A stretch of DNA of 62,118 nt, counting the filler. It is 8 parts of 8 records of this genome, joined end to end, with 100 filler letters (N's around TTAATTAATTAA, not from the genome) between each part and the next. Parts side by side here need not be neighbours in the genome. Positions count along the whole stretch, not along the records: positions 6,801 to 12,668 come from SRR31147125_65978; 7 more parts are not named here. One strand, 5' to 3'. The notes beneath the pieces are model-generated. The model ran no database searches. It saw nothing but the letters and a program-made list of their open reading frames with translations, and was not told the DNA's origin. This document shows positions 1 to 62,118 of this stretch, piece after piece. The first letter of the stretch is position 1; each line of letters begins with the position of its first letter. A program made the translations under genes and the position numbers.

Positions 1-1
1 T

Positions 2-298
2 ATGGTTATGATTGATAAAAGAACCCTTGTAATTGCAGCACTTAGCGATAAAGACAACAAGTACGAATTGGATTTGATTGAAGATGTAAAGAAAAAAGGT
101 GCATTTATTATAACTGTAAGTGCACAGCCATGCGAGATACAAGGAGTTACTAATTTAAGCTTTGGCATGGATTTAGAATACGAGGCGTTGGGTATATTGT
201 TTATAAATGCAGCACAGCTTGTTACATGTTATAAGGCAGAGGTTTTGGGGGTGAATCCAGATGAACCTGATGGATTAGACCCATGGATTACGTTATAA
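2..298 (+). CDS. SIS-domain sugar-phosphate isomerase/deaminase (GlmS/AgaS/FrlB-like), C-terminal part, 5'-truncated
   Basis: Ends with AQLVTCYKAEVLGVNPDEPDGL, typical of the SIS-family C-terminus (G.NPD.P); lies upstream of a sugar ABC operon. Confidence 0.65.
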   Translation: MVMIDKRTLVIAALSDKDNKYELDLIEDVKKKGAFIITVSAQPCEIQGVTNLSFGMDLEYEALGILFINAAQLVTCYKAEVLGVNPDEPDGLDPWITL

Positions 299-350
299 GT
301 TTAAGTATAATGCTTAATAAATAAAAGGAAGAAACACAAGGAGGAAAAAA

Positions 351-1661
351 GTGAAAAAATTAATTTACGCAGTACTAGTTATTGTGATGGTATTCTCAAT
401 GACAGCATGTGGTCAAGAAAAAGTTGAATCATCTACAGCAGAAAATGATGTAGAGGGACTAAGTGGCGAACTGGTTTATTGGTCAATGTGGAACCAAACA
501 GAACCACAAGCAATTGTTTTGCAAGATGCTATTGATGATTTCATGGACAAAAACCCCGGTGTTAAAGTTGAAGTAAACTGGAATGGTCGTGAGATTAAAA
601 AAACTCTTCAACCTGCACTTGACAGTGGTGAAAAAATTGATATTTGGGATCAGGATCTTGAAATAACTATCCAAACTTGGGGTCAATATGCTTTAGGATT
701 AGATGACTATTATACACAAGTTTATCCATCAACAGATGGTAACACTTATGAAGAATCTGTAATGGCTGTTGCTACTCAATTATCAAAAGACATAGCAGTA
801 TTAGCAAGGTCAAAAGATGTTGATCTAGAGAGTGATGGTGAAATTTATGCTGTGCCATATCAACCGTTTGTATTCTGCTATATGTATAATAAAGAGCACT
901 TTGCAGATGCAGGTATTGAATCAATACCTACAAATTGGTCAGAATTTATGGACGCATGTTCTAAGCTTAAAGCTGCAGGATATGAACCAGTAACAACAGA
1001 TGATGCATATGTTCACATAGCTTTTGGAACTCACTTGTCAAAAGCAAAAGGTTCCGATTGGGTAGCTGGACTAATGAATGGCGAAAATAGTTGGGATGAT
1101 CCTGCTGTATTAGAAACAGCAAAAGCGTTTGAAGAGATGGCTACAAATGGGTATTTCTCAGAAAACGTTGGCTCAAACAAATGGCCTGCTGGGCAGCAAG
1201 ATGTTGCTAATGGTGAAGTTTCAATGTATTTGAATGGAACATGGCTTGTTAATGAAATTATGAATGTAACTGGACCAGAATTCCAATGGGGACAATTTGT
1301 GTATCCTAATGTCGAAAATGGATTAGATCAATATGCAGCTCAATATGCATTCCAGGCTTTCCAAATTAACAAAAACTGTGAAACTCCAGATGCAGCCTTT
1401 GCTTTGTTAGCACATTTGACCACAGGTGAGTGGGATGCTAAACTGGCAGAAGACACTTTTGGTGTTCCAGTCGGTGGAACAACACAATGGCCTGTACAAT
1501 TATCGGATGCTAAAGAAATATTTGAAAACGTAGAAGCAAGATTTCCATGGGCTGCAGGTGCAGAAGCAAATCCAGAAGCTTTGCCTAACCTTGCAGATAA
1601 TTTTACAAAACTAATTGCAGGAACAATTAATGCAGAAGAGTTTATTACAAATATGAAATAG
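351..1661 (+). CDS. Carbohydrate ABC transporter substrate-binding lipoprotein
   Basis: Lipobox MTAC; DGEIYAVPY, YNKEHF and MYLNGTW motifs of SBP family 1; RBS GGAGG before the GTG start. Confidence 0.92.
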   Translation: MKKLIYAVLVIVMVFSMTACGQEKVESSTAENDVEGLSGELVYWSMWNQTEPQAIVLQDAIDDFMDKNPGVKVEVNWNGREIKKTLQPALDSGEKIDIWDQDLEITIQTWGQYALGLDDYYTQVYPSTDGNTYEESVMAVATQLSKDIAVLARSKDVDLESDGEIYAVPYQPFVFCYMYNKEHFADAGIESIPTNWSEFMDACSKLKAAGYEPVTTDDAYVHIAFGTHLSKAKGSDWVAGLMNGENSWDDPAVLETAKAFEEMATNGYFSENVGSNKWPAGQQDVANGEVSMYLNGTWLVNEIMNVTGPEFQWGQFVYPNVENGLDQYAAQYAFQAFQINKNCETPDAAFALLAHLTTGEWDAKLAEDTFGVPVGGTTQWPVQLSDAKEIFENVEARFPWAAGAEANPEALPNLADNFTKLIAGTINAEEFITNMK

Positions 1662-1693
1662 TTATTTGTGATAACAGAGGACATAGTGATTAT

Positions 1694-1732
1694 AACTTAT
1701 CAGAGCTGCTTTTGATGTAGTTCTGATAAGTT
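1694..1732 (+). terminator. Stem-loop between SBP and permease genes (terminator or mRNA stabiliser)
   Basis: AACTTATCAGAGCTGC-ttttgat-GTAGTTCTGATAAGTT, an inverted repeat with G-T pairs. Confidence 0.6.
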
Positions 1733-1759
1733 TATGACTAAAGCAAAAAGGGGAATGGA

Positions 1760-2665
1760 ATGAAACGTAATAGGACAATGTTTATAGTCTTTCTAACACC
1801 TGCAATAATTAGCTATTTAATTATATTTATTTATCCGACTATCAGAACATTTGGAATGAGCTTTTTTTACGTGGATCATATTACTGCAAAGATGTCTACG
1901 TGGAGCTTTTCTGGAATTAAGAATTATATTACACTATTTCAAAGTGAATTATTCGTACAGTCTTTTAAAAATATTTTAAAAATTTGGCTCTTTGGAGGTA
2001 TTGGAATATTTAGTGTAGCTATATTTTTTGCTGTAATACTGACATCAGGAATAAAAGGAAAATCTTTTTTTAGGTCAATAATATATATGCCGAATGTAAT
2101 ATCTGCTGTTGCTATGGGTACAATGTGGATGCAGTATGTATACAGCTCAAAATATGGACTACTAAAAGGCATATTTACTGTACTTGGAGCAGAAAAACTA
2201 GCGGTGATGCAATGGACAGCACCAGAGATGCTTTTTGCATCGTTGCTGATAGCATATAGTTTTGGCATGATAGGCTATTTTATGCTTATTTTTATGGCAG
2301 GTATCGAAAGAATACCATCAGATATAAATGAAGCAGCAAAAATTGATGGGGCAAATGGAGTAAAGAGATTTTTCAGGATAACTTTACCTCTTTTAAAGGG
2401 GGTTATAAGAACTAATTTAGTGCTTTGGACAATTGAAGCAGTTGGATTTTTCGTATGGTCGCAGGTTTTCTCACCAAGATATCCGGAAACAGGTAGTGTT
2501 ACGCCAATGGTGTATATGTATCAGCTGTTGTTTGGTAGTGAAACCGTAGTGACTGAAAGAAACGTTGGTGCAGCTGCTTCTGTTGGTGTGCTGATGACAG
2601 TAATTGTTGTTATAATGTTTATAGCTAGTACAAAATTGTTAAAAGACGATGGATTAGAGTTTTAG
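1760..2665 (+). CDS. Carbohydrate ABC transporter permease 1
   Basis: Hydrophobic helices and the EAA loop EAAKIDGANGVKRFFRITLPLL. Confidence 0.93.
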   Translation: MKRNRTMFIVFLTPAIISYLIIFIYPTIRTFGMSFFYVDHITAKMSTWSFSGIKNYITLFQSELFVQSFKNILKIWLFGGIGIFSVAIFFAVILTSGIKGKSFFRSIIYMPNVISAVAMGTMWMQYVYSSKYGLLKGIFTVLGAEKLAVMQWTAPEMLFASLLIAYSFGMIGYFMLIFMAGIERIPSDINEAAKIDGANGVKRFFRITLPLLKGVIRTNLVLWTIEAVGFFVWSQVFSPRYPETGSVTPMVYMYQLLFGSETVVTERNVGAAASVGVLMTVIVVIMFIASTKLLKDDGLEF

Positions 2666-2668
2666 TGG

Positions 2669-3529
2669 GTGAAAGATATGATAAAAAGAAAAAGTTTTAA
2701 AAATAAAGTACGACTTATACCAGGCTATGCAGTAGTTGCATTATGGTGTCTATTCACCTTTGTATTGATTGGATGGATAGTTATTGCATCATTTTCAACA
2801 ACCAGGGAAATATTTAATGGAAGTTTATTTCAATTCGAGTCTGGTTTGCATCCTGAAAACTATACTAAGGCTTTATTTACACACAACGTTGCAGAATATT
2901 TTGTAAACTCAATGATATATACGATTCCATCATTGGTCGGTGTAATTTTGATATCTGCTCCTGCAGCATATGTTTTAGCAAGATTTAAATTTAAAGGTAG
3001 TAATATATTGCAGAAAGTATTTGTATCAGCATTAGGTGTTCCTGCGATTATGATAATATTACCATTGTTTTCTTTGGCAACTGCAATGGATTTGGTTAAC
3101 TCTAGAGTTATATTGATGATATTGTATATTGCAATCAATGTTCCTTTCACCATATTCTTTTTGATGACATTTTTCAAAAACCTTCCAGGAAGCCTAGAAG
3201 AGGCTGCGGCAATTGATGGATGTAGTCCGATGAATGTGTTTTGGAAAATCATGTTGCCGTTGGTACAGCCAGGAATAATCACCGTTACAATATTTAATTT
3301 TATTAAGATATGGAATGAATATTTTATGGCGTTAATATTTACTACAAAGGCAGAATTAAAGCCTGTAGGAGTAGGGCTATTTGCTATGGTTCAATCTATG
3401 AAATATACAGGTGATTGGGCGGGCATGTTTGCAGCAGTTGTAATTATTTGTTTACCTACATTTATAATTTATATTTTCTTATCAGAAAAGATTATAGCAG
3501 GTGTAACAGGAGGAGCTATAAAAGGATAA
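2669..3529 (+). CDS. Carbohydrate ABC transporter permease 2
   Basis: EEAAAIDGCS..VFWKIMLPL loop; ends GVTGGAIKG. Confidence 0.93.
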   Translation: MKDMIKRKSFKNKVRLIPGYAVVALWCLFTFVLIGWIVIASFSTTREIFNGSLFQFESGLHPENYTKALFTHNVAEYFVNSMIYTIPSLVGVILISAPAAYVLARFKFKGSNILQKVFVSALGVPAIMIILPLFSLATAMDLVNSRVILMILYIAINVPFTIFFLMTFFKNLPGSLEEAAAIDGCSPMNVFWKIMLPLVQPGIITVTIFNFIKIWNEYFMALIFTTKAELKPVGVGLFAMVQSMKYTGDWAGMFAAVVIICLPTFIIYIFLSEKIIAGVTGGAIKG

Positions 3530-3614
3530 ATTAACAACTAGTATGCATATCAACCACCAAATATCATAGTTGATGTTCCGTGATATATGCATGTAAAGTT
3601 TTAAAAATGATAAT

Positions 3615-4445
3615 TTAATGGTTATTTGATTTTCGATAATCACTCGGAGACATGCCAGTGCGAGATTTAAATTGACGGCTAAAATAGCTGTAATCGTTTA
3701 CGCCGACTGTCTCAGCGATTGATGCTATAGATAGATTTGTGGTTGAAATAAGCTCTTTCGCTTTTTGGATACGTTTGGATGTAATTTCTGAATTGATGGT
3801 AATGCCTGCAAGGCGGGCAGTTTCGCAAAGCTTGGTTTTGCTCATTCCCAATGTATGGGCGATGTCTTTTAGGGTTGATTTTTGTTTGTAGAATTTGTCT
3901 ATGTAGTCAATTATGCGTTCGGCATCTGTCAGCTCGCTTTTTTGCACATAGTTGTGCAGCCATATGTAGGATGCACACGCTGCAAGTACATCGGTGTAGG
4001 CTTTTAGCTCGGCATCGCTTAGACAGGTCAGCTTATAAAAAGCGGTCTTTAAATCATCCTTGCTTTCGTGCCATGAGCAAAGGTGTTTGGTTACATTCCA
4101 TTGCTTGTTGATGGATGTATTATCCAGTACCTGACCGAACATCAAGTATGCAAGAATGGTTTTGCCATTGGTTATAGGGATTGCGGTTTCAATTAATCCG
4201 CAATGGCATCTGTATGTGTATGGGGCATTTAGCTTTCTGGATTTTTCCAATGCCTTAGCGTTGCACTTGATGCACATTTGATAGCCTGATGCCGTGTTTT
4301 GTATAAGCTTGCAGAAATCGCATTGGGGATGGCCTGTGGTTACGTCTTCAAAATCCACGCTTTTTAGTGTGAATTTCTGCCCCGTAATTATATATAGATT
4401 ATTTAATAGCTTTGTAAGCTTGTCAAAATCGTAGACGTTGTGCAT
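3615..4445 (-). CDS. AraC-family regulator with N-terminal PocR sensory domain
   Basis: CDFC..C..C..YRCHCGLIETAIPI..GQV (PocR) and C-terminal IAETVGVNDYSYFSRQFKSRTGMSP HTH. Confidence 0.9.
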   Translation of the reverse strand: MHNVYDFDKLTKLLNNLYIITGQKFTLKSVDFEDVTTGHPQCDFCKLIQNTASGYQMCIKCNAKALEKSRKLNAPYTYRCHCGLIETAIPITNGKTILAYLMFGQVLDNTSINKQWNVTKHLCSWHESKDDLKTAFYKLTCLSDAELKAYTDVLAACASYIWLHNYVQKSELTDAERIIDYIDKFYKQKSTLKDIAHTLGMSKTKLCETARLAGITINSEITSKRIQKAKELISTTNLSIASIAETVGVNDYSYFSRQFKSRTGMSPSDYRKSNNH

Positions 4446-4524
4446 AGTGTTCTCGCTTTCTTTTCTGCTTTTGTATGTTGTTTATATGATTATACCACAC
4501 AAATAGTACAAAGGTTCAAAATGC

Positions 4525-4553
4525 GGACAATAATGCTATAGAAATGGACAATA
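4525..4553 (+). promoter_or_regulatory. Probable AraC-type operator (direct repeat)
   Basis: GGACAATA at 4525 and 4546, 21-bp period, in the divergent region between the AraC gene and the DUF5107 gene. Confidence 0.5.
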
Positions 4554-4661
4554 GTCCATTGTTTAAAGTCAAAAATGCTACTACTATAAACTTAGGCTAT
4601 ATTTATGTGTATAGTGATAAACAATTAAACCCGCAAGTATAGGGTAGAAAGAGGATCAAAT

Positions 4662-6650
4662 ATGAGTGAAGTAAGGTTTGAAAAAATGCGAATTCCCGGT
4701 GGACGTTTAGGCAGCGCGGGTGAGTATCCGATTATGTACAAGCAGCAAATGATGGAAAAAGAAAGTATTTTAGATGAATCTGAAGGGTTATTTATTAACT
4801 ATGGTAATATAGCACATATGTTGCCATATACTAGCCTTGATATGTATGACCATTCAGAAGAAATGAGAGATTTTGAAGTAGCTGTACTTGAAAACGATTA
4901 TTTAAAAGCAACATTTGTACCATCTTTAGGAGGACGGATGTGGTCATTGTTTGATAAAAAGAACAAACAGGATTTAGTAGTAAACAATCCGATTTTTCGT
5001 CCATGTAACTTGTCTACTAGGAATGCATGGTTTTCTGGTGGAGTAGAGTGGAACTGTGGCGTGCGTGGACACTCAGCGTTATCATGCGACAAAGTTTTTG
5101 CAGCGAAATATAATATGAAAGATGGTACACCAGTACTAAGAATGTATGCATTTGAACGTATGCGCGCTGTTACATTCCAAATGGATTTCTTTCTAAAAGA
5201 TGATAGCCCATTTTTGTATGCACGTATGAGACTGGTTAATGGATCTAAAAAAGTAACTCCAATTTATTGGTGGAGCACAATAGCTGTTGAAATGCTTGAT
5301 GGTGCTCGTGTGGTAGTACCTGCTGATGAGGCATATGTAAATCAAGGGAATGACCCGGTATATAAAATCTCTACACCGATGGTAGATGGTTTGGATTTAT
5401 CATATCCTACCAATCATACAATATCTGTGGATCATTTCTATAAGATTCCTGAGGAATCAAGGAAGTATGAGGCCTATATAGACAAAAAAGGAAAAGGGCT
5501 TATGCATGCTTCAACACGTAGGTTAAAAGGACGAAAAATGTTTGTATGGGGTTCGTCTGTTGGTGGCGAGAACTGGCAAAAATTCCTAACTAATAAAGAA
5601 GGAGAGAAGCAGCCATATTTAGAAATTCAAGCAGGTTTGGCAGCAACACAAAATGAAAGCTTACCAATGCCTCCAAATACTGCTTGGGAATGGTTGGAAG
5701 CATATGGTGCTGTTAATTTTGATCCAAAAGAAATCCATGGCGAATGGAAACAAAGTAAAAAAAATGTAGAAGCATGGTTGGATAAGAAATTACCTGAAGC
5801 AGAAATGGATGAATTGCTTGCATCTACACACGAAGCAGCAGTTACACCTGCTAAGGCAACATTTAATGGATATAGTTGGGGAGAGCTTGATAATATATTA
5901 AAAGTAAGCACAGGAAGTAAGCCAGCAGCAGAATATTTAGATTTTGGTTCAATGGATGAGGAACAAAAATTATGGTTGCGCTTTTTGAAAAATGGATACT
6001 TGGATGAACCGGATCCAAAAGATAAGCCTGTTTCGTTTATGGTGCAGGATGAATGGTTTGAAAAGCTTAAAGAATCTGTTAAAGATGTAGATAAAAATAA
6101 CTGGTATGCATGGTATCACTTAGCTATTTGTTATTTTGATAAAGACTTATTTGAACAGTCAAGAAGTGCATTTGAAAAATCTTTAGCATTACAACCAAGT
6201 ACATGGGGATATCATGGCATAGCTAACGTTGATAGAGTACTAGGAAATGATAAAGGAAGTGCATTAAAGATGGCAAAGGCACTATCTATGAATCCGGATT
6301 ATCTGCCTCTTATTAAGGAAACTATGCGTTTTGCTTATGAAACACAAGAATATGAACTAATGTTAAATGTGTATGATGGATTAAGCGATGAAAACAAAAA
6401 ATCAGATGGTGTACAAAAGTATCGTGCTTTTGCTCTTGCTCATACTGGGCAATATCAACAGGCAAAAGATATACTTACTAAAGACGGAGGCTTGCTAATG
6501 GATGATTTAAGAGAAGGTGACGACTCTATGCCTAACGAATATATCTTTATAGAGCAGCAATTAGGTAAGGCGAATGGAAAAACTATATTAGCTGAAGATG
6601 TGAAAGTACCTAGAAAAATAGATTTCCGCATGTTCCATGAAAGTAAATAG
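4662..6650 (+). CDS. DUF5107-domain protein with C-terminal TPRs
   Basis: VLENDYLKATFVPSLGGRMWSL and RNAWFSGGVEWN motifs; TPR-like AWYHLAICYF..A..AFEKSLAL. Confidence 0.8.
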   Translation: MSEVRFEKMRIPGGRLGSAGEYPIMYKQQMMEKESILDESEGLFINYGNIAHMLPYTSLDMYDHSEEMRDFEVAVLENDYLKATFVPSLGGRMWSLFDKKNKQDLVVNNPIFRPCNLSTRNAWFSGGVEWNCGVRGHSALSCDKVFAAKYNMKDGTPVLRMYAFERMRAVTFQMDFFLKDDSPFLYARMRLVNGSKKVTPIYWWSTIAVEMLDGARVVVPADEAYVNQGNDPVYKISTPMVDGLDLSYPTNHTISVDHFYKIPEESRKYEAYIDKKGKGLMHASTRRLKGRKMFVWGSSVGGENWQKFLTNKEGEKQPYLEIQAGLAATQNESLPMPPNTAWEWLEAYGAVNFDPKEIHGEWKQSKKNVEAWLDKKLPEAEMDELLASTHEAAVTPAKATFNGYSWGELDNILKVSTGSKPAAEYLDFGSMDEEQKLWLRFLKNGYLDEPDPKDKPVSFMVQDEWFEKLKESVKDVDKNNWYAWYHLAICYFDKDLFEQSRSAFEKSLALQPSTWGYHGIANVDRVLGNDKGSALKMAKALSMNPDYLPLIKETMRFAYETQEYELMLNVYDGLSDENKKSDGVQKYRAFALAHTGQYQQAKDILTKDGGLLMDDLREGDDSMPNEYIFIEQQLGKANGKTILAEDVKVPRKIDFRMFHESK

Positions 6651-6700
6651 TGTCGACTAAACTTTACTAATAGGGGCTTGTTGAGTAATAATATTATTCA

Positions 6701-6800
6701 NNNNNNNNNNNNNNNNNNNNNNNNNNNNNNNNNNNNNNNNNNNNTTAATTAATTAANNNNNNNNNNNNNNNNNNNNNNNNNNNNNNNNNNNNNNNNNNNN
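6701..6800. other. Artificial contig linker (also 12669-12768, 18853-18952, 30307-30406, 45019-45118, 50952-51051, 56213-56312)
   Basis: Identical N44-TTAATTAATTAA-N44 spacer with stops in all frames; composition changes abruptly at most linkers. Confidence 0.99.
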
Positions 6801-6801
6801 C

Positions 6802-7992
6802 CGCAACATCCCCATTTTGGGGACCACGACCGACGGCAACGCATCGGACAAGCGTTTGAACAACGAACTGCTGACCAATATCTCAAAATACATGGCCAAG
6901 CACGGGCTTCAGCCAGGCGCTTATGTCTATGTGGCCGATTCAGCCTTTGTCACCGAGGACAATCTTGCCAAAAGCGATGGCCATACCTGGTTTCTGACCC
7001 GTCTGCCGGCCACCTACAAGGAATGCGGCCGAATCGTTCGTGAAGCCGTGCTCAAGGATGACTGGATTGATATTGGTCCCCTGGCCGAGGAACACGACCA
7101 TCCCAATCGACCGGTTGCCCGCTATCGGGTCTATGACGGTACCGTGGCGCTTTATGAAAAAACCTACCGGGCAATTGTCGTGCATTCCAGTGCGCATGAC
7201 AAAAGGCGTCATAAACGCATCGACCGCATGTTGAAACAGGATCGTAACCAACTCGACGCCGACTGCAAGGAAATCGCGAAGACGGTGTACTATTGCCAGG
7301 CAGATGCAAAGGCCGCCGCGGAAAAACTGATCCACAAATCCGGCTCCAGTTATCATCACCTCCACGTTGATGTTGAAGAAGTGCCCAAATACGGTCGCGG
7401 CCGGCCTGCTTCAGGTAAATCCAGAGAAGCCTTGCGCTATGAATATCGTTTGGTGACCACCATTGCCGAAGCCTCGGACAAGGTCGGTTCCCTCAGAGAA
7501 GAAGCCGGCTGTTTTGTGCTGTTGACCAACCTTTTGGATCAGCAAGCGGATTGGCCCGCCGAAGCACTGCTGTCACTGTACAAGAGCCAGATCGGCATAG
7601 AGAAGAACTTCAGCTTTCTGAAGGATCCGGCCATCGTGAACAGCATTTTTCTGAAGAAGGCCAGGCGGATCGAAGTTCTGGGCCTGATTCTGTTGATATC
7701 CCTGTTGATCTGGCGGTTGATGGAACGATCCATGCGCCAGTATGTTGAAGCCAACGACTGCGAACTGCCCGGCTGGTTGCGCCGGAAAACCCGCAAGCCA
7801 ACAGCCTTCATGATGACAACCAAGTTTACTTCCGTCATGGTCATCACGATCGGCAACCACAGGCAGTTGGCAAAGCCCTTGAAAGCGTTCCAGCTGGAAT
7901 ATTTAAAGGCGCTGGGCGTCACCCGTTTACCGTTCTCTAAAGGAACCAAAAAAATTAGTCAAACCGTTGTCGTTTAGGGTGCGGAATGTATG
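6802..7992 (+). mobile_element. IS1634-family insertion sequence, 5'-truncated transposase (ORF to 7977) with probable right end
   Basis: DGNASD, VADSA, FVLLTN and YKSQIGIEKNFSFLK DDE motifs; GGTGCGGAATGT-like end just after the ORF. Confidence 0.88.
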
Positions 7993-8548
7993 TTACATTT
8001 TTTTCACCGGTCGAAATAATCGTCGGCGAACACTTCTCCGGGATAAACAAGCGTTTGTCGATCAGGGCGTAGCCGTGCTCGGAAACATAGCCTGCGAAAA
8101 CGCCTACCTGGCAATTATCCACTTTGCCGATGGTCCCGCAGTATTGTCTGGCAACCCCGATCGAGTCATTGCCCTTTTTAGCGTAGCCGCTCTAATCAAA
8201 AAGCATGGCGCCGTCTGGACTGCCAAGATCGTCGTTAACACAACTACGATACTTGGTAGCCATTTTATCCTCTGCCCATTGAGCATCACTGACAAAGCGT
8301 TGCATCGGTCTTGGGGTCCCTTCTTTCACGGCCATGGCGATGGGTTCGATGGACTTCCGCTCAAGTGGACTGAATTGTCCGGACATGTAATTAAAAAAGT
8401 GATCTCTGGATTCACTACGATGGAAACAATCGGCAAACTGCTCGTGAAATCCTTTTAATTCATTATTAAAATCTTTGATATTCCCTTTGCCAAGGTCAAA
8501 CTTTGGAACCGGATAAAGGTATTCGTCGCATCGGATGACGGGTAACAT
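7993..8548 (-). pseudogene. IS701-family transposase remnant
   Basis: ERKSIEPIA..MQRFV..D*SGYAKKGNDSIGVARQYCGTIGKVDNCQVGVF; in-frame TAG at 8192-8194; truncated at the IS1634 end. Confidence 0.88.
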
Positions 8549-8740
8549 GGCCTGCCTCTTTTTTAAGGGTTGTTTCGTAGTTTGGCAGACCAAGAATTAG
8601 ATTTCAATATGGAATCATATTATGGTGTCGTTGTAGGGCTATATCAAACTGGAGTACCACAATGCCTTCAATGAGGGTTTGATATATTCTTTTGGATTAC
8701 CAAATGGTGAAATGATTTAAATATTTTGAAAAAGCAAACA

Positions 8741-8773
8741 AAAAAAGCCCTCGCTTTCAAGCGAAGGCTTTTT
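8741..8773 (-). terminator. Intrinsic terminator downstream of the recombinase (possibly bidirectional)
   Basis: AAAAAAGCCCTCGC-tttcaa-GCGAAGGCTTTTT hairpin with A/T tracts on both sides. Confidence 0.75.
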
Positions 8774-8795
8774 ACTGCATCAAAACTTTTTCTTT

Positions 8796-9757
8796 TTATA
8801 TAGCGCCCAAATATTGACTTACCACATCGTCTCGATCCGGACCGTGACCCAACTCAGCTTTTATTATCTGCCTTGCATCCTGGTTCAGATTTTCCCAATT
8901 TTCGCCAGCTATTGTTATTGCATTTTTTCTGAATGCCATTTTTGAGTCAAACTTACACGGCGCCTTAAATCCGGTTATATCTTCGTAGCGATCCTGTGCA
9001 TAAGCATGTCGACATCCATGGCTCGATGCTCCGCAATCTTTCTTTGAGATTCCTTTGGCTCTCGTTATTCTATAATATTTCTGAATCCATTGTTTTTCGC
9101 TATGATCATTTGGAATTAAGTTGTTGATTCCTGATAGTGCTTTTGCATATTCTATCGCTGCTTTCCCGTTTTCGGTCAGTTCGTTTATTATCCGTTCCCT
9201 TCCACCTTTGGTTCCATGCTGAATGAATACCCTTCCACCTGTCATGACCGCCTGGTGGGCATTAAATTTACACGCTTCTTCGACCCTTAGTCCCAGATAA
9301 CGTTCCAATTGCAGCTGGGCAGCAGCCCTTTTGTCATCGCTGCTGTTGCTTTGCATCAATTCTGTCACCGCTTTTTGAAACACTTCCTCGGGCAATGATT
9401 TGTCACGATTATCCACAAACACACGATTGGGGATGCCAAATTGAGTATTGTCTGTTTTTATTCGATCGTTCCCATAAAGCCTGCACACAGCTCGAACACC
9501 GGATAAATATTCTTTAATCGTTGCTACCTTCAGATCATCTTCTTTCCATTTGTCGACCGCTTTTTGAATGTGAAGATTGGTTACATTATTCCATCTTTTT
9601 ACACCGTAACCCAGCGCTCGAATCGTATCCACAAATCTTCGGGCCTCTTTAATATGGTTGTGTCGGGTCTTGGTGGAACCGGATTTGCTTTTTTTATTCC
9701 CCGTATAGCTTGCATTACCAGCGTGTCCGTTCTCGTTGAGTTGCTCAGTCTGATCAC
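8796..9757 (-). CDS. Tyrosine recombinase of the Integrase_1-like subfamily; real start probably about 9748-9757 with a one-base frameshift near 9685
   Basis: Full catalytic set: GLRVEE (R), GTKGGRER (K), HGCRHAYAQ (HxxR), ELGH (H), VSQYL (Y). The upstream frame reads GSTKTRHNHIKEARRFVDT; RBS AGGGAGG at 9757-9763. Confidence 0.88.
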
Positions 9758-9774
9758 CTCCCTTTCTTGTAATC

Positions 9775-9931
9775 TTGTAGCGATCTATTAAAACGGTGGG
9801 TTCACCGGGTTAATAACCATTTTGGTTAATGCGATTTTACCCTGCATCGCCGTAGACGACGCCCCGGTAATGGGTAAAGGGTAAGGATAATCGCTTTATA
9901 TTTACGCTGATGTATTGATCAGCGGCTACAA
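9775..9931 (-). ncRNA. Candidate structured leader or ncRNA upstream of the recombinase (multibranch fold with a crossing helix)
   Basis: Helices 9775-9781/9925-9931, 9905-9911/9918-9924, 9831-9843/9878-9894, 9814-9819/9823-9828, 9848-9852/9857-9861; crossing helix 9802-9809/9863-9870. Confidence 0.5.
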
Positions 9932-9972
9932 AGAATGGGAATTCGGCAATTATGATCTTTTCCCTTTTGCCC

Positions 9973-10178
9973 TTGTCGTGTGCCGAAAAAAATAGCCGTC
10001 AGTCGCCAATTTGTTTTTTTTGGGCATGACAAACGGGAAACCATCGAGCGAAGGTATGGAGAGAACATTATTATTTCATATGGTAAGGCTTGTTGGCGTA
10101 TTCTTGGATTAATCAGGTTTGCCGACCGTCTGTTTTTTTTGGCAAGCCTCAAAAACAGACGGTCGGGCAGTTTGATCA
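9973..10178 (+). other. Two long hairpins plus a linker complementary to both loops (candidate ssDNA structure or antisense ncRNA)
   Basis: Hairpin 9973-10032; perfect 16-bp stem 10122-10137/10151-10166; G-T pairs favour the + strand. Confidence 0.5.
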
Positions 10179-10179
10179 G

Positions 10180-10533
10180 TTAACGTTGCTTGATTATGGT
10201 TTTGGATCGTTCCCAGTCACATTTGGCATGGCTGCCGGCAAGTCCTTTTTCAATGAGGTGAGGGCATATCAAAGCGACTTTCCTCGCGGCATCTTCCAAA
10301 AATCGGTCGAAACGGAAACGGAAGAAGTGTGCGGTCATTTCTTCAGCCCATGCAAGGCGTGTGTCGTCGAACGATGATATACATTCACGCAAGCTAAAAG
10401 CCGCATCTTCAGACCATAATGAGAGAATCAGTTTCGCCAGTCCATTTGCCGACCCCGCACCTTCATGTCGATTGATCCATTCCACCACATGCGCGTAAGG
10501 ATTTTTAAAATCTTTTCCAGTATTGTCGGTCAT
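10180..10533 (-). CDS. Small hypothetical protein of the mobile element
   Basis: 117 aa, RBS AGGAG, co-oriented directly after the RadC gene; no family confidently recognised. Confidence 0.7.
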   Translation of the reverse strand: MTDNTGKDFKNPYAHVVEWINRHEGAGSANGLAKLILSLWSEDAAFSLRECISSFDDTRLAWAEEMTAHFFRFRFDRFLEDAARKVALICPHLIEKGLAGSHAKCDWERSKTIIKQR

Positions 10534-10560
10534 GATTTCTCCTTACTTCCTTTTTTTTGT

Positions 10561-11079
10561 TTACATCTGTGAGATTTGATCCAATACGGAACACACTTTG
10601 CGTTTGGTATGTTCAATTATTTTTTCGTCTGCGAAAGACAGGTAGGTATCAGAATCCATGTCCACGATAATGTGATCCAGAATTTCCAGATCGAACAGAT
10701 GCGCAGACGCCATTATCATGCGGGTGATCATTTTATCTTCCATGGATGGCGAGGGATCTCCCGAAGGGTGATTGTGTCCGAGGATCAAGGATCTGCAGGG
10801 CATGTTTATTGCGGCCTTAACGACCTCCCGGGGCTGTACGATACTTCGGGTCAGGCTTCCAGTGGATACCAGGTTTGTGCCGATGGGTTTCAGCTTTGTA
10901 TTCAGCATTACCACTACGAAGTTTTCCCGATCTGTCTGACCGAGCTGGCGGATCATATTCTTGATTAATTGGGAACCAGAGAAACTATTGTGGATGGCCT
11001 GATCACTCAAGAAATGGATTTCTTGTTCTTTGACCATATGCAGCTTGTATGCATAAAAGTGATATTCTTTCATGTTCAC
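10561..11079 (-). CDS. RadC-like JAB/MPN-domain protein (short, mobile-element type)
   Basis: DRENFVVVMLNTK, VQPREV, HNHPSGDPSPSMED and ILDHIIV motifs; RBS GGGAGG at 11086-11091 places the start at 11079 (GTG) or 11073 (ATG). Confidence 0.92.
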   Translation of the reverse strand: MNMKEYHFYAYKLHMVKEQEIHFLSDQAIHNSFSGSQLIKNMIRQLGQTDRENFVVVMLNTKLKPIGTNLVSTGSLTRSIVQPREVVKAAINMPCRSLILGHNHPSGDPSPSMEDKMITRMIMASAHLFDLEILDHIIVDMDSDTYLSFADEKIIEHTKRKVCSVLDQISQM

Positions 11080-11085
11080 TATCAT

Positions 11086-11170
11086 CCTCCCTATTGTCAG
11101 GCGCAAAGGCTCCCACGGTCAGGGAGGACATCCCCATCGGGAAACCTTTACGGTTCCCCGATTAGGGGGA
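11086..11170 (-). promoter_or_regulatory. Structured leader, copy B, before the RadC-like gene
   Basis: Minus strand: TCCCCctaATCGGGGAACC-gtaaa-GGTTTCCCGATGGGGA tgtc CTCCC-tgaccgt-GGGAG CCTTTGCG, then AGGGAGG. Confidence 0.65.
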
Positions 11171-11225
11171 ATTTGTGTTTGATTTAACGCATGTTTTGAA
11201 GACCGTAATGCGTTGCCTGTTTACT

Positions 11226-12029
11226 TTATCTGCCTTTTAGTTTGGCCATTCCTTCGGTCAGGACCCACAAGGCTTTGTTGAGTTTGACATCCCTATCAAT
11301 GGATTTCACCGGGCGGGTTCTGACTCGACGAATATGGCCATTCGCATTTCGTTTGCTTCCATATATTCCTCCTTTCATGATATTTTCCTGGACCACATTA
11401 AATGTTGTCCACAGATCATTTCCTTGGTCGTCATAGCGTCGTTCTTCTAATAACTGTACTGGCAAAATCGGTGCCTTTTCGATATCTTCATAGACCAGTT
11501 TGTGCGCAGCTATGGCGAAAACGCCTTTTTCATTCGGGGAGAGGTCTACGGCCTTTAAATCATTGACTTGTACGGCGATATCTCCGGCACCTTCAGCAAT
11601 CTGGTAAGCCGAATCTAAAAAAGCGGTTATATCAAAACCGACATGTCTGTGTGAAAAATTGAACAGTTTCGAGGATACCATCAATCCATTTCCGCATATT
11701 TTACGCCAGATCGAGGCACAAAGCTGAAACGCACACCCACGATCATGGGAGTTGGTCATCACCAGATCGACGCGTTCCTGGTCGGTTGCAAGGGCACCCT
11801 GCATGAATCGGATGATGTGTTTCTGATAGCCGTTACGATCCTTTTTCCTTGTTCCGGATTGCTTCACATGCACGGGCTGCCACCCGGCGGACCTCAACAA
11901 ATCAACAGCCTCGATGGTCGGCACAAAGCTATATCGGTCCGAAACCGTATCATGTGGGTTTACCGCTCCTGCTGCCGGAGCCAATTCGACGATTTGATCA
12001 TTGGTCAGGGGAATGATTTGTGATTTCAT
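11226..12029 (-). CDS. DUF932 (DUF945) family protein
   Basis: SDRYSFVPT, YQKHIIRF, NSHD, R.IC.NGL, RRYDD..DLWTTFNVVQENIMKGG and LNKALW motifs; RBS GGGAGG before ATG at 12029. Confidence 0.9.
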   Translation of the reverse strand: MKSQIIPLTNDQIVELAPAAGAVNPHDTVSDRYSFVPTIEAVDLLRSAGWQPVHVKQSGTRKKDRNGYQKHIIRFMQGALATDQERVDLVMTNSHDRGCAFQLCASIWRKICGNGLMVSSKLFNFSHRHVGFDITAFLDSAYQIAEGAGDIAVQVNDLKAVDLSPNEKGVFAIAAHKLVYEDIEKAPILPVQLLEERRYDDQGNDLWTTFNVVQENIMKGGIYGSKRNANGHIRRVRTRPVKSIDRDVKLNKALWVLTEGMAKLKGR

Positions 12030-12035
12030 TGTCTG

Positions 12036-12127
12036 CCTCCCTTTGGAAAAAAGCCGCAACGGTTCCCTCCATAGGGAGAACACCACCGTATCGGGGAACC
12101 ATTGCGGTACCCCGGATTTGGGGTTGG
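12036..12127 (-). promoter_or_regulatory. Structured leader, copy A, before the DUF932 gene
   Basis: Minus strand: ATCCGGGGTACC-gcaat-GGTTCCCCGATACGGTGG tgtt CTCCCT-atgg-AGGGAA CCGTTGCGG, then AGGGAGG; aligns with copy B. Confidence 0.65.
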
Positions 12128-12141
12128 ATTTTAGAATTGTT

Positions 12142-12666
12142 CTATTTTTTTAATTGATTTATTGTCTCGACGGCGCGCCTGATCGTGCGCTGAAGGTAAG
12201 CAGCCTGGCGCCGTTGACCATTGTGATGTGCCCAATCTTTTCTTTCTTGCAACAGCCTGTCGGCAACGACTTCCGGATCCATTCCCCGACGCAACAATGA
12301 GAGGGCATAGGCAAAATCAGTCGCCGACTCATCCCCGCGATCGTAATCGGTACGCATGATGGGGTCGCCCGATAGACACTGCTTTATGGCTTTTTCCCTG
12401 ATTGGCCGTCGGTCAACTGTTTTTTCCGGAAGGTTTACCTTCGGTACTTGAGCCACTTTTTCCCAGTCCACCCAAATAAGGCGGGAGAGGGGAAATCGTC
12501 CCTTTTTACCATATTTCGATTTGCAATTTCGAAAGCCTGGACAACGGCCCCAACGCAAGTTCGGATCACAGGCTGGATCTGCGCGGAAAAACCTGATCCA
12601 ATATCGTTTCTCCGGGTTGCTGATGCTCCGTACTGCTTTGACCCATACCTGAAAATTGCCGGGGCT
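12142..12666 (-). CDS. RepB-type DNA primase (RSF1010 RepB'-like), 5'-truncated
   Basis: Frame is open to the contig edge: SPGNFQVWV..ADPA..WGRCPGFRNCKSKY, plus C-terminal helical bundle DESATDFAYA..YLQRT. Confidence 0.75.
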   Translation of the reverse strand, partial: SPGNFQVWVKAVRSISNPEKRYWIRFFRADPACDPNLRWGRCPGFRNCKSKYGKKGRFPLSRLIWVDWEKVAQVPKVNLPEKTVDRRPIREKAIKQCLSGDPIMRTDYDRGDESATDFAYALSLLRRGMDPEVVADRLLQERKDWAHHNGQRRQAAYLQRTIRRAVETINQLKK

Positions 12667-12768
12667 AANNNNNNNNNNNNNNNNNNNNNNNNNNNNNNNN
12701 NNNNNNNNNNNNTTAATTAATTAANNNNNNNNNNNNNNNNNNNNNNNNNNNNNNNNNNNNNNNNNNNN

Positions 12769-13983
12769 GACGCTGTCAAAAATTTAGTTTCTAACGGTAT
12801 TAGAACAGGTGGTGGCATCTATATTGACAGCGGTAATGCTACATTAAAAAATTGTATCATTAGTAATAACTCGATTTCTGGTAGTAGCAACGCTAAAGGT
12901 GGAGGGGTGGCTATGAGTGGAACATTAACGCTAAACAATTGTGCTATCCGAAATAATTCGATTTCAGGTTCAGTCGGTAGCTTTTCAAGTTCAAGTGCGC
13001 TTGGGGGAGGTGTTTATTTAGAAGGCTCATGCACACTGTATAATTGCATTATTGATGGGAACTCTGGAGAAACATCTGCAGGTAATTTTAGTACTGCAAT
13101 CTCAAGAGGTGGCGGCTTATTTGTGACTGGAGGGTATACATTAACAAATTGCATTGTTTCAAACAATTGGGTGTCTGCTTCTGGGGGCGATGAACGGATA
13201 AGGGAAGGAGGTGGCGTTTATTCGAATGTATCAGATACAACCTCAACCTTGATAAACTGCACTATTGCTTTTAATACAAACCAAGGGATCAGGAATAATG
13301 ACAACCAAATTAAAATTTTAAACTCCATTCTTTTCTATAATACTCCAGATGTGGAACAGCTTTCTGGATTAGTAGCGGCCGATTACAGTGACATTCAAAT
13401 ACCGGGGGTTCCTCCTGATTCTACTTATCCAGGGAAAGACAATATAAATGCCGATCCTTTTTTCAATACAAATGACATGCACTGTTTGCACATAGTAGAG
13501 GGATCGCCCTGCATAGACAAAGGCAGCCCAGAGGATATTTATAACGATGAGTGTTTTCCTGAAGCAACTGGAGATAGCCGTAAAAAACCCTCATTGGGGA
13601 CGGAAAGAAATGACATAGGTGCACATGGTGGCCCAATGGCCTGTAACTGGACGTTAGATGAATGTCTTATTGTTAGCGTCAGAGAGGAAACCATAAACCT
13701 TCCAAAATACTTTATTTTGCAACAAAACTATCCGAATCCATTTAATCCGAGAACAACTATTAGCTATCAGCTACCAAACCAAGCAAAAGTCGAATTAACA
13801 GTTTATAATTTCCTAGGGCAGAATATCAAAGAATTAGTAAATGAAATACAAGCCCCAGGAATACATCGGGTTCAGTGGGATGGGAAAGACAACAGCGGTC
13901 GGCTAGTGGCAAGTAGTGTTTATATTTATCAGATCAGAGCTAATGAAATCATAGAGTCCAAGAAGTTAGTACTAATTCAGTAA
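12769..13983 (+). CDS. Secreted beta-helix (pectin-lyase-like repeat) protein with C-terminal T9SS/FlgD-like sorting domain, 5'-truncated
   Basis: GGG[VL]Y..L.NC.I..N repeats; GSPCIDKG..DIGA.GG; LQQNYPNPFNPRTTISYQL..WDG C-terminus. Confidence 0.82.
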   Translation, partial: DAVKNLVSNGIRTGGGIYIDSGNATLKNCIISNNSISGSSNAKGGGVAMSGTLTLNNCAIRNNSISGSVGSFSSSSALGGGVYLEGSCTLYNCIIDGNSGETSAGNFSTAISRGGGLFVTGGYTLTNCIVSNNWVSASGGDERIREGGGVYSNVSDTTSTLINCTIAFNTNQGIRNNDNQIKILNSILFYNTPDVEQLSGLVAADYSDIQIPGVPPDSTYPGKDNINADPFFNTNDMHCLHIVEGSPCIDKGSPEDIYNDECFPEATGDSRKKPSLGTERNDIGAHGGPMACNWTLDECLIVSVREETINLPKYFILQQNYPNPFNPRTTISYQLPNQAKVELTVYNFLGQNIKELVNEIQAPGIHRVQWDGKDNSGRLVASSVYIYQIRANEIIESKKLVLIQ

Positions 13984-14138
13984 TATCGACTATAATTTAG
14001 CTCTTAATTACTGGCAAATAGATCTCTGACTTTAGCGTCGGTGAAGTGTGTATACCTAAATGGAATAAATAAGACTCTGGAGCAGGTGTAGATAAAATTA
14101 GTCTCTAAAATTTGTATTATAATAAAGAGAGACAACCA

Positions 14139-17100
14139 ATGAAAAGCATTTTTATAGGGATATTGTTTTTCTTGATAAATTCCATATCTTATTCCCAGCC
14201 AACAAACAATGCTCTTGAGTTCGATGGAGTGGATGACTATATTGAAATTTTAGCCAGTCCGCAAGATTTGGGTATCTCCGATATTTTTACTGCTACAATA
14301 TGGTTTAAGCAGGATTCGCAGTGGTCATTTCTTGTCATGAATAAATCTACAACACGAATCTACATTAATGGAGAGTTTGAATACGAAATTCCTACGGGTA
14401 TTACTTTCGATGAAACCAGCAATATTAGATTAGTCTATTTACCATATTTCGGCTACTTTAAAGGGTTAGCTGATGAGCTCCGTATATGGAACTTTGCACT
14501 CTCGGAACAACAGATAACAGAATATATGAATATTCCGCTTGAGGGTGATGAACAAGGCTTGGTTGGTTATTGGCCTTTTGATGAAAGTGATACAGACACT
14601 CTTTTTGATAGATCATCAAATAATAATATTGGATTATTAGGAGGTGGGAATCGAAAAAATCAACCAATACGAGTTCAATCGAATATTCCAATTTCCGAAT
14701 TCATCAAAATATTATATATAAAAGCACCAAGCGGTATACTTCAATTAGGTCAAAATATTATACCTCAAGTCGTAGTACAAAATATAAGTTGGCAAGAAGT
14801 AAGCTTTAAAACAAAATTTCTAATTCATCCATCTTATTCCGATAGTGCACAATCACCGAGCATATTGCCTGGGGATAGCATAACGGTGAGTTTGCCATCC
14901 TGGCAACCTCTAAAGGCTGCTGCTTACACGACAACAAGTAGTATTAGTTATGACGGTGTACATGTTATAGACCAAAAAACAGGAAGGGTGGTTGTTAGTG
15001 GTGAAATAGGACCCGAAATTCATGACATTAATCCTTCTATTGGCGTTAATGGAGGAGTTTTCACGATAAGTATAACTGGAAAAAAATTTAAAGAAGGCAT
15101 AACTGCCCGCCTTATCCAGCACGATGATTCTGAAATTATTGCCGATTCTGCTGCAATTCAGTTTATTAATTCTTCTGAGATAAAAGTAAATTTTAATTTG
15201 CAAGAAGCATTAGAAGGAGATTGCCATCTAAAAGTTTTAAATCCTGATGGGAACACTTTTACTTATTATGAAGGATTTAAAGTTATTGAATTTGAAGGTC
15301 AGCAGCTTACTTTTGGCAATTGGGAAGAATTTAAGGTAGCAAAAGGAACTTCTATAGATGTGGGAGTCAATGTCCCTTCAAATATTAATGATCTTTTTGT
15401 GTTAGTTAAAAAAACTACTCATATTGGTTATTCAGGAACCTGGGCAGGTAGTATCAAACTTTTTAAACAAGGACAAGAAGTTGCTTATCGAAATGGTAAT
15501 AGTGATTTTGAAATACACATTCAAAATCCAGAATCTGGTTGGTATACATTAGAAATTTATAGTAGTGATCCTGGGGATGGATTAATAAAAGTCTGTTCTT
15601 CAATAGATAATTTATCCCTTGGTCAATGGAAAATAGGAACTATACTTCGTCCTTATGGCTGGAATTGGATGCAATTGGATGTTCCTGCAAATCAGCAAAC
15701 CCTTTATTTGGAAACAGAGGGTTTTGGCCTCTGGAGTACACTAGACATATATTATGATTATATTGGTAACAACAATCAGCATTGGCAATTATCTAATATG
15801 GGGGCAGGTTATCATATTGAAGAAAAAATTGCAAATCCAATTGCTGGAAGATATTATCTTCGTTATATGGATTCGGCTGTTATGAAAGGAACATCCTCTC
15901 AGACTCGTGAATATATGATTATTGCGTCAAATACTGCACAAATTCCTACTCCCGAGACTACTTTAAAAGTAACTTCTATAATCCCAAAACAAGTAGCTAA
16001 CGATAGTTTAGTAACAATTTCAATTTATGGTAGTGGATTTAATGCTGATGATGTAGCGATACTTGTAGGAGAAAATAATTTAAAAATAATTTCATATAAA
16101 TGTTATTGTAACGATTCAAAAACAATACTTTATCCAACATTTGATTTATCTCATGCACCTACTGGGGAATGGGAACTTGTTATAAAAAAACAAAATGGAG
16201 ATAGTTTAAAAAGTGAGCAGACAATCGTAATTGAATCTGTTTCCAACATAGATCTTCAAGCTAATATTCAAGGTCGTAAATTATTCCGAATTGGTCGGCA
16301 ACAAAGTTATCAGATTAATTTGATAAATAATGGTAATACAAATGCGGAAGATGTAATATTTATAATCTTTTTTCCGAAGCTTGCCGAGGCAGTCCTTGAA
16401 ATGAAGGAATCGAAACATTCAATTGATTACATACCCGAACTCCAAAGCAATGAAAGTGAAACCGAATGGTATGCATTTACAATTTATCGAAAAATGTTAA
16501 TCCCCAAACAGAATCTAAGTGCAGAACTTCATCTTAGACTTATACAGAATATAAATAATTTTCAAATTTTAATTTATGCGATGCAAACCCCCGATGTTTT
16601 TTTAAAGACATTATCAAAACCTCTATATGTAAAAAATATGTTAAGTCAATACTACTCTGAAATTGAAATATGGTTTGGACCTATAAATTTAAATCCCCTA
16701 AAATTCTCTTTACCAGAGCATACAATTTTTAAATTTCCACAAGAGTCTGGACCTAATGTTTTATCCACTTTAAATTGCAAATCCTTTAATGGATGTCAAG
16801 CTGTAGTAAAAAAAAACTATAGCGATATAAAAAAAATACTTGAACAAGCTGGTTATAAAAAATGTAATGAATGTACGCAAAATGGAGGTAAATACTATTT
16901 TAAGTCGAAAAATGAACATGATATGATGTTTAAAAAGCTAACCGATTTATCTAACAGTGGTCTATATTTTAAGTATAGTAACGAAAAACCAAAAGGATTT
17001 ATAGATAATAATGGTAATTTTATACCGCAAGGTACAATAAATTGTAGAGGTTTATTTGAAGGAATAGCTGAATTTTTAAAAATCGGAACAAATGGAGAAG

Positions 17101-18437
17101 GAGTTATTCCTGATAATAAAGAGGATTATGGACTAATGGGAAGATTACCTAAATATTTTAACGCTGATTTACCATGGTATTGGGATTTTTTAAATTGGTA
17201 TGCAGATCCTTTGCCAAATGGTCGTTTACCAGATGCAAGCATAGATGGAACAGTTGTTGGATCCTCAACTCCAGAAGATAAATATGGACCCGAAGGTTAT
17301 GATCCTCCAGATACTACCAATATGAAACTTTGGAAATATATATTAAAAGATAAAGTATTGTCTTATAACATTGATTTCTGGAATAAAGAAGATGCCACTG
17401 CCCCAGCTCAAGAAGTATTCATTCTTGATACATTAGATAGAAATTTTGCAGATAATACATTTAGTTTTAATGAATTTGGGTTCTTAAAATGGAAAAGGCA
17501 ACTAAATGGAGGACATTACTTCAATGTAAAGGTTGATATGCGACCAGACGAAAACTTAATTGTGAATGTAGAAGGAAAATATGACCAGGACAATAGAGAA
17601 ATTAGTTGGATTTTCCGCTCACTTGATCCACAAACAGGGCAATTGCCAGAAGATCATATGGCTGGATTTTTACCGCAGATAGATTCAACAGGTTATCAAA
17701 TTGGCTGGGTAAGTTATTCTGTTAAACCAATATTTGAATTGACAACTGGTGCTAAAATCACAAACCAGGCATGGGTAAACTTTGACAGAGTCGGTCCATG
17801 GAATCCTGCACCAAAGGAAGGACCTTGGATTAATACAATTGATGCAGATCCTCCAATTAGCTATGTTAATTCGGCTACACAAGATGCCCAATCCGATAGT
17901 ATAATTGTAGAGATAACAGGGCAAGATATAGGTTCAGGTATCACTCATTATTCTTTGTATGTCTCTGAAAATAATAGTCCATATTCAGCGTGGATTTCCA
18001 ATACACAGGATTCAATAATGAAGTTTCAAGTAATCGATAACCATGTATATCGTCTCTACAGCATTGCAAAAGATGGAGCAAGAAATGTTGAAGTTGCACC
18101 TGATTCTTTTGATGTTATTATTACTGACGTAAAAGATAAACAGAATGGCTCCTTACCAAAAGTTTTTTCATTATATCAGAACTATCCAAATCCTTTTAAT
18201 CAAATTTCAACGATAAAATACGATTTGCCTAAAGCAGTTGAGGTAAAATTGGTTGTATACAATATCCTTGGTCAAAAAGTTCGGACACTAATTGATAAAA
18301 AACAGCTTGCTGGATATCACTTAGTAGACTGGAACGGACAAAATGACCTTGGTTTACCAGTAGCTTCAGGAATATATTTGTATAGGATCGAGACGAAAGA
18401 TTTTATAAAAACTAGAAAGATGTTATTGCTCAAATAA
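14139..18437 (+). CDS. Large secreted multidomain protein (LamG, Ig-like/IPT, DUF11-like, variable insert, FN3-like, C-terminal sorting domain)
   Basis: Signal peptide MKSIFIG; ALEFDGVDDY..DELRIWN..GLVGYWPFDE (LamG); TPEDKYGPEG; LYQNYPNPFN..KMLLLK. Confidence 0.82.
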   Translation: MKSIFIGILFFLINSISYSQPTNNALEFDGVDDYIEILASPQDLGISDIFTATIWFKQDSQWSFLVMNKSTTRIYINGEFEYEIPTGITFDETSNIRLVYLPYFGYFKGLADELRIWNFALSEQQITEYMNIPLEGDEQGLVGYWPFDESDTDTLFDRSSNNNIGLLGGGNRKNQPIRVQSNIPISEFIKILYIKAPSGILQLGQNIIPQVVVQNISWQEVSFKTKFLIHPSYSDSAQSPSILPGDSITVSLPSWQPLKAAAYTTTSSISYDGVHVIDQKTGRVVVSGEIGPEIHDINPSIGVNGGVFTISITGKKFKEGITARLIQHDDSEIIADSAAIQFINSSEIKVNFNLQEALEGDCHLKVLNPDGNTFTYYEGFKVIEFEGQQLTFGNWEEFKVAKGTSIDVGVNVPSNINDLFVLVKKTTHIGYSGTWAGSIKLFKQGQEVAYRNGNSDFEIHIQNPESGWYTLEIYSSDPGDGLIKVCSSIDNLSLGQWKIGTILRPYGWNWMQLDVPANQQTLYLETEGFGLWSTLDIYYDYIGNNNQHWQLSNMGAGYHIEEKIANPIAGRYYLRYMDSAVMKGTSSQTREYMIIASNTAQIPTPETTLKVTSIIPKQVANDSLVTISIYGSGFNADDVAILVGENNLKIISYKCYCNDSKTILYPTFDLSHAPTGEWELVIKKQNGDSLKSEQTIVIESVSNIDLQANIQGRKLFRIGRQQSYQINLINNGNTNAEDVIFIIFFPKLAEAVLEMKESKHSIDYIPELQSNESETEWYAFTIYRKMLIPKQNLSAELHLRLIQNINNFQILIYAMQTPDVFLKTLSKPLYVKNMLSQYYSEIEIWFGPINLNPLKFSLPEHTIFKFPQESGPNVLSTLNCKSFNGCQAVVKKNYSDIKKILEQAGYKKCNECTQNGGKYYFKSKNEHDMMFKKLTDLSNSGLYFKYSNEKPKGFIDNNGNFIPQGTINCRGLFEGIAEFLKIGTNGEGVIPDNKEDYGLMGRLPKYFNADLPWYWDFLNWYADPLPNGRLPDASIDGTVVGSSTPEDKYGPEGYDPPDTTNMKLWKYILKDKVLSYNIDFWNKEDATAPAQEVFILDTLDRNFADNTFSFNEFGFLKWKRQLNGGHYFNVKVDMRPDENLIVNVEGKYDQDNREISWIFRSLDPQTGQLPEDHMAGFLPQIDSTGYQIGWVSYSVKPIFELTTGAKITNQAWVNFDRVGPWNPAPKEGPWINTIDADPPISYVNSATQDAQSDSIIVEITGQDIGSGITHYSLYVSENNSPYSAWISNTQDSIMKFQVIDNHVYRLYSIAKDGARNVEVAPDSFDVIITDVKDKQNGSLPKVFSLYQNYPNPFNQISTIKYDLPKAVEVKLVVYNILGQKVRTLIDKKQLAGYHLVDWNGQNDLGLPVASGIYLYRIETKDFIKTRKMLLLK

Positions 18438-18489
18438 GCAGACATATTAAAAAGTATGTTGGGGCGGGAATCTCTCCCCACCCTCACTT

Positions 18490-18720
18490 TTACACAACCT
18501 CAAACCCCTCATCCGTCTTCACAACCTCCGGTAAAAAATGCAAACTCTTAACAGCATCCCTGTTTAATTGATTAAAGTCAGGCACAGATGTTTCCTGTGG
18601 AGGAGGTTGCTTACTAATCCTTTCAAAAAGCTGTAATACCTTCCTCCCAGCATCTTGTGGGTGTCTAATCCAGTACTTTTTATTTATTAACGCTTTTAGT
18701 TCTTCATCTGATTTACTCAT
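18490..18720 (-). CDS. Hypothetical protein; overlaps the 3' end of an upstream truncated ORF (about 18713-18850)
   Basis: About 76 aa ORF whose ATG overlaps the upstream stop (ATGAGTAA); no motif recognised. Confidence 0.5.
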   Translation of the reverse strand: MSKSDEELKALINKKYWIRHPQDAGRKVLQLFERISKQPPPQETSVPDFNQLNRDAVKSLHFLPEVVKTDEGFEVV

Positions 18721-18994
18721 AATCTTCATCTCCAGGAAATATTATATGTGGGAACGCCTTTGGATCAGCATTTCCACGAGCAACTCCAACTGCCAGTGGA
18801 TGATCCGGCCTTATTTTTCTTTTCCAATTATAAAGTTTTGCCAAGTAGTCAANNNNNNNNNNNNNNNNNNNNNNNNNNNNNNNNNNNNNNNNNNNNTTAA
18901 TTAATTAANNNNNNNNNNNNNNNNNNNNNNNNNNNNNNNNNNNNNNNNNNNNAGGAGCAGATCCTGCCGGCCGTTTCTTTTGCTCAAGCGGCTG

Positions 18995-20050
18995 CTAGAA
19001 CCAGGCCTTGTGGCCCCAGATCTCTTCTTCGAGAGATTTCTTGTCCTGTTTGAGCTGCAGATAGAGCGATGCGTTGTTGATTGCGAGACCGCATTGCCGT
19101 GCGATGAAACTCATCAGGTTGATGTCGTCCTCGGTGATGATACGCTTTCTGTCACTGTACAGTCCCATCAGACCGATGACCGTCCCTTTCACGGTGATCG
19201 GGAGGTGCAGCATTGACGCGATGCCTTCTGCCTTGCGTTCTTCCTTGTACTCGATGTCGTAGTTGTCGATGTCATCGATGATTTCCGGCCTGTCCTCCAG
19301 CACCGACTGGACCCTGTCCGCACACAGGGGACCTTTGTTGATGTAGTCCTGGCTCAGTCCGTAGCTCGCGACAAGCTTCATTTTCTGGCTCTGGTCGTCC
19401 TGCAGCCTGATGGTTACACCGATGAGGTCGAAGGCGTCGGTTATTTCCGACGTCATCAGGTGGAGTACGATCTTGATGTCCAGCGAGGAGTTCAGGTGTT
19501 CCGCCACCGACGCCAGGAGGTCGAGATTTCTGCGGTTCCGGTAGTCGCTGTGCGCCCGGAGGATGGCGATTCCCCCCTGGTCTGCAAGACATCGAAAGAA
19601 ATCAATCTCCTGCTCTGTGAATTCCCGCTGCTCCGCCGTATACAGCGCCAGGATCCCGATCGGGTCTTCATCGGCAATCACCGGCACCACGAGCATCGAC
19701 GCGATGCCCTCCTTCTTCTTGACGTCATGGTTCTCGAGCCGGGGGTCCGTCGTGGCATCCAGCGCGGCCAGGTAACCTCCCTGCTGCATGATGTCTGTAG
19801 TGATGTCCCGACCCCTGGCTGGTCCCAGGTGAACGTAATCTTCGGACAGCCCCACCTGCGCGGCGGGGTAGAACAGGCCGTCCGTGTCGCTTCTGCTCTT
19901 GATCAGAAACAGCGAACAGGCTTTGGCCTGCATCACTTCCGCACCGCTCTCGACGATCAGGTTCAGTATCTCTTCGCGGTCTGACGACCGCTGGATCGAT
20001 TTGATGATGGTGCAGAAAACTTTTATGTAGTCGTCACTTTTGGTTATCAT
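18995..20050 (-). CDS. Tandem GAF-GAF protein with no output domain
   Basis: Two repeats of GLS.DY...GP..EGIASML.[VL]P...IG...LY...R....A.Q.G.AI; short coiled-coil tail. Confidence 0.85.
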   Translation of the reverse strand: MITKSDDYIKVFCTIIKSIQRSSDREEILNLIVESGAEVMQAKACSLFLIKSRSDTDGLFYPAAQVGLSEDYVHLGPARGRDITTDIMQQGGYLAALDATTDPRLENHDVKKKEGIASMLVVPVIADEDPIGILALYTAEQREFTEQEIDFFRCLADQGGIAILRAHSDYRNRRNLDLLASVAEHLNSSLDIKIVLHLMTSEITDAFDLIGVTIRLQDDQSQKMKLVASYGLSQDYINKGPLCADRVQSVLEDRPEIIDDIDNYDIEYKEERKAEGIASMLHLPITVKGTVIGLMGLYSDRKRIITEDDINLMSFIARQCGLAINNASLYLQLKQDKKSLEEEIWGHKAWF

Positions 20051-20081
20051 TTCAATTACTCCGGATAATTAATTCTCTTTC

Positions 20082-21158
20082 TCAATGCTCCCGTTCGAGG
20101 AGCCAGTTGGCGATTTTCGGGGCGAATTCCCGCTGACATTTCGAGCTGACGTAGATACCGATATGACCGGTATCGAAGCAGATGTCCTCCTTGTCCTGTG
20201 AGCCTATTTTCGAGGTGAACACATTGCAGGCCTCAGGGGGGACGAGGTGGTCGAAGCGGCCGTAGAAATTCAGCACCGGCATTGTGATATCCTGAAGGTC
20301 GACCCGTCTGCCGTCGATTTCGAGCCTGGACTGAATGAGCAGGTTCTTCTTGTAGAAATCGACGATGAACTGCTTGAAGGTCGCCGCCGGCACGTCCGGG
20401 CTGTCAAAAATCCACTTTTCCATTCTGATGAAATTCTCGACGTAGCTCTGGTTGTCGATATTCTGCATGAAGCCCACGTATTTGTCTATCATCAGGCGGG
20501 CCGGGTTGAGCAGCAGGAACCCGAGGTTCATGACGTCACCCGGCATATTGGCGTAGGCGTCCCCGAGCTTGTGTGCATCCGTCTGTTTCATCCACACGTT
20601 CAGCAGCCCCTGGTCGGTATCGAAGTTGGTCGGCGTGACGGTTGTGATCAGGTTCTTCACACGGTGCGGGTGCAGGGCCGAGTAGATCACCGAGAATACA
20701 CCGCCCATGCAGATCCCCATGATGTTGACCTGGTCGATCCCGTTTCGTTCGCAGATGTATTCGACGATATTGGAAATGTATCCGTTCACGTGGTCGCCGA
20801 TTGTCTGGAACTGATCTTTTCTCGTGGGGTAGCCCCAGTCGATCATGAACAGTTCGATCCCCTGGCTGAGCAGGGTCTCGACTACGCTCCGCCGCGGTTG
20901 CAGGTCCAGCATGGTCTCACGGTTGATCAGCGCATAGATAACCAGCAGCGGGGTCTTGTTCTGCACCTTCTCTGGTTTATAGTGTTTGAGCTTTACCCGG
21001 TCCTCCTCGTAGACGACGTCGTAGGGAGTTGTTGATATCTCAGTGTCGAGGTCACCGGTTAAAACGGAGGATGCCTTCTTGAGCCTGGTTCGGGTTGCTT
21101 TGCGGTCCTCTTCGATATTCTTGAGTATAAGGTCAACGGGGATCGTCACCTGGTTCAT
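20082..21158 (-). CDS. phaC: Class III PHA synthase subunit PhaC
   Basis: TPLLVIYALINR..LDLQP, lipase box GICMGG, DHLVPP (Asp), TGHIG (His); 358 aa. Confidence 0.95.
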   Translation of the reverse strand: MNQVTIPVDLILKNIEEDRKATRTRLKKASSVLTGDLDTEISTTPYDVVYEEDRVKLKHYKPEKVQNKTPLLVIYALINRETMLDLQPRRSVVETLLSQGIELFMIDWGYPTRKDQFQTIGDHVNGYISNIVEYICERNGIDQVNIMGICMGGVFSVIYSALHPHRVKNLITTVTPTNFDTDQGLLNVWMKQTDAHKLGDAYANMPGDVMNLGFLLLNPARLMIDKYVGFMQNIDNQSYVENFIRMEKWIFDSPDVPAATFKQFIVDFYKKNLLIQSRLEIDGRRVDLQDITMPVLNFYGRFDHLVPPEACNVFTSKIGSQDKEDICFDTGHIGIYVSSKCQREFAPKIANWLLEREH

Positions 21159-21194
21159 CTGTTTACCTCTCTGTGTGTTTCTGGAAATCGACGA

Positions 21195-22133
21195 TCAGGC
21201 GGATAACGCATTAAGTTCTGCCTGAATGGCGGCGACCTGGCGGGTCAGCTCGGCAAGTTTCTTCTTGGTCTGATAGAGGTCCCGGTACACCTCATCCATC
21301 TCCTTGTTGGTCGGGATCTGCAACTCTTTCAGGTACGAGTTGATAACGTCATGCTTGACCCGCTTGTAGTCCGACAGGGAGCCGATGGTGTTGTTGAGAA
21401 CGGTGGTGTACTCCGGTGATTTGAGCAGCTCGCTGAAGTGGGACTCGAGCGTCTTGATCCACTCGTTGTACGACTGCTTGGAATCTTCCACGAACTCGCC
21501 CCGTTCGAGCATCTGTCTTACCTTCTCCTGCATCACACGGTTGGTCTTCTCGAAGGGGATCTGGAAGAGAAAGAGCAACTCGGAAAGGTGCGAATAGAAG
21601 ATATTGGCGTTGTCGATGAGGCTGCTGAACTGTTCGTGGGATTGCCGTTCCAACCCGATTTTCGGAATATAGAGATATTTCTGCAGCTCCGAGCGGTAGA
21701 GTTCGCGGTAGGCCTCGAATGCCCGGTGATCGAGCTCATCGAAGTTGTAGGCGGTGGTGTGCTCGCCGACTTTTGCACAGGTCTGGATGATCTTTGACTG
21801 CATCTCGGTCAGGCTCTCAAGTGAGTCACTGCTGGCCTGGATCATCGCCTCCATGTAAGTACGCCCGCTCTTCGACAGCGCCTCCTGATTTTCAGGAGCC
21901 GTCATCAGGCGCAGAAAAGACGTGTAGTTGTTCAGCGTTGTTTCCCAGGTCTTGTAGGTCTTGAACCGGTCATCATCGGGGTCACCGGTGTCGGCAGGGC
22001 GTGATGAGGCGGGGGGGGGGCCGTCTTCTTCGTTTTTCTCGGTGTCGAGGTTCTGCCAGAAATTCGTGGCGATATTCATCCAGGTATCTATCAGATTGGT
22101 GATCTCGTTGTTCTGATAGGATGTGTGTGACAT
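21195..22133 (-). CDS. phaE: Class III PHA synthase subunit PhaE
   Basis: PKIGLER, YNEWI..E..F..LLKSPEY and IPTNKEMDEVYRDLYQTKK motifs; directly upstream of phaC. Confidence 0.88.
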   Translation of the reverse strand: MSHTSYQNNEITNLIDTWMNIATNFWQNLDTEKNEEDGPPPASSRPADTGDPDDDRFKTYKTWETTLNNYTSFLRLMTAPENQEALSKSGRTYMEAMIQASSDSLESLTEMQSKIIQTCAKVGEHTTAYNFDELDHRAFEAYRELYRSELQKYLYIPKIGLERQSHEQFSSLIDNANIFYSHLSELLFLFQIPFEKTNRVMQEKVRQMLERGEFVEDSKQSYNEWIKTLESHFSELLKSPEYTTVLNNTIGSLSDYKRVKHDVINSYLKELQIPTNKEMDEVYRDLYQTKKKLAELTRQVAAIQAELNALSA

Positions 22134-22192
22134 TTCATACTCCTTTCAAGGTTGCGGACAGGTATGAAATGCGCAGGCCGGGCAGACAGCGG

Positions 22193-22645
22193 TCATTCTT
22201 TCTGGTTCCGCTGTTTGAAGGACTCGTAAAAGACATTGAGTGATTCCAGATCTTTGATCGTTTTCTCGGCCAGGTTGGAAAAATCCATACCCATGTCCAG
22301 ATAGGCGCTGACCTGGTCGTCCATCGTCTTGCGGTAGACCAGGTAATTCTCCATCGTTTTTTCAAGGTACTTCTCAAAAAACTCGTGCAGCAGATTTTCG
22401 CCGAACTGGATGACCAGATGAAGCAGGGAGACGGGCAGCAGTCCCTGGTTGTTCTTGGCCTTGTCCATGATGATCTGGGTCAGGACCACCGCCGTGACAT
22501 CTTCATCGCTGCTCACATCCCTGACTTCCACACGGTGTCCAGATTTAATCAGTTCGGCGACATCATTGATCGTGATGTATCTGCTGATTTTAGTGTTGTA
22601 GAGCCGCCTGTTGGGATATTTTTTTATTAGGATCCTGTTTTCCAT
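22193..22645 (-). CDS. phaR: PHA synthesis regulator PhaR
   Basis: IKKYPNRRLYNTKISRYIT..DVTAVVLTQII DNA-binding domain. Confidence 0.9.
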   Translation of the reverse strand: MENRILIKKYPNRRLYNTKISRYITINDVAELIKSGHRVEVRDVSSDEDVTAVVLTQIIMDKAKNNQGLLPVSLLHLVIQFGENLLHEFFEKYLEKTMENYLVYRKTMDDQVSAYLDMGMDFSNLAEKTIKDLESLNVFYESFKQRNQKE

Positions 22646-22910
22646 TGCCTGCCTGTCATATGGATTTTGATTGTGCTCTCAATCATGTATGTATTCCCTA
22701 ACATTTTGAAATATTACACTTATCCGGAGGACAAGAAGATGCGGGGAATTGTGTTTGTGTCATGGTCTTGTTTGTGGAGTGTTCAGGTTGCGCTTGATAA
22801 ATGTTACGGTGCACCATGCTGGTGAAGCAATGCCGTTGAAGCTGTGCTTTTCCCTCAATATACGGAACACAAGCAATTAAACAACTCTTCATTGTTCCTT
22901 AATCCAAATC

Positions 22911-22929
22911 TATTTTGCGTTGCAGAATA
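22911..22929 (+). promoter_or_regulatory. Probable PhaR operator
   Basis: Near-palindrome TATTTTGCGTTGCAGAATA containing TGC-N3-GCA, in the phaR/phasin divergent region; weaker copy TACGGTGCACCA at 22805-22816. Confidence 0.55.
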
Positions 22930-23008
22930 TTGACTTCATGGAAAAATGGACCGGGAACGGGTACGTCCCGGTAACGGAAAGCCCACGATAATTTCACTAT
23001 AAGGAGGC

Positions 23009-23280
23009 ATGAACATGGAGATGCCGGCAATTACCAGACAGATGATCGGGTTTCACAAGGCGGTGTTCGATAACGCATACTACAGTATGACGGTATTGCA
23101 GGATTATTCCCAGAACATGATGGAAGGCTATATGAGGCAGTTTCCCTGGGTGACGGGGAACACCAGAAACCGCTTGAGCAGTCGGTTGAGGCAATCAAAA
23201 AGGCGCGCGAGGAATACAAGAATTCCGTTGATCAGGGGTTCGAAAAACTCGAAGAGATGGCATGTGCCAAAGAACAATAA
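23009..23280 (+). CDS. Phasin-like protein 1 (frameshift near 23160 fuses it to the next gene in the ORF track)
   Basis: RBS AAGGAGG; QMIGFHKAVFDNAY..FPWV, then in the shifted frame EHQKPLEQSVEAIKKAREEYKNSVDQGFEKLEE to TAA at 23280. Confidence 0.6.
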
Positions 23281-23305
23281 TGTGCAGGAACCCGGAGGAA
23301 AAGCA

Positions 23306-24022
23306 ATGACACAGTGGCCGTTACTTTCACAGGCTGTCCGGTACCAGCGGGCAGTCGCAGACAACGCCTTTTCGGTGGTTTCCGCTTCGCAGAGCAGGGG
23401 AGCGGATATGTTGGAAAATTCATTGAACCAGTATCCGTGGTTGTCGGAGAATGAGAAAAAAGGCTGCCTGATCTGGGCTCGAGGCGTCGTGCGTGCAACC
23501 GACAACCTCAAGTCGATCATGGACAGGAGTTATCGTCAGATTGAGAAACAGGTCGACGTTCAGTCTCCTGCGGATGAGAAGGCGACGGAGCAGAAAATGG
23601 CGGTTCCCGCGGAAGCCGGGGAATCCGGGCCGGAATCCCCGAAAACGAACCAGGAAAGCAAATCGAAGACCGCGCCCGCGGTCGTGAACAGAAAAGCACC
23701 GGTCAAGCGGGGAGCCGGGAATTCCGTAAAAAACGACGAAGACCCGGCCCCTGAGCAGTCAGCAACGCCGAAAAAAGAGGCGGCCGCGCCTGAAACGCAG
23801 CCTGTCCCTACAGCAAAAAGGAAACCAGCGGCGGCGAAAGCGACGAAAGCCGCTACGGGAACGACAAAGAAGACTACGGCAAAAGGCCGCACCACAACGA
23901 CTGCCAGAAAGACCCCGACTGGCGCAGCCAGGAAGCCGGCTGCCGCATCGAAGACTGCGGCCGCCAAAGCGACGGCTGCAGAGAAACAAGGCGAAACGGT
24001 TTCGCCGGTCAAGAAATCATGA
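23306..24022 (+). CDS. Phasin-like protein 2 with Lys/Ala/Thr/Pro-rich histone-like tail
   Basis: Own RBS GGAGG; N-terminus paralogous to the previous gene (AV.DNA..PW); tail KRKPAAAKATKAATGTTKKTTAK..RKPAAASK. Confidence 0.6.
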   Translation: MTQWPLLSQAVRYQRAVADNAFSVVSASQSRGADMLENSLNQYPWLSENEKKGCLIWARGVVRATDNLKSIMDRSYRQIEKQVDVQSPADEKATEQKMAVPAEAGESGPESPKTNQESKSKTAPAVVNRKAPVKRGAGNSVKNDEDPAPEQSATPKKEAAAPETQPVPTAKRKPAAAKATKAATGTTKKTTAKGRTTTTARKTPTGAARKPAAASKTAAAKATAAEKQGETVSPVKKS

Positions 24023-24077
24023 ACTGAGCGGCGGTTGCCCGCTTCATCAATACCTAAACACTCAGGAGAGGAATACA

Positions 24078-24863
24078 ATGCTGGATATTAACAGAGCCGT
24101 AGCGGTGATCACCGGGGGAAGCGGGGGCATCGGCATGGCACTAGCGGAATATTGGCTCGGGCAGGGCGGCACGGCGGTTATCGCTGACATCGACGAGGCC
24201 GCCCTTGATCGGGCTCGACAGTGCCTCGGCGAGGGAGTCGAAACCTTCGTCTGCAACGTGACCAGAGAGGAGGATTGCGCTGAACTGGCGGCATTCGCCA
24301 TCGAAAAATTCGGCCAGATCAACCTGGTTGCCCCGTTTGCAGGTATCATCAAGGACGGCATGATGGTCTCGCCCGATCGAGAAACGGGCAAAGTGACCAG
24401 GAAGATGGCCCTCGATGATTTCCAGAAGGTTATCGACATCAACCTCACCGGCGTGTTTCTGACCGTGCGGGAATGCTCGGAGCAGATGATCAACCACGAC
24501 TGCCGCGGACTTATCTGCCTGGTATCTTCAACGGGGTCCCTGGGTACGGCAGGACAGATCAACTACTCATCCACGAAGGCGGCGATGAGCGTGATGCCGA
24601 AGGTCATCACCGCGGAGTTCTTCCGGCGCGGAATTTCTGACCGGATTCGCTGCGCCGCCATCGCCCCCGGCTATGTCGGTACAGAGATGGTGAAAAACAT
24701 GAACCAGAAGGCGCTTGACCGGATTCTGAACGAGGTGCCGATCGGCAGGCTGGTCGAGCCCGAGGAGGTCGCCGCGCTCACCTGCGACATCTACCGGAAC
24801 GAGGCCCTGGCCGGGGAGACCTTCTTTATCCACGGTGGGCTCAGGTTGGGCTCCAGGGGCTGA
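24078..24863 (+). CDS. SDR oxidoreductase, probable acetoacetyl-CoA/3-oxoacyl reductase (PhaB/FabG-like)
   Basis: TGGSGGIG, INLTGVF, GQINYSSTK and APGY motifs; located in the PHA cluster. Confidence 0.8.
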   Translation: MLDINRAVAVITGGSGGIGMALAEYWLGQGGTAVIADIDEAALDRARQCLGEGVETFVCNVTREEDCAELAAFAIEKFGQINLVAPFAGIIKDGMMVSPDRETGKVTRKMALDDFQKVIDINLTGVFLTVRECSEQMINHDCRGLICLVSSTGSLGTAGQINYSSTKAAMSVMPKVITAEFFRRGISDRIRCAAIAPGYVGTEMVKNMNQKALDRILNEVPIGRLVEPEEVAALTCDIYRNEALAGETFFIHGGLRLGSRG

Positions 24864-25007
24864 TCTCCGTCTGATCGATCAATCAATCTCTGAATCGTGC
24901 GGGATAACGGGGCGAATGAGTCCGGGTATCCCGCACGTTCCCCATCCTCTGATCTCCGGGACGCGACGGGCCGACCATAATTCACAAGCGCTGTACCGGC
25001 CGTCACA

Positions 25008-25670
25008 TCATTTTCTAAGCAGCAGATCCTCGTTGCCCTGTCCTTCCAGAAAGAGAGCGAAATTCTTCTTGATTTTGGGAAGCTTGTAGTATTTTCCGAA
25101 GACGTCTTTGGATGTCGTTTTGGCCAGAGTGGACGGGTCGAAGTAGCCCTTGGCGTTGTCGATCGTGAGTACGAACGGGGGCTTGCCGCTGCGCACCAGC
25201 ATATAGCTCATCAGCAGCGCTCCGGTACGGTGGTTTCCTTCAAAGAAAAGCTGGGGGAGGCTGATGGTCATAACATACACCCCGGCAGCCTGTCTCCACG
25301 GTGTATCTTTGCGGTGTTTCTTCAGCCAGGATTTGATGTGCGATATGCAGAACTCCTCCTGCCGGTAGAAGCGGTCCGTGGTCGCCTTGATGTGCTTTTG
25401 AAAGTCCTTGCGTTTGGCCTTGTCGGTGCCGCACAGCACGATATGGTTGAGCTCGAGGAGGTGGTTGAGTTCATAGCGGTCGAGCGGGTCGATACCGTGA
25501 TAGAGAAGCTTGTTGACGTACTTGTACCCCTCGAGCATATTGACGAGGATCACCTCATCGAGTTGCTCGCGGCGCATGTCCAGGGTCGCGTTGATCTTGT
25601 CGAAGTTCTTCTGTACCGTGCGCAACAACTCTTCGACGTAGGCGATATTGAGCTGGTATCTGGCGGGCAT
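25008..25670 (-). CDS. Fic/Doc-like protein with non-canonical motif
   Basis: PQLFFEGNHRTG versus canonical HxFx(D/E)GNxR; LLELNHIV upstream helix; likely start MPARY at 25670. Confidence 0.6.
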   Translation of the reverse strand: MPARYQLNIAYVEELLRTVQKNFDKINATLDMRREQLDEVILVNMLEGYKYVNKLLYHGIDPLDRYELNHLLELNHIVLCGTDKAKRKDFQKHIKATTDRFYRQEEFCISHIKSWLKKHRKDTPWRQAAGVYVMTISLPQLFFEGNHRTGALLMSYMLVRSGKPPFVLTIDNAKGYFDPSTLAKTTSKDVFGKYYKLPKIKKNFALFLEGQGNEDLLLRK

Positions 25671-25818
25671 TGGTAAATGCAAAGGTGCGCTCCCGGCCCA
25701 TCGGTAGTCAGACCGGGGAATCTTCACCCGGTTTTTCAAACCGCTACCTGCCGGGGTACGCACCCCGTATTGTTGTGGCTGAGCCCCTTATTCTGCGGGA
25801 AACAGCCGGAATTGTGTT

Positions 25819-26872
25819 CTATTTGATCGTGTCAAGTGCTGCAACCGCCGAGACAACCACAATTTTGGGAAGCGGGGTATACCCGAATTTTTCAGCATAT
25901 CCTTGCCCGTCTGTCAACCCCCAGTTGACGAATTGTTTGACCCGCTCCATTTTCTGTTTGTCCGCATAGGTGCGATAGAGCAGGAGCCAGCTGTAGGTGA
26001 TGATCGGATATGAGTCGCTGCCTTCAGGGTCGGGAAGGAACTGTCTCATGTTCTCCGGCATCTCCGCAGCAGTGTTGGCCAACGTGGCGGTTCCGCTGTC
26101 GCCTGTCGGGCTGATGTAGCTGCCCGCTTTGTTCTCCAGTACCGCCATCGGCAGCCCGGAGCGTTTTGCCACTCCGTATTCGACATAGCCGATGCTGCCC
26201 CAGGCGTGACTCACCTTGACGGCTACGCCCTCGTTGTATCGAGCGGCCATGGAATTGCCCGGCCAGTCAACTTTCTTGCCAACGCCGGGGCCGCCGTCTT
26301 GCCAGTCTGCGCTGATCGTGCTGAGGTGGTTCGTAAACGCCCAGGTTGTACCGGATGAGTCGCTCCGGGTAATGGTTACGATGTTTAACTCGGGAAGGTT
26401 CAGGTCCGGGTTGAGCGTCTTGATACGCTCGTCGTTCCAATACCTGATTTTGCCGAGAAAAATATCGGTGTAGACCTCACGGCTCAAACGAAGTTCTCCG
26501 CCAAGATCCGGGATGTTATAGACCAGGGTGATGAGGCCGGCGGTGGCCGGGATCAACTGGACCCCCTCTTTGACCTGGGCGATCTGGTCGTCATTCATTG
26601 CCGAGTCGCTGGCACCGAAGTCGACCGTTCCGGCGATGAAACGCTTCGTGCCGCTGCCGCTTCCAACCGCATCGTAGAAGACGGTGAAGTCGTCGTTTTG
26701 CTCGCCGAAGGCTTTAATCCAGTGCCGATACAGCGGGGCCGGAAAGGTCGCTCCGGCTCCGACGATATCGGCTTTATCGATGGTTATGTTTTTTTGCGCC
26801 AAAACCGGCCGTCGTGACGCAGGTTCCCAGGACAAAAAACAGCAGTGTTGATATAAGAATTTTTCCGTTCAT
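25819..26872 (-). CDS. pstS: Phosphate-binding protein PstS, second copy (signal-peptide region frameshifted)
   Basis: GAGATFPAPLY, GSGSG, DFGASD, RSDSSGTT, IGYVEY and YPIITYSW motifs. Confidence 0.92.
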
Positions 26873-26890
26873 GACTTTAGCCCCCGAGAA

Positions 26891-27717
26891 TCAGGAGAAT
26901 TCTCCATGGAGATATTCCTTGGTCAGTTTTTCCTGCGGATCCTCGAACAGCTCCTTGGTCGGCCTCATCTCGACGAGATAGCCCGTCCTGCCGCCCTTGG
27001 AGATATCCACCGCGAAGAACGCTGTCTGGTCTGCCACACGCTGCGCCTGCTGCATGTTGTGAGTGACGATCGCAACGGTAAAGCGTGACTTGAGCTCAAT
27101 CATCAGCTCCTCGATCATGCGGGTCGCGATCGGGTCGAGAGCGGAACACGGTTCATCCATCAACAGTACCTGCGGCTCCGTTGCAATGGCGCGGGCGATG
27201 CAGAGGCGCTGCTGCTGGCCGCCGGACAGTGACAGGCCGTTGTTCTTCAGCTTGTTCTTGACCTCGTCCCACAGGGCCGCGCCTCTCAGGGCCTTTTCGA
27301 CCTTTTCGTCCATGTCGCCCTTGAACCGGTTCAGCCGCAGCCCGAACGCGACGTTTTCGTAGATGGACATCGAAAACGGGTTGGGTTGCTGGAATACCAT
27401 GCCGATGTTGCGGCGTACCGATACGGGGTCTACTTTTTTGTCGTAGATGTCGATACCGTGAAAATGCACATTCCCCTCGAAGCGGAAACCGCGAATCAGA
27501 TCGTTCATCCGGTTGATGCTTTTAAGGACGGTACTTTTACCGCAGCCCGACGGCCCAATGAACCCGGTGATCTGGTTTTCCTGATCGGCACGGAACTGTC
27601 GCGCACCGCAAGGAAGTCAGTGTAATAGATCTTGTCTGCCTGACAGTCGAGGACAACTTCATCGGAGAGAACCGACCCGTTGCCCTTCTGTGTTGTTTGT
27701 GACGTATCCATGAGCAT
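26891..27717 (-). CDS. pstB: Phosphate ABC transporter ATPase PstB (frameshift near 27575)
   Basis: Walker [10 protein letters not shown] in the frame upstream of 27508; [31 protein letters not shown]. Confidence 0.93.
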
Positions 27718-27740
27718 TTATTATCTCCACAGTCCCATGT

Positions 27741-28628
27741 TTAAACTTTCGTAAGTCGGCCGATTGCCCGGCTCAGCATATTCAGGATAAAGACCAGTAC
27801 CACGAGCACGAGGGAAGCGGCCCAGGCCATTTCTATCTGGTTTTCAAACGGCATTCCGGAGAAGTTGTAGATGAGCACCGCCAATGATGCGGTGGGCTCC
27901 ATTGTACTCAGCCAGTAGTTGCTGAACAGCGCGGTGAACAGCAGCGGTGCTGTTTCTCCGGCCGCGCGTGCAACCGCCAGTACGATTCCAGTGATAATGG
28001 AGGGCAGTGCTACCGGCAGGATCACCTTGGTCATCGACTGTGCCTGTGTGCACCCCATGCCGAACGCAGCCTCCTTCATCGGGTTGGGGACCATGCGGAT
28101 GGCTTCTTCCGCGGTCAACATCACCACCGGGATCATCAGCAGCGACAGCGCGACACCACCCGCCCAGGCGGAAAACGTACCCATGGTCAGGACCACGATC
28201 GTGAACGCGAACACACCGGCGATGATGGATGGCAGCCCGGTCATCGTCTTCGCGCAGAATCGGGCGATGTTCGAAACCTTGTTGAATGGTCCGAGCTCGG
28301 CCATATAGATGGCAGCGAGTACGCCGAACGGTACGCTGATCAGAGCAGCAACGCCGACCATGAACAGGGTTCCGACGATGGCGTTCCCGAAACCACCGCC
28401 GGGGTCAAATGCGGTGGGCGGCAACGAGTAGAAGATTTCCAGGTTGATCCGTTTTCCTCCCCGGTAAATCAGCATGATGAGGACTGAAAACAGGGGAATA
28501 CAGGCGCCTATCGCACAGACGATGGTGATGGCGCTGAGAACAATTGATTTCAGGGCCCGGGGCTCCATCGGCTGCCGTTCGAGGTTGGGCAGCTGGAGAC
28601 TGGTGGCCGCAGATGGTGATTCGCTCAT
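27741..28628 (-). CDS. pstA: Phosphate ABC transporter permease PstA
   Basis: GLPSII, ARAAGETAPLLFT and AWAASLVL motifs. Confidence 0.93.
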   Translation of the reverse strand: MSESPSAATSLQLPNLERQPMEPRALKSIVLSAITIVCAIGACIPLFSVLIMLIYRGGKRINLEIFYSLPPTAFDPGGGFGNAIVGTLFMVGVAALISVPFGVLAAIYMAELGPFNKVSNIARFCAKTMTGLPSIIAGVFAFTIVVLTMGTFSAWAGGVALSLLMIPVVMLTAEEAIRMVPNPMKEAAFGMGCTQAQSMTKVILPVALPSIITGIVLAVARAAGETAPLLFTALFSNYWLSTMEPTASLAVLIYNFSGMPFENQIEMAWAASLVLVVLVFILNMLSRAIGRLTKV

Positions 28629-29589
28629 TTTTCCCTCCTGAACCTCTGGTGATGATTGCTGTACCCGCGATATTGACCAGTAGGGTAATCAACATCAGTA
28701 CGCATGCGGCGTACATCAGAACTTCAACCTCGTGGGGGCCCGCTTCCGGAAAGTTCAGGGCGAGCAGGGAGGCGAGCGTGTTCGCCGGTGAAAAGAGCGA
28801 CAGGCTGATCTGGTTCGAGTTACCGACCAGCATGGCGAGCGCCATCGTCTCACCGAGAGCGCGACCGAAGCCAAGCACCAGGGCGCCGAAAATACCGCCA
28901 GACGCGGTAGGCAGCATAACGCGGAGAATTGCCTCCCAGCGGGTGGTTCCCATCCCAAAGGCGGCCTCTTTCGTCTTGTGAGGGATCGCCCTCAACGCAT
29001 CCTGTGAGACCGCGGCGACGGTCGGCAGGATCATGATTGCGAGGACAAGTGCGGCCGGCGCCATACCCGGGCCGGCCAGGCTGGTCGAGAAGAACGGGAT
29101 CCAACCGAGGTAGGTGTTGAAGAAGTCGCACACGGGTCTGATAAGCGGGATCAGGACGAAAATACCCCAGAGTCCGTAGACAACGCTGGGGATTGCCGCA
29201 AGCAGCTCAACGATGGTTTTGAGGACAATTTCCACCCGGTGGGGGAGAAAGTCCTGGGTCACGAAAATAGCGATCGCGATACCGAAAAATCCGCCGAGGG
29301 CGAGGGCCAGGAGCGAACTGTAGAGTGTGCCCCAGATTTCTGGAAGTATCCCGAACTGCCCCGCATTGACGTCCCAGGTGGCAGACGTCAGGAAACCGAT
29401 ACCGTATTCGCCCATGGCCGGTATAGCTTTTCCGCCAATCTGGTATACGATAAAGGCAAGCAGCAGGATGGTTGCCCAGGTGAATATCCAGGTCAGTCCC
29501 CTGAAGGACTTGTCGAAGTATTTGTCACTCTGGCTTGGCGGTTTAGCCAATCCATCGGCGAACTCGAACTGGTGGTTGTTCATAGACAT
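28625..29589 (-). CDS. pstC: Phosphate ABC transporter permease PstC (stop probably lost to an A-run indel)
   Basis: ELLAAIPSVVYGLWG, GRALGETMA; RBS GGAG before ATG at 29589. Confidence 0.93.
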
Positions 29590-29607
29590 GACATGCTCCG
29601 CGAAGAG

Positions 29608-29632
29608 GGGGCGGCCCATAGAGGGCCGCCCC
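29608..29632 (-). other. GC-rich stem-loop between pstS and pstC
   Basis: GGGGCGGCCC-ataga-GGGCCGCCCC perfect 10-bp stem, no U-tract; likely an mRNA stabiliser. Confidence 0.6.
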
Positions 29633-29666
29633 GCTTTCATGTTGGGAAAATACGTATGGCAGCTGA

Positions 29667-30306
29667 TTACTGAATGTTCTCGGATGCAGCCCGGACGCGC
29701 TCTACGACGTTCGGCGGCAGCGGAATGTAGCCGGCCTTGTCGGAAATCTTCTGACCTTCGTCAAGACACCAGATGACCATTTTGCGCAGCGCTTCAGCCA
29801 TCTTCGGGTCTTCGTTCTTCTTATGGAAGATCATCCAGGTGTAGGTTGCGATCGGGTAGGACTCCTTGCCTGCCGGATCGGGCAGCCAGACGATCATGTT
29901 CTCCGGGATCTCGGCGTTGGCCAGTGCGTTTGCTCCACCCTCGGTACCCGGGGCAACGAAACCGCCGTCCTTGTTCTCGAGGCTGGCCATGGACAGCTTG
30001 GCCAGACGGGCGAAACCGTACTCGATGTATCCGATGGCGCCCGGGGTCTGTTTGATGGTGGCGGTTACGCCGTCATTCTTCGGCGATTTGACCAGTTTTG
30101 CTTCCTTCGGCCAGTTCACCGTCTTGCCCATACCCGGGCCGTCTTTGAAGTCTTCCGAGATCGTGGAGAGATGCTTGGTGAATACGTAGGTGGTTCCCGA
30201 GCTGTCAGCCCTGGCTACGACGGTGATGTCGGTGTCGGGGAGCTTGACGCCCGGATTCGCCTCTGCGATTACCGGATCGTTCCACTTCTTGATCTTGCCG
30301 AGGAAG
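29667..30306 (-). CDS. pstS: Phosphate-binding protein PstS, first copy, 5'-truncated
   Basis: RADSSGTT upstream in frame; GAIGYIEY, YPIATYTW, GYIPLP. Confidence 0.92.
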
Positions 30307-30406
30307 NNNNNNNNNNNNNNNNNNNNNNNNNNNNNNNNNNNNNNNNNNNNTTAATTAATTAANNNNNNNNNNNNNNNNNNNNNNNNNNNNNNNNNNNNNN
30401 NNNNNN

Positions 30407-33400
30407 AGGTTGATTCATCAGGACTACCGCCTCCTAGATAGGTATAATACTCTAATTGCAATCCGGCGTTCATGGTTGCATCAATATCACTTAAACTGCT
30501 CGAAGCACTGTTCCCATAAAAAAGATAGATATAATTGTTCCCCACCGAAACAGACGGAACTTCAACCCAAACAGTAGCAGAAGAAGATGTCGTATGTTCT
30601 TCTATCCAATAATCGAGAACTGTCCCATTCTCAAGGGAGAAACGAATATCGGAGAAATCAGTATTCATTTGCGAATCGTAGGAAACAGTCAGTTCAACCT
30701 GATAATTCGAAAGGCTCTCTGAACTAGCAATGGTAATGGGTTTATAAGTACAGTAGCCGGATAAATAAGTTGGGGCAGGCACCACAGCTGGCTCAGTAAT
30801 GTTAACATCAAAACTACATGTTACCGGATTTGTCCCATCAGTTGCTGTCCAGTCTACCGTTGTTGCTCCGGTATTAAATGTGACACCACTAAGAGAAGTT
30901 CCTGTTCCCGAAGTTGCACCACTCAATAAATAACTTATAGTTGTTGTTGTGCAATTATCGGTTGCTGTTATATCCCATGATGTCCCAGAATGAGTATAAC
31001 CTCCTGCAGATTCAATGTATTGAGTTGAAGGACATGAGGTGGTTAGACTGGGCGCAGTATCATCCGTAATTGTAACAGTTGCCTGACAAGTATTTGAATT
31101 TCCAGCCAAATCCTGAACGGTTAAAGTAATCGTATTATCGCCAATATGTGTACAATTAAAATCAGTTTGATCAAGAGAAAAATTAAATCAGACGGATCGG
31201 TGATTTCGGTATCTGAACTTCCATTGTTAACATCGCTTGCAGTAATTGAGACACTCCCTGTTGCATCGAGTGAAGCAGAGTAAGCCTGGCAAACTGCCGT
31301 AGGAGGTGTAAGGTCTTCTTTTCCACAAAGGATTACATTATCAAAATAATGGAATTCATCACCTGCGGACTCCCTTACATAAACACGAATTATAAGATTT
31401 TGTCCATACGAAATTGAAGAACTTGCAGTAGCTGAACTAAAATTCCCATCTAGATATCCGTTAGAGTCAAACTGAGTAAATGCACCACCATCTACAGAAT
31501 AATAAAAAGAAATTGAATCAACAAACGAAGAACTCTCTCCAAAGGTCTCCATATCCCCTGATTGTGATGCCTCAATTGAAACACTTAGGTCATAATAATC
31601 TGAAATATCGATTGAATTCGTTTGCCAATATTCACCTGATGTTAAATTCACAGCACGCATTTGACCACTTTGCACTGAGAAATTAGATCCTCCACCAGAA
31701 ACAGACCAATCCCCTGAAGTATTTGTAAAGTCTTCAGTCCATACCTCTACGTTACCTGCCGAACAAAGAGAAGGCGCAAGTACATTGTAGGTAACAGTAC
31801 AAGTAACCGGCGTTGTATTTCCATCATTGGCTGTCCAAACAACTACCTGACCATCAGAAATTGTTTGTCCGTTTAGAGTTGCCGTTCCTGTTAAGTCATT
31901 TATTACTGTTACTGAACAATTATCCGTTGCAGTCTGGTCATTGGAAGTATCTGGGAATGTATAATCAGATCCATTGTTTGCCGTTAGGTTTACAGACGTT
32001 GGACAAGCTGTGAATGTTGGCTGGGTAATATCTTCAACGGTAACAGTAGCTGTGCAGCTTGCGAAATTTGCAGCTTCGTCGGTCACTGTTAATGTAACTG
32101 TATTCGAACCAATTTCAGAACATGTAAATGAACTTACATCAAGTGAAAGGATCAGATTTCCTTGAGTTGTTATATTATCAGTACTCCCGTTATCAATTTG
32201 TGATGGATCAATCGTCACATTTCCTGTATTATCAAGCGAAACCGTAATATCCTGACAAACAGGAGTGGGATCAACAGTATCTACCCCACTGGCATCTGTA
32301 ACCACAACATCAAACTGACAAGTTGCTGTATTTCCTTCGCCATCAGTTGCAGTATAGGTTACAGTTGTCGTTCCTACGGAAAAACTAGAACCAGAGCTAT
32401 AGGTACTTACTAATGATCTGATACAACCATTCCCTGAGATAGAAGCTATTGGTTCAGTCCAGCTTACAACTACAGGATTCCCATCAGGAGAATCTGCGGT
32501 TACATCAGCAGAAGGGCAATTAGCAAATGTAATGGTGTTACTTGCCCAGAATCCCACATTAACAATTACAGTACATTGAACACTATTCCCGGAATCATCT
32601 GATATTGTCCACACAATTTCATCATCTTCGTAAAATTGCTCTCCAATTAAAGAATTAGTTCCATTAATATTATTTGTTATTGAGGAATTACAGTTATCAC
32701 CAAACCAAGAAGGATCTAATTCAGTTCCTGTTACTGTATGGAAACATTCGCCAGAATCGGGATCTACATAAACAGGTCCTCCAGGACAACTCACATTCGG
32801 ATCAGTATCATCAACAACAGAAAAATCGAAGAAGAAATCTTCAGAATTTCCGGCATTATCTACTGCTGTTAATGTAATTTGATGATCTCCTACATCTAGT
32901 CCTGTTCCACTTGATGGTGATTGCGTAATTACATCCCAATTACTAAAAGGAGTTGTGCAATTATCGGAATAAACCGCAATACCTATCAAATTGGGAACAT
33001 TCCCTTTGCACCCACCATCTGCACTTACAACATCAGTGTATGAACTAACAGTAACTACAGGCGGTGATACATCATCTGTTATTATTTCTGCATTGGTTTG
33101 ATACCAGTCTCCTCCAAATTCATAAACTGCGTAAAATGTTCCTGTTGTATTTGTGGTATAGCTTAAGCCTGTCTCTCCACTAAGCACATCCCCATCTTTA
33201 TACCAACTTATATTAGTTGCTCCTGCTTCTGAAATTGTTAAGTCTACAGTTCCTCCAGAACAAAGTTCATTTGATGAAGCAGATAAGGTATTTGCATCCA
33301 AAGTTGAGCTTTCCACTAAATCTTCATAAACTCCGGGTGGAAGTTCGTCTGGGTCAACATGCTCAACAAGGTCTTCGAAGTTACCAGCATCACAAATATC

Positions 33401-34054
33401 AGGATCCCCGGAATCTCCCCCTGTGGTTGTACCGTCATAATCCCCATCACAACCAGTAAAGTCATCCCAGTTTGAATCCACCGTTCCCATTACATATACA
33501 TGCGCATCAGTCGTTTCAATCGATCCTTGATTGTCAGATCCAGTCCTTTCAAAATCCCCAAACACAATAAAGTAGCTTGACAAATCAATCTTTACCTTAT
33601 TTGAAAAGGTTGCTGAGCCATAAATAATAACCTGAGCATCCGATCCGGTAATTAATTCGGGGTAATTATTCGCCATATCAAAATTACCGTGAATGATTAA
33701 AGTACCATTAACGATAAGAATACCGTTGCTTGCAATATATAATGCATCAACTTCAACCGTAGTTCCAGAAGGAATTGTAATTACATCATCTACTGTAGCA
33801 ATATCGCCAATTGTTGGAACATTTCCAGTATTCCACACTGAAGTACTCCCCCAGTTTCCATCACTAACCGACTGGATGTTTGCAGAAAAAGAAGAGATTG
33901 TTATCCCCAAAAAGAAAACTACAAAAAACAACAGCTTAAAGGATACAATCCTACCTAAAAGAATATTTAGGATTTTATAGAAAGAATATTTTTTATTATC
34001 GTAGCAGCAATACCCCATGAACAGTACTTTGACCTGAATTAGTTCAACAATCAA
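30407..34054 (-). CDS. Large secreted HYR/Ig-repeat protein with DUF2341-like domain (frameshift near 31160, 3'-truncated)
   Basis: Repeated D...P...C..D..DNC..GTTTVTYTATD..GN..TC units; DFSDIRF..LDYWIE (DUF2341). Confidence 0.82.
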
Positions 34055-34162
34055 TCCCCCAAAACCTCACCCATATTAAAACTGTTGTAAAAATAAGAGT
34101 TTAGATTAATCCACAAACTGCCAATTATCAAATCAAGCACTAGGCCTATCAAACCGTACGTG

Positions 34163-34170
34163 CAAAGATA
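34163..34170 (-). promoter_or_regulatory. Bacteroidota -7 promoter box (others: 41058-41065 minus, 42792-42799 plus, 44370-44377 plus)
   Basis: TAnnTTTG matches (TATCTTTG, TACCTTTG, TACATTTG, TAAATTTG) upstream of the HYR, tyrS, GH3 and dNK genes. Confidence 0.6.
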
Positions 34171-34185
34171 CGAAAGTTTTATTGT

Positions 34186-34941
34186 TTACAACCTGGTGTG
34201 CAACAGCTTATTTAACAATTCGTCTTTATATTTTGGAGATACCTTTAAATGCGCCTTATTGCCCATTTCAACTATACCTCCATCAGTTTTCAAATAACGA
34301 CAAACGCAATTCAGGTTTACAAGGTGGGAACGATGAATTCTACAAAATCCATGTGGAACTAAAAGTTGGTCAAATTCAAGCAATGTACGACTAATTAAAA
34401 CAGAGGTTTCATCTTTATAAAAAACACGGGTGTAGTTACGTTCACCTTCGCATCGAACAATGTTATCAACTTTAATAATTGCAAAACCGTTCATTTCAGG
34501 TAACGCAATAGTAGCACCTGTTTGAAAATCTTGTTTTTCTATGCTCTTATTAATGGCATTAACAATTTGCTTTTCTTGAAGAATCGGAATTTCAGTAATT
34601 CGGCTAATTGTTGAATTAATGTTCTCAAGCAATACCGGTTTTACAAGGTAATCAAAAGCAGAGTATTTAAAAGCCTTAATCGCATAATCAGTATGAGAAG
34701 TAGTAAATACCAGTTTAAAATTCACATCAGGCAGTTGCTCAATTAAACCAAAACCGGTACCATCAGGCATCTCAATATCTAAAAAAACCAGGTCCGGTTT
34801 TTCGTCAGTAATTAGCTCTAGTCCCGACTTTACCGAATTAGCTACACCAAGAAGCTGAATTTCAGGGAAATTCGAGCTCAAGATCCGGGACAAAACCCTA
34901 CTTGCCAATTGATCATCATCTACGATTACAGTTCGGTACAT
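34186..34941 (-). CDS. LytTR-family response regulator
   Basis: IVDDD..DLVFLDIEMP..DYLVKP receiver; FCRIHRSHLVN LytTR domain. Confidence 0.93.
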   Translation of the reverse strand: MYRTVIVDDDQLASRVLSRILSSNFPEIQLLGVANSVKSGLELITDEKPDLVFLDIEMPDGTGFGLIEQLPDVNFKLVFTTSHTDYAIKAFKYSAFDYLVKPVLLENINSTISRITEIPILQEKQIVNAINKSIEKQDFQTGATIALPEMNGFAIIKVDNIVRCEGERNYTRVFYKDETSVLISRTLLEFDQLLVPHGFCRIHRSHLVNLNCVCRYLKTDGGIVEMGNKAHLKVSPKYKDELLNKLLHTRL

Positions 34942-35096
34942 ACATCCTATTCTTTTGTATGTTTAAAGCTACTAAAAAAAGCACCCCTATTCTAAACAAA
35001 AAATCAATACTTGCTAACAATCTAACAATAGTTTTAGACAAAAAACAATTTGCAATATTTGATGTTAATATCTTATTTTGCGATAAAATTAATTGA

Positions 35097-35810
35097 ATGG
35101 CACTAATTATAAATTTAGAATCGTCAACTGAAGTGTGTAGCGTATCTCTGTCTAAAGACGGGAAGTTGGTTGATTCTATAGAAAACAACGAAGGGCTGAA
35201 TCATGCCAGGTTACTAAGCGTATTCGCCAACGACATAATGGAACGTAACCAATTGGGTTTTCAACAATTAGACGCCATTGCTGTTAGCAAAGGACCTGGT
35301 TCATACACCGGATTACGCATTGGCGCATCTCTTGCCAAAGGAATTTGCTACGGTAGCAACATCCCTTTAATTGCAATTAGCCCATTAAAAGCAATGGCAT
35401 CTCACATATCGCAAAACTTAAGCAAATATGACATTGAGGATTCATCAAATCTGCTTCTTTGCCCAATGATTGATGCTCGAAGAATGGAAGTATACACCGC
35501 CTTGTATAATAGTTCATTAAACGAAGTTCTACCAGTAAATGCTCAAATTATAGATGAAAACTCTTTTTCGAAATACTTGAAAGATAAAAAAGTAGTTTTT
35601 TTCGGCAATGGCTCATTAAAATGTTCCGATCAAATTTCTTCACCAAATGCCATCTTCATAGAGGGCATTAAAACTTCGGCACAGTTTATGTGTTCTCTCT
35701 CATACAAAGCTTTTGAAAACAATGATTTTGTGGACTTGGCTTATTTTGAACCCTTTTACTTAAAAGATTTCATTGCCGGAGTTCCGAAAAAGAACATTTT
35801 GAAAACATGA
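35097..35810 (+). CDS. tsaB: tRNA threonylcarbamoyladenosine biosynthesis protein TsaB
   Basis: GPGSYTGLRIG, PMIDARRMEVY and EPFYLK motifs. Confidence 0.95.
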   Translation: MALIINLESSTEVCSVSLSKDGKLVDSIENNEGLNHARLLSVFANDIMERNQLGFQQLDAIAVSKGPGSYTGLRIGASLAKGICYGSNIPLIAISPLKAMASHISQNLSKYDIEDSSNLLLCPMIDARRMEVYTALYNSSLNEVLPVNAQIIDENSFSKYLKDKKVVFFGNGSLKCSDQISSPNAIFIEGIKTSAQFMCSLSYKAFENNDFVDLAYFEPFYLKDFIAGVPKKNILKT

Positions 35811-36541
35811 AACAATTATTCGCTATCACATTTCTTTTACTTTCCATTGTTGCTAGCTCGCAACCAATTGAAGAAATGGAGTATTTTATTCGATTTGGTT
35901 TTATTCGCGGAGGAAAAGCAACTCTAACATCAAAAGACACGACCTATAATAACTCTAAGGCTGTGCACTATTATATGTCAGCCCAAACTGTAGGTCTACC
36001 AAATACACTTTTCCCAGTACACGACATCTATGAAAGTATTGTAAATCCAGACAACTATCTTCCTTACAAATCCGTTCGAAACATAAAAGAACAAAGTTAT
36101 CGATATTACAATGAAGCTTTTTTCTATCATGAAAATGATTCACTATACAGCCAAAGATCCGGCGGAAGAATTGTACCTCCTAAAATTGTAGATATTATAA
36201 CTGTATTTTTCTACCTAAGACAAAATAGCCTGCTGGATAAACTTGACCATGGAGAAGAATTTGATGTTCCTGTTTTTCATGCTGACGAACATTTCATGAT
36301 GACTGTTAAATATCTTGGGAAAGAAAAGATTAATTCTGGGTTTGGAAAAGTTGAATGCCATGTTATTTCACCACGCGTAAAGAAAGGTAAAGTGCTAAAA
36401 CGATCTGATGGCTTAAAATTTTACATTTCTAACGACAGTAACAAAATCCCTCTCCTTCTAGAATTCGACATGCGGGTGGGTGCACTCAAGTGCATTTTAA
36501 AATCATACAAACAAAATGGGATTGAACGAATTATAAATTAA
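35807..36541 (+). CDS. DUF3108-domain protein
   Basis: Signal peptide; V.D.YES..PYKSVRNI.E..Y; ISND.NKIPL. Confidence 0.72.
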   Translation: MKQLFAITFLLLSIVASSQPIEEMEYFIRFGFIRGGKATLTSKDTTYNNSKAVHYYMSAQTVGLPNTLFPVHDIYESIVNPDNYLPYKSVRNIKEQSYRYYNEAFFYHENDSLYSQRSGGRIVPPKIVDIITVFFYLRQNSLLDKLDHGEEFDVPVFHADEHFMMTVKYLGKEKINSGFGKVECHVISPRVKKGKVLKRSDGLKFYISNDSNKIPLLLEFDMRVGALKCILKSYKQNGIERIIN

Positions 36542-36638
36542 TCCCATTCCTTAAGATATTTTACAAATTTCAGTTTTGGAATACTGGTGCTTAAATGCTT
36601 AATTTGCACAATTATTCGGAAACTAATACAATTTAAAT

Positions 36639-37208
36639 ATGGCTTCAACAGCAGACATTAAAAATGGCTTAACCATTAATTACAATGGACAACTTTTCAC
36701 CGTTATCGAATTCTTACATGTAAAACCAGGAAAAGGTGCTGCATTTGTTCGCACAAAACTGAAAAATGTTAAAACCGGTAAGGTAATTGAAAACACATTC
36801 AATGCCGGTGTTAAAATAGAAACTGTACGTATTGAAAGAAGACCTTATCAATATCTTTATAAAGATGACATGGGTTGTAATTTTATGAATACAGAAACGT
36901 ACGAGCAATTTCCTATTGACCCGGAGATGATTCAAAACGTTGATCTGATGAAAGAAGGGCAAATCATTGAAATCAATTTCCATGTTGACACTGAGACTCC
37001 ACTAACTGCGGTACTTCCTGCTTCTGTTGAGTTGGAAGTTACATACACTATTCCAGGAGAAAAAGGAAATACTGCAAGCTCTACTGCGTTAAAACCAGCA
37101 ACAGTTGAAACTGGGGCAGAAATTATGGTTCCACTATTCATCAACGAAGGAGATATTATAAAGGTTGATACTAGCAACCGCTCTTACAGCGAACGTGTAA
37201 AGAAATAA
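36639..37208 (+). CDS. efp: Elongation factor P
   Basis: HVKPGKGAAFVRTKLKN and KPATVETG..VPLFI motifs. Confidence 0.97.
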   Translation: MASTADIKNGLTINYNGQLFTVIEFLHVKPGKGAAFVRTKLKNVKTGKVIENTFNAGVKIETVRIERRPYQYLYKDDMGCNFMNTETYEQFPIDPEMIQNVDLMKEGQIIEINFHVDTETPLTAVLPASVELEVTYTIPGEKGNTASSTALKPATVETGAEIMVPLFINEGDIIKVDTSNRSYSERVKK

Positions 37209-37231
37209 ATTTCATGAAAAATTGAAATGGG

Positions 37232-37258
37232 AAAGCTCGGGAAACCGGGCTTTTTTTT
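37232..37258 (+). terminator. Intrinsic terminator after efp
   Basis: AAAGCTCGG-gaaa-CCGGGCTTTTTTTT. Confidence 0.85.
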
Positions 37259-37276
37259 GCGAAGAAACTAATCCAC

Positions 37277-38718
37277 TTAATTCTTAGTCAACATTTTCCC
37301 TTTTGTATAAAAATCAAATGCAATTATGATTGCCACACAAGACCAAAAGGGAATAGAAGCCTTGTCTGTATCCAGAAAGTTATTTAGAAATCCATGCACA
37401 AGGTATGTTACCAAAGCTACAATTGCAGATAAAACAATTAGTTTTATTTCCCGATCATCAGCTCTACTATAGACATGAACTCCTTTATTTAGAACAACAA
37501 TTATCAAGAATAAAAAACTAAGCATCCCAACTAAGCCCGATTCGGCCAACGGACCAAGATACTCACTATGAGCATTTCCCCGATCTGCAGAATTGGTACT
37601 AATAATTGTTCGGTTTTTGGTTAATTGAAAAGAAGCATACTGAAACATATAAGTCCCAGGGCCCCATCCCAAAAGTGGTTTTCCTTAAACATCCGAATTG
37701 CACAGTTCCACCTATTTATCCGCTCAAGGTTCGAGGCATCAGTGGTAACATTAGTCATTGAAGATACGTGTGTTCCCAGATTTGCCGATGATTCCTGATC
37801 ATTTCGCTCCAGCATTGTTAAAATTCGAGACTGAAATATCAACACAATAGCCAAAATCGAAACCGTTGTTATAAATAGTGGTCTAAATCTTAATTTCAAC
37901 TTGATTATTGCCCAAACTCCTGCGCCAGCAATCAAACTCAACCATGCTGCACGACTGTATGATAAAATGAGTGCTGCAACAATCAGTGATAACGCAATAC
38001 CTGCCACAACTCTGTATTTTGATGCAAAGCCTTTAAAAGAAGTTATTCCTATTAAAAATGGAACAAAAAATGCCAGCATTGCCCCATAAGAAGTATGATC
38101 TTTATAAAAAGGATTCATTACAAAATGAGCCGTTTGAGTGTTATGAAACCCTGATGCAAAATGCCTTGTCCAGGCATATCCAATCACTAGAATAAATGCA
38201 GCTGAATAAAGTGCGATAAACCAGTAAATATTCTTCTTGTCTTCATACAATTTAATACCCAGAAAATAAAAGGCTACTAAAAACCAGATTTTTGAAAGCC
38301 AAAATTTCAACGAAACTACTGGCATTGTACTGGTAAAGGACGTTAAAAGCATCCATGCCATGTAAAACCAAAGGGCAAGCGTTATTGGATGAACAAGTAT
38401 CTTCCTGTCAAAACCTCTATTCTCAACTAACTTGAAAATAAAAAGTAGCAATACACCAACCAGCAATGGTTCGGTTGGTAAATACATATCAAAAGTAAGC
38501 TCTGGAAACAATTCGCGTAATGGCAAAGACAATGGTGTGAGGAAAACAATGGTCAACAACAACTTATCCATTTTAAACACAGCAGTAAATACCAATGCTA
38601 AAAATACTGGAAGTACATTTACAAGTAAGCTTTCTTTTTTTACAACAAAAAAAACATTCAGCAATAAAAAGAGGACTGAAACAATGTAAAAAAGGAGTAT
38701 TTTATTGCGCCTGGTCAA
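37277..38718 (-). CDS. O-antigen ligase/Wzy_C family membrane protein (frameshift near 37675)
   Basis: SYSRAAW, SNLERINRW..AI.M; the second ORF continues GWGPGTY..AHSEYL..LAESG. Confidence 0.85.
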
Positions 38719-38723
38719 AAGCT

Positions 38724-39677
38724 TTATGATTTTGATTTTGACATTCCTTCCAATAAGTATGCTGCAATTAGTGCTAAAAACTCAGTTGCCAACAAACTTA
38801 CAAACACAATTAGCCAGCGGGTTGGATACGATTTTTTATCAGCAGGAAATGGTTCTTCAACAACCATGGTATAGGTTTCCTTTTTATTCACCTGACTTAA
38901 GGCTTTATCTAATCGGCGATTTATAGTGTCTCGCTGGATCTCCAGAGCCTCAAGAGCTCGTTGATAGAGAAAAAATTCTCCTCCCTTTTCAGCCAGATTA
39001 TCCAATCGTTTTTGAATATCAGCGATAGCAGTTCTACTAGCACCCCGCGCAAGTGCATCGGTATAACCTTGAGTTAATTGTTGAGCCTGAGCTTCATATT
39101 CAAGCATGCCGTAATTCCTCCTCAACACTTCCATCTTTGAGCTAATCGAATCAATTTCAGACATCTTACGCACCAAATCAGTTTCATAGGTTTGTGCACG
39201 CTCAGCATATTTCTGCTTATGGATAACCTGCACCTTACGATTATAAAAAACAATAATCGAATCAACAATATTACATGCTACTTGCGGATCAGCATCAAGT
39301 GCCTCAAGTTCGATAGATTCATATTCTGTCTTTTTACTTTGAACCCGATCGTTGTATTTACGAAGCATCTTAGTTTGAAAATATGCATCATCTTTTTTAA
39401 TCTCAAACCGATCTTCAAGATTAAACGATTCAATCACCTGTCGTTTAATATCAGTTGAATTGAAAATCTCAACCATTTGCTCACTTTCCGATTCTTCTGA
39501 GTATGAAGTTGTATTGGTCGGATAAATACGAGCCTGAGATTTATACAATGGCGTTATAAAATAGGGCGATGAAAAAATAGCAGAAACAACAACTGCGATT
39601 ATCCCAACAATAATCAGGTGGGTTTTCCATTTCCATATAAGTTCGAAAAGCCCTTGATTGTCAAAAAAATTCTTCAT
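38724..39677 (-). CDS. Wzz/FepE-like chain-length determinant
   Basis: N- and C-terminal TM helices, PLYKSQA, coiled coil, PADKKSYPTRWLIV. Confidence 0.82.
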   Translation of the reverse strand: MKNFFDNQGLFELIWKWKTHLIIVGIIAVVVSAIFSSPYFITPLYKSQARIYPTNTTSYSEESESEQMVEIFNSTDIKRQVIESFNLEDRFEIKKDDAYFQTKMLRKYNDRVQSKKTEYESIELEALDADPQVACNIVDSIIVFYNRKVQVIHKQKYAERAQTYETDLVRKMSEIDSISSKMEVLRRNYGMLEYEAQAQQLTQGYTDALARGASRTAIADIQKRLDNLAEKGGEFFLYQRALEALEIQRDTINRRLDKALSQVNKKETYTMVVEEPFPADKKSYPTRWLIVFVSLLATEFLALIAAYLLEGMSKSKS

Positions 39678-39748
39678 AAAGGTGTGCTTGATTGGTCGTA
39701 ATACTTCAACGAGATTTAGTTTCCTTTATTATGATGAAACCCAAAGAA

Positions 39749-41041
39749 TTATTGTGCAATAATTAAGAAATAATTCTTCTTACCTTTTTGTGCGAGTATG
39801 AACTTATTCCCAATTAAAAAATCATTATTTACTATTAATTCCGGATTTGAAATTTTTTCTTTATTAATGCTAAGTCCATTTCCTTTAATCGTACGGCGTA
39901 ATTCACCCTTAGATGGAAAAACGGATGTATCTTCTGCAAGTAAATCGATTACATTAATTCCTTCAGATAACTTTTCTTTACTGATTGTAAATTGAGGAAC
40001 GCCCTCGAAAACAGAAAGGAAGGTTTGCTCGTCTAGCTTTTTTAAATTTTCAGCAGTTCCCCGTCCAAATAAAATTTGCGATGCCTCAACAGCCATTTCA
40101 TAATCTTCACGAGAGTGCACCATAACCGTTACTTCTTCAGCAAGTTTCTTCTGAAGTTCACGCATGTGTGGTGCTTCTACATGTTTTGCCACCAGTTCTT
40201 CAACATCTTCTTTTGTCAACAGAGTGAATATCCTTATATACTTCTCAGCATCCTCATCTGAAGTATTCAACCAGAATTGGTAGAATTTATAGGGTGAAGT
40301 CAATTTAGAATCCAACCAAACATTACCACTTTCGGTTTTCCCAAACTTAGTTCCGTCTGCTTTTTTTATTAGCGGACAAGTTAATGCAAAAGCTTCGCCA
40401 CTTTCTTTTCGGCGAATTAACTCAGTTCCAGTAGTAATATTCCCCCATTGATCCGAACCTCCCATTTGAAGTCGACAGTTTTTCTCACGATACAAATGCA
40501 GAAAGTCTGTTCCCTGAACCAATTGATATGTAAATTCGGTGAAAGACATCCCCGTTTTGGATTCTTCACCAAGGCGTTTCTTTACACTTTCCTTGGCCAT
40601 CATGTAATTTACGGTAAGATGTTTGCCAATATCGCGAATAAACTCAAGAAAACTATATTCTTTCATCCAATCGTAATTATTAACCAACTCTGCAGCATTT
40701 GGAGCATCCGATTCAAAATCAAGAAACTTCGCCAACTGCTTTTTTAAACAGTTTTCATTATGTCGCAATGTTTCTTCATCTAACAAATTACGTTCTTGCG
40801 ATTTACCTGACGGATCACCAATCATTCCTGTTGCACCTCCTACCAATGCGATGGGCTTATGACCTGCCAATTGGAAGTGTTTCAGCATCATCACACTAAC
40901 CAGATGCCCAATATGTAGTGAGTCTGCGGTTGGATCAATACCAACATACGCAGCTGTTAATTCTTTTTCAAGCTGTTCTTTTGTTCCAGGCATCATGTCA
41001 TGGATCATGCCCCTCCAGGTAAGTTCGTCAACAAAGTTCAT
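39749..41041 (-). CDS. tyrS: Tyrosine-tRNA ligase
   Basis: [27 protein letters not shown] and C-terminal S4 domain. Confidence 0.98.
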
Positions 41042-41101
41042 GGTAAAAAATTTTCGGCAAAGGTATAAAATGATCTCAAGCAAACAGGATGATCAGACTG
41101 A

Positions 41102-42133
41102 TTAATTAAAAATTGGTAATATATCTGAAATAGCATTAATAAACACAAATGCAAAAACCACAACAATGATCAGGTTATAAATAAAGCTAACCATCAAACT
41201 TTTTACAATCGATTTAATCCAGCCTTGTTTATAAAAGAGTTTCAAAGCAAGTATTGAATAAATTGGCAAAAGGAATATAGCCCAAAATACAGTCAGAGTC
41301 CAATCTCCACTAAAAAATAAGTTAATCGCTATAATAATCGTAAATAATAAAAACATAAACGAATGTATATGAACCGAAAAGATTAGATGTCTGATATAAT
41401 TAATTTTCCTCCGAACATAAACTAGCTTGAGTAGCAAAGCAAAGACCGGAAGAAGAATAAAAAATGCCCACGACAAATATTTGAGCATTCGCGATGCTAA
41501 CTGACTAGGCGAGCGCAATATTTCAATCATTTTCAAAATTGTTCTTCGCTTATCCTTATCTTCGGTTTTCTCCAACTGTTGTTCAAATATTTTTGCAATA
41601 AACAATAACGATGCACGAAGGTTTTCCTGTTTAAAAATAGTATTCAAATTTAAATCAAGATCCGCTGTTTTACTACTATCTTGCTGTTCTGTTACCGTGA
41701 TTACATCATACGACTCCAGCTCTGCAAAATCAATGGAATCATTATTTAAGACTCCTTCGTCATAAGAAGCATCAAGGATACTCGTAAGGCTTTTGTTTGT
41801 TGAAATCTGCAACAATAAGAATAACACAAAACTCAGAAAAATAAACATTCTAAACGGGGGTGCATAGCTAGCTCTTTTCCCTTCAAAAAATCGGGATGTC
41901 AGATATCCTGGTTTAAAAATAAGGGCAAAAATGGTTTTAAAAAGGCGTGAATCAAAAGCAACAAAATTCCCCAAAAAGTCATAAAAAATAAAACCAAACG
42001 GACGATCAAATTCAGAAACAGACTGCCCACAGTTCGGACAAAACCTGCCTGAAAAAACATGATTGCAATTTAGACACCGAAGCTCTTCCAACTCGGTTAT
42101 TGGAGTTTCTTTTTTCTTATACCACTTCTTCAT
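41102..42133 (-). CDS. DUF3667-domain membrane protein
   Basis: CLNC..GRFCPNCGQ; KPGYLT..F..G.R..Y..PFR; HLIFSVH. Confidence 0.85.
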   Translation of the reverse strand: MKKWYKKKETPITELEELRCLNCNHVFSGRFCPNCGQSVSEFDRPFGFIFYDFLGNFVAFDSRLFKTIFALIFKPGYLTSRFFEGKRASYAPPFRMFIFLSFVLFLLLQISTNKSLTSILDASYDEGVLNNDSIDFAELESYDVITVTEQQDSSKTADLDLNLNTIFKQENLRASLLFIAKIFEQQLEKTEDKDKRRTILKMIEILRSPSQLASRMLKYLSWAFFILLPVFALLLKLVYVRRKINYIRHLIFSVHIHSFMFLLFTIIIAINLFFSGDWTLTVFWAIFLLPIYSILALKLFYKQGWIKSIVKSLMVSFIYNLIIVVVFAFVFINAISDILPIFN

Positions 42134-42674
42134 TATCTTGTTTTTGAGTTTCTGACTTCTTCAATATTTCATCATCAAAAAAATCGAAACTATTCCAAAA
42201 ATCGAAGAAAGGGAAAATGGTTGGAACTAAATTCTTAACAGGCTCATAAATTTGTGATTCAGCCTTTTCTTCTGAAGGAATAATTCCCACATTTTCATCA
42301 ACTTCATCAAAAACAATCAAAACAACACTTAAAATTAAAGCTGTTTTTAAAACTCCAAAAAGGATTCCTGCCAAACGATTAATAAACCCAAGAGCTAAGG
42401 TTTTTATCAATTTATCAACAACATTTCCAATAATATGAACAGCAACAACAATCAATATAAATGTAACAAAGAAAGATATTAAGCCACTATACTTTGAATC
42501 GTAATCGAAAAAATCAGACAAAAAATCACCGGTTAGATGTGAAAAATGCAATGCTCCCCAAATACCAAGGATTAATGCGGCCAATGACGCAATTTCAGCA
42601 ACAAGACCTTTGTTAAATCCACGAAAAGCAGCAACTAAAAGTAAAATTCCAAGGATAATATCAATGTAATTCAT
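42117..42674 (-). CDS. CvpA-family protein
   Basis: MNYIDIIL..GFNKGLV.E; NRLAGILFG. Confidence 0.88.
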   Translation of the reverse strand: MNYIDIILGILLLVAAFRGFNKGLVAEIASLAALILGIWGALHFSHLTGDFLSDFFDYDSKYSGLISFFVTFILIVVAVHIIGNVVDKLIKTLALGFINRLAGILFGVLKTALILSVVLIVFDEVDENVGIIPSEEKAESQIYEPVKNLVPTIFPFFDFWNSFDFFDDEILKKSETQKQDNEEVV

Positions 42675-42821
42675 TTCAAGTAATTTTCAGGTTCAGCATT
42701 GTAAAAGTAGAAATATTTTAGCCATTTAAGTTGAATAATAACGGATGCAAACATTTTAAATTACCTTAAACCTGTCATTCCAGATTTTGGTTACATTTGT
42801 TAAAGACTAAAATTACTGATT

Positions 42822-44339
42822 ATGCCGTTTCTAAATTCGATTATTAATTGGGTTAACTTCAAACGTATTTATCAGATCGATTTATTTCGAAAACATCCTC
42901 ACGATGTACAGCGAGAGGTACTCTTTGATTTATTAAAAGATGCCCGTGATACAGAATGGGGGAAAAGCTATGATTTTAGGTCAATAGATTCTGAAAAAGA
43001 ATTCAAAACCCGCATGCCAATCCGGCAATATGAAGATTTTGCACCTTATATTGAACGGCTTCGACATGGTGAGAAAAATCTTCTTTGGCCAAATGATATA
43101 AAGTGGTTTGCGAAATCATCGGGCACAACCAACGATAAAAGCAAATTTATACCTGTGAGCAAACAATCGCTCGAAGATATTCACTTCAGGGGCATTCGTG
43201 ATGTTTTTGCTCTTTATTTAAAAAACAATCCAGACTCAGGTGTTTTATCGGGAAAAAGTTTGACCCTTGGAGGAAGCCACCGCATAAACAACACCAATAA
43301 CAATTCTTATTTTGGAGACCTGTCTGCAATTCTTATTGAAAACACTCCTTTTTGGTCTGATCTTTATCGGACTCCATCTGCAGATGTTGCGCTAATTGAA
43401 GAGTTTGAAGAAAAAGTAGAACGAATTATTGAAGAATCATTAACCGAAAATGTTACATCTCTGGCAGGTGTGCCCTCCTGGTATTTAATATTATTAAAAC
43501 GTGTACTTGACCATACAGGAAAAGGTGACATTACAGAAGTATGGCCAGATCTGGAAGTTTTTATTCATGGTGGAGTTAAGTTTGACCCATATCGCGATCA
43601 GTATGAAAAATTAATTCCAACAGACAAAATGAACTACATGGAAACCTACAATGCTTCTGAAGGTTTCTTTGCAATTCAAGATGATCCAGAAAAAGATGAT
43701 ATGCTTTTAATGCTTGATTATGGTATATACTATGAATTCATTCCAATGGAGAATTTTAGTGATTCTCCGCCTCCTGCTTATTCATTAGATGAGGTTGAAC
43801 TTGACAAGAATTATGCAATGGTAATTTCGACTAATGGCGGACTTTGGCGATATTTGATTGGTGATACAGTAAAGTTTACAAACAGGTATCCCTATCGAAT
43901 TAAAATTACCGGACGCACCAAACAGTTTATAAATGCCTTTGGAGAAGAACTGATTGTTGACAATGCTGAAGAGGCTCTAAAACTTGCAACAAGTCGAACA
44001 AATTCATCAATTACAGAATACACAGCTGGTCCTGTGTTTATGAGTGAAAACCAAAAAGGTGCACATGAGTGGATTATTGAATTTGATAAAGAACCTAAAG
44101 ATCTCGAACTTTTTGTCTCTGTTCTCGACCACTCACTAAAAACACGAAACTCCGATTATGAAGCAAAACGCCATAAAAACCTCACTCTTGAACGTCCTCA
44201 CCTGATCCTTGCAAAAAAAGGTCTATTTTATGAATGGATGAAAAGAAGAGGTAAGACCGGAGGCCAAAATAAAATACCGAGATTAGCCAATGACAGAAAA
44301 TATTTGGATGAACTTTTAAATCTTCAGAAAAGAATCTGA
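42822..44339 (+). CDS. GH3-family acyl-adenylate/amido synthetase
   Basis: AKSSGTT..SKFIP, ETYNASEGFF, GGLWRY.IGD and GGQNKIPRL motifs. Confidence 0.9.
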   Translation: MPFLNSIINWVNFKRIYQIDLFRKHPHDVQREVLFDLLKDARDTEWGKSYDFRSIDSEKEFKTRMPIRQYEDFAPYIERLRHGEKNLLWPNDIKWFAKSSGTTNDKSKFIPVSKQSLEDIHFRGIRDVFALYLKNNPDSGVLSGKSLTLGGSHRINNTNNNSYFGDLSAILIENTPFWSDLYRTPSADVALIEEFEEKVERIIEESLTENVTSLAGVPSWYLILLKRVLDHTGKGDITEVWPDLEVFIHGGVKFDPYRDQYEKLIPTDKMNYMETYNASEGFFAIQDDPEKDDMLLMLDYGIYYEFIPMENFSDSPPPAYSLDEVELDKNYAMVISTNGGLWRYLIGDTVKFTNRYPYRIKITGRTKQFINAFGEELIVDNAEEALKLATSRTNSSITEYTAGPVFMSENQKGAHEWIIEFDKEPKDLELFVSVLDHSLKTRNSDYEAKRHKNLTLERPHLILAKKGLFYEWMKRRGKTGGQNKIPRLANDRKYLDELLNLQKRI

Positions 44340-44406
44340 ATATTATGAATGATTAATTAGCTCTTTGATTAAATTTGTATCACAAACCGATCAAAAAAAT
44401 AAAATC

Positions 44407-45018
44407 ATGCATATTGCGCTTGCCGGAAATATTGGAGCAGGAAAAACAACCCTCACAGAGTTATTGGGCAAACACTACGGCTGGAACCCTCACTATGAGG
44501 ATGTTGACGACAATCCATATCTGAATGATTTTTACGAAGACATGCAAAGATGGTCGTTCAATTTGCAAATTTATTTTTTGAACAAACGCTTGAGCCAGGT
44601 GCTTGATATTCAAAACTCAGGCGATACTGTAATTCAGGATCGGACAATCTATGAAGATGCTGAGATTTTTGCCCCCAACCTACATGCGATGGGCTTAATG
44701 AGCACTCGTGATTTTAACAACTATACAACACTTTTTAAACTCATGATCAAGTTGGTTAAAGCACCTGATTTAATGATTTATCTTCGTGCAAGCGTACCAA
44801 CTCTTGTAAATCAAATCCAGCAACGTGGGAGGGAATATGAAAACTCAATTCGTCTGGACTACCTAAAACAATTAAACGAACGATACGAAGCATGGATTAG
44901 CAAATACGATGCAGGTAAGCTTCTAATTATCAATGTTGACAAAGTGGACATCACAAATACACCTGAAGATTTAAGTGGTGTTATCGATAAAATTGATGCA
45001 CAAATCCACGGACTTTTT
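44407..45018 (+). CDS. Deoxynucleoside kinase (stop codon at or beyond the contig edge)
   Basis: GNIGAGKTT P-loop, QDRTIYED, RGREYE. Confidence 0.93.
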
Positions 45019-45118
45019 NNNNNNNNNNNNNNNNNNNNNNNNNNNNNNNNNNNNNNNNNNNNTTAATTAATTAANNNNNNNNNNNNNNNNNNNNNNNNNN
45101 NNNNNNNNNNNNNNNNNN

Positions 45119-46813
45119 CCCTTTCTTGAATTTCTTGAGAACTGGGACCCGGAGACCAAGAAATTAGGTGATCCGGAAAAGGTATCCGGCCTCTGGCACC
45201 GCAAAGAGGGAAAAGCGGTTAAAACCGGACCTGCCAATACAGTGCGGAGTTTGGATGAAATTCCTTCTCCGATACTTGCCGGTCTGGTTCCCATGCATTC
45301 CAAACGGAATCTTGGGGTTATGCTGGAAGGCAGCAGGTGTTGCCCCTTCCGGTGCAGTTTTTGTTTTGAAGGAGCTAAAAGGGGAGCGGTCCGTTCCGCG
45401 TCTGTTGACCGGATCACTCAGGAAATCGATTATGCGGTTGGGCAGGGAGCGCACTATTTCCACATTATGGATCCCATACTCTGCAGTCACGATAATGAAC
45501 GTCTTAAGTCATTAACCGATCATATCAGCAACCTTTCCTCCAAGAGCAAACAGATCACCTTTCTGGTGGAGGCCTATGCCGAATTCATAACCGATGAGAT
45601 TGCCGCCTGCATGAAAAATATCGCCATCATAGATATCGGGCTGCAAACGATTCACCCTCCCACGGTAAAAAGCATCAACCGCAAATACAGGCCGGAAGCT
45701 TTTCGGCGCGGGCTTGAGGCGCTACGGCGCCACGGCGCCATCTATAATCTCTACCTTATATGCGGGCTGCCCTATGAGACCTTAACCACTTACCTTAAAG
45801 GCATCCTGTTCGCTATCGAACAGCAACCGGTGCGGGTATTTTTTAATGAACTGTGTTTGCTCAACGGCACGGATCTACGCAGAAAGGCTGAAACATACGG
45901 TTACCACTACGATTCGTCTCCGCCATACCTCATTCATGGCAATAAGTGGATGACGCAGGAAGAATTGAACATGGCGTGGGCTTTATCGGCGGCAGTTTCC
46001 GCGCAATATAATCTCTCGGTTTTCGGGATTTATAAAGACACTCCCTGGCTGTCCCGGGAATGTCATTATCTGGACAAAAAACAGCATGTCATAAATCTAC
46101 ATGGAGAATATGGGCGGACCTGTCCAAACTTCATGGACCGGAAGCAATCGCGGGACAATGGATTTAATCATCTTTTGCGCGATGCTGAGAACGCTGATTT
46201 TGAGATCATCATCGACAGCGCGGTGGATAAAAATTATCTTTTACAGCTCATCGGCCAGGCGCATCTGGCCGGGGCTGTGCGCATCAAGTTGATCACCCCG
46301 CCGTCACTGTTTGAAGATGAAGCGTTTATCGATCTCCTGGTCAATAGGGGTGTATGGCACTTCAAGACATACCTCGGGCAACTTGGCGGTGAAACGATTG
46401 ATGTTAAAGATGCCACAGAAAAGGCAGGGAGATTACAATCGGTGCTACGGTCGTTCTCATTACACGGCGCGGCCCATTTTTCACCGTTTGTGGAAATCGT
46501 GGTTTATCCCGGAAAGATAGACCCCGGCGGACTCCGGGTACTGCTCATGCGGTTAAAAGAGATGCGGACACCCATGATATCGTTGCCGGCTGACTACGTT
46601 TTCCCGGACGACCAAAGAGGATTGGACGAGCTTCATACAATGTTTTTCGAGATAATTGAAGATCGTACATGGATGAAAATGCCCGAGGATTTTTATCGTG
46701 TTTGTTTTAAAGAAAATAAAGAGCGTGAAGAGGTAATCTCCATGCTTAAGGCACTGCAACTTGTGAGCGAAGACATCAGCCCGCCCTTTGCTGATAAAAC
46801 ATCACAATCTTAA
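45119..46813 (+). CDS. B12-binding-type radical SAM protein, 5'-truncated, with C-terminal extension
   Basis: SLDEIPSP..EGSRCCPFRCSFC (CxxxCxxC); DIGLQT, LICGLPYET and GTDL motifs typical of class B radical SAM enzymes. Confidence 0.82.
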   Translation, partial: PFLEFLENWDPETKKLGDPEKVSGLWHRKEGKAVKTGPANTVRSLDEIPSPILAGLVPMHSKRNLGVMLEGSRCCPFRCSFCFEGAKRGAVRSASVDRITQEIDYAVGQGAHYFHIMDPILCSHDNERLKSLTDHISNLSSKSKQITFLVEAYAEFITDEIAACMKNIAIIDIGLQTIHPPTVKSINRKYRPEAFRRGLEALRRHGAIYNLYLICGLPYETLTTYLKGILFAIEQQPVRVFFNELCLLNGTDLRRKAETYGYHYDSSPPYLIHGNKWMTQEELNMAWALSAAVSAQYNLSVFGIYKDTPWLSRECHYLDKKQHVINLHGEYGRTCPNFMDRKQSRDNGFNHLLRDAENADFEIIIDSAVDKNYLLQLIGQAHLAGAVRIKLITPPSLFEDEAFIDLLVNRGVWHFKTYLGQLGGETIDVKDATEKAGRLQSVLRSFSLHGAAHFSPFVEIVVYPGKIDPGGLRVLLMRLKEMRTPMISLPADYVFPDDQRGLDELHTMFFEIIEDRTWMKMPEDFYRVCFKENKEREEVISMLKALQLVSEDISPPFADKTSQS

Positions 46814-46857
46814 GGATGTGCGTTTACCTTTGACGACCGACAAAAGGTGTATCGTTT

Positions 46858-47854
46858 ATGGCCAATATACTGATAACAAATCGTTGTAATCGAAAATGTC
46901 CTTTCTGTTTTGCCAGACTCAGGGTCAATATTAAAGGAAAGGAATCTCCTGACTATATGTCCCGTGATGACGTGCGCAAGGTCATGGATTTTATGGAACG
47001 CTCGGACGACCCGCAGCTTCGATTGCTGGGTGGTGAACCGACATTACATCCGGATTTTATTGACATCGTCACAGAAGCTCTTGGCGCGTGATTTTCATGT
47101 CCACGTATTCACCAACGCGATAATGAGTAAAAAGAAAGTTGATTTCTTAAGCGAAATTCCCAAGGAAAAGCTATCGCTGCTCTGCAATGTCTCCCACGAA
47201 GAAATCGATACCGGGAACCACAGGAAAAGAAAGAATTATGCATTAAAGAAGCTGGGGGAAAAGGCCCAGGTGGGTATTACAGTCACATCACCTGAGTTTG
47301 AATACCAATATCTGATTGATTTGATAAACGAATTTGGTTTAAGGCGGCATGTGCGGGTTGGTATTGCCCAACCGATCGTCGGTTACGATAATACTTACCT
47401 GGAACCGCATTTGTATCGGGAAGCAGGCAAGGGTATCGTGAAAATGGCCCGCGCATGTATCAAAGAGGAGATCCTTATCGGTTTTGACTGCGGTATGACG
47501 TTATGTATGTTTGATGAGGCGGAAATCGGCTTTCTCATGAAAAACACCGAGGGTTTTGTAATGCGTTGCGATCCCATCATCGATGTGGGTACCGATCTTG
47601 ATGTCTGGAATTGTTTTCCCCTTTCCAACGTTCTGGTATCACACCTGGATCAATATGAAACCCGCAATAAAGCGAGTAAAACATATACGAAGGTGATCGC
47701 TCCCTACCGTGTACTGGGTTGCAAACCCGAATGCTTTACCTGCAAGCATCTCAAGCGGAAGCAATGCTCCGGCGGTTGTCTGGCGCATGCTATGAATTCT
47801 CTTAACAAGATTCCCCCGATGGAAGTTTATCCGGAAGCATACGAATGCAAATAA
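46858..47854 (+). CDS. Radical SAM protein with SPASM/twitch-like C-terminus (frameshift near 47085)
   Basis: TNRCNRKCPFC, LLGGEPTLHP; then VFTNA..CDPIIDV..VWNCFP..CFTCKHLKRKQCSGGC. Confidence 0.88.
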
Positions 47855-50133
47855 AAGTAGACCTCGAGAGCGTCCGTGCCGAAGCAAAGCTGTCTAAGAA
47901 CAGATATTTTGATCTGGCAGGGACAAAAATCGTCTTTGCCGATCCGCCGGACATCATCAACTATGTAGTGGGCAGGGCCTTCAGTCTCAGTGAAATTCAG
48001 CCCTGCGACCCCGACATTACCTTTGATTGTGCCATCCACACGGACGAGACATTCATCGATCGAATGCCTGCGGATGTTTATGATGAGTTTAACAAAATTG
48101 AGGAGAGGGATGATCCCTGTTTTTATGAAGGAGAGAATGGGAGATTATTCGCCATCGTTAGAAATATGGGATGTGCCTCCTATGCCTTGACTACGCCACC
48201 CTACTCGCATGTAGCTGTGGTTTGCCAAACGTTGACCAAGGAAGAAACCCCACTGCACCTCCAGGTTATTCTCATACCTATCATCAGCCACCTTATGATG
48301 CTGCAGGGAAAATTCATTATGCACGCCGGTTGCGTGGCAACACCCGAAGGCAACGGGCTTGTGCTTATGGCCGACAGCGGCGGGGGCAAAACCACAACGG
48401 TTTTTACCTTAACCTGCAACGGTTTTAATTTTCTTTCGGATGATCTTGTAGTTGCCTGCCCAACAGATGGGGGCTATGTCTATCGACCTATTCAGGAAAG
48501 AATCAACGTTACCAGCAAGACAATTAAGTTTTTTCCGGAACTCCGTTTTGCCAAAAAGAAGCTGAAGAAAATTGATGCAACGAAGTTGCCGGTGGATCCG
48601 CATGACGTTTTTGGAAAAGAAAAAATCAAGGACACGGCCCGGCTTTCCGCGATTATTTTAATCAGGCTCGATAAAGAGGGTCCGAAGCTTGTTCCTCTGG
48701 ACGGCAGTGCAATTTTAAAGCCTTTATTAAAGAGCAATACCTTTGCCCGTTATAAAAGTATTCCCCATGCTCAGGTAGAGACTATCTGGAACCTGCTGGA
48801 ACAGACGAAAACGTTTGCTTTGTATACCGGTTCTGATCCTCATGTGCTTGGAGAATGGCTGGCTGAACGTGCCGTGGAAGGTGTTCTGGTTGGTGAATCA
48901 TCAAAAAAACTGGCGCACCGCTCTGTAAAAAAACAGGCTCAAAGGGAAAAGGGAAAATTCGTACTTGGACTGGAAAAGATTCTTGCAGATACGCTGGATG
49001 ACCAGACTACAAAAACGGAGATCGACATTGATGGACGTTGGTTGTCACGTTTCAGCCGGCAGATCAGATACCACCGGATCGACAACCTTGTTGCCCAGTA
49101 TCTGGCCAATCAAGGTATTAGGCTGCCCCTTGGACCTACCGCCAACCCGGCATCCTTACTTACCAAGGCAAAGGCTGCCGGCCTGCGCTTAAGCGCTACG
49201 GCAAAAACAATATTTCAGGAATTCGCCTGCCGGGATATCCCCACACTGGCCCTACGGGGACCGACCTTTGCTCAGGATTACTATCCAAACAGCTACTTAC
49301 GAATTTATCGTGATATCGATGTCATCGTTCAGGAATCGGACCTTCAGAAGGCCCAGAACCTCCTTGTTGATCGGGGATTTTCGCCTGAACCTGATCAGGA
49401 ATACTGGATCGGCAAGGGGGAAATGCCGTTCACCAACGGCCAGGTCAGGGTCGAGCTTCACTGGGATGCCTATCCGGTAATGAATAAGGAAAAGATACCT
49501 TTCTACGATTTCCGGCAGAAGCTGCAAAACACCGATCTGGACGGCCTTACGGTACAAACCGTGAATGTTAATCATCTCCTGCTGTCAACCTGTTTTCATT
49601 TGTACTTTGAACATAGAATGGACAGGATATGCCGGCTTATCGACATCCGTCAGATTATCAAAAAGGGCGCTGATTCTCTGGACTGGGACTGGATGGTGAA
49701 CACCCTGCCGGCGGATTATTGCCGATTTGCTTTCTGGCTGCCGCTGGTGCTTGCCGCGGACCTGGTCGGGGCGCAGGTGCCCCATGCCGCCCTGCAAAGA
49801 ATCGCCCCCGATCTTTTAAGGAAAAGACGGCAAGCCGCTTATTTACTTCTGAAACTTTCCTGGCAATGCCGAAAAAGACAAGCAACCTTAAGTTGTCGAT
49901 GGTCAACAAGATTGTGGGGTAATGCCAATGCTGCGGGTGATTTTTATAGGCCGGGAGATGATGATTTTAAAAGAGCTGCAGCAGTGCTCGGAAGTTTGCG
50001 GGGTATATGTTCAGAAACAGAAAGTAAGGCCATGGAAGTTGCGGGAAGTCCTGTTGAAAAATTACGGATTGCGTCAAATGATCCGTCCCATATTGAGGAA
50101 ATTCCCTCTGAGAAAGTGGTTAAGGACACTTGA
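47845..50133 (+). CDS. Fusion of an HprK-related kinase and an NTP_transf_5-like nucleotidyltransferase (real stop probably near 49920)
   Basis: MHAGCV..ADSGGGKTT..FLSDD (kinase); LRGP..YY....R...DIDVIV..VELHW..H..RLIDI (nucleotidyltransferase); single open frame. Confidence 0.8.
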   Translation: MQIKVDLESVRAEAKLSKNRYFDLAGTKIVFADPPDIINYVVGRAFSLSEIQPCDPDITFDCAIHTDETFIDRMPADVYDEFNKIEERDDPCFYEGENGRLFAIVRNMGCASYALTTPPYSHVAVVCQTLTKEETPLHLQVILIPIISHLMMLQGKFIMHAGCVATPEGNGLVLMADSGGGKTTTVFTLTCNGFNFLSDDLVVACPTDGGYVYRPIQERINVTSKTIKFFPELRFAKKKLKKIDATKLPVDPHDVFGKEKIKDTARLSAIILIRLDKEGPKLVPLDGSAILKPLLKSNTFARYKSIPHAQVETIWNLLEQTKTFALYTGSDPHVLGEWLAERAVEGVLVGESSKKLAHRSVKKQAQREKGKFVLGLEKILADTLDDQTTKTEIDIDGRWLSRFSRQIRYHRIDNLVAQYLANQGIRLPLGPTANPASLLTKAKAAGLRLSATAKTIFQEFACRDIPTLALRGPTFAQDYYPNSYLRIYRDIDVIVQESDLQKAQNLLVDRGFSPEPDQEYWIGKGEMPFTNGQVRVELHWDAYPVMNKEKIPFYDFRQKLQNTDLDGLTVQTVNVNHLLLSTCFHLYFEHRMDRICRLIDIRQIIKKGADSLDWDWMVNTLPADYCRFAFWLPLVLAADLVGAQVPHAALQRIAPDLLRKRRQAAYLLLKLSWQCRKRQATLSCRWSTRLWGNANAAGDFYRPGDDDFKRAAAVLGSLRGICSETESKAMEVAGSPVEKLRIASNDPSHIEEIPSEKVVKDT

Positions 50134-50683
50134 ATCATATACCATCCATGACTATGTCATAGAAAATAGACTTACCTTGTTGTCCGCCTCGAAAATTAGC
50201 GACAAACAACTGCTCGGGGTTATTAAGAAACTTAATCCGGACCTGGGAGTGGTCGCCAATTTCGGTCAAAAAGTACCCAAGACGGTTTTGCAATCCGCGA
50301 CCTATGGGTTCATCAATTTTCATCCCTCACTGTTGCCGAAATATCGAGGGCCCAACCCTATCCAGCAAGTATTATTGAATAACGAAACTGAAACCGGGGT
50401 TACCTGGCATCGCATGGAGGAGACTTTGGACCGGGGGAACATATTGTCGCAGGAAAAGATATCGGTATTGCCGACAGATACTGACAGGGACCTTATTATA
50501 AGGTCGGTTGAAACCGGCAGGAAAATGCTCGGCCCACTTTTGCAATCTCTTGAACAGGGAACATGCAAAGAAACATCCCAGGATGAGTCAGAAGCGACAT
50601 GTTGCTCAAGGTTAACCAGAGAGGAACGGAAGAACCTTGACAGGATTTTGAGCCAAAGAGCTGCATTGAAAAAGCGCAGTTAA
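49922..50683 (+). CDS. Formyltransferase (Fmt/ArnA N-terminal-like)
   Basis: INFHPSLLPKYRGPNP..ETGVTWH....LDRGNI; lacks the Fmt C-terminal domain. Confidence 0.88.
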   Translation: MPMLRVIFIGREMMILKELQQCSEVCGVYVQKQKVRPWKLREVLLKNYGLRQMIRPILRKFPLRKWLRTLESYTIHDYVIENRLTLLSASKISDKQLLGVIKKLNPDLGVVANFGQKVPKTVLQSATYGFINFHPSLLPKYRGPNPIQQVLLNNETETGVTWHRMEETLDRGNILSQEKISVLPTDTDRDLIIRSVETGRKMLGPLLQSLEQGTCKETSQDESEATCCSRLTREERKNLDRILSQRAALKKRS

Positions 50684-51051
50684 CCATTCACCAGTAAAAG
50701 ATGGCCAATCCTTTTAAAAATGGTTCTGTGTTTTTGTAAAAGGAGGGCGTTATGCTTCGGGCGTGGAATGGTTGCGGTCGAAAAGCAGTTCCCACGCCTC
50801 CCGTCCCTCTGCTTTGGTGAAGAAACCGGCAAACTGCTTCAGTTTCACCATCAGCGGTTCGGCGGCGTAAATCAGGTTTCGCTTAATCCCGATGTGGGTC
50901 GCAAATGTTCTTCTCCCACGATAGCATGCGAAATAGTGAGGAATCGTTTTTNNNNNNNNNNNNNNNNNNNNNNNNNNNNNNNNNNNNNNNNNNNNTTAAT
51001 TAATTAANNNNNNNNNNNNNNNNNNNNNNNNNNNNNNNNNNNNNNNNNNNN

Positions 51052-54000
51052 CCACCTCCACTTCCCGCATCAAGCCATAAGCGACCTTTGCTCCGTCACC
51101 CACTTCATTACTAACCTTCACATCACTGATAACAACATCAGAATTACCCTCAGTAATCAGCGAGTCAATCAACCCGCTACCGCCTTTCAATAGATCATGG
51201 GTAGCTTCATCTATCTCACTCGAACCACTGAGGTCACCACTGATATAGATATCATTGATAGTCAGTCCCGCACTTGTATCGAGGTACTCCTGCTTTCTCA
51301 GCCCATACATCCTGACATCTTTGATCAGCCCGCTGACATTTTCAGCAGTAGAAGAGTCAGCAAATGCTACCCTGACAGAGTCTATAGCCATCGATGACTT
51401 GAAGGTATCATATCCTCCGCCTCTGTTATCGACAGTAACCTCTTCAAAAAGCCCAGCTTCGATATCACTGCTCGCAGTCGCATTGATAGTACAGTTTTTG
51501 ACTGTCAATGTGGACAATTTAGTAACAGAGACACTCCGCCCCATCCCGGATTCCATACCTTTGAGCTCTATATCAATATTTGAAATAGTCGCTGTAGTTA
51601 ATGAGAGCGCCAGCGAATCAAACAAGCCTCTGCGCTGTGTTATAATCTGGCTGTTAGCCGCCATATCCTCCTTGACCACAACATTATCCACCACAACGTC
51701 AGAACCGGCTCCGCTTACACTCAGAGCTGCCCACCCTCCATACCGCACCTTGGAGTCAATAACCTCGCAGTCCTTGATAGTCAGGTCTGAATTTGCAAGA
51801 GAAAATTCTCCCGTATTGAATAACCCGCCACCTGTCTCTGCCCAGACATTCTCGACCCGGCAGTGATTCAATTCAACATTACCACCTCTGATAGCAGCAA
51901 TAAGTCCAGCACCTGCCGAGACACCACTTACCAGACAATCCTCAACAAGCAGCGTTCCTCCCTCCGAACTTTGATCAACAAACCCGACCAAACCACCACT
52001 GAAGCCAACAGTCTCAGAAGAAACAAATGCACTCCCTAATTCTGCAATAACGCTTACTCTGCTTATCCTTACATCACCAGAACCGATAAACCCAGCAACC
52101 GCCCCAGCAAAATTCCCAGACCCGACACTGATCTGAATATTGACAAGCTCAAGATTCTCAACCACAGCCCCGTCGCCAAGCCCGAAGAACAACCCGCCAT
52201 ACGACCTGCCCTCATACTCCAGCCCAGATATCCTGTGCCCATTACCTTTGAACTCACCTGTAAAGAGCCCGCCATATCCGGCATTACACGCCAACCCGAT
52301 AGGGGCACACTCTGTATATCCGGCAAGGTCGATATCACCCTTAAGCTCATACTTCTGACTCAGAAGTGAAAGGTCACCACTACGCATCAGCGCATACATC
52401 CTGTCACTGCTGTCTATATCGTAATACCCGTCCCCATCCCTGTCATAAATAAAGAGACTGCTCTGCTCACCAGTAGCATCAACATACTCGACCTTGAGCG
52501 AACTGATAAGTTCATTCTTGACAATAGTATTGTAATCTTCACTAGACACATATGAATACGCCCAACCTCATTGGTCTTATCCTCAGCATCACGGTAATAA
52601 TAATAGGTCTCCCCGTCGACCTCCAGAGTAAAGCCGTTGAAGATATTGATGTCAAGCCCGTCGACCTGTTCCGCCTCACCACTCTGCAGAATGTCCAGCC
52701 TCTCCTGATCATCAAGAACAATAGTATTGTCCACTATCACAGCACTCACATCAGCTGTATACCCGCTCCTGTCAATCGTCAGAGTATCACTGCTCTGCCC
52801 CGAAACCAGAATACTCTCAACCAGCCCCGCACCGAGCGCAGCAGTAAGATCAACCAGCTCATAGCCGTTATCCTTCGCAGAGTAGATAACACCCTCTCTG
52901 AGCGTAAACTCCCGCTGCAGACTTCCACCGTTCTTCACCTCAAGTGTCTCAGCCGTCACCCCAACACCACCAAAGGTAGTCGCACCCAGCCCGTCAGTCA
53001 CCTGAATAACAACCCGGTCAGCATCACCAAACCCTGCCTTATTCGCGTCATCCCTACTACCACCATAGACATTCACCCCACCAGCAGCACCATTGACATA
53101 GACCGTATCATCACCCTTACCAGCATAGATATTACTCATGTTACCTGTACTGTAGACAGTATAAACATCATCCGCACCAGTCAACTCAATATCAGTCACC
53201 TCAATATTGTCGAAGCTGATATCATTCATCCCGCTACGCCTAATGAAATCAGAATGCAGTTCACCACCACTCCCGCTACCACTATACTCGACACTCAACC
53301 TGTCACTTCCAGCACCACCTGCTATTGTCAGGTTATTATCCAGACTCTCAGCTCTGACAATAAATTTATCATTGCCATCATCACCATTGATTTCGGTATC
53401 AACAGCCAGACTCTCCACTGTAACAATATTATGCAGCCCCAGATCATCACTCTTCTTATTGAGATCGATCGAAAGCTCATCAATATTGGCAAAGATCAAC
53501 TCTGCAGGCGTACCAAAGAGCGTCTCCTCAGATTTAAGCTTCAACCCGTCAAGGAGCAGTTCCGCAGTCTGGTACTGATTGAGAATACTGTCTTCAGTAT
53601 TGACAACAACCTGATCAACATAGCCATCATCTGCCCCAGCATCGACATACCCCTGCCCGAAACCGAGGAAGAGCGCATCCAAACCTGCTCCACCATAAAC
53701 AAAGTACCCGGTGGAGTCCCGCATATTAATCTCATCTTCTCCACCTTCACCATAGATATAGACATTACTCCCCTGCCCCAGAGCAGACACATCTACCGTA
53801 TCGTCACCATCACCACCCCTGACAACAGAATCTTTAAGGTTGGTTATCTCAATATTATCATCACCACCCAGAGAATTGATAACAACCCTCTCACCTCTCA
53901 CCACCTTGATCGTATCAGCTTTATCGGTTGTATTTATAATTACATTACTTGCATCCTCAAGCTTGACCACACTACCGTCGCCCAATGCTCCAAGATTGAA

Positions 54001-56212
54001 TACCACATTATAGAGATCAAACCCGACATCTCCATCCCGGTCATACCCTTCAACTATACTATCACCACCGGTAGTTACCGTACCAGAGAACGCCTTGTCA
54101 TTAAACTCAATATTTGACAAATCTTCCTTGAGATCAATCGTAAACACTGCAATATCAGTACCGATAAATTTATCATGACCCGCTCCGCCGGTAACAGTGA
54201 AATTCTGGCTGTATAACACCGACACAGCATTCCAGTTCCTGTTAATGACCTTATCAACTATCTCAGTATCATATATAGGAACCGCATCGCCAGTCTCTAC
54301 CGTGAAGTTACTGGAATTCTTTACTGTAATAACATCCCCGCCACTACCACCGATAATCTTAAAACCATCACCTCTACCGACAACACCATCTACTGTTATC
54401 GTATTATCCCCAGCACCAGCATCAATCACACCCAGCGCCAGCATATCAGAGACCTTCGCCTCATCACTACTCTCAACCGTGATAGTATCATTACCTTCAA
54501 GACTATAAATATTGAAGATATCTTCAGTCGCATCACTCGTAGTAACTCCCATTATAAAGGTTTCGCTCGACGCATGAGGGTTGACCCAGAACGAGTCGAC
54601 ACTCACCTCTTCATCATCCTCACCCACAACCGTCTCGGTCTGTGCATAAGCCTTTATCTGATCATTACCCTCAGTACCGAAGATATTGAACTGCGCCCCA
54701 CCATCAGAGTACTTCTTCGCATTGAGCCCAAGCGAGAGATACTCCAGATCAGTATCTTTATAGTCATAGACATTGACAATATCTCCTCCACCATTGACTC
54801 CGAGTACCAGCTCTTCAATACCATCCATCTTGAGCACAGTCTGTGCCGGATACTTCTCAGTATCCCAGCTCTGCCTCATATCCACAACCAGCTTATCACT
54901 GCCTGTATCCTTTTTGACATCAACCGTATCCGCCTGCTGAATAGTCTTCGCACCCTCGCGACTGGTCGAACCGTTGATAACAAATTGATCATGATCCTTC
55001 TCCGAACTTCCAGAATCTTCGATCACATCCTCACCATCACCGTATTCCCAGCTATACTCATCACCACGATACTCACCAGTCACTCTCAACTCTGTAGTAT
55101 CGCCGTCACCGTCCCAGTCATCGCTGTCAACAACAGAGACATATCCTCCATCCCCGCCATCTACAGCATCAACACCAAGACCACCATCAATCCTGTCATA
55201 TCCGCTCTCTATAGCTGAAATCTGATCACCATCAACCGATCCAGGCTCTGATTGATCACGTACCAGATCGTTATCTATATCGTAAAGAGAAGCATCGCCG
55301 AAGATCCAGTCATTTCCGGCATTTCCATAGAGCTTGTCATTACCACCACCACCGTAAAGCAGATCATTACCGCTACCTCCGGCTATCTTATCGTCTCCCT
55401 CATCACCTTTAATACGCGCCACTCCGGTACCGGTGTAGCTAAGAATATCATTCCCTGCGCCACCACTCAACAACACATCAATCTCTGTCTCATGTCTCCC
55501 GTTACCCCTGACCTGAATCTTATCGTCACCGCTACCGCTGTCACCGACAATCTCCCTGACGTTATGGATAATCTGCGTCCCGCCATTGAAACTTATCTCA
55601 ATAGTCTCTCCATAACCGAGATCATCTTCACCATAAGTATCTTCAAGCAAAGTACCACTTGCAAAACCATCACCGTCAGCAATATTTGTATACCCAAGAG
55701 ATCTAATATAATACTTTTCATTGGTCAGCGTATCCCTCGCAGTACCATCCTGCGTAAGTTCGCCCTGCTCGTAGCTTTATCACCGACATACAATTCCACA
55801 ACCCCGTTGTCCTTATCCTGCCATCCGGCAAGAGTAGGCGGAACATACTCAGTATTGGCAATAATATCATAGTGTGAAGATGGTGAACTGAGTGCTATAT
55901 CAAAGAGAGTCACCTCAAAGAGAGTAAGCTCCCAGTTAAGCAGAGTTATCTCAGCAATAGCCAGATTGAGCCCCACCTCAACCGAGAGTGAAGCTGCAAA
56001 AGAGATCTCCATTGACAGAGTAAACATATTCTTAACACTGCGCATCTCTGCAAATTCATTGAGATGGATATGATGATCAACCTCCCAGTTGTTCGGGTCT
56101 TCGTCATACTTATAGAGCATCCCTTCACCTTCAACAGGATCACGCCACTGATATACAGGGAGTTTATCAGGCATATCATTGAGATCAATACCGAACTCAA
56201 AGGTCAAGCCGC
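51052..56212 (-). CDS. Internal fragment of a giant RTX/hemolysin-type Ca-binding surface protein with GLUG-like region; three ORFs probably joined by frameshifts near 55730 and 52550
   Basis: Many GGxGxDxL nonapeptides, very acidic; YELKGDIDL..PIG..FTGEFKGNGHRISGL; same strand and composition throughout. Confidence 0.78.
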
Positions 56213-56524
56213 NNNNNNNNNNNNNNNNNNNNNNNNNNNNNNNNNNNNNNNNNNNNTTAATTAATTAANNNNNNNNNNNNNNNNNNNNNNNNNNNNNNNN
56301 NNNNNNNNNNNNTTGCTTCAATGAATCCCGAAAGTTGAGTTAATCGTTATATTTTAAGAACCAAATCTGGAATTTTTTTCGCATTGATAGCAAACCTTCC
56401 GAAAAGAAATTTTTCGTGGTACGTATATGGAAACAATTAATTTATTAATGGGGATTTAAAGATGGTCTTGATCATTATTTAAATTCTGCTGGATAATCCT
56501 AACACAAATTTCCAATATGATTTA

Positions 56525-58701
56525 ATGATAATGAACCGAATACGAAGAATGCGGCAACGCTTGTCTACTCCAGGCTTTTCCACTGAAAAGGAAAATAGAA
56601 AAGCGAAAATTTTATTTCTGTTAATAAAAGCAAGTTTTATTGGCTTTGTCATAATCCTTGGCATCCGTGTCGTGGGCTTAGGATTTGAATCAAGACTTAT
56701 ATTCCCCCTCTTAATAAGCGTGGTCTTGCTTTCTTTCTCTTATATCCTTCTCATCTCAAAGCGGCTTGAGATGGCAATTAATACGCTTCTCAGTACATTT
56801 TTCGGGTTAACCTGCTATCTTGTGATTGTTAGTGATGATGGATATCATGACACGGCCCTTTTTGCTGCCCCGGGACTTCTCATTATTGCTGGTATCTTTT
56901 TGGGAAAAAGGCAGTTTTATATATTTACCGGCATTACATTAGTATTGATTGCAGTTCTTGTTGGATTGGAAAATTTTGGCATTCACAAAACAAAATTCAG
57001 TTCTTTCGCTTCTCCTTATGATGGAATGGATATTATTTTTATTATTGCAATCACCGCCGTTTCTGTTCGTATCCTTACCGAGAGTCTTATCAAATCCCTT
57101 CAACGGGCAAAGGAAAAAGAAAAGGCACTTCAAGAGAGTGAGGAAAAATATAAAAGCCTGGTTCAGTATGCTCCGGCAGGAATATATGAATTCGATATGG
57201 AAAAGTTGGAATTCATAAGCGTCAATGATGTCATGTGTGAATATACCGGATATACAAGAAGTGAATTCTTAAAGCTCAATCCCTTTGACATTTTAAGTGA
57301 TGAAAGTAAGAACACCTTAACACAGTTAATTGAAAAAGTTTTTTCGGACAAACCTAAAGAATTGGCAGCAGAATACAGGCTCAAAGGGAAAAATCAAAGG
57401 GAATTCTATGTGTTCTCCAATGCAAAGTTTTTTTATGAAAATGGTATCCCCATAAGAGCCATGGCCGTGGTTCATGATTTGACTGATATCCGGCGTTCGG
57501 AGGAGGAAAGACGAAGACTTGAAATTCAACTTTATCAAGCGCGAAAGATGGAGGCCATCGGAACTCTTGCAGGGGGCATTGCTCACGATTTCAATAATAT
57601 CCTATCTGGCATATTTGGGTATACTCAATTAGCCAAACATAATATTAATAATCCAGAAAAGGCTGACAAAAACATTGATCAAGTCATAAAGGGCTCAAAA
57701 AGGGCAGCTGAACTTGTCCAACAGATACTCACTGTCAGCCGACAAACTGAATATCAAAAAAAGGTGTTCCGAATATATATCGAGATTAATGAAGCATTAA
57801 AGTTATTACGCTCGAGTATCCCCAGTACAATCGGCATTAAAAAGAACCTCGAGTCAAGATCTATGATATCTGCTGACCCGGCTAAGATTCATCAGTTAAT
57901 TATGAACCTTTGCACAAATGCATATCACGCTATGAAAAAAACAGGGGGGACTCTGTCCGTTGCTCTGACTGATGTACAGCTCTACGAGCCTAAACAATTG
58001 AAGTACAAAAAAATAGTTCCGGGGAAATATATAAAATTGGAAGTGAGTGACACCGGACATGGTATGAATGAAAATGAACTCGAAAATGCATTTAACCTAT
58101 ATTATACAACAAAAGAAATCGGTGAAGGAACAGGTTTTGGACTTGCAATTGTTCAGGCCGTTGTAGAGGAACATCATGGTTATCTGGATGTAAAAAGCTC
58201 TCCTGGGAAAGGCACTAATTTTTATGTTTACTTCCCAATGGTTGAAAAAGACGTTGGGCAGAAAGAAAAAAATCTCTGGAATCAGGTCCTTTAAAAGGAA
58301 ATGAAAGAATTTTATTCATTGATGATGAAGAAGCAATCAGGGATATCGCTAAAGAGAATTTAGAAAAATATGGATATAAGGTGACTTTGCAAAATAATGG
58401 GATTGCAGCCTTAAACGAGTTTGAGAAGAATAGCAATCAATTTGATCTGGTCGTTACTGACATGACTATGCCGGGAATGATGGGGGATAAATTATTCACT
58501 GAGTTGAAGAAAATTAACTCCAACATTCCCATTATCCTATGTACAGGGTTTAGTGACACCATAACCGAAGAAAAAGCCGTATCCATAGGTGTCAATGGCT
58601 TTATGATGAAACCGATACAAATGGACCACCTTTGCCGGAAAATACGGCAGGTCATGGATGAAGAAACTCAAAATTTCTTAAGTGTAAAACAACCAAAGTA
58701 A
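56525..58701 (+). CDS. Membrane hybrid histidine kinase (TM-PAS-HisKA-HATPase-REC), receiver split off by a frameshift near 58265
   Basis: GTLAGGIAHDFNNIL, MNLCTNA, DTGHGM, GTGFGL; ERILFIDDE..DLVVTDMTMP..KP in the next frame. Confidence 0.9.
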
Positions 58702-58825
58702 GCTTTTTGCCTATTTCAGTTCAGATTTTCAGGCGCCATTTAATATACAAATAACTTGAGCCAACTTTGGTCTGGGCGATTGCCCCAATCCATGGTTTGG
58801 GGAGGACGTTGAGAACTAAAACAGG

Positions 58826-60229
58826 TTAACGGATTTTGTAATCCTCTTTCTTCAGTCCGTGTTTTTTCATCAGCTTATGGAGCTGCCGGGTGGTGATGCC
58901 GGCTGCAGCAGCTGTTATATTAATCTTGCCGCTGCATTTCTTTAACAATAAGTCCAGGTAGATCCGCTCGATCCTTTCCATTTCCTGTTTCCGGACCTGG
59001 GAAAGGGTAAGGGTCGGGTCAATGACGCCGGGCACTGCCTCTGACTGGTGAGTGAACAACTCCACTGGGAAATTTTCAGGTCTGAGTACGGAGGTTTTTT
59101 CAAGGATATAAGCCCGCTCCATGATATTTTCCAATTCCCGGATGTTGCCTGGCCAGGAATATGCCAGGAACGCCTCCAATACTTGCGGATGAACGTTTGA
59201 GACACCCTTGGAGTGAAACGTGTTGAGCTTGGCCAGGAAGATTTCGACCAGTTTGGGTATATCTTCTTTTCTTTCCTTTAAGGGCGGCAGGTCTATGGGA
59301 AAGACGTTCAGGCGGTAGTAAAGATCCGACCGGAAGAGTTTTTCATTGGAGAGTTGCTTTAGGTCTACATTTGCAGCAGCAATGATACGGGTATCCGCAT
59401 GGATCTCTTCTTCGCCGCCTACCCGGTGAAAGGTCCCGTCCTGGAGCACCTTGAGCAGCTTGATCTGTATTGACGGAGTAATGGTACTGATTTCATCCAG
59501 AAAAATAGTACCGTTCTTGGCGACTTCAAATTTTCCCAGCTTCCGCTTGATGGCACCGGTGAAGGCCCCTTTTTCGTGGCCGAACATTTCGCTTTCCACA
59601 AGGGTGTCGGGAATGGCCCCGCAGTGCACCTCTATAAACCGTTCGTTCTTACGAAGGGACAGCTTATGGATAAACCGTGCGGTAAACCCCTTTCCGGTTC
59701 CGGTCTCACCGGTGAGGAGCACTGTGCTCTTGGTGGAGGCCACGGCCTGGATTTTTTCAAAAACAGTTTTCATGGCCGGGCTCTTGGTGTGGAGCAGGTC
59801 AAATTCATCTTCCTGCCAAACCTGGTCCCTGAGATAATCCAGCTCGAATTCGGCCCGGGTCTGTTCCACTATGCTGTCGACCACCAGTTTAATTTCATCC
59901 GGCACCAGGGGATATGTGAGGTAGGAATCCGCGCCCTCGTTAACGATCTTCACCGCCTCCTGCAGTAGGGAAGGGTCGGCCATGACAATGATGCGGATGT
60001 TGGGATTGACCAGACTGAAGGTCTGGAATACCGCCTTGTAGCTGCTGCCGGCAGCTGCCTGCTGCAGTACTTCGATATCCACAAAGACAAACTCATACAG
60101 GGAACTGCGCAGTATCTGCAGGGCAACGGTAATCCTGTCGCTTGTGCCGATACCATAGGTGTTTTTCAGATTCTTTTTAACGACAGAAAGATGTCCGATC
60201 TGTTTCAGGATAAAGTGTAATTTTTTCAT
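58826..60229 (-). CDS. Sigma54-dependent activator with degenerate receiver domain
   Basis: GETGTGKG, ESEMFGHEKGAFTGA, FRSDLYYRLNV, WPGNIRELEN and C-terminal HTH. Confidence 0.93.
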   Translation of the reverse strand: MKKLHFILKQIGHLSVVKKNLKNTYGIGTSDRITVALQILRSSLYEFVFVDIEVLQQAAAGSSYKAVFQTFSLVNPNIRIIVMADPSLLQEAVKIVNEGADSYLTYPLVPDEIKLVVDSIVEQTRAEFELDYLRDQVWQEDEFDLLHTKSPAMKTVFEKIQAVASTKSTVLLTGETGTGKGFTARFIHKLSLRKNERFIEVHCGAIPDTLVESEMFGHEKGAFTGAIKRKLGKFEVAKNGTIFLDEISTITPSIQIKLLKVLQDGTFHRVGGEEEIHADTRIIAAANVDLKQLSNEKLFRSDLYYRLNVFPIDLPPLKERKEDIPKLVEIFLAKLNTFHSKGVSNVHPQVLEAFLAYSWPGNIRELENIMERAYILEKTSVLRPENFPVELFTHQSEAVPGVIDPTLTLSQVRKQEMERIERIYLDLLLKKCSGKINITAAAAGITTRQLHKLMKKHGLKKEDYKIR

Positions 60230-60294
60230 AGGAACTTTTAGTTCTTTTTTTCCGCCATCATACGGGAGGGTTAAAAAAAAGCAATCAAAAATAT

Positions 60295-60654
60295 TTAATT
60301 GGAAAGGGCTTCCATCAATTCTTCCCGCTCCTTGCATTCTATGCATTTCGTTGTAACGGGTCTGGCCTCAAGCCGTTTGATGGTAATGGGTTCGCCGCAC
60401 GCTTCACATGTCCCGTAAGTTCCGTTTTCAATCCGTTCAAGCGCCATCATCACCTTTTTAATCAGCCGGCTTTCCCGGGTCCGGATTCTCAATTGCATGG
60501 CCTGGTTTGAATGCCGATTGGCCCGGTCCAGGTATTCGATTTCCTGGAAGTCGCCTGATGATAATTCCGTCCTGCTGTCTGCTGCCTGGTTCATCAGCCG
60601 TTCAAGCTGTTCGTTTAAAATGGCTTTGAACTTATCGATCTGGCTCTGGTCCAT
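60295..60654 (-). CDS. dksA: DksA/TraR C4-type zinc-finger protein
   Basis: EYLDRA coiled-coil tip, RESRLIKKV..ALERI..GTYGTCEACG..RLEARP....CIEC; RBS AAGGAG. Confidence 0.85.
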   Translation of the reverse strand: MDQSQIDKFKAILNEQLERLMNQAADSRTELSSGDFQEIEYLDRANRHSNQAMQLRIRTRESRLIKKVMMALERIENGTYGTCEACGEPITIKRLEARPVTTKCIECKEREELMEALSN

Positions 60655-60704
60655 TGCTAACTCCTTTCCGAATCTGGTTTCCATTACATGCAAATTCCCT
60701 GAGC

Positions 60705-60720
60705 AGCAAATTCCATGCCT
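60705..60720 (-). promoter_or_regulatory. Sigma54 -24/-12 promoter upstream of the dksA-like gene
   Basis: Minus strand AGGCATGGAATTTGCT = GG-N10-GC, close to the TGGCACG-N4-TTGC consensus, about 50 nt before the ATG. Confidence 0.65.
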
Positions 60721-61052
60721 CGATCTTTTACATCCCGGCCTTTTAGAACAGACATTGGGGTTCCGTTTCGAATGGTACAAAAAATGCTAAACGCTTAAAA
60801 AGCTGCATGGCAGATGCGGCTTCCATAAACATAAACGAAAGGAAAACGTTATGGGAAAAAAAACGGACGGGAAGTCATAAAAAACCCGAAATTCAGGGAA
60901 AGGTATGATGAAGCCTACTCCGATAATGATCTGAAAGAGATGTTCTGCCGGAAGAAAAAGCTTGGAAAAAACAAAAAACGGAACAGAAACCATAAGAATA
61001 CCGGCTGGCCCGAGGCAGCCGGAAACGGTTTAGAAGAACAGGAGATCAACCA

Positions 61053-62077
61053 ATGAAGCTCATCAACCATAAGTGCATTATCCCCAGTGCGGCCTTCACC
61101 ATTACGCCGTCCCTGATTAAGTGCTACGGCGGCCGGGACAAGGCGCCAGAGGCGGGAGACCTGATTTACGGCCAGATACAATCCATTGGGCAGCATCACA
61201 CCCTGGAAAGCAAATCAGCCCGGATCCATACCCTCCAGGAAGGATCAAGGTCTGTATTTGTCCTGGGCAACCGGTATGCGCCGGATTATTACGAGTCCTT
61301 TATTCCCGATACCTTGGGACCCAGCATTGAGCTTGTTGCCCGCAGCGGCCTGGTTGGAGAGGTGAGAACCCAGAACAGCCTTGTCGCTGCCCCCACTGTG
61401 GTGGAGGTGCTGGGCTATGTTTGTGACGGGCAGGGCAAAGTGGTCAATACCCGGGACCATGTCAAACTGGTTCCCCAAAAAAGGAAAGAACCGGAAGGAA
61501 ACGGGCCAAATTGATCCTCTGCGTGGGTACGGCCATGAACAGCGGAAAAAGCCGTGCTGCCGCCTCCTGCTGCTATGCCCTGTCTTCGGCACAGAAAAAG
61601 GTCAGGGGCGCCAAAGTCACGGGAACTGCCAGCCTCAAGGATCTCTTGTTGATGGAGGACTGCGGGGCGGACCGGATTGCGGATTTCACTTATCTGGGCC
61701 ATCCCTCCACCTATATGCTGGATAAAGGTGATTTGCTGAACATTTTCAATACCATAGACCTGAAATACGGCAACAATCCGACCAATTACCTGGTGATGGA
61801 ACTGGCCGACGGTATTCTCCAGCGGGAAACCCGGATGCTGCTGGAATGCGATGAGGTGAGATCCCGGATACACAAGTTGATTTTTCCGGAAACGACGCTT
61901 TCGGCATTATCGGCGGCACGCAATTGCTCAGGGAAATATTCGACCTTGTGCCGGACGCCATTTCAGGGGTCTGCACAAGCTCCCCTTCACCTTCGGGAAT
62001 GCATGCAGTTCATTGACCTGCCCGTCTTGAAAAGCGCGGAAATCGACTACAAAGCCATTTACGACATTATCCGGTAA
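61053..62077 (+). CDS. DUF1611-like P-loop protein (frameshifts near 61500 and probably near 61890)
   Basis: VLGNRYAPD; VGTAMNSGKS P-loop; KVTGT..D; DF..G.PSTY; ELADGILQRET. Confidence 0.65.
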
Positions 62078-62118
62078 AAATAAAGCATGAAAACGGCTGG
62101 AGCCCGAACACGGCTCTT

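Follow-up and report, generated by a model that had tools for sequence, protein, structure and literature searches.

A conserved structured leader upstream of an Integrase_1-family tyrosine recombinase gene, with the Shine-Dalgarno sequence in its predicted outermost helix

Most of what is known about the control of tyrosine recombinases, enzymes that act on plasmids and genomic islands by moving, resolving and rearranging them, concerns DNA and protein. Leaders that sequester the Shine-Dalgarno (SD) sequence are represented by the fold-back inhibition of IS10/Tn10, the stem-loop in the 5' UTR of IS200 tnpA, and the fold-back of the hok mRNA; riboswitches with SD-occluding expression platforms combine a multi-helix core and conserved junction nucleotides with an outer helix that includes the SD. 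Other described elements related to integrases include the int-alpA RNA motif, an Rfam family associated with integrase genes, and the attC sites of integrons, each of which is one imperfect hairpin with extrahelical bases, recognized as DNA by the recombinase. In the IS110 family, a structured RNA (bridge RNA or seekRNA) is reported to lie directly 5' of the recombinase gene within a small mobile module (PMC11208160, PMC11208158).

In this work, we studied a fold at positions 9775-9931 of a window of 62,118 nucleotides (the whole stretch of DNA that was analysed, filler included), directly upstream of a tyrosine recombinase gene on the minus strand. Judged from comparison with homologous loci, this fold is the core of a larger structured leader (~200 nt) that is conserved before one tyrosine recombinase family. 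The leader resembles those of IS10/Tn10, IS200 and hok in being a cis mRNA structure whose upstream tract would pair with the ribosome-binding site (RBS), those leaders keeping a DNA-rearranging or toxic protein scarce, and a conserved upstream tract complementary to the SD of the next gene was indeed found; however, those systems are single stem-loops or simple long-range pairings, whereas the recombinase leader comprises ~200 nt, nine helices and conserved unpaired junctions, bears no sequence or Rfam relation to them, and precedes a tyrosine recombinase gene. With riboswitches it shares the conserved-junction core, the outer helix containing the SD and possible alternative pairings, that is, the structural features of the class, but the gene that follows encodes a recombinase instead of a metabolic or transport protein, no ligand is suggested, and no Rfam riboswitch match was obtained. 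It is likewise a conserved RNA motif beside integrase genes, as int-alpA is, yet no Rfam 15 model matched it: at gathering scores there were no matches across the whole window and, in six homologous loci, nothing other than one tRNA elsewhere, and the search of 9500-10300 at E<=10 returned microRNA-model noise only (E 0.15-9.5), none of it within 9775-9931. The leader differs from attC in having nine helices in a branched fold that includes the SD and is rich in G.U pairs on the mRNA-sense strand. Finally, it is similar to the bridge RNA or seekRNA of IS110 in its 5' position before a recombinase gene within a small mobile module; nevertheless, IS110 recombinases are DEDD/RuvC-like and the enzyme here is a tyrosine recombinase, which places it outside that family, no programmable loops matching DNA were seen when the inverted-repeat region was compared, and the bridge RNA is a discrete RNA, whereas the present fold reaches into the SD.

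The fold is strong in the window and stronger on the strand of the gene. Recombinase-sense (minus) RNA 9931-9775 displayed a minimum free energy (MFE) of -58.2 kcal/mol versus -32.1 +/- 3.6 for 200 dinucleotide shuffles (z -7.24), none of which equalled the native value, and the full leader reached -73.5 kcal/mol versus a mean of -50.0 in 30 shuffles. The plus strand of the same interval was weaker (-55.5 kcal/mol, z -4.27). All helices listed in the earlier note were recovered at its coordinates. On the minus strand, the fold comprises the closing stem P1 (9931-9925/9781-9775), P2 (CGCTGAT/ATCAGCG, 9924-9918/9911-9905), the distal part of the long stem P3 (9884-9878/9843-9837) with its sub-hairpins P3a (9874-9872/9865-9863) and P3b (9862-9855/9851-9844), the hairpin P4 (TAACCA/TGGTTA, 9828-9823/9819-9814) and the 3' hairpin P5 (9814-9810 and 9807-9803 with 9798-9794 and 9791-9787). 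Its placement of the fold about 12 nt before the RBS was also essentially right, as the gap to GGAGG (9761-9757) is 13 nt.

Homologues of the recombinase carry the same structure at the same place. Relatives were taken from species genomes (the best 80 of 579) and from metagenomes (14 loci), and the same architecture was found directly upstream of ~15 homologous Integrase_1-family genes with 45-90% amino acid identity, a sample of about 15 loci that represents fewer independent lineages. A covariance model built from 7 close sequences (R1, 31 pairs) yielded 16 matches at E<=10 over 35 sources, in which the window fold scored 177 bits; all 16 lie on the recombinase strand immediately upstream of the gene, and they include L008, L003, L006, L031, L013, L089, L092 and L011, despite a protein identity to the query of only 45-58%, with L088 and L090 in addition when filters were off. 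In the alignments of these matches, the same helices are formed from different letters, and one sub-hairpin is extended by 20-23 nt. Conversely, a model built from 7 distant sequences only (R2, 56 pairs) detected, in the correct place, both L003 (E 6e-11) and the close group (E 3e-5 to 3e-3), the E-values of both models being rough. With R2, no match at E<=1 was obtained in 55 other loci (342 kb; mostly from the gammaproteobacterial clade of the protein family, and a few others). A scan of 151 genomes at the order level with R1 matched two: one is the known locus L002/L214 of the cultured strain Desulfosarcina widdelii PP31, and the other match was weak (E 0.5), with no motif in the part of the locus that was inspected. 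D. widdelii gave a single match, and hence no sign there of an IS-like multicopy element. Among viral contigs, a degenerate two-motif pattern picked out 119 stretches; none of the 80 that were fetched matched R1 at E<=1, so the pattern matches were set aside as chance. At the DNA level, the non-coding core 9934-9822 shares 75-81% identity with L082, L002, L087 and L085, and the coding sequence 69-75%, a difference that speaks for selection acting on this core.

Compensatory changes accompany this conservation. In alignment A7, which was fitted to R1 (14 sequences, 31 pairs), 94.8% of cells were paired and 21 pairs had changed on both sides, with a covariation score of 0.589 versus 0.237 for shuffles (reached by 0/500) and 0.06-0.13 for slid partners. 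Alignment A12, fitted to R2 (13 sequences, 56 pairs in 9 helices), gave 92.3% of cells paired, 41 pairs changed on both sides, and a score of 0.510 versus 0.190 (0/500) and 0.08-0.11, respectively; both alignments are model-fitted and span the two groups, which biases them towards the structure. Using unfitted MAFFT alignments of single groups, the close group (A4; 7 sequences, 31 pairs) showed 96.8% pairing with 5 pairs changed on both sides and a score of 0.144 versus 0.112 (18/500 shuffles as high; slid partners 0.05-0.09), and the distant group (A9; 7 sequences, 56 pairs) showed 93.6% pairing with 13 such pairs and 0.230 versus 0.143 (0/500; 0.05-0.09). The weaker signal within groups implies that the covariation is mostly between the two of them. 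Regarding the strand, G.U pairs outnumber A.C oppositions on the sense strand by 41 to 3 in A7 and by 74 to 19 in A12, the latter count including some visibly misaligned rows of the close group. This excess is what would be expected of an RNA of the recombinase strand, and not of double-stranded protein-binding sites; it bears out the strand preferred in the earlier note.

The consensus (9 helices, 56 pairs) differs in several respects from the structure drawn for the window. Its predicted architecture is a compact core of P2, the long P3 with two sub-hairpins, and P5, closed by outer helices. The 7-bp closing stem UUGUAGC/GCUACAA, which had been taken as the base of the fold, turned out to be perfect in the window only: the six other close homologues keep 4-6 of the 7 pairs (as read from alignment A3), all with one A-C mismatch at the same position. 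Similarly, the TAACCA/TGGTTA hairpin is already missing in the nearest relatives, L001 and L081, and most homologues have at its site a U/C-rich single-stranded linker that follows a conserved junction. The crossing helix between 9870-9863 and 9809-9802, proposed as a pseudoknot or an alternative fold, is real in the window (-13.5 kcal/mol, reached by 0/200 shuffles) but is not conserved: it attains only -7.3 kcal/mol in L001 and L081, where 32 and 43 of 200 shuffles do as well, and it falls within the shuffle range in the other 10 homologues scored. A conserved pseudoknot was accordingly rejected.

A further departure concerns GCGAUU (9889-9894, minus strand), the 5' strand of the proximal P3 helix, which has two alternative partners. 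In the MFE structure of the window it pairs with AAUCGC (9836-9831), as had been drawn, whereas in the family consensus its partner is AUCGC at 9784-9780 in window coordinates, and in the distant group GCGAAUU is paired with an AAUUCGC that stands 3' of the 3' hairpin. In L003, GCUCUUU/AAAGAGC occupy the positions of GCGAU and its distal partner, and the proximal UCGC-type segment is unable to pair, so the partner supported by covariation is the distal one. Forcing the distal pairing in the window costs 4.5 kcal/mol in silico (-69.0 versus the MFE of -73.5). The proximal segment lies in the junction AAUCGCAUUAACC (9824-9836, minus strand; family consensus UCGCAUUNACC), which is single-stranded in the consensus and almost invariant in both groups; UCGCAUUNACC seemingly owes its strong conservation to a role as an unpaired junction or as an alternative partner. 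A second junction, UAAAUAUAAA (9895-9904, minus strand), has the family consensus AUAUA directly before GCGA in the alignments of both groups. Thus both unpaired junctions are retained in the two groups while the helices covary. Short GCGA/TCGC motifs occur four times in the region. Further upstream, an A-run followed by a CAAATTGGCGACTGAC block (9976-10021, minus strand) is kept in all subgroups, and this may be promoter-like or part of the RNA; no match to the sigma-70 consensus was found in 9976-10021, and a sigma-70 promoter scan from the inverted repeat described below to the fold gave no site. On visual inspection L006 seemed to have a sigma-54-like spacing, but L088 and L089 do not share it, and the idea was abandoned.

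The outermost consensus helix lies outside 9775-9931 and joins a pyrimidine tract just 5' of P2 to the SD itself, which fits the regulatory-leader reading of the earlier note. The SD region, AAGAAAGGGAGGUGAUC (9752-9768, minus strand), was read from the sequence and has GGAGG as its core. In the MFE structure of the full leader, it is engaged by anti-SD tracts at 9932-9957 of the same strand, GAUCAU (9957-9952) and UUCCCAUUCU (9941-9932): UUCCC (9941-9937) and GAUCAU pair with GGGAGGUGAUC (9762-9752). The SD region has a mean unpaired probability of 0.06-0.20. The strands of this helix vary among homologues, being ACCUCCU/GGGAGGU in L089, ACUUCCU/AGGAGGU in L006 and CCCUC/GAGGG in L003. In the distant group, the RNAalifold consensus has it as helix 1, it is 85.6% paired across the 13 sequences of A12, and the SD is paired in 6 of the 7 single-sequence MFE structures of the close group. 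Within the distant group (A9), helix 1 has zero pairs changed on both sides. The native SD unpaired probabilities were 0.001-0.21 versus shuffle means of 0.12-0.26, a comparison in which the G-rich SD is mostly paired in shuffles too, and at most 2 of 30 shuffles were as occluded as the native sequence for 3 of 12 leaders. In the RNAalifold consensus of the close group (7 sequences), the pyrimidine tract is paired not with the SD but with an upstream purine tract, AAGGGCAAAAGGGAA (9961-9975, minus strand), as it also is in the MFE structure of L081. According to these models, the purine tract is a possible alternative partner of the anti-SD tract (an anti-anti-SD), and such a built-in competitor would make the leader a switch.

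As for the gene, the protein encoded at 8796-9757 (minus strand) is identified as an Integrase_1/Phage_int_SAM_2 tyrosine recombinase by Pfam, homologues and alignments. It matches Integrase_1 (PF12835, 53.4 bits, cut-off 23), Phage_int_SAM_2 (PF12834, 39.3 bits, cut-off 22) and Phage_integrase only, and the invariant R, H-x-x-R and C-terminal Y are present in an alignment of 14 proteins. Of 876 candidates, 141 proved to be homologues at E<=0.001, most of them 306-317 aa long. The family is common on plasmids, with homologues in 230 plasmid records, many of them small, and no functional study of it was found in the literature searched (titles, abstracts and some passages). The window copy is frameshifted: aligned with 13 homologues, its N-terminus is in one frame (9757-9599) and the remainder in another (from about 9692), and DNA alignment revealed a run of A7 at 9689-9695 (minus strand) opposite A8 in L001, the closest homologue that is intact; the loss of this one base shifts the reading frame. 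The break may mean that the gene is a pseudogene or that the tract is prone to slippage, or it may be a sequencing error in a homopolymer. Where the homologues have their start ATG, the window, L001 and L081 have CTG (9748-9746 in the window), the next ATG of the window being at 9715-9713.

The conserved module is delimited on both sides. Homology to other loci (BLAST of window 4000-14000) extends from the base of an inverted repeat (~10181-10163) to ~8793-8736, past a terminator-like hairpin after the recombinase gene (8742-8773, minus strand), and the flanks differ among loci, with the exception of L001, whose synteny reaches farther in the upstream direction, across RadC, DUF932 and a RepB-primase fragment. 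A shared block bounded by repeat and terminator, with differing flanks, points to a travelling unit composed of the inverted repeat, a ~360-nt non-coding leader and the recombinase gene. In L083, a ParA-type gene follows the recombinase gene; its similarity to L082 is limited to the part downstream of 9847 in window coordinates, a breakpoint within the fold, which is a single case.

The inverted repeat at the upstream edge is perfect (CCGACCGTCTGTTTTT ... AAAAACAGACGGTCGG, 10122-10166, no strand assigned), and its core, CCGTCWGTTT/AAACWGACGG, occurs in every delta-type subgroup, including L004 and L007, which have an unrelated leader. In the repeat, T/A changes compensate each other, bases of the stem covary and the loop differs in length; the window has a single copy, as does each of the eight loci in which an exact match was found. 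Perfect repeats of an analogous kind stand 250-750 nt upstream of homologues from other clades, with arms centred on CGTCACT/AGTGACG in gammaproteobacteria and 16-nt arms containing GTCACT on an Agrobacterium plasmid. No U-run follows the stem in either direction, so the repeat is not a canonical terminator. We infer that the best candidate for a DNA site of the enzyme is this repeat and not the fold. A 23-bp palindromic att site is reported for IntA of Rhizobium etli (PMC4928290), and that sequence was absent from all 219 loci searched.

Long leaders are not confined to the clade of the window gene. In 14 gammaproteobacterial loci the upstream region is different, and RNAalifold predicted for it 45 pairs, 18 of them with compensatory changes; in this clade, a perfect SD-like AGGAGGTGAT precedes the start codon by about 230 nt, the stretch upstream of the protein match that copies in one genome have in common measures about 475-850 nt, and the two loci examined showed no conserved ORF. 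With its own structured leader in this second clade, the protein family looks as if long structured leaders were one of its traits, the folds being clade-specific.

Several explanations other than SD occlusion may be considered for these observations. That the window simply holds several short inverted repeats which fold by chance is refuted: it could draw on the plus strand, which also beats its shuffles, meaning that palindromic content by itself adds stability, but no shuffle matched the minus strand, homologues with as little as 45% protein identity have the structure in the same place, R1 and R2 detect each other's groups, and compensatory changes occur. A reading of the region as DNA, in which its inverted repeats would be double-stranded or folded single-stranded sites (att or res) for the recombinase or an accessory protein and co-evolution of half-sites with the protein would account for the apparent covariation, is highly unlikely. 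Recombination sites often adjoin the recombinase gene, palindromic half-sites would likewise change on both sides, and both the breakpoint between L083 and L082 at 9847 and the four GCGA/TCGC motifs would suit such sites; nonetheless, double-stranded sites would lack the asymmetry of 41 G.U to 3 A.C on the sense strand, nested helices of many sizes are kept together with variable loops and the 20-23 nt insertions, the SD is used in the outermost helix, the breakpoint is one case, and a far better candidate stands 190 nt upstream, namely the perfect inverted repeat with its core conserved in every subgroup. The element is very probably a functional sense-strand RNA of some kind. Such an RNA might, by analogy with the bridge RNAs, which it recalls in being encoded immediately 5' of a recombinase gene, act in trans as a cofactor, scaffold or guide with which the recombinase finds or synapses its DNA sites. 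Nine helices with conserved unpaired junctions are far beyond what SD occlusion needs, a second clade of the protein family has a different long covarying leader, and the family is functionally uncharacterised in the literature searched. Still, we consider a trans-acting partner very unlikely, and the more speculative proposal of the earlier note, a recombinase-associated RNA cofactor, found no support. The enzyme is a tyrosine recombinase of ordinary size with core-binding and catalytic domains only, and no RNA-guided tyrosine recombinase was found in the titles, abstracts and some passages of the literature searched. No discrete RNA is evident, because the SD lies within the outer helix and there is no conserved terminator, the hairpin with a U-run at 9807-9794 not being conserved. 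The variable parts of the leader do not follow the T/A variants of the inverted repeat, P3a being almost identical in L008 (T-type repeat) and L006 (A-type), and complementarity of the leader to the candidate site was at chance: in a coarse test with the inverted repeat as the only candidate site covered, no more than 1 of 100 shuffles equalled the native leader-repeat match in just 1 of 20 comparisons.

Less remote, albeit unlikely, is a functional leader whose main role is not to hide the SD, e.g., a ligand-sensing riboswitch, a standby platform for ribosomes, or an element that affects RNA stability or processing, with the SD pairing as an incidental feature. The compact multi-helix core with conserved unpaired junction nucleotides is aptamer-like, GCGAU and the pyrimidine tract have two alternative partners each, most homologues have a U/C-rich single-stranded linker after the conserved junction, and SD occlusion was not significant against shuffles for most leaders. 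Against it, no metabolic gene is linked that would hint at a ligand, and SD pairing was found independently in both groups; by sequence alone, these roles are indistinguishable from one another. Taking both sides into account, we favour, with a probability of about 0.6, a new cis-acting leader that keeps translation of the recombinase low or conditional by holding the SD in its closing helix.

The favoured cis-acting leader would work as follows. It would be co-transcribed with the gene as the structured 5' part of the recombinase mRNA, some 200 nt long and formed on the sense strand, its position by the start codon being fixed among the homologues. The outer helices that close the core would use the SD as their 3' strand and the pyrimidine tract upstream of P2 as their 5' strand, so that in the closed form the RBS would be hidden; the recombinase would thus be low, or would be made only once the leader opened. 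Candidate triggers for such opening include the upstream purine tract competing during transcription, a protein, a small RNA or a ligand. With regard to transcripts, one metatranscriptome run (0.04 of sampled words) contained only contigs of relatives, mostly less than 95% alike; these cover the hairpin, 9870-10020 and the 3' end of the gene, in a form from which strand, start, end and level are unreadable.

A broader conjecture, which we hold to be quite improbable, is that Integrase_1-family recombinases are RNA-dependent or RNA-gated modules consisting of an inverted-repeat site, a clade-specific structured RNA and the recombinase, in which the RNA would either bind the enzyme, as cofactor or synapsis scaffold, or sense a cellular signal and couple rearrangement to it; the different covarying leaders of the two clades, of 200-300 nt or more, are compatible with this. 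Were the RNA to bind the enzyme, a tyrosine recombinase would for the first time have an RNA partner. As a large, covarying RNA that is absent from Rfam and joined to the RBS of a widespread and uncharacterised recombinase family, the leader represents a new RNA family, and it offers a testable model for how a mobile module may silence its recombinase until needed. Moreover, the presence of structured leaders in two clades suggests that control of integrases at the RNA level is under-described.

The perfect inverted repeat at window positions 10122-10166, which marks the upstream boundary of the recombinase module, has a core that is conserved in sequence across the window and the homologous loci L001-L008 and L082-L089. 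Analogous repeats are also present in other clades of the recombinase family, and the inverted repeat is likely to be the DNA site of the recombinase. In one subgroup of loci, 3-4 directly repeated copies of a motif resembling GGCGGGATGCCGGAC were spotted by eye immediately upstream of the inverted repeat (L006, 2400-2540; L008, 2310-2450; L088, 680-830; L089, 400-560), and these may represent iterons or accessory binding sites.

The gammaproteobacterial loci L014-L080, a type found in several copies per genome, possess a different leader, also covarying, some 330 nt ahead of the start codon; its perfect SD-like AGGAGGTGAT precedes the recombinase ATG by approximately 230 nt, and the SD directly at this ATG is weak. 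Comparison of the relatives L082 and L083 revealed that they are identical from the 3' half of the structured leader core (the fold at 9775-9931, minus strand) onwards, with a break at about position 500 of L083 (window equivalent 9847), upstream of which L083 is AT-rich and unrelated to L082; in L083, a ParA-type gene comes after the recombinase gene.

Regarding the window recombinase gene (8796-9757, minus strand), a CTG occupies positions 9746-9748, where homologues have a start ATG; this CTG comes 8 nt past a GGAGG and is shared by L001, the closest intact homologue, and by L081. In close homologues, the start chosen by the gene callers was the following ATG or a GTG further upstream. Further, the window gene displays a frameshift at an A7 run (9689-9695, minus strand), where L001 harbors A8 and remains in frame. 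In the upstream frame this run reads A_AAA_AAA, a classic slippery heptamer. The frameshift may correspond to a pseudogene, a sequencing error or slippage.

As for the surrounding genes, the window and L001 have in common a set comprising a RadC-like JAB protein, a DUF932 protein and a RepB-primase fragment (10561-12558, minus strand), a combination that is typically found in the leading regions of plasmids or ICEs. Synteny with L001 is otherwise kept, except for a 117-aa ORF between RadC and the inverted repeat (10180-10533, minus strand), for which the family search gave no match and which is missing in L001 (114 nt there vs 389). On the other side, an N-terminally truncated IS1634-family transposase (6817-7977, plus strand; NF033559, profile positions 184-481 of 483) has a homologue beyond the recombinase gene in the related locus L085, in the opposite relative orientation.

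Another part of the window, SRR31147125_66095, encodes a 358-aa and a 1441-aa protein (12907-18437, plus strand). Por_Secre_tail was above the Pfam cut-off in the 1441-aa protein; in the 358-aa protein FlgD_ig was the only such match, T9SS sorting-domain matches being sub-threshold. These domain matches hint at an FCB-type host, whereas the recombinase module has its nearest relatives in Desulfobacterota.

Follow-up and report, generated by a model that had tools for sequence, protein, structure and literature searches.

Leaders repeated before DUF932 and RadC genes in sulfate-reducer mobile elements form an uncatalogued family and probably act as bistable gates of translation

Genes and leaders at the locus

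The window, that is, the whole stretch of DNA analysed (62,118 nt, filler included), was joined from eight parts of eight records, and the joining implies no order in the genome. Along its minus strand, a RepB-type primase gene, leader A, a DUF932 gene, leader B, a RadC-like JAB gene, a 117-aa ORF with no Pfam family, and an Integrase_1-family tyrosine recombinase gene follow one another (Table 1). Past the recombinase lie a transposase fragment and then chromosomal genes (an ABC transporter, a PocR/AraC regulator, and DUF5107). The primase gene is truncated by the contig end, with an N/TTAATTAATTAA linker from about position 12690. The DUF932 start codon was confirmed by an alignment of 18 DUF932 proteins; for RadC, whose homologues begin with VN(K/T)KEY, the probable start is the GTG at 11077-11079 and the alternative is the in-frame ATG at 11071-11073.

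A syntenic element was found in a 3.3-Mb contig of a Desulfosarcina genome (gene order matched in G008:C4). It carries a type IV coupling protein, ParA, ParB, SSB, and a full RepB primase (259 aa), and its end is made up of DUF932, RadC, the 117-aa ORF, and the integrase, adjoining chromosomal genes. Because of this gene content and order, the setting of these genes is an integrative, probably conjugative, element. No sigma-70-like promoter was found before window leader A or B. In the metatranscriptome run X16, two 151-nt contigs fell within DUF932 (11358-11508 and 11586-11736) at a depth of 2; they cover the coding region only, carry no strand or end information, and may stem from DNA carry-over.

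Table 1. Genes, leaders, and leader parts on the minus strand of the window (A, B: leaders before DUF932 and RadC; X, X': strands of the long helix)
Feature	Coordinates	Strand	Evidence
RepB-type primase gene, 3' part only	12142..12558	-	Pfam PF22448 and PF16793
Leader A (type I), non-coding, between RepB-primase stop and DUF932 start	12030..12126	-	R1 model match 12027-12126, 105.2 bits (seed member)
A: 5' strand of mini-hairpin H1, ACCCC, partner GGGGT 12109-12113	12120..12124	-	RNAalifold consensus
A: stem-1 5' arm CGGGGTACC, partner 12092-12100	12106..12114	-	Sequence
A: stem-1 3' arm GGTTCCCCG	12092-12100	-	Sequence
A: long-helix 5' strand X (stem-1 top, loop, and 3' arm), CCGCAATGGTTCCC	12094..12107	-	Copy A MFE
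A: anti-SD TCTCCCT	12073..12079	-	Complementary to AGGGAGG
A: long-helix 3' strand X', GGGAACCGTTGCGG	12054..12067	-	MFE, RNAalifold, covariation
A: Shine-Dalgarno (SD) AGGGAGG; ATG 12027-12029	12036..12042	-	Sequence
DUF932 gene, 267 aa	11226..12029	-	Pfam PF06067, E 3.7e-31
Leader B (type I), before RadC	11080..11173	-	R1 match 11077-11172, 86.6 bits (seed member)
B: stem 1, 11152-11160 with 11138-11146, loop GTAAA 11147-11151	11138..11160	-	Sequence
B: long-helix strand X	11141-11152	-	
B: anti-SD CCTCCCT	11121..11127	-	Sequence
B: long-helix 3' strand X', GGAGCCTTTGCG	11102..11113 (3' segment within 11102-11114)	-	RNAalifold, covariation
B: Shine-Dalgarno AGGGAGG	11086..11092	-	Sequence
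RadC-like JAB gene	10561..11079	-	Pfam PF04002, E 1.5e-34
Integrase_1-family tyrosine recombinase gene, element end	8796..9632	-	PF12835, E 2.3e-14

The first-pass annotation had ascribed a common layout to the two leaders (stem 1, anti-SD, 3' segment, and SD) and had taken them for structured, non-coding segments repeated before both cargo genes; sequence reading and folding bore this out. The pattern CGGGGWACC-N5-GGTTYCCCGAT matched only the two leaders and their palindromic reverse in the window, with none expected from 100 shuffles. The leaders are 77% identical to each other, and their folds are more stable than those of shuffled sequences (z -3.6 and -5.0; none of 200 shuffles was as good). 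One-base length variation at 12047 was present in all three DNA runs and also in loci L084 and L001, and such 1-nt length differences in leader A argue against coding. We rejected a leader peptide, since the GTG that lies in frame at 12086 is lost through 1-nt length changes in homologues, and likewise a double-stranded protein operator, in view of the variable spacing and the excess of G-U pairs.

The anti-SD of each leader is complementary to its SD, as had been claimed, and the pairings quoted between the stem-1 apex and the 3' segment were verified by hand (9 bp in A and 8 bp in B, one G-U each). In leader A, stem 1 has the loop GCAAT and one U.U mismatch, and the quoted 3' segment, CCGTTGCGG, lies inside X'. 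The complementarity continues into the stem-1 3' arm, where it draws on bases needed by stem 1 as well, and amounts to 14 bp in copy A; in copy B, the long helix has only 12 bp because pair 21:77 is C.C. The 5' AGGGA of leader A X' can alternatively pair with the anti-SD, which gives the stem 2 described earlier. When leader A is in the stem-1 state, its anti-SD pairs with the SD, with an opening cost of 13.4 kcal/mol, and the MFE fold of copy B likewise holds anti-SD and SD in a 10-bp helix. Leader B lies about 55-60 nt from the upstream stop. Both window leaders have the layout that we call type I, namely H1, a long X:X' helix whose loop holds the anti-SD, and an SD about 10 nt downstream.

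Comparison with Rfam and the radC motif

The covariance-model scan against Rfam that had been suggested for the leaders was run, and no family was found at gathering score. Rfam 15 gave no gathering-score match in the whole window, and in 40 related loci it matched group II intron domains only, at sites of L001 and L042 outside the leaders. When the threshold was relaxed to E<=10, the leaders had only chance matches to snoRNA and miRNA models, from a library that included STAXI, c4, and other mobile-element motifs. It had also been suggested that the leaders may be the radC motif, which is associated with other DNA-related mobile-element genes as well. That motif, RF01754, is described as a cis-regulatory candidate of unknown function upstream of radC in Proteobacteria in the source we cite for it (PMC2864571). 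The identity was refuted: RF01754 (gathering 40 bits) had no match at E<=10 in the region 10400-12690 and none at gathering in the 40 related loci, and in five related genomes its best score was 21.1 bits, with none of the five over the cut-off. It sits upstream of radC, as leader B does, but comparison of the Rfam model gave an unrelated consensus of 149 positions with four hairpins, whereas the window leaders have about 95 nt with one 5' hairpin domain followed by anti-SD and SD. A literature search found no published description of the leader family. The leaders probably belong to a large uncatalogued family in mobile elements of sulfate reducers, absent from Rfam.

Type I leaders: covariation and fold energetics

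The DUF932 homologues were mostly from Desulfobacterota, and the collected loci comprised 74 from genomes and seven from metagenomes, the latter being the yield of a metagenome search with the DUF932 protein. Type I leaders numbered 15 from eight loci, with eight before DUF932 and seven before RadC. Leaders A and B are both in the seed alignment of the type I model (R1), and their own scores (Table 1) are high by construction. The four Desulfosarcina genomes searched whole each gave exactly two strong R1 copies, before DUF932 and RadC, these leaders also being in the seed. The sole match outside the seed was a divergent third copy before a 79-aa ORF on a metagenome contig (L080:262-366, 35.2 bits). 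A pattern scan of viral contigs gave no match.

The RNAalifold consensus of type I consists of the mini-hairpin H1, in which CCCC pairs with the GGGG of the stem-1 5' arm, and a 13-bp X:X' helix. Over H1 and the 13 aligned long-helix pairs, 97.4% of the cells were paired, compared with 33-59% in slid controls. Both-sided changes occurred in three pairs (4:19, 24:74, and 27:71) and 14 cells. The changed-cell count and the covariation score were reached by none of 500 shuffles, and the number of pairs with both-sided change was equalled by 244 of 500, which means that type I holds few covariation events, the independent ones coming from two paralogous series in eight loci. In the 15 leaders, pair 24:74 was CG nine times, UG five times, and UA once; pair 27:71 was AU in seven, UA in four, and UG in three; and the H1 pair 4:19 was AU in six, UA in six, GU in one, and other in two.

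Alignment of homologous leaders had been proposed earlier as a check, and in it the pairing of the loop with the 3' segment covaries, so that the apex and the 3' segment do change together. Stem 1, with 92.6% of its cells paired, showed no covariation across the same 15 leaders; its pair 19:31 was mismatched in nine of them, and all A-type leaders carry the U.U mismatch. The observation that the wobbles fit only the transcribed strand also held among the homologues, where the long helix has 25 G-U against two A-C cells, an excess from which it follows that this helix works on the sense strand only. As MAFFT puts the anti-SD regions of A- and B-type leaders out of register with each other, covariation of anti-SD and SD in type I was judged by hand and from duplex energies rather than from column counts.

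When the long helix was forced in the 15 type I leaders, opening of the SD cost 1.1-7.6 kcal/mol; when stem 1 was forced and the anti-SD was paired with the SD, the cost was 9.0-16.3 kcal/mol. The earlier proposal of a two-state translational switch thus stood in that the two states have opposite SD accessibility in all 15 homologues, with a wiring that differs from the one proposed. The energy difference between the folds ranged from -8.2 to +5.1 kcal/mol (+2.5 for copy A and -6.0 for copy B), A-type leaders being near zero or open-favouring and B-type leaders mostly closed-favouring. In prefix folding, stem 1 and stem 2, as pictured in the first-pass annotation, were predicted for both copies at about 62 nt, and H1 with the long helix for lengths of about 70-86 nt. 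In 14 of 15 leaders, prefixes that stop short of the SD folded into the long helix, and the full-length MFE was stem 1 with a paired SD in 10 of 15. In nested folding, SD opening cost 6.4 kcal/mol, compared with 6.3 kcal/mol for shuffled upstream sequence, and was higher in 6 of 15, so that by this measure type I SDs are hidden no better than in the controls. The SD of window leader A is largely open at equilibrium, and this leader may therefore be mostly constitutive.

Type II sister leaders

A shorter sister type, type II, is present at most of the other loci, and a model of it (R2) was built from 29 leaders. At E<=0.1, R2 had 125 matches in 82 sources, 109 of them on the gene strand; the 64 matches at E<=1.5e-4 lie without exception on the gene strand, and a single locus has as many as five of them. 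In a sample of the phylum, at least 4 of 151 genomes had matches (29 candidates scored per genome). Against type I, R2 gave a weak match to window leader A (18.6 bits, E 0.05) and about 18-22 bits for three B-type and four A-type leaders elsewhere; window leader B was not among the matches listed at E<=0.1. The two types have the order of their elements in common (C-run, G-rich hairpin, G-run, GUGU, anti-RBS, spacer, and SD) and are likely homologous, although this relation is weakly scored. Behind type II leaders lie the genes for DUF932, RadC, SSB, a PD-(D/E)XK-like protein, an SNF2/ResIII helicase, DUF3846, DUF6927, and DUF2786/DUF7168, along with several small genes of unknown function. 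Intergenic gaps are taken up by the leaders: no more than 28 nt separate the upstream stop from the start of the model in 83 of 97 cases, and the median distance is 14 nt.

In type II, the anti-RBS has two partners. Its helix with the RBS was 95.4% paired (38-62% in slid controls), with both-sided changes in 8 of 10 pairs and 40 cells, a result reached by none of 500 shuffles; these counts are inflated, as the alignment, A6, was fitted to a model that contains this helix. The second partner is an upstream RBS mimic, formed by the 5' arm and loop of a hairpin, P1. The helix between mimic and anti-RBS, which is absent from the R2 search model, was 85.7% paired (50-65% in slid controls), with changes on both sides in six of nine pairs and 28 cells; none of 500 shuffles reached the cells, and 59 reached the pair count. 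P1 itself was 80% paired, and six of its eight pairs changed on both sides. Pairing of the mimic with the anti-RBS is mutually exclusive with both P1 and the RBS pairing.

An alignment-free comparison gave the same picture. Cognate duplexes were more stable than permuted ones, with -15.7 against -11.4 kcal/mol for anti-RBS:RBS and -16.6 against -12.8 kcal/mol for mimic:anti-RBS (0/5000). The advantage persisted with one representative per cluster, a test of 10 units given that single-linkage clustering of the RBS placed 84 of 106 leaders in one cluster. Each RBS mimic is also closer to its own RBS than to those of other leaders.

At full length, the closed fold of type II was the more stable in 57 of 64 leaders, by at least 5 kcal/mol in 50, and the open fold was favoured at equilibrium in the other seven. 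The MFE of the prefix before the RBS kept the mimic:anti-RBS helix in 47 of 64, and the full-length MFE was closed in 56 of 64. Opening of the RBS cost 10.3 kcal/mol, compared with 6.3 kcal/mol with shuffled upstream sequence, and was higher in 57 of 64. Selection has kept a pairing that the equilibrium fold lacks, which speaks for a function exerted while the RNA is being transcribed or when a trigger acts. Direct-path barriers had a median of 18 kcal/mol in type II and values of 25-40 kcal/mol in type I; these are upper bounds of a nested model that is blind to loop-mediated exchange, and are not lifetimes.

Proposed mechanism and alternative explanations

The computation shows the helices, that they covary and exclude each other, and how they alter access to the SD. 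On this basis, we consider each leader to be, on balance, a cis-acting bistable mRNA segment that gates translation of the gene behind it. In the open fold, the upstream CCCC and the stem-1 5' arm would form H1, the stem-1 loop and 3' arm would pair with X' over 12-14 bp, and the anti-SD would be held within the loop of the long helix, partly paired to the G-run, with the SD free. In the closed fold, stem 1 would re-form, lengthened by pairing of CCCC with the GGGG behind it, X' would be freed, and anti-SD and SD would form a helix of 7-10 bp. The two folds are predicted to lie within a few kcal/mol of each other, with the DUF932 leader tuned open and the RadC leader tuned closed. Type I would be a derived variant of the much larger type II family, in which the anti-RBS would pair with either the RBS or the upstream mimic held in P1.

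How the choice between the folds is made is a more speculative matter. It may be made during transcription: the open fold would arise first and allow ribosomes to load on the RNA as it is made, and RNA left unused would then relax to the closed fold, giving a self-closing latch like that of the MS2 maturation leader. The leaders could in this way be self-timed, with ribosomes loading only on nascent RNA, unused RNA snapping shut, and each establishment gene having its own addressed leader; we put this forward tentatively. The stem-1 loop may serve as a toehold for the strand exchange.

The first-pass annotation had instead proposed a pseudoknot. In such a model, stem 1 would stay folded while its apical loop paired with the 3' segment, as an H-type pseudoknot or by kissing, and this contact, together with stem 2 (anti-SD with AGGGA), would govern the access of the anti-SD to the SD. 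Both covarying long-helix pairs, 24:74 and 27:71, do fall in the 5-nt stem-1 loop, so that covariation alone cannot separate a loop contact from the full helix, and the prefix fold at about 62 nt has stem 1 and stem 2 in both copies. However, the quoted 9 bp (A) and 8 bp (B) use two stem-1 closing pairs on each side, and the 5-nt loop is fully paired and leaves no linker nucleotides. The complementarity also runs four to five pairs further down the stem-1 3' arm, where it is 97% paired; H1, which takes away the stem-1 5' arm, covaries at 4:19; and stem 1 has its U.U mismatch in every A-type leader. Because of the sterics, the extended pairing, and the covariation of H1, we prefer a mutually exclusive helix: rather than forming a pseudoknot, the apex pairing probably caps a helix of 12-14 bp that cannot coexist with stem 1, and a lasting loop contact appears unlikely. 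A transient loop contact may act as the nucleation step of strand exchange.

A bistable leader could also be an expression platform flipped by a factor rather than by folding kinetics, be it a ribosome terminating upstream, an RNA-binding protein or small RNA encoded by the element, or a small ligand, for which CCCC, the internal loop, or the stem-1 domain are candidate binding sites. The near-isoenergetic states of type I would suit such a trigger, as would the C-runs and G-runs conserved in all address variants and the several small ORFs of unknown function behind sister leaders; with a median of 14 nt between upstream stop and leader start, a terminating ribosome would come near the CCCC strand. 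Yet CCCC is paired in both states, in H1 or in the stem-1 extension, and masking it favours neither clearly, while in 14 of 97 leaders, window leader B included, the distance to the upstream stop exceeds 28 nt. A small conserved 5' domain with variable loops is unlike known ligand aptamers, and no candidate factor was found, which leaves a factor-driven switch somewhat improbable. Leader A might alternatively be a transcription attenuator, with the long helix and the U-run (CTTTTTT, 12047-12053) as terminator and stem 1 as antiterminator. The MFE hairpin of copy A is indeed almost continuous (about 22 bp) and followed by U6, and A-type homologues keep three to six U in the 8 nt past the helix, but the B-type leaders lack the U-run (CUGACAAU), at least five U in the 8 nt after the mimic helix occur in only 20 of 64 type II leaders, and the length of the U-run differs among strains. 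Expression would moreover be shut off in either state, by termination or by SD pairing, the 31-nt helix loop is atypical, and a terminator scan made no call at the site, so that we hold attenuation to be quite improbable. Early-entering regions of conjugative DNA use folded single-strand promoters, according to the accounts cited (PMC11541004, PMC9849209), and the integrative element that carries the leaders also encodes a type IV coupling protein, ParA/ParB, SSB, and a primase; the genes that follow the leaders are typical of such regions. A function of the structures as promoter or priming signal in the single-stranded DNA of conjugative transfer, and not in RNA, is nevertheless highly improbable: G-U cells far exceed A-C cells, so that the template strand would hold mismatches, the partners in covariation are none other than the SD and the start-codon region, and the helices have no -35/-10-like hexamers. 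Known single-strand promoters are also much longer than these elements of about 90 nt. The reading of the leaders as bistable segments of mRNA that gate translation is the one that we retain.

Comparison with described leaders

The closest described mechanism, which the proposed one resembles, is that of the maturation-gene leader of MS2 (Levivirus). According to the cited account, the SD there ends up paired with an upstream complement, which is initially sequestered by a metastable hairpin, only the nascent RNA is translated, and the exclusive structures are both kept by covariation (PMC4615214). The likeness lies in a final anti-SD:SD fold and an exclusive earlier fold that sequesters the anti-SD, both of which covary here. 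MS2, as described there, has a single leader, placed at the 5' end of the RNA genome of the phage and folded finally into a cloverleaf, whereas the present leaders belong to mRNAs of DNA elements, one for each gene. They differ further in the RBS mimic as partner of the anti-RBS, in their many address sequences, and in the relay of type I, with X:X' set against stem 1. Kinetic control has been demonstrated for MS2, whereas for the window leaders we infer it, and the two have no sequence or model similarity.

Metastable hairpins that sequester the SD are likewise described for type I toxin mRNAs, such as aapA3/IsoA3 of Helicobacter pylori and hok of plasmid R1 (PMC6733600). The toxin mRNAs are like the present leaders in their transcription-ordered, exclusive anti-SD pairings, their compensatory changes, and their occurrence with mobile or accessory genes (PMC6733600). 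The transient hairpins of the toxin mRNAs, however, block translation of the nascent RNA, whereas the transient fold here is predicted to permit it, and the toxin mRNAs are further controlled by 5'-3' long-distance pairing and an antisense RNA (PMC6733600). No antisense RNA or toxin was evident at the window leaders. The proposed mechanism is thus of a known kind, built in a new way.

Significance

Apart from riboswitches and a small number of phage and toxin mRNAs, alternative folds that are both supported by covariation are, to our knowledge, rare. With more than 100 natural copies and many address sequences, the leaders provide a comparative data set on how an RBS-gating switch is constructed and tuned. 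They also point to post-transcriptional control of the poorly understood set of DUF932, RadC, and SSB genes of integrative conjugative elements. If ribosomes do load only on nascent RNA, as tentatively proposed, the leaders would give a burst of expression after DNA entry that is intrinsic to the mRNA and tuned for each gene (SSB, nuclease, RadC, DUF932, and others), with DUF932 biased towards the open and RadC towards the closed fold.

Contig boundaries and features of the mobile elements

The window concatenates several contigs, and the end of the mobile-element contig lies in the RepB primase gene. Two large ORFs are carried by the next contig (window 12907-18437, plus strand). The C-terminal motif of both resembles, judged by eye, a Por/T9SS C-terminal sorting domain; if it is one, the assembly may be of mixed lineages, combining DNA of a lineage other than that of the Desulfobacterota-like element. 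The DDE_5 transposase fragment resembles a degraded insertion that sits at the edge of the element. In two related elements (L001 and L042), group II intron domains were located a few kb away from the leaders.

Contig junction and mobile-element features in the window and in related elements
Feature	Location	Remark
N run, TTAATTAATTAA at its centre	window 12691-12767	contig junction
DDE_5 transposase fragment adjoining integrase; opposite-strand ORFs overlap	window 8192-8593 and 7955-8458	
Group II intron domains D1-D4 (RF02001)	L001:5613-5787	131 bits
Group II intron domains D1-D4 (RF02001)	L042:3667-3831	130 bits
Inserted genes separating ParB from SSB in the syntenic element: AbiEii/AbiEi toxin-antitoxin pair, PIN protein, HTH/M78 peptidase pair, three transposases	L102:7288-8647 and 11219-15710 (G008:C4)	

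Variation in the leaders and their surroundings

At L080:262-366, a related locus, a 79-aa ORF without a Pfam family is preceded by another type I-like leader, the third and a divergent one (35.2 bits). In this leader the anti-SD (UUCCUU) and the SD (AAGGAG) have been altered together. Leader A, which precedes the DUF932 gene, differs within the population in the length of the U-run 3' of the long helix (window 12047-12052), which is one base shorter in the related locus L084 and in contigs of three DNA runs. Between the DUF932 stop codon and leader B, which precedes the RadC gene (window 11175-11225, minus strand), lies an inverted repeat (AACGCAT...ATGCGTT) that is present in some homologues and absent from the related locus L002.

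Start codon of the DUF932 gene

Database homologues of the DUF932 protein with 279-290 aa (P0001-P0003) begin within the leader at an in-frame GTG or ATG, for example, MGTIAVLSKGRQT-MKSQ... (window 12027-12086, minus strand). An alignment of 18 proteins placed the true start at the methionine of MKSQ, and therefore, the public annotations extend through the leader.
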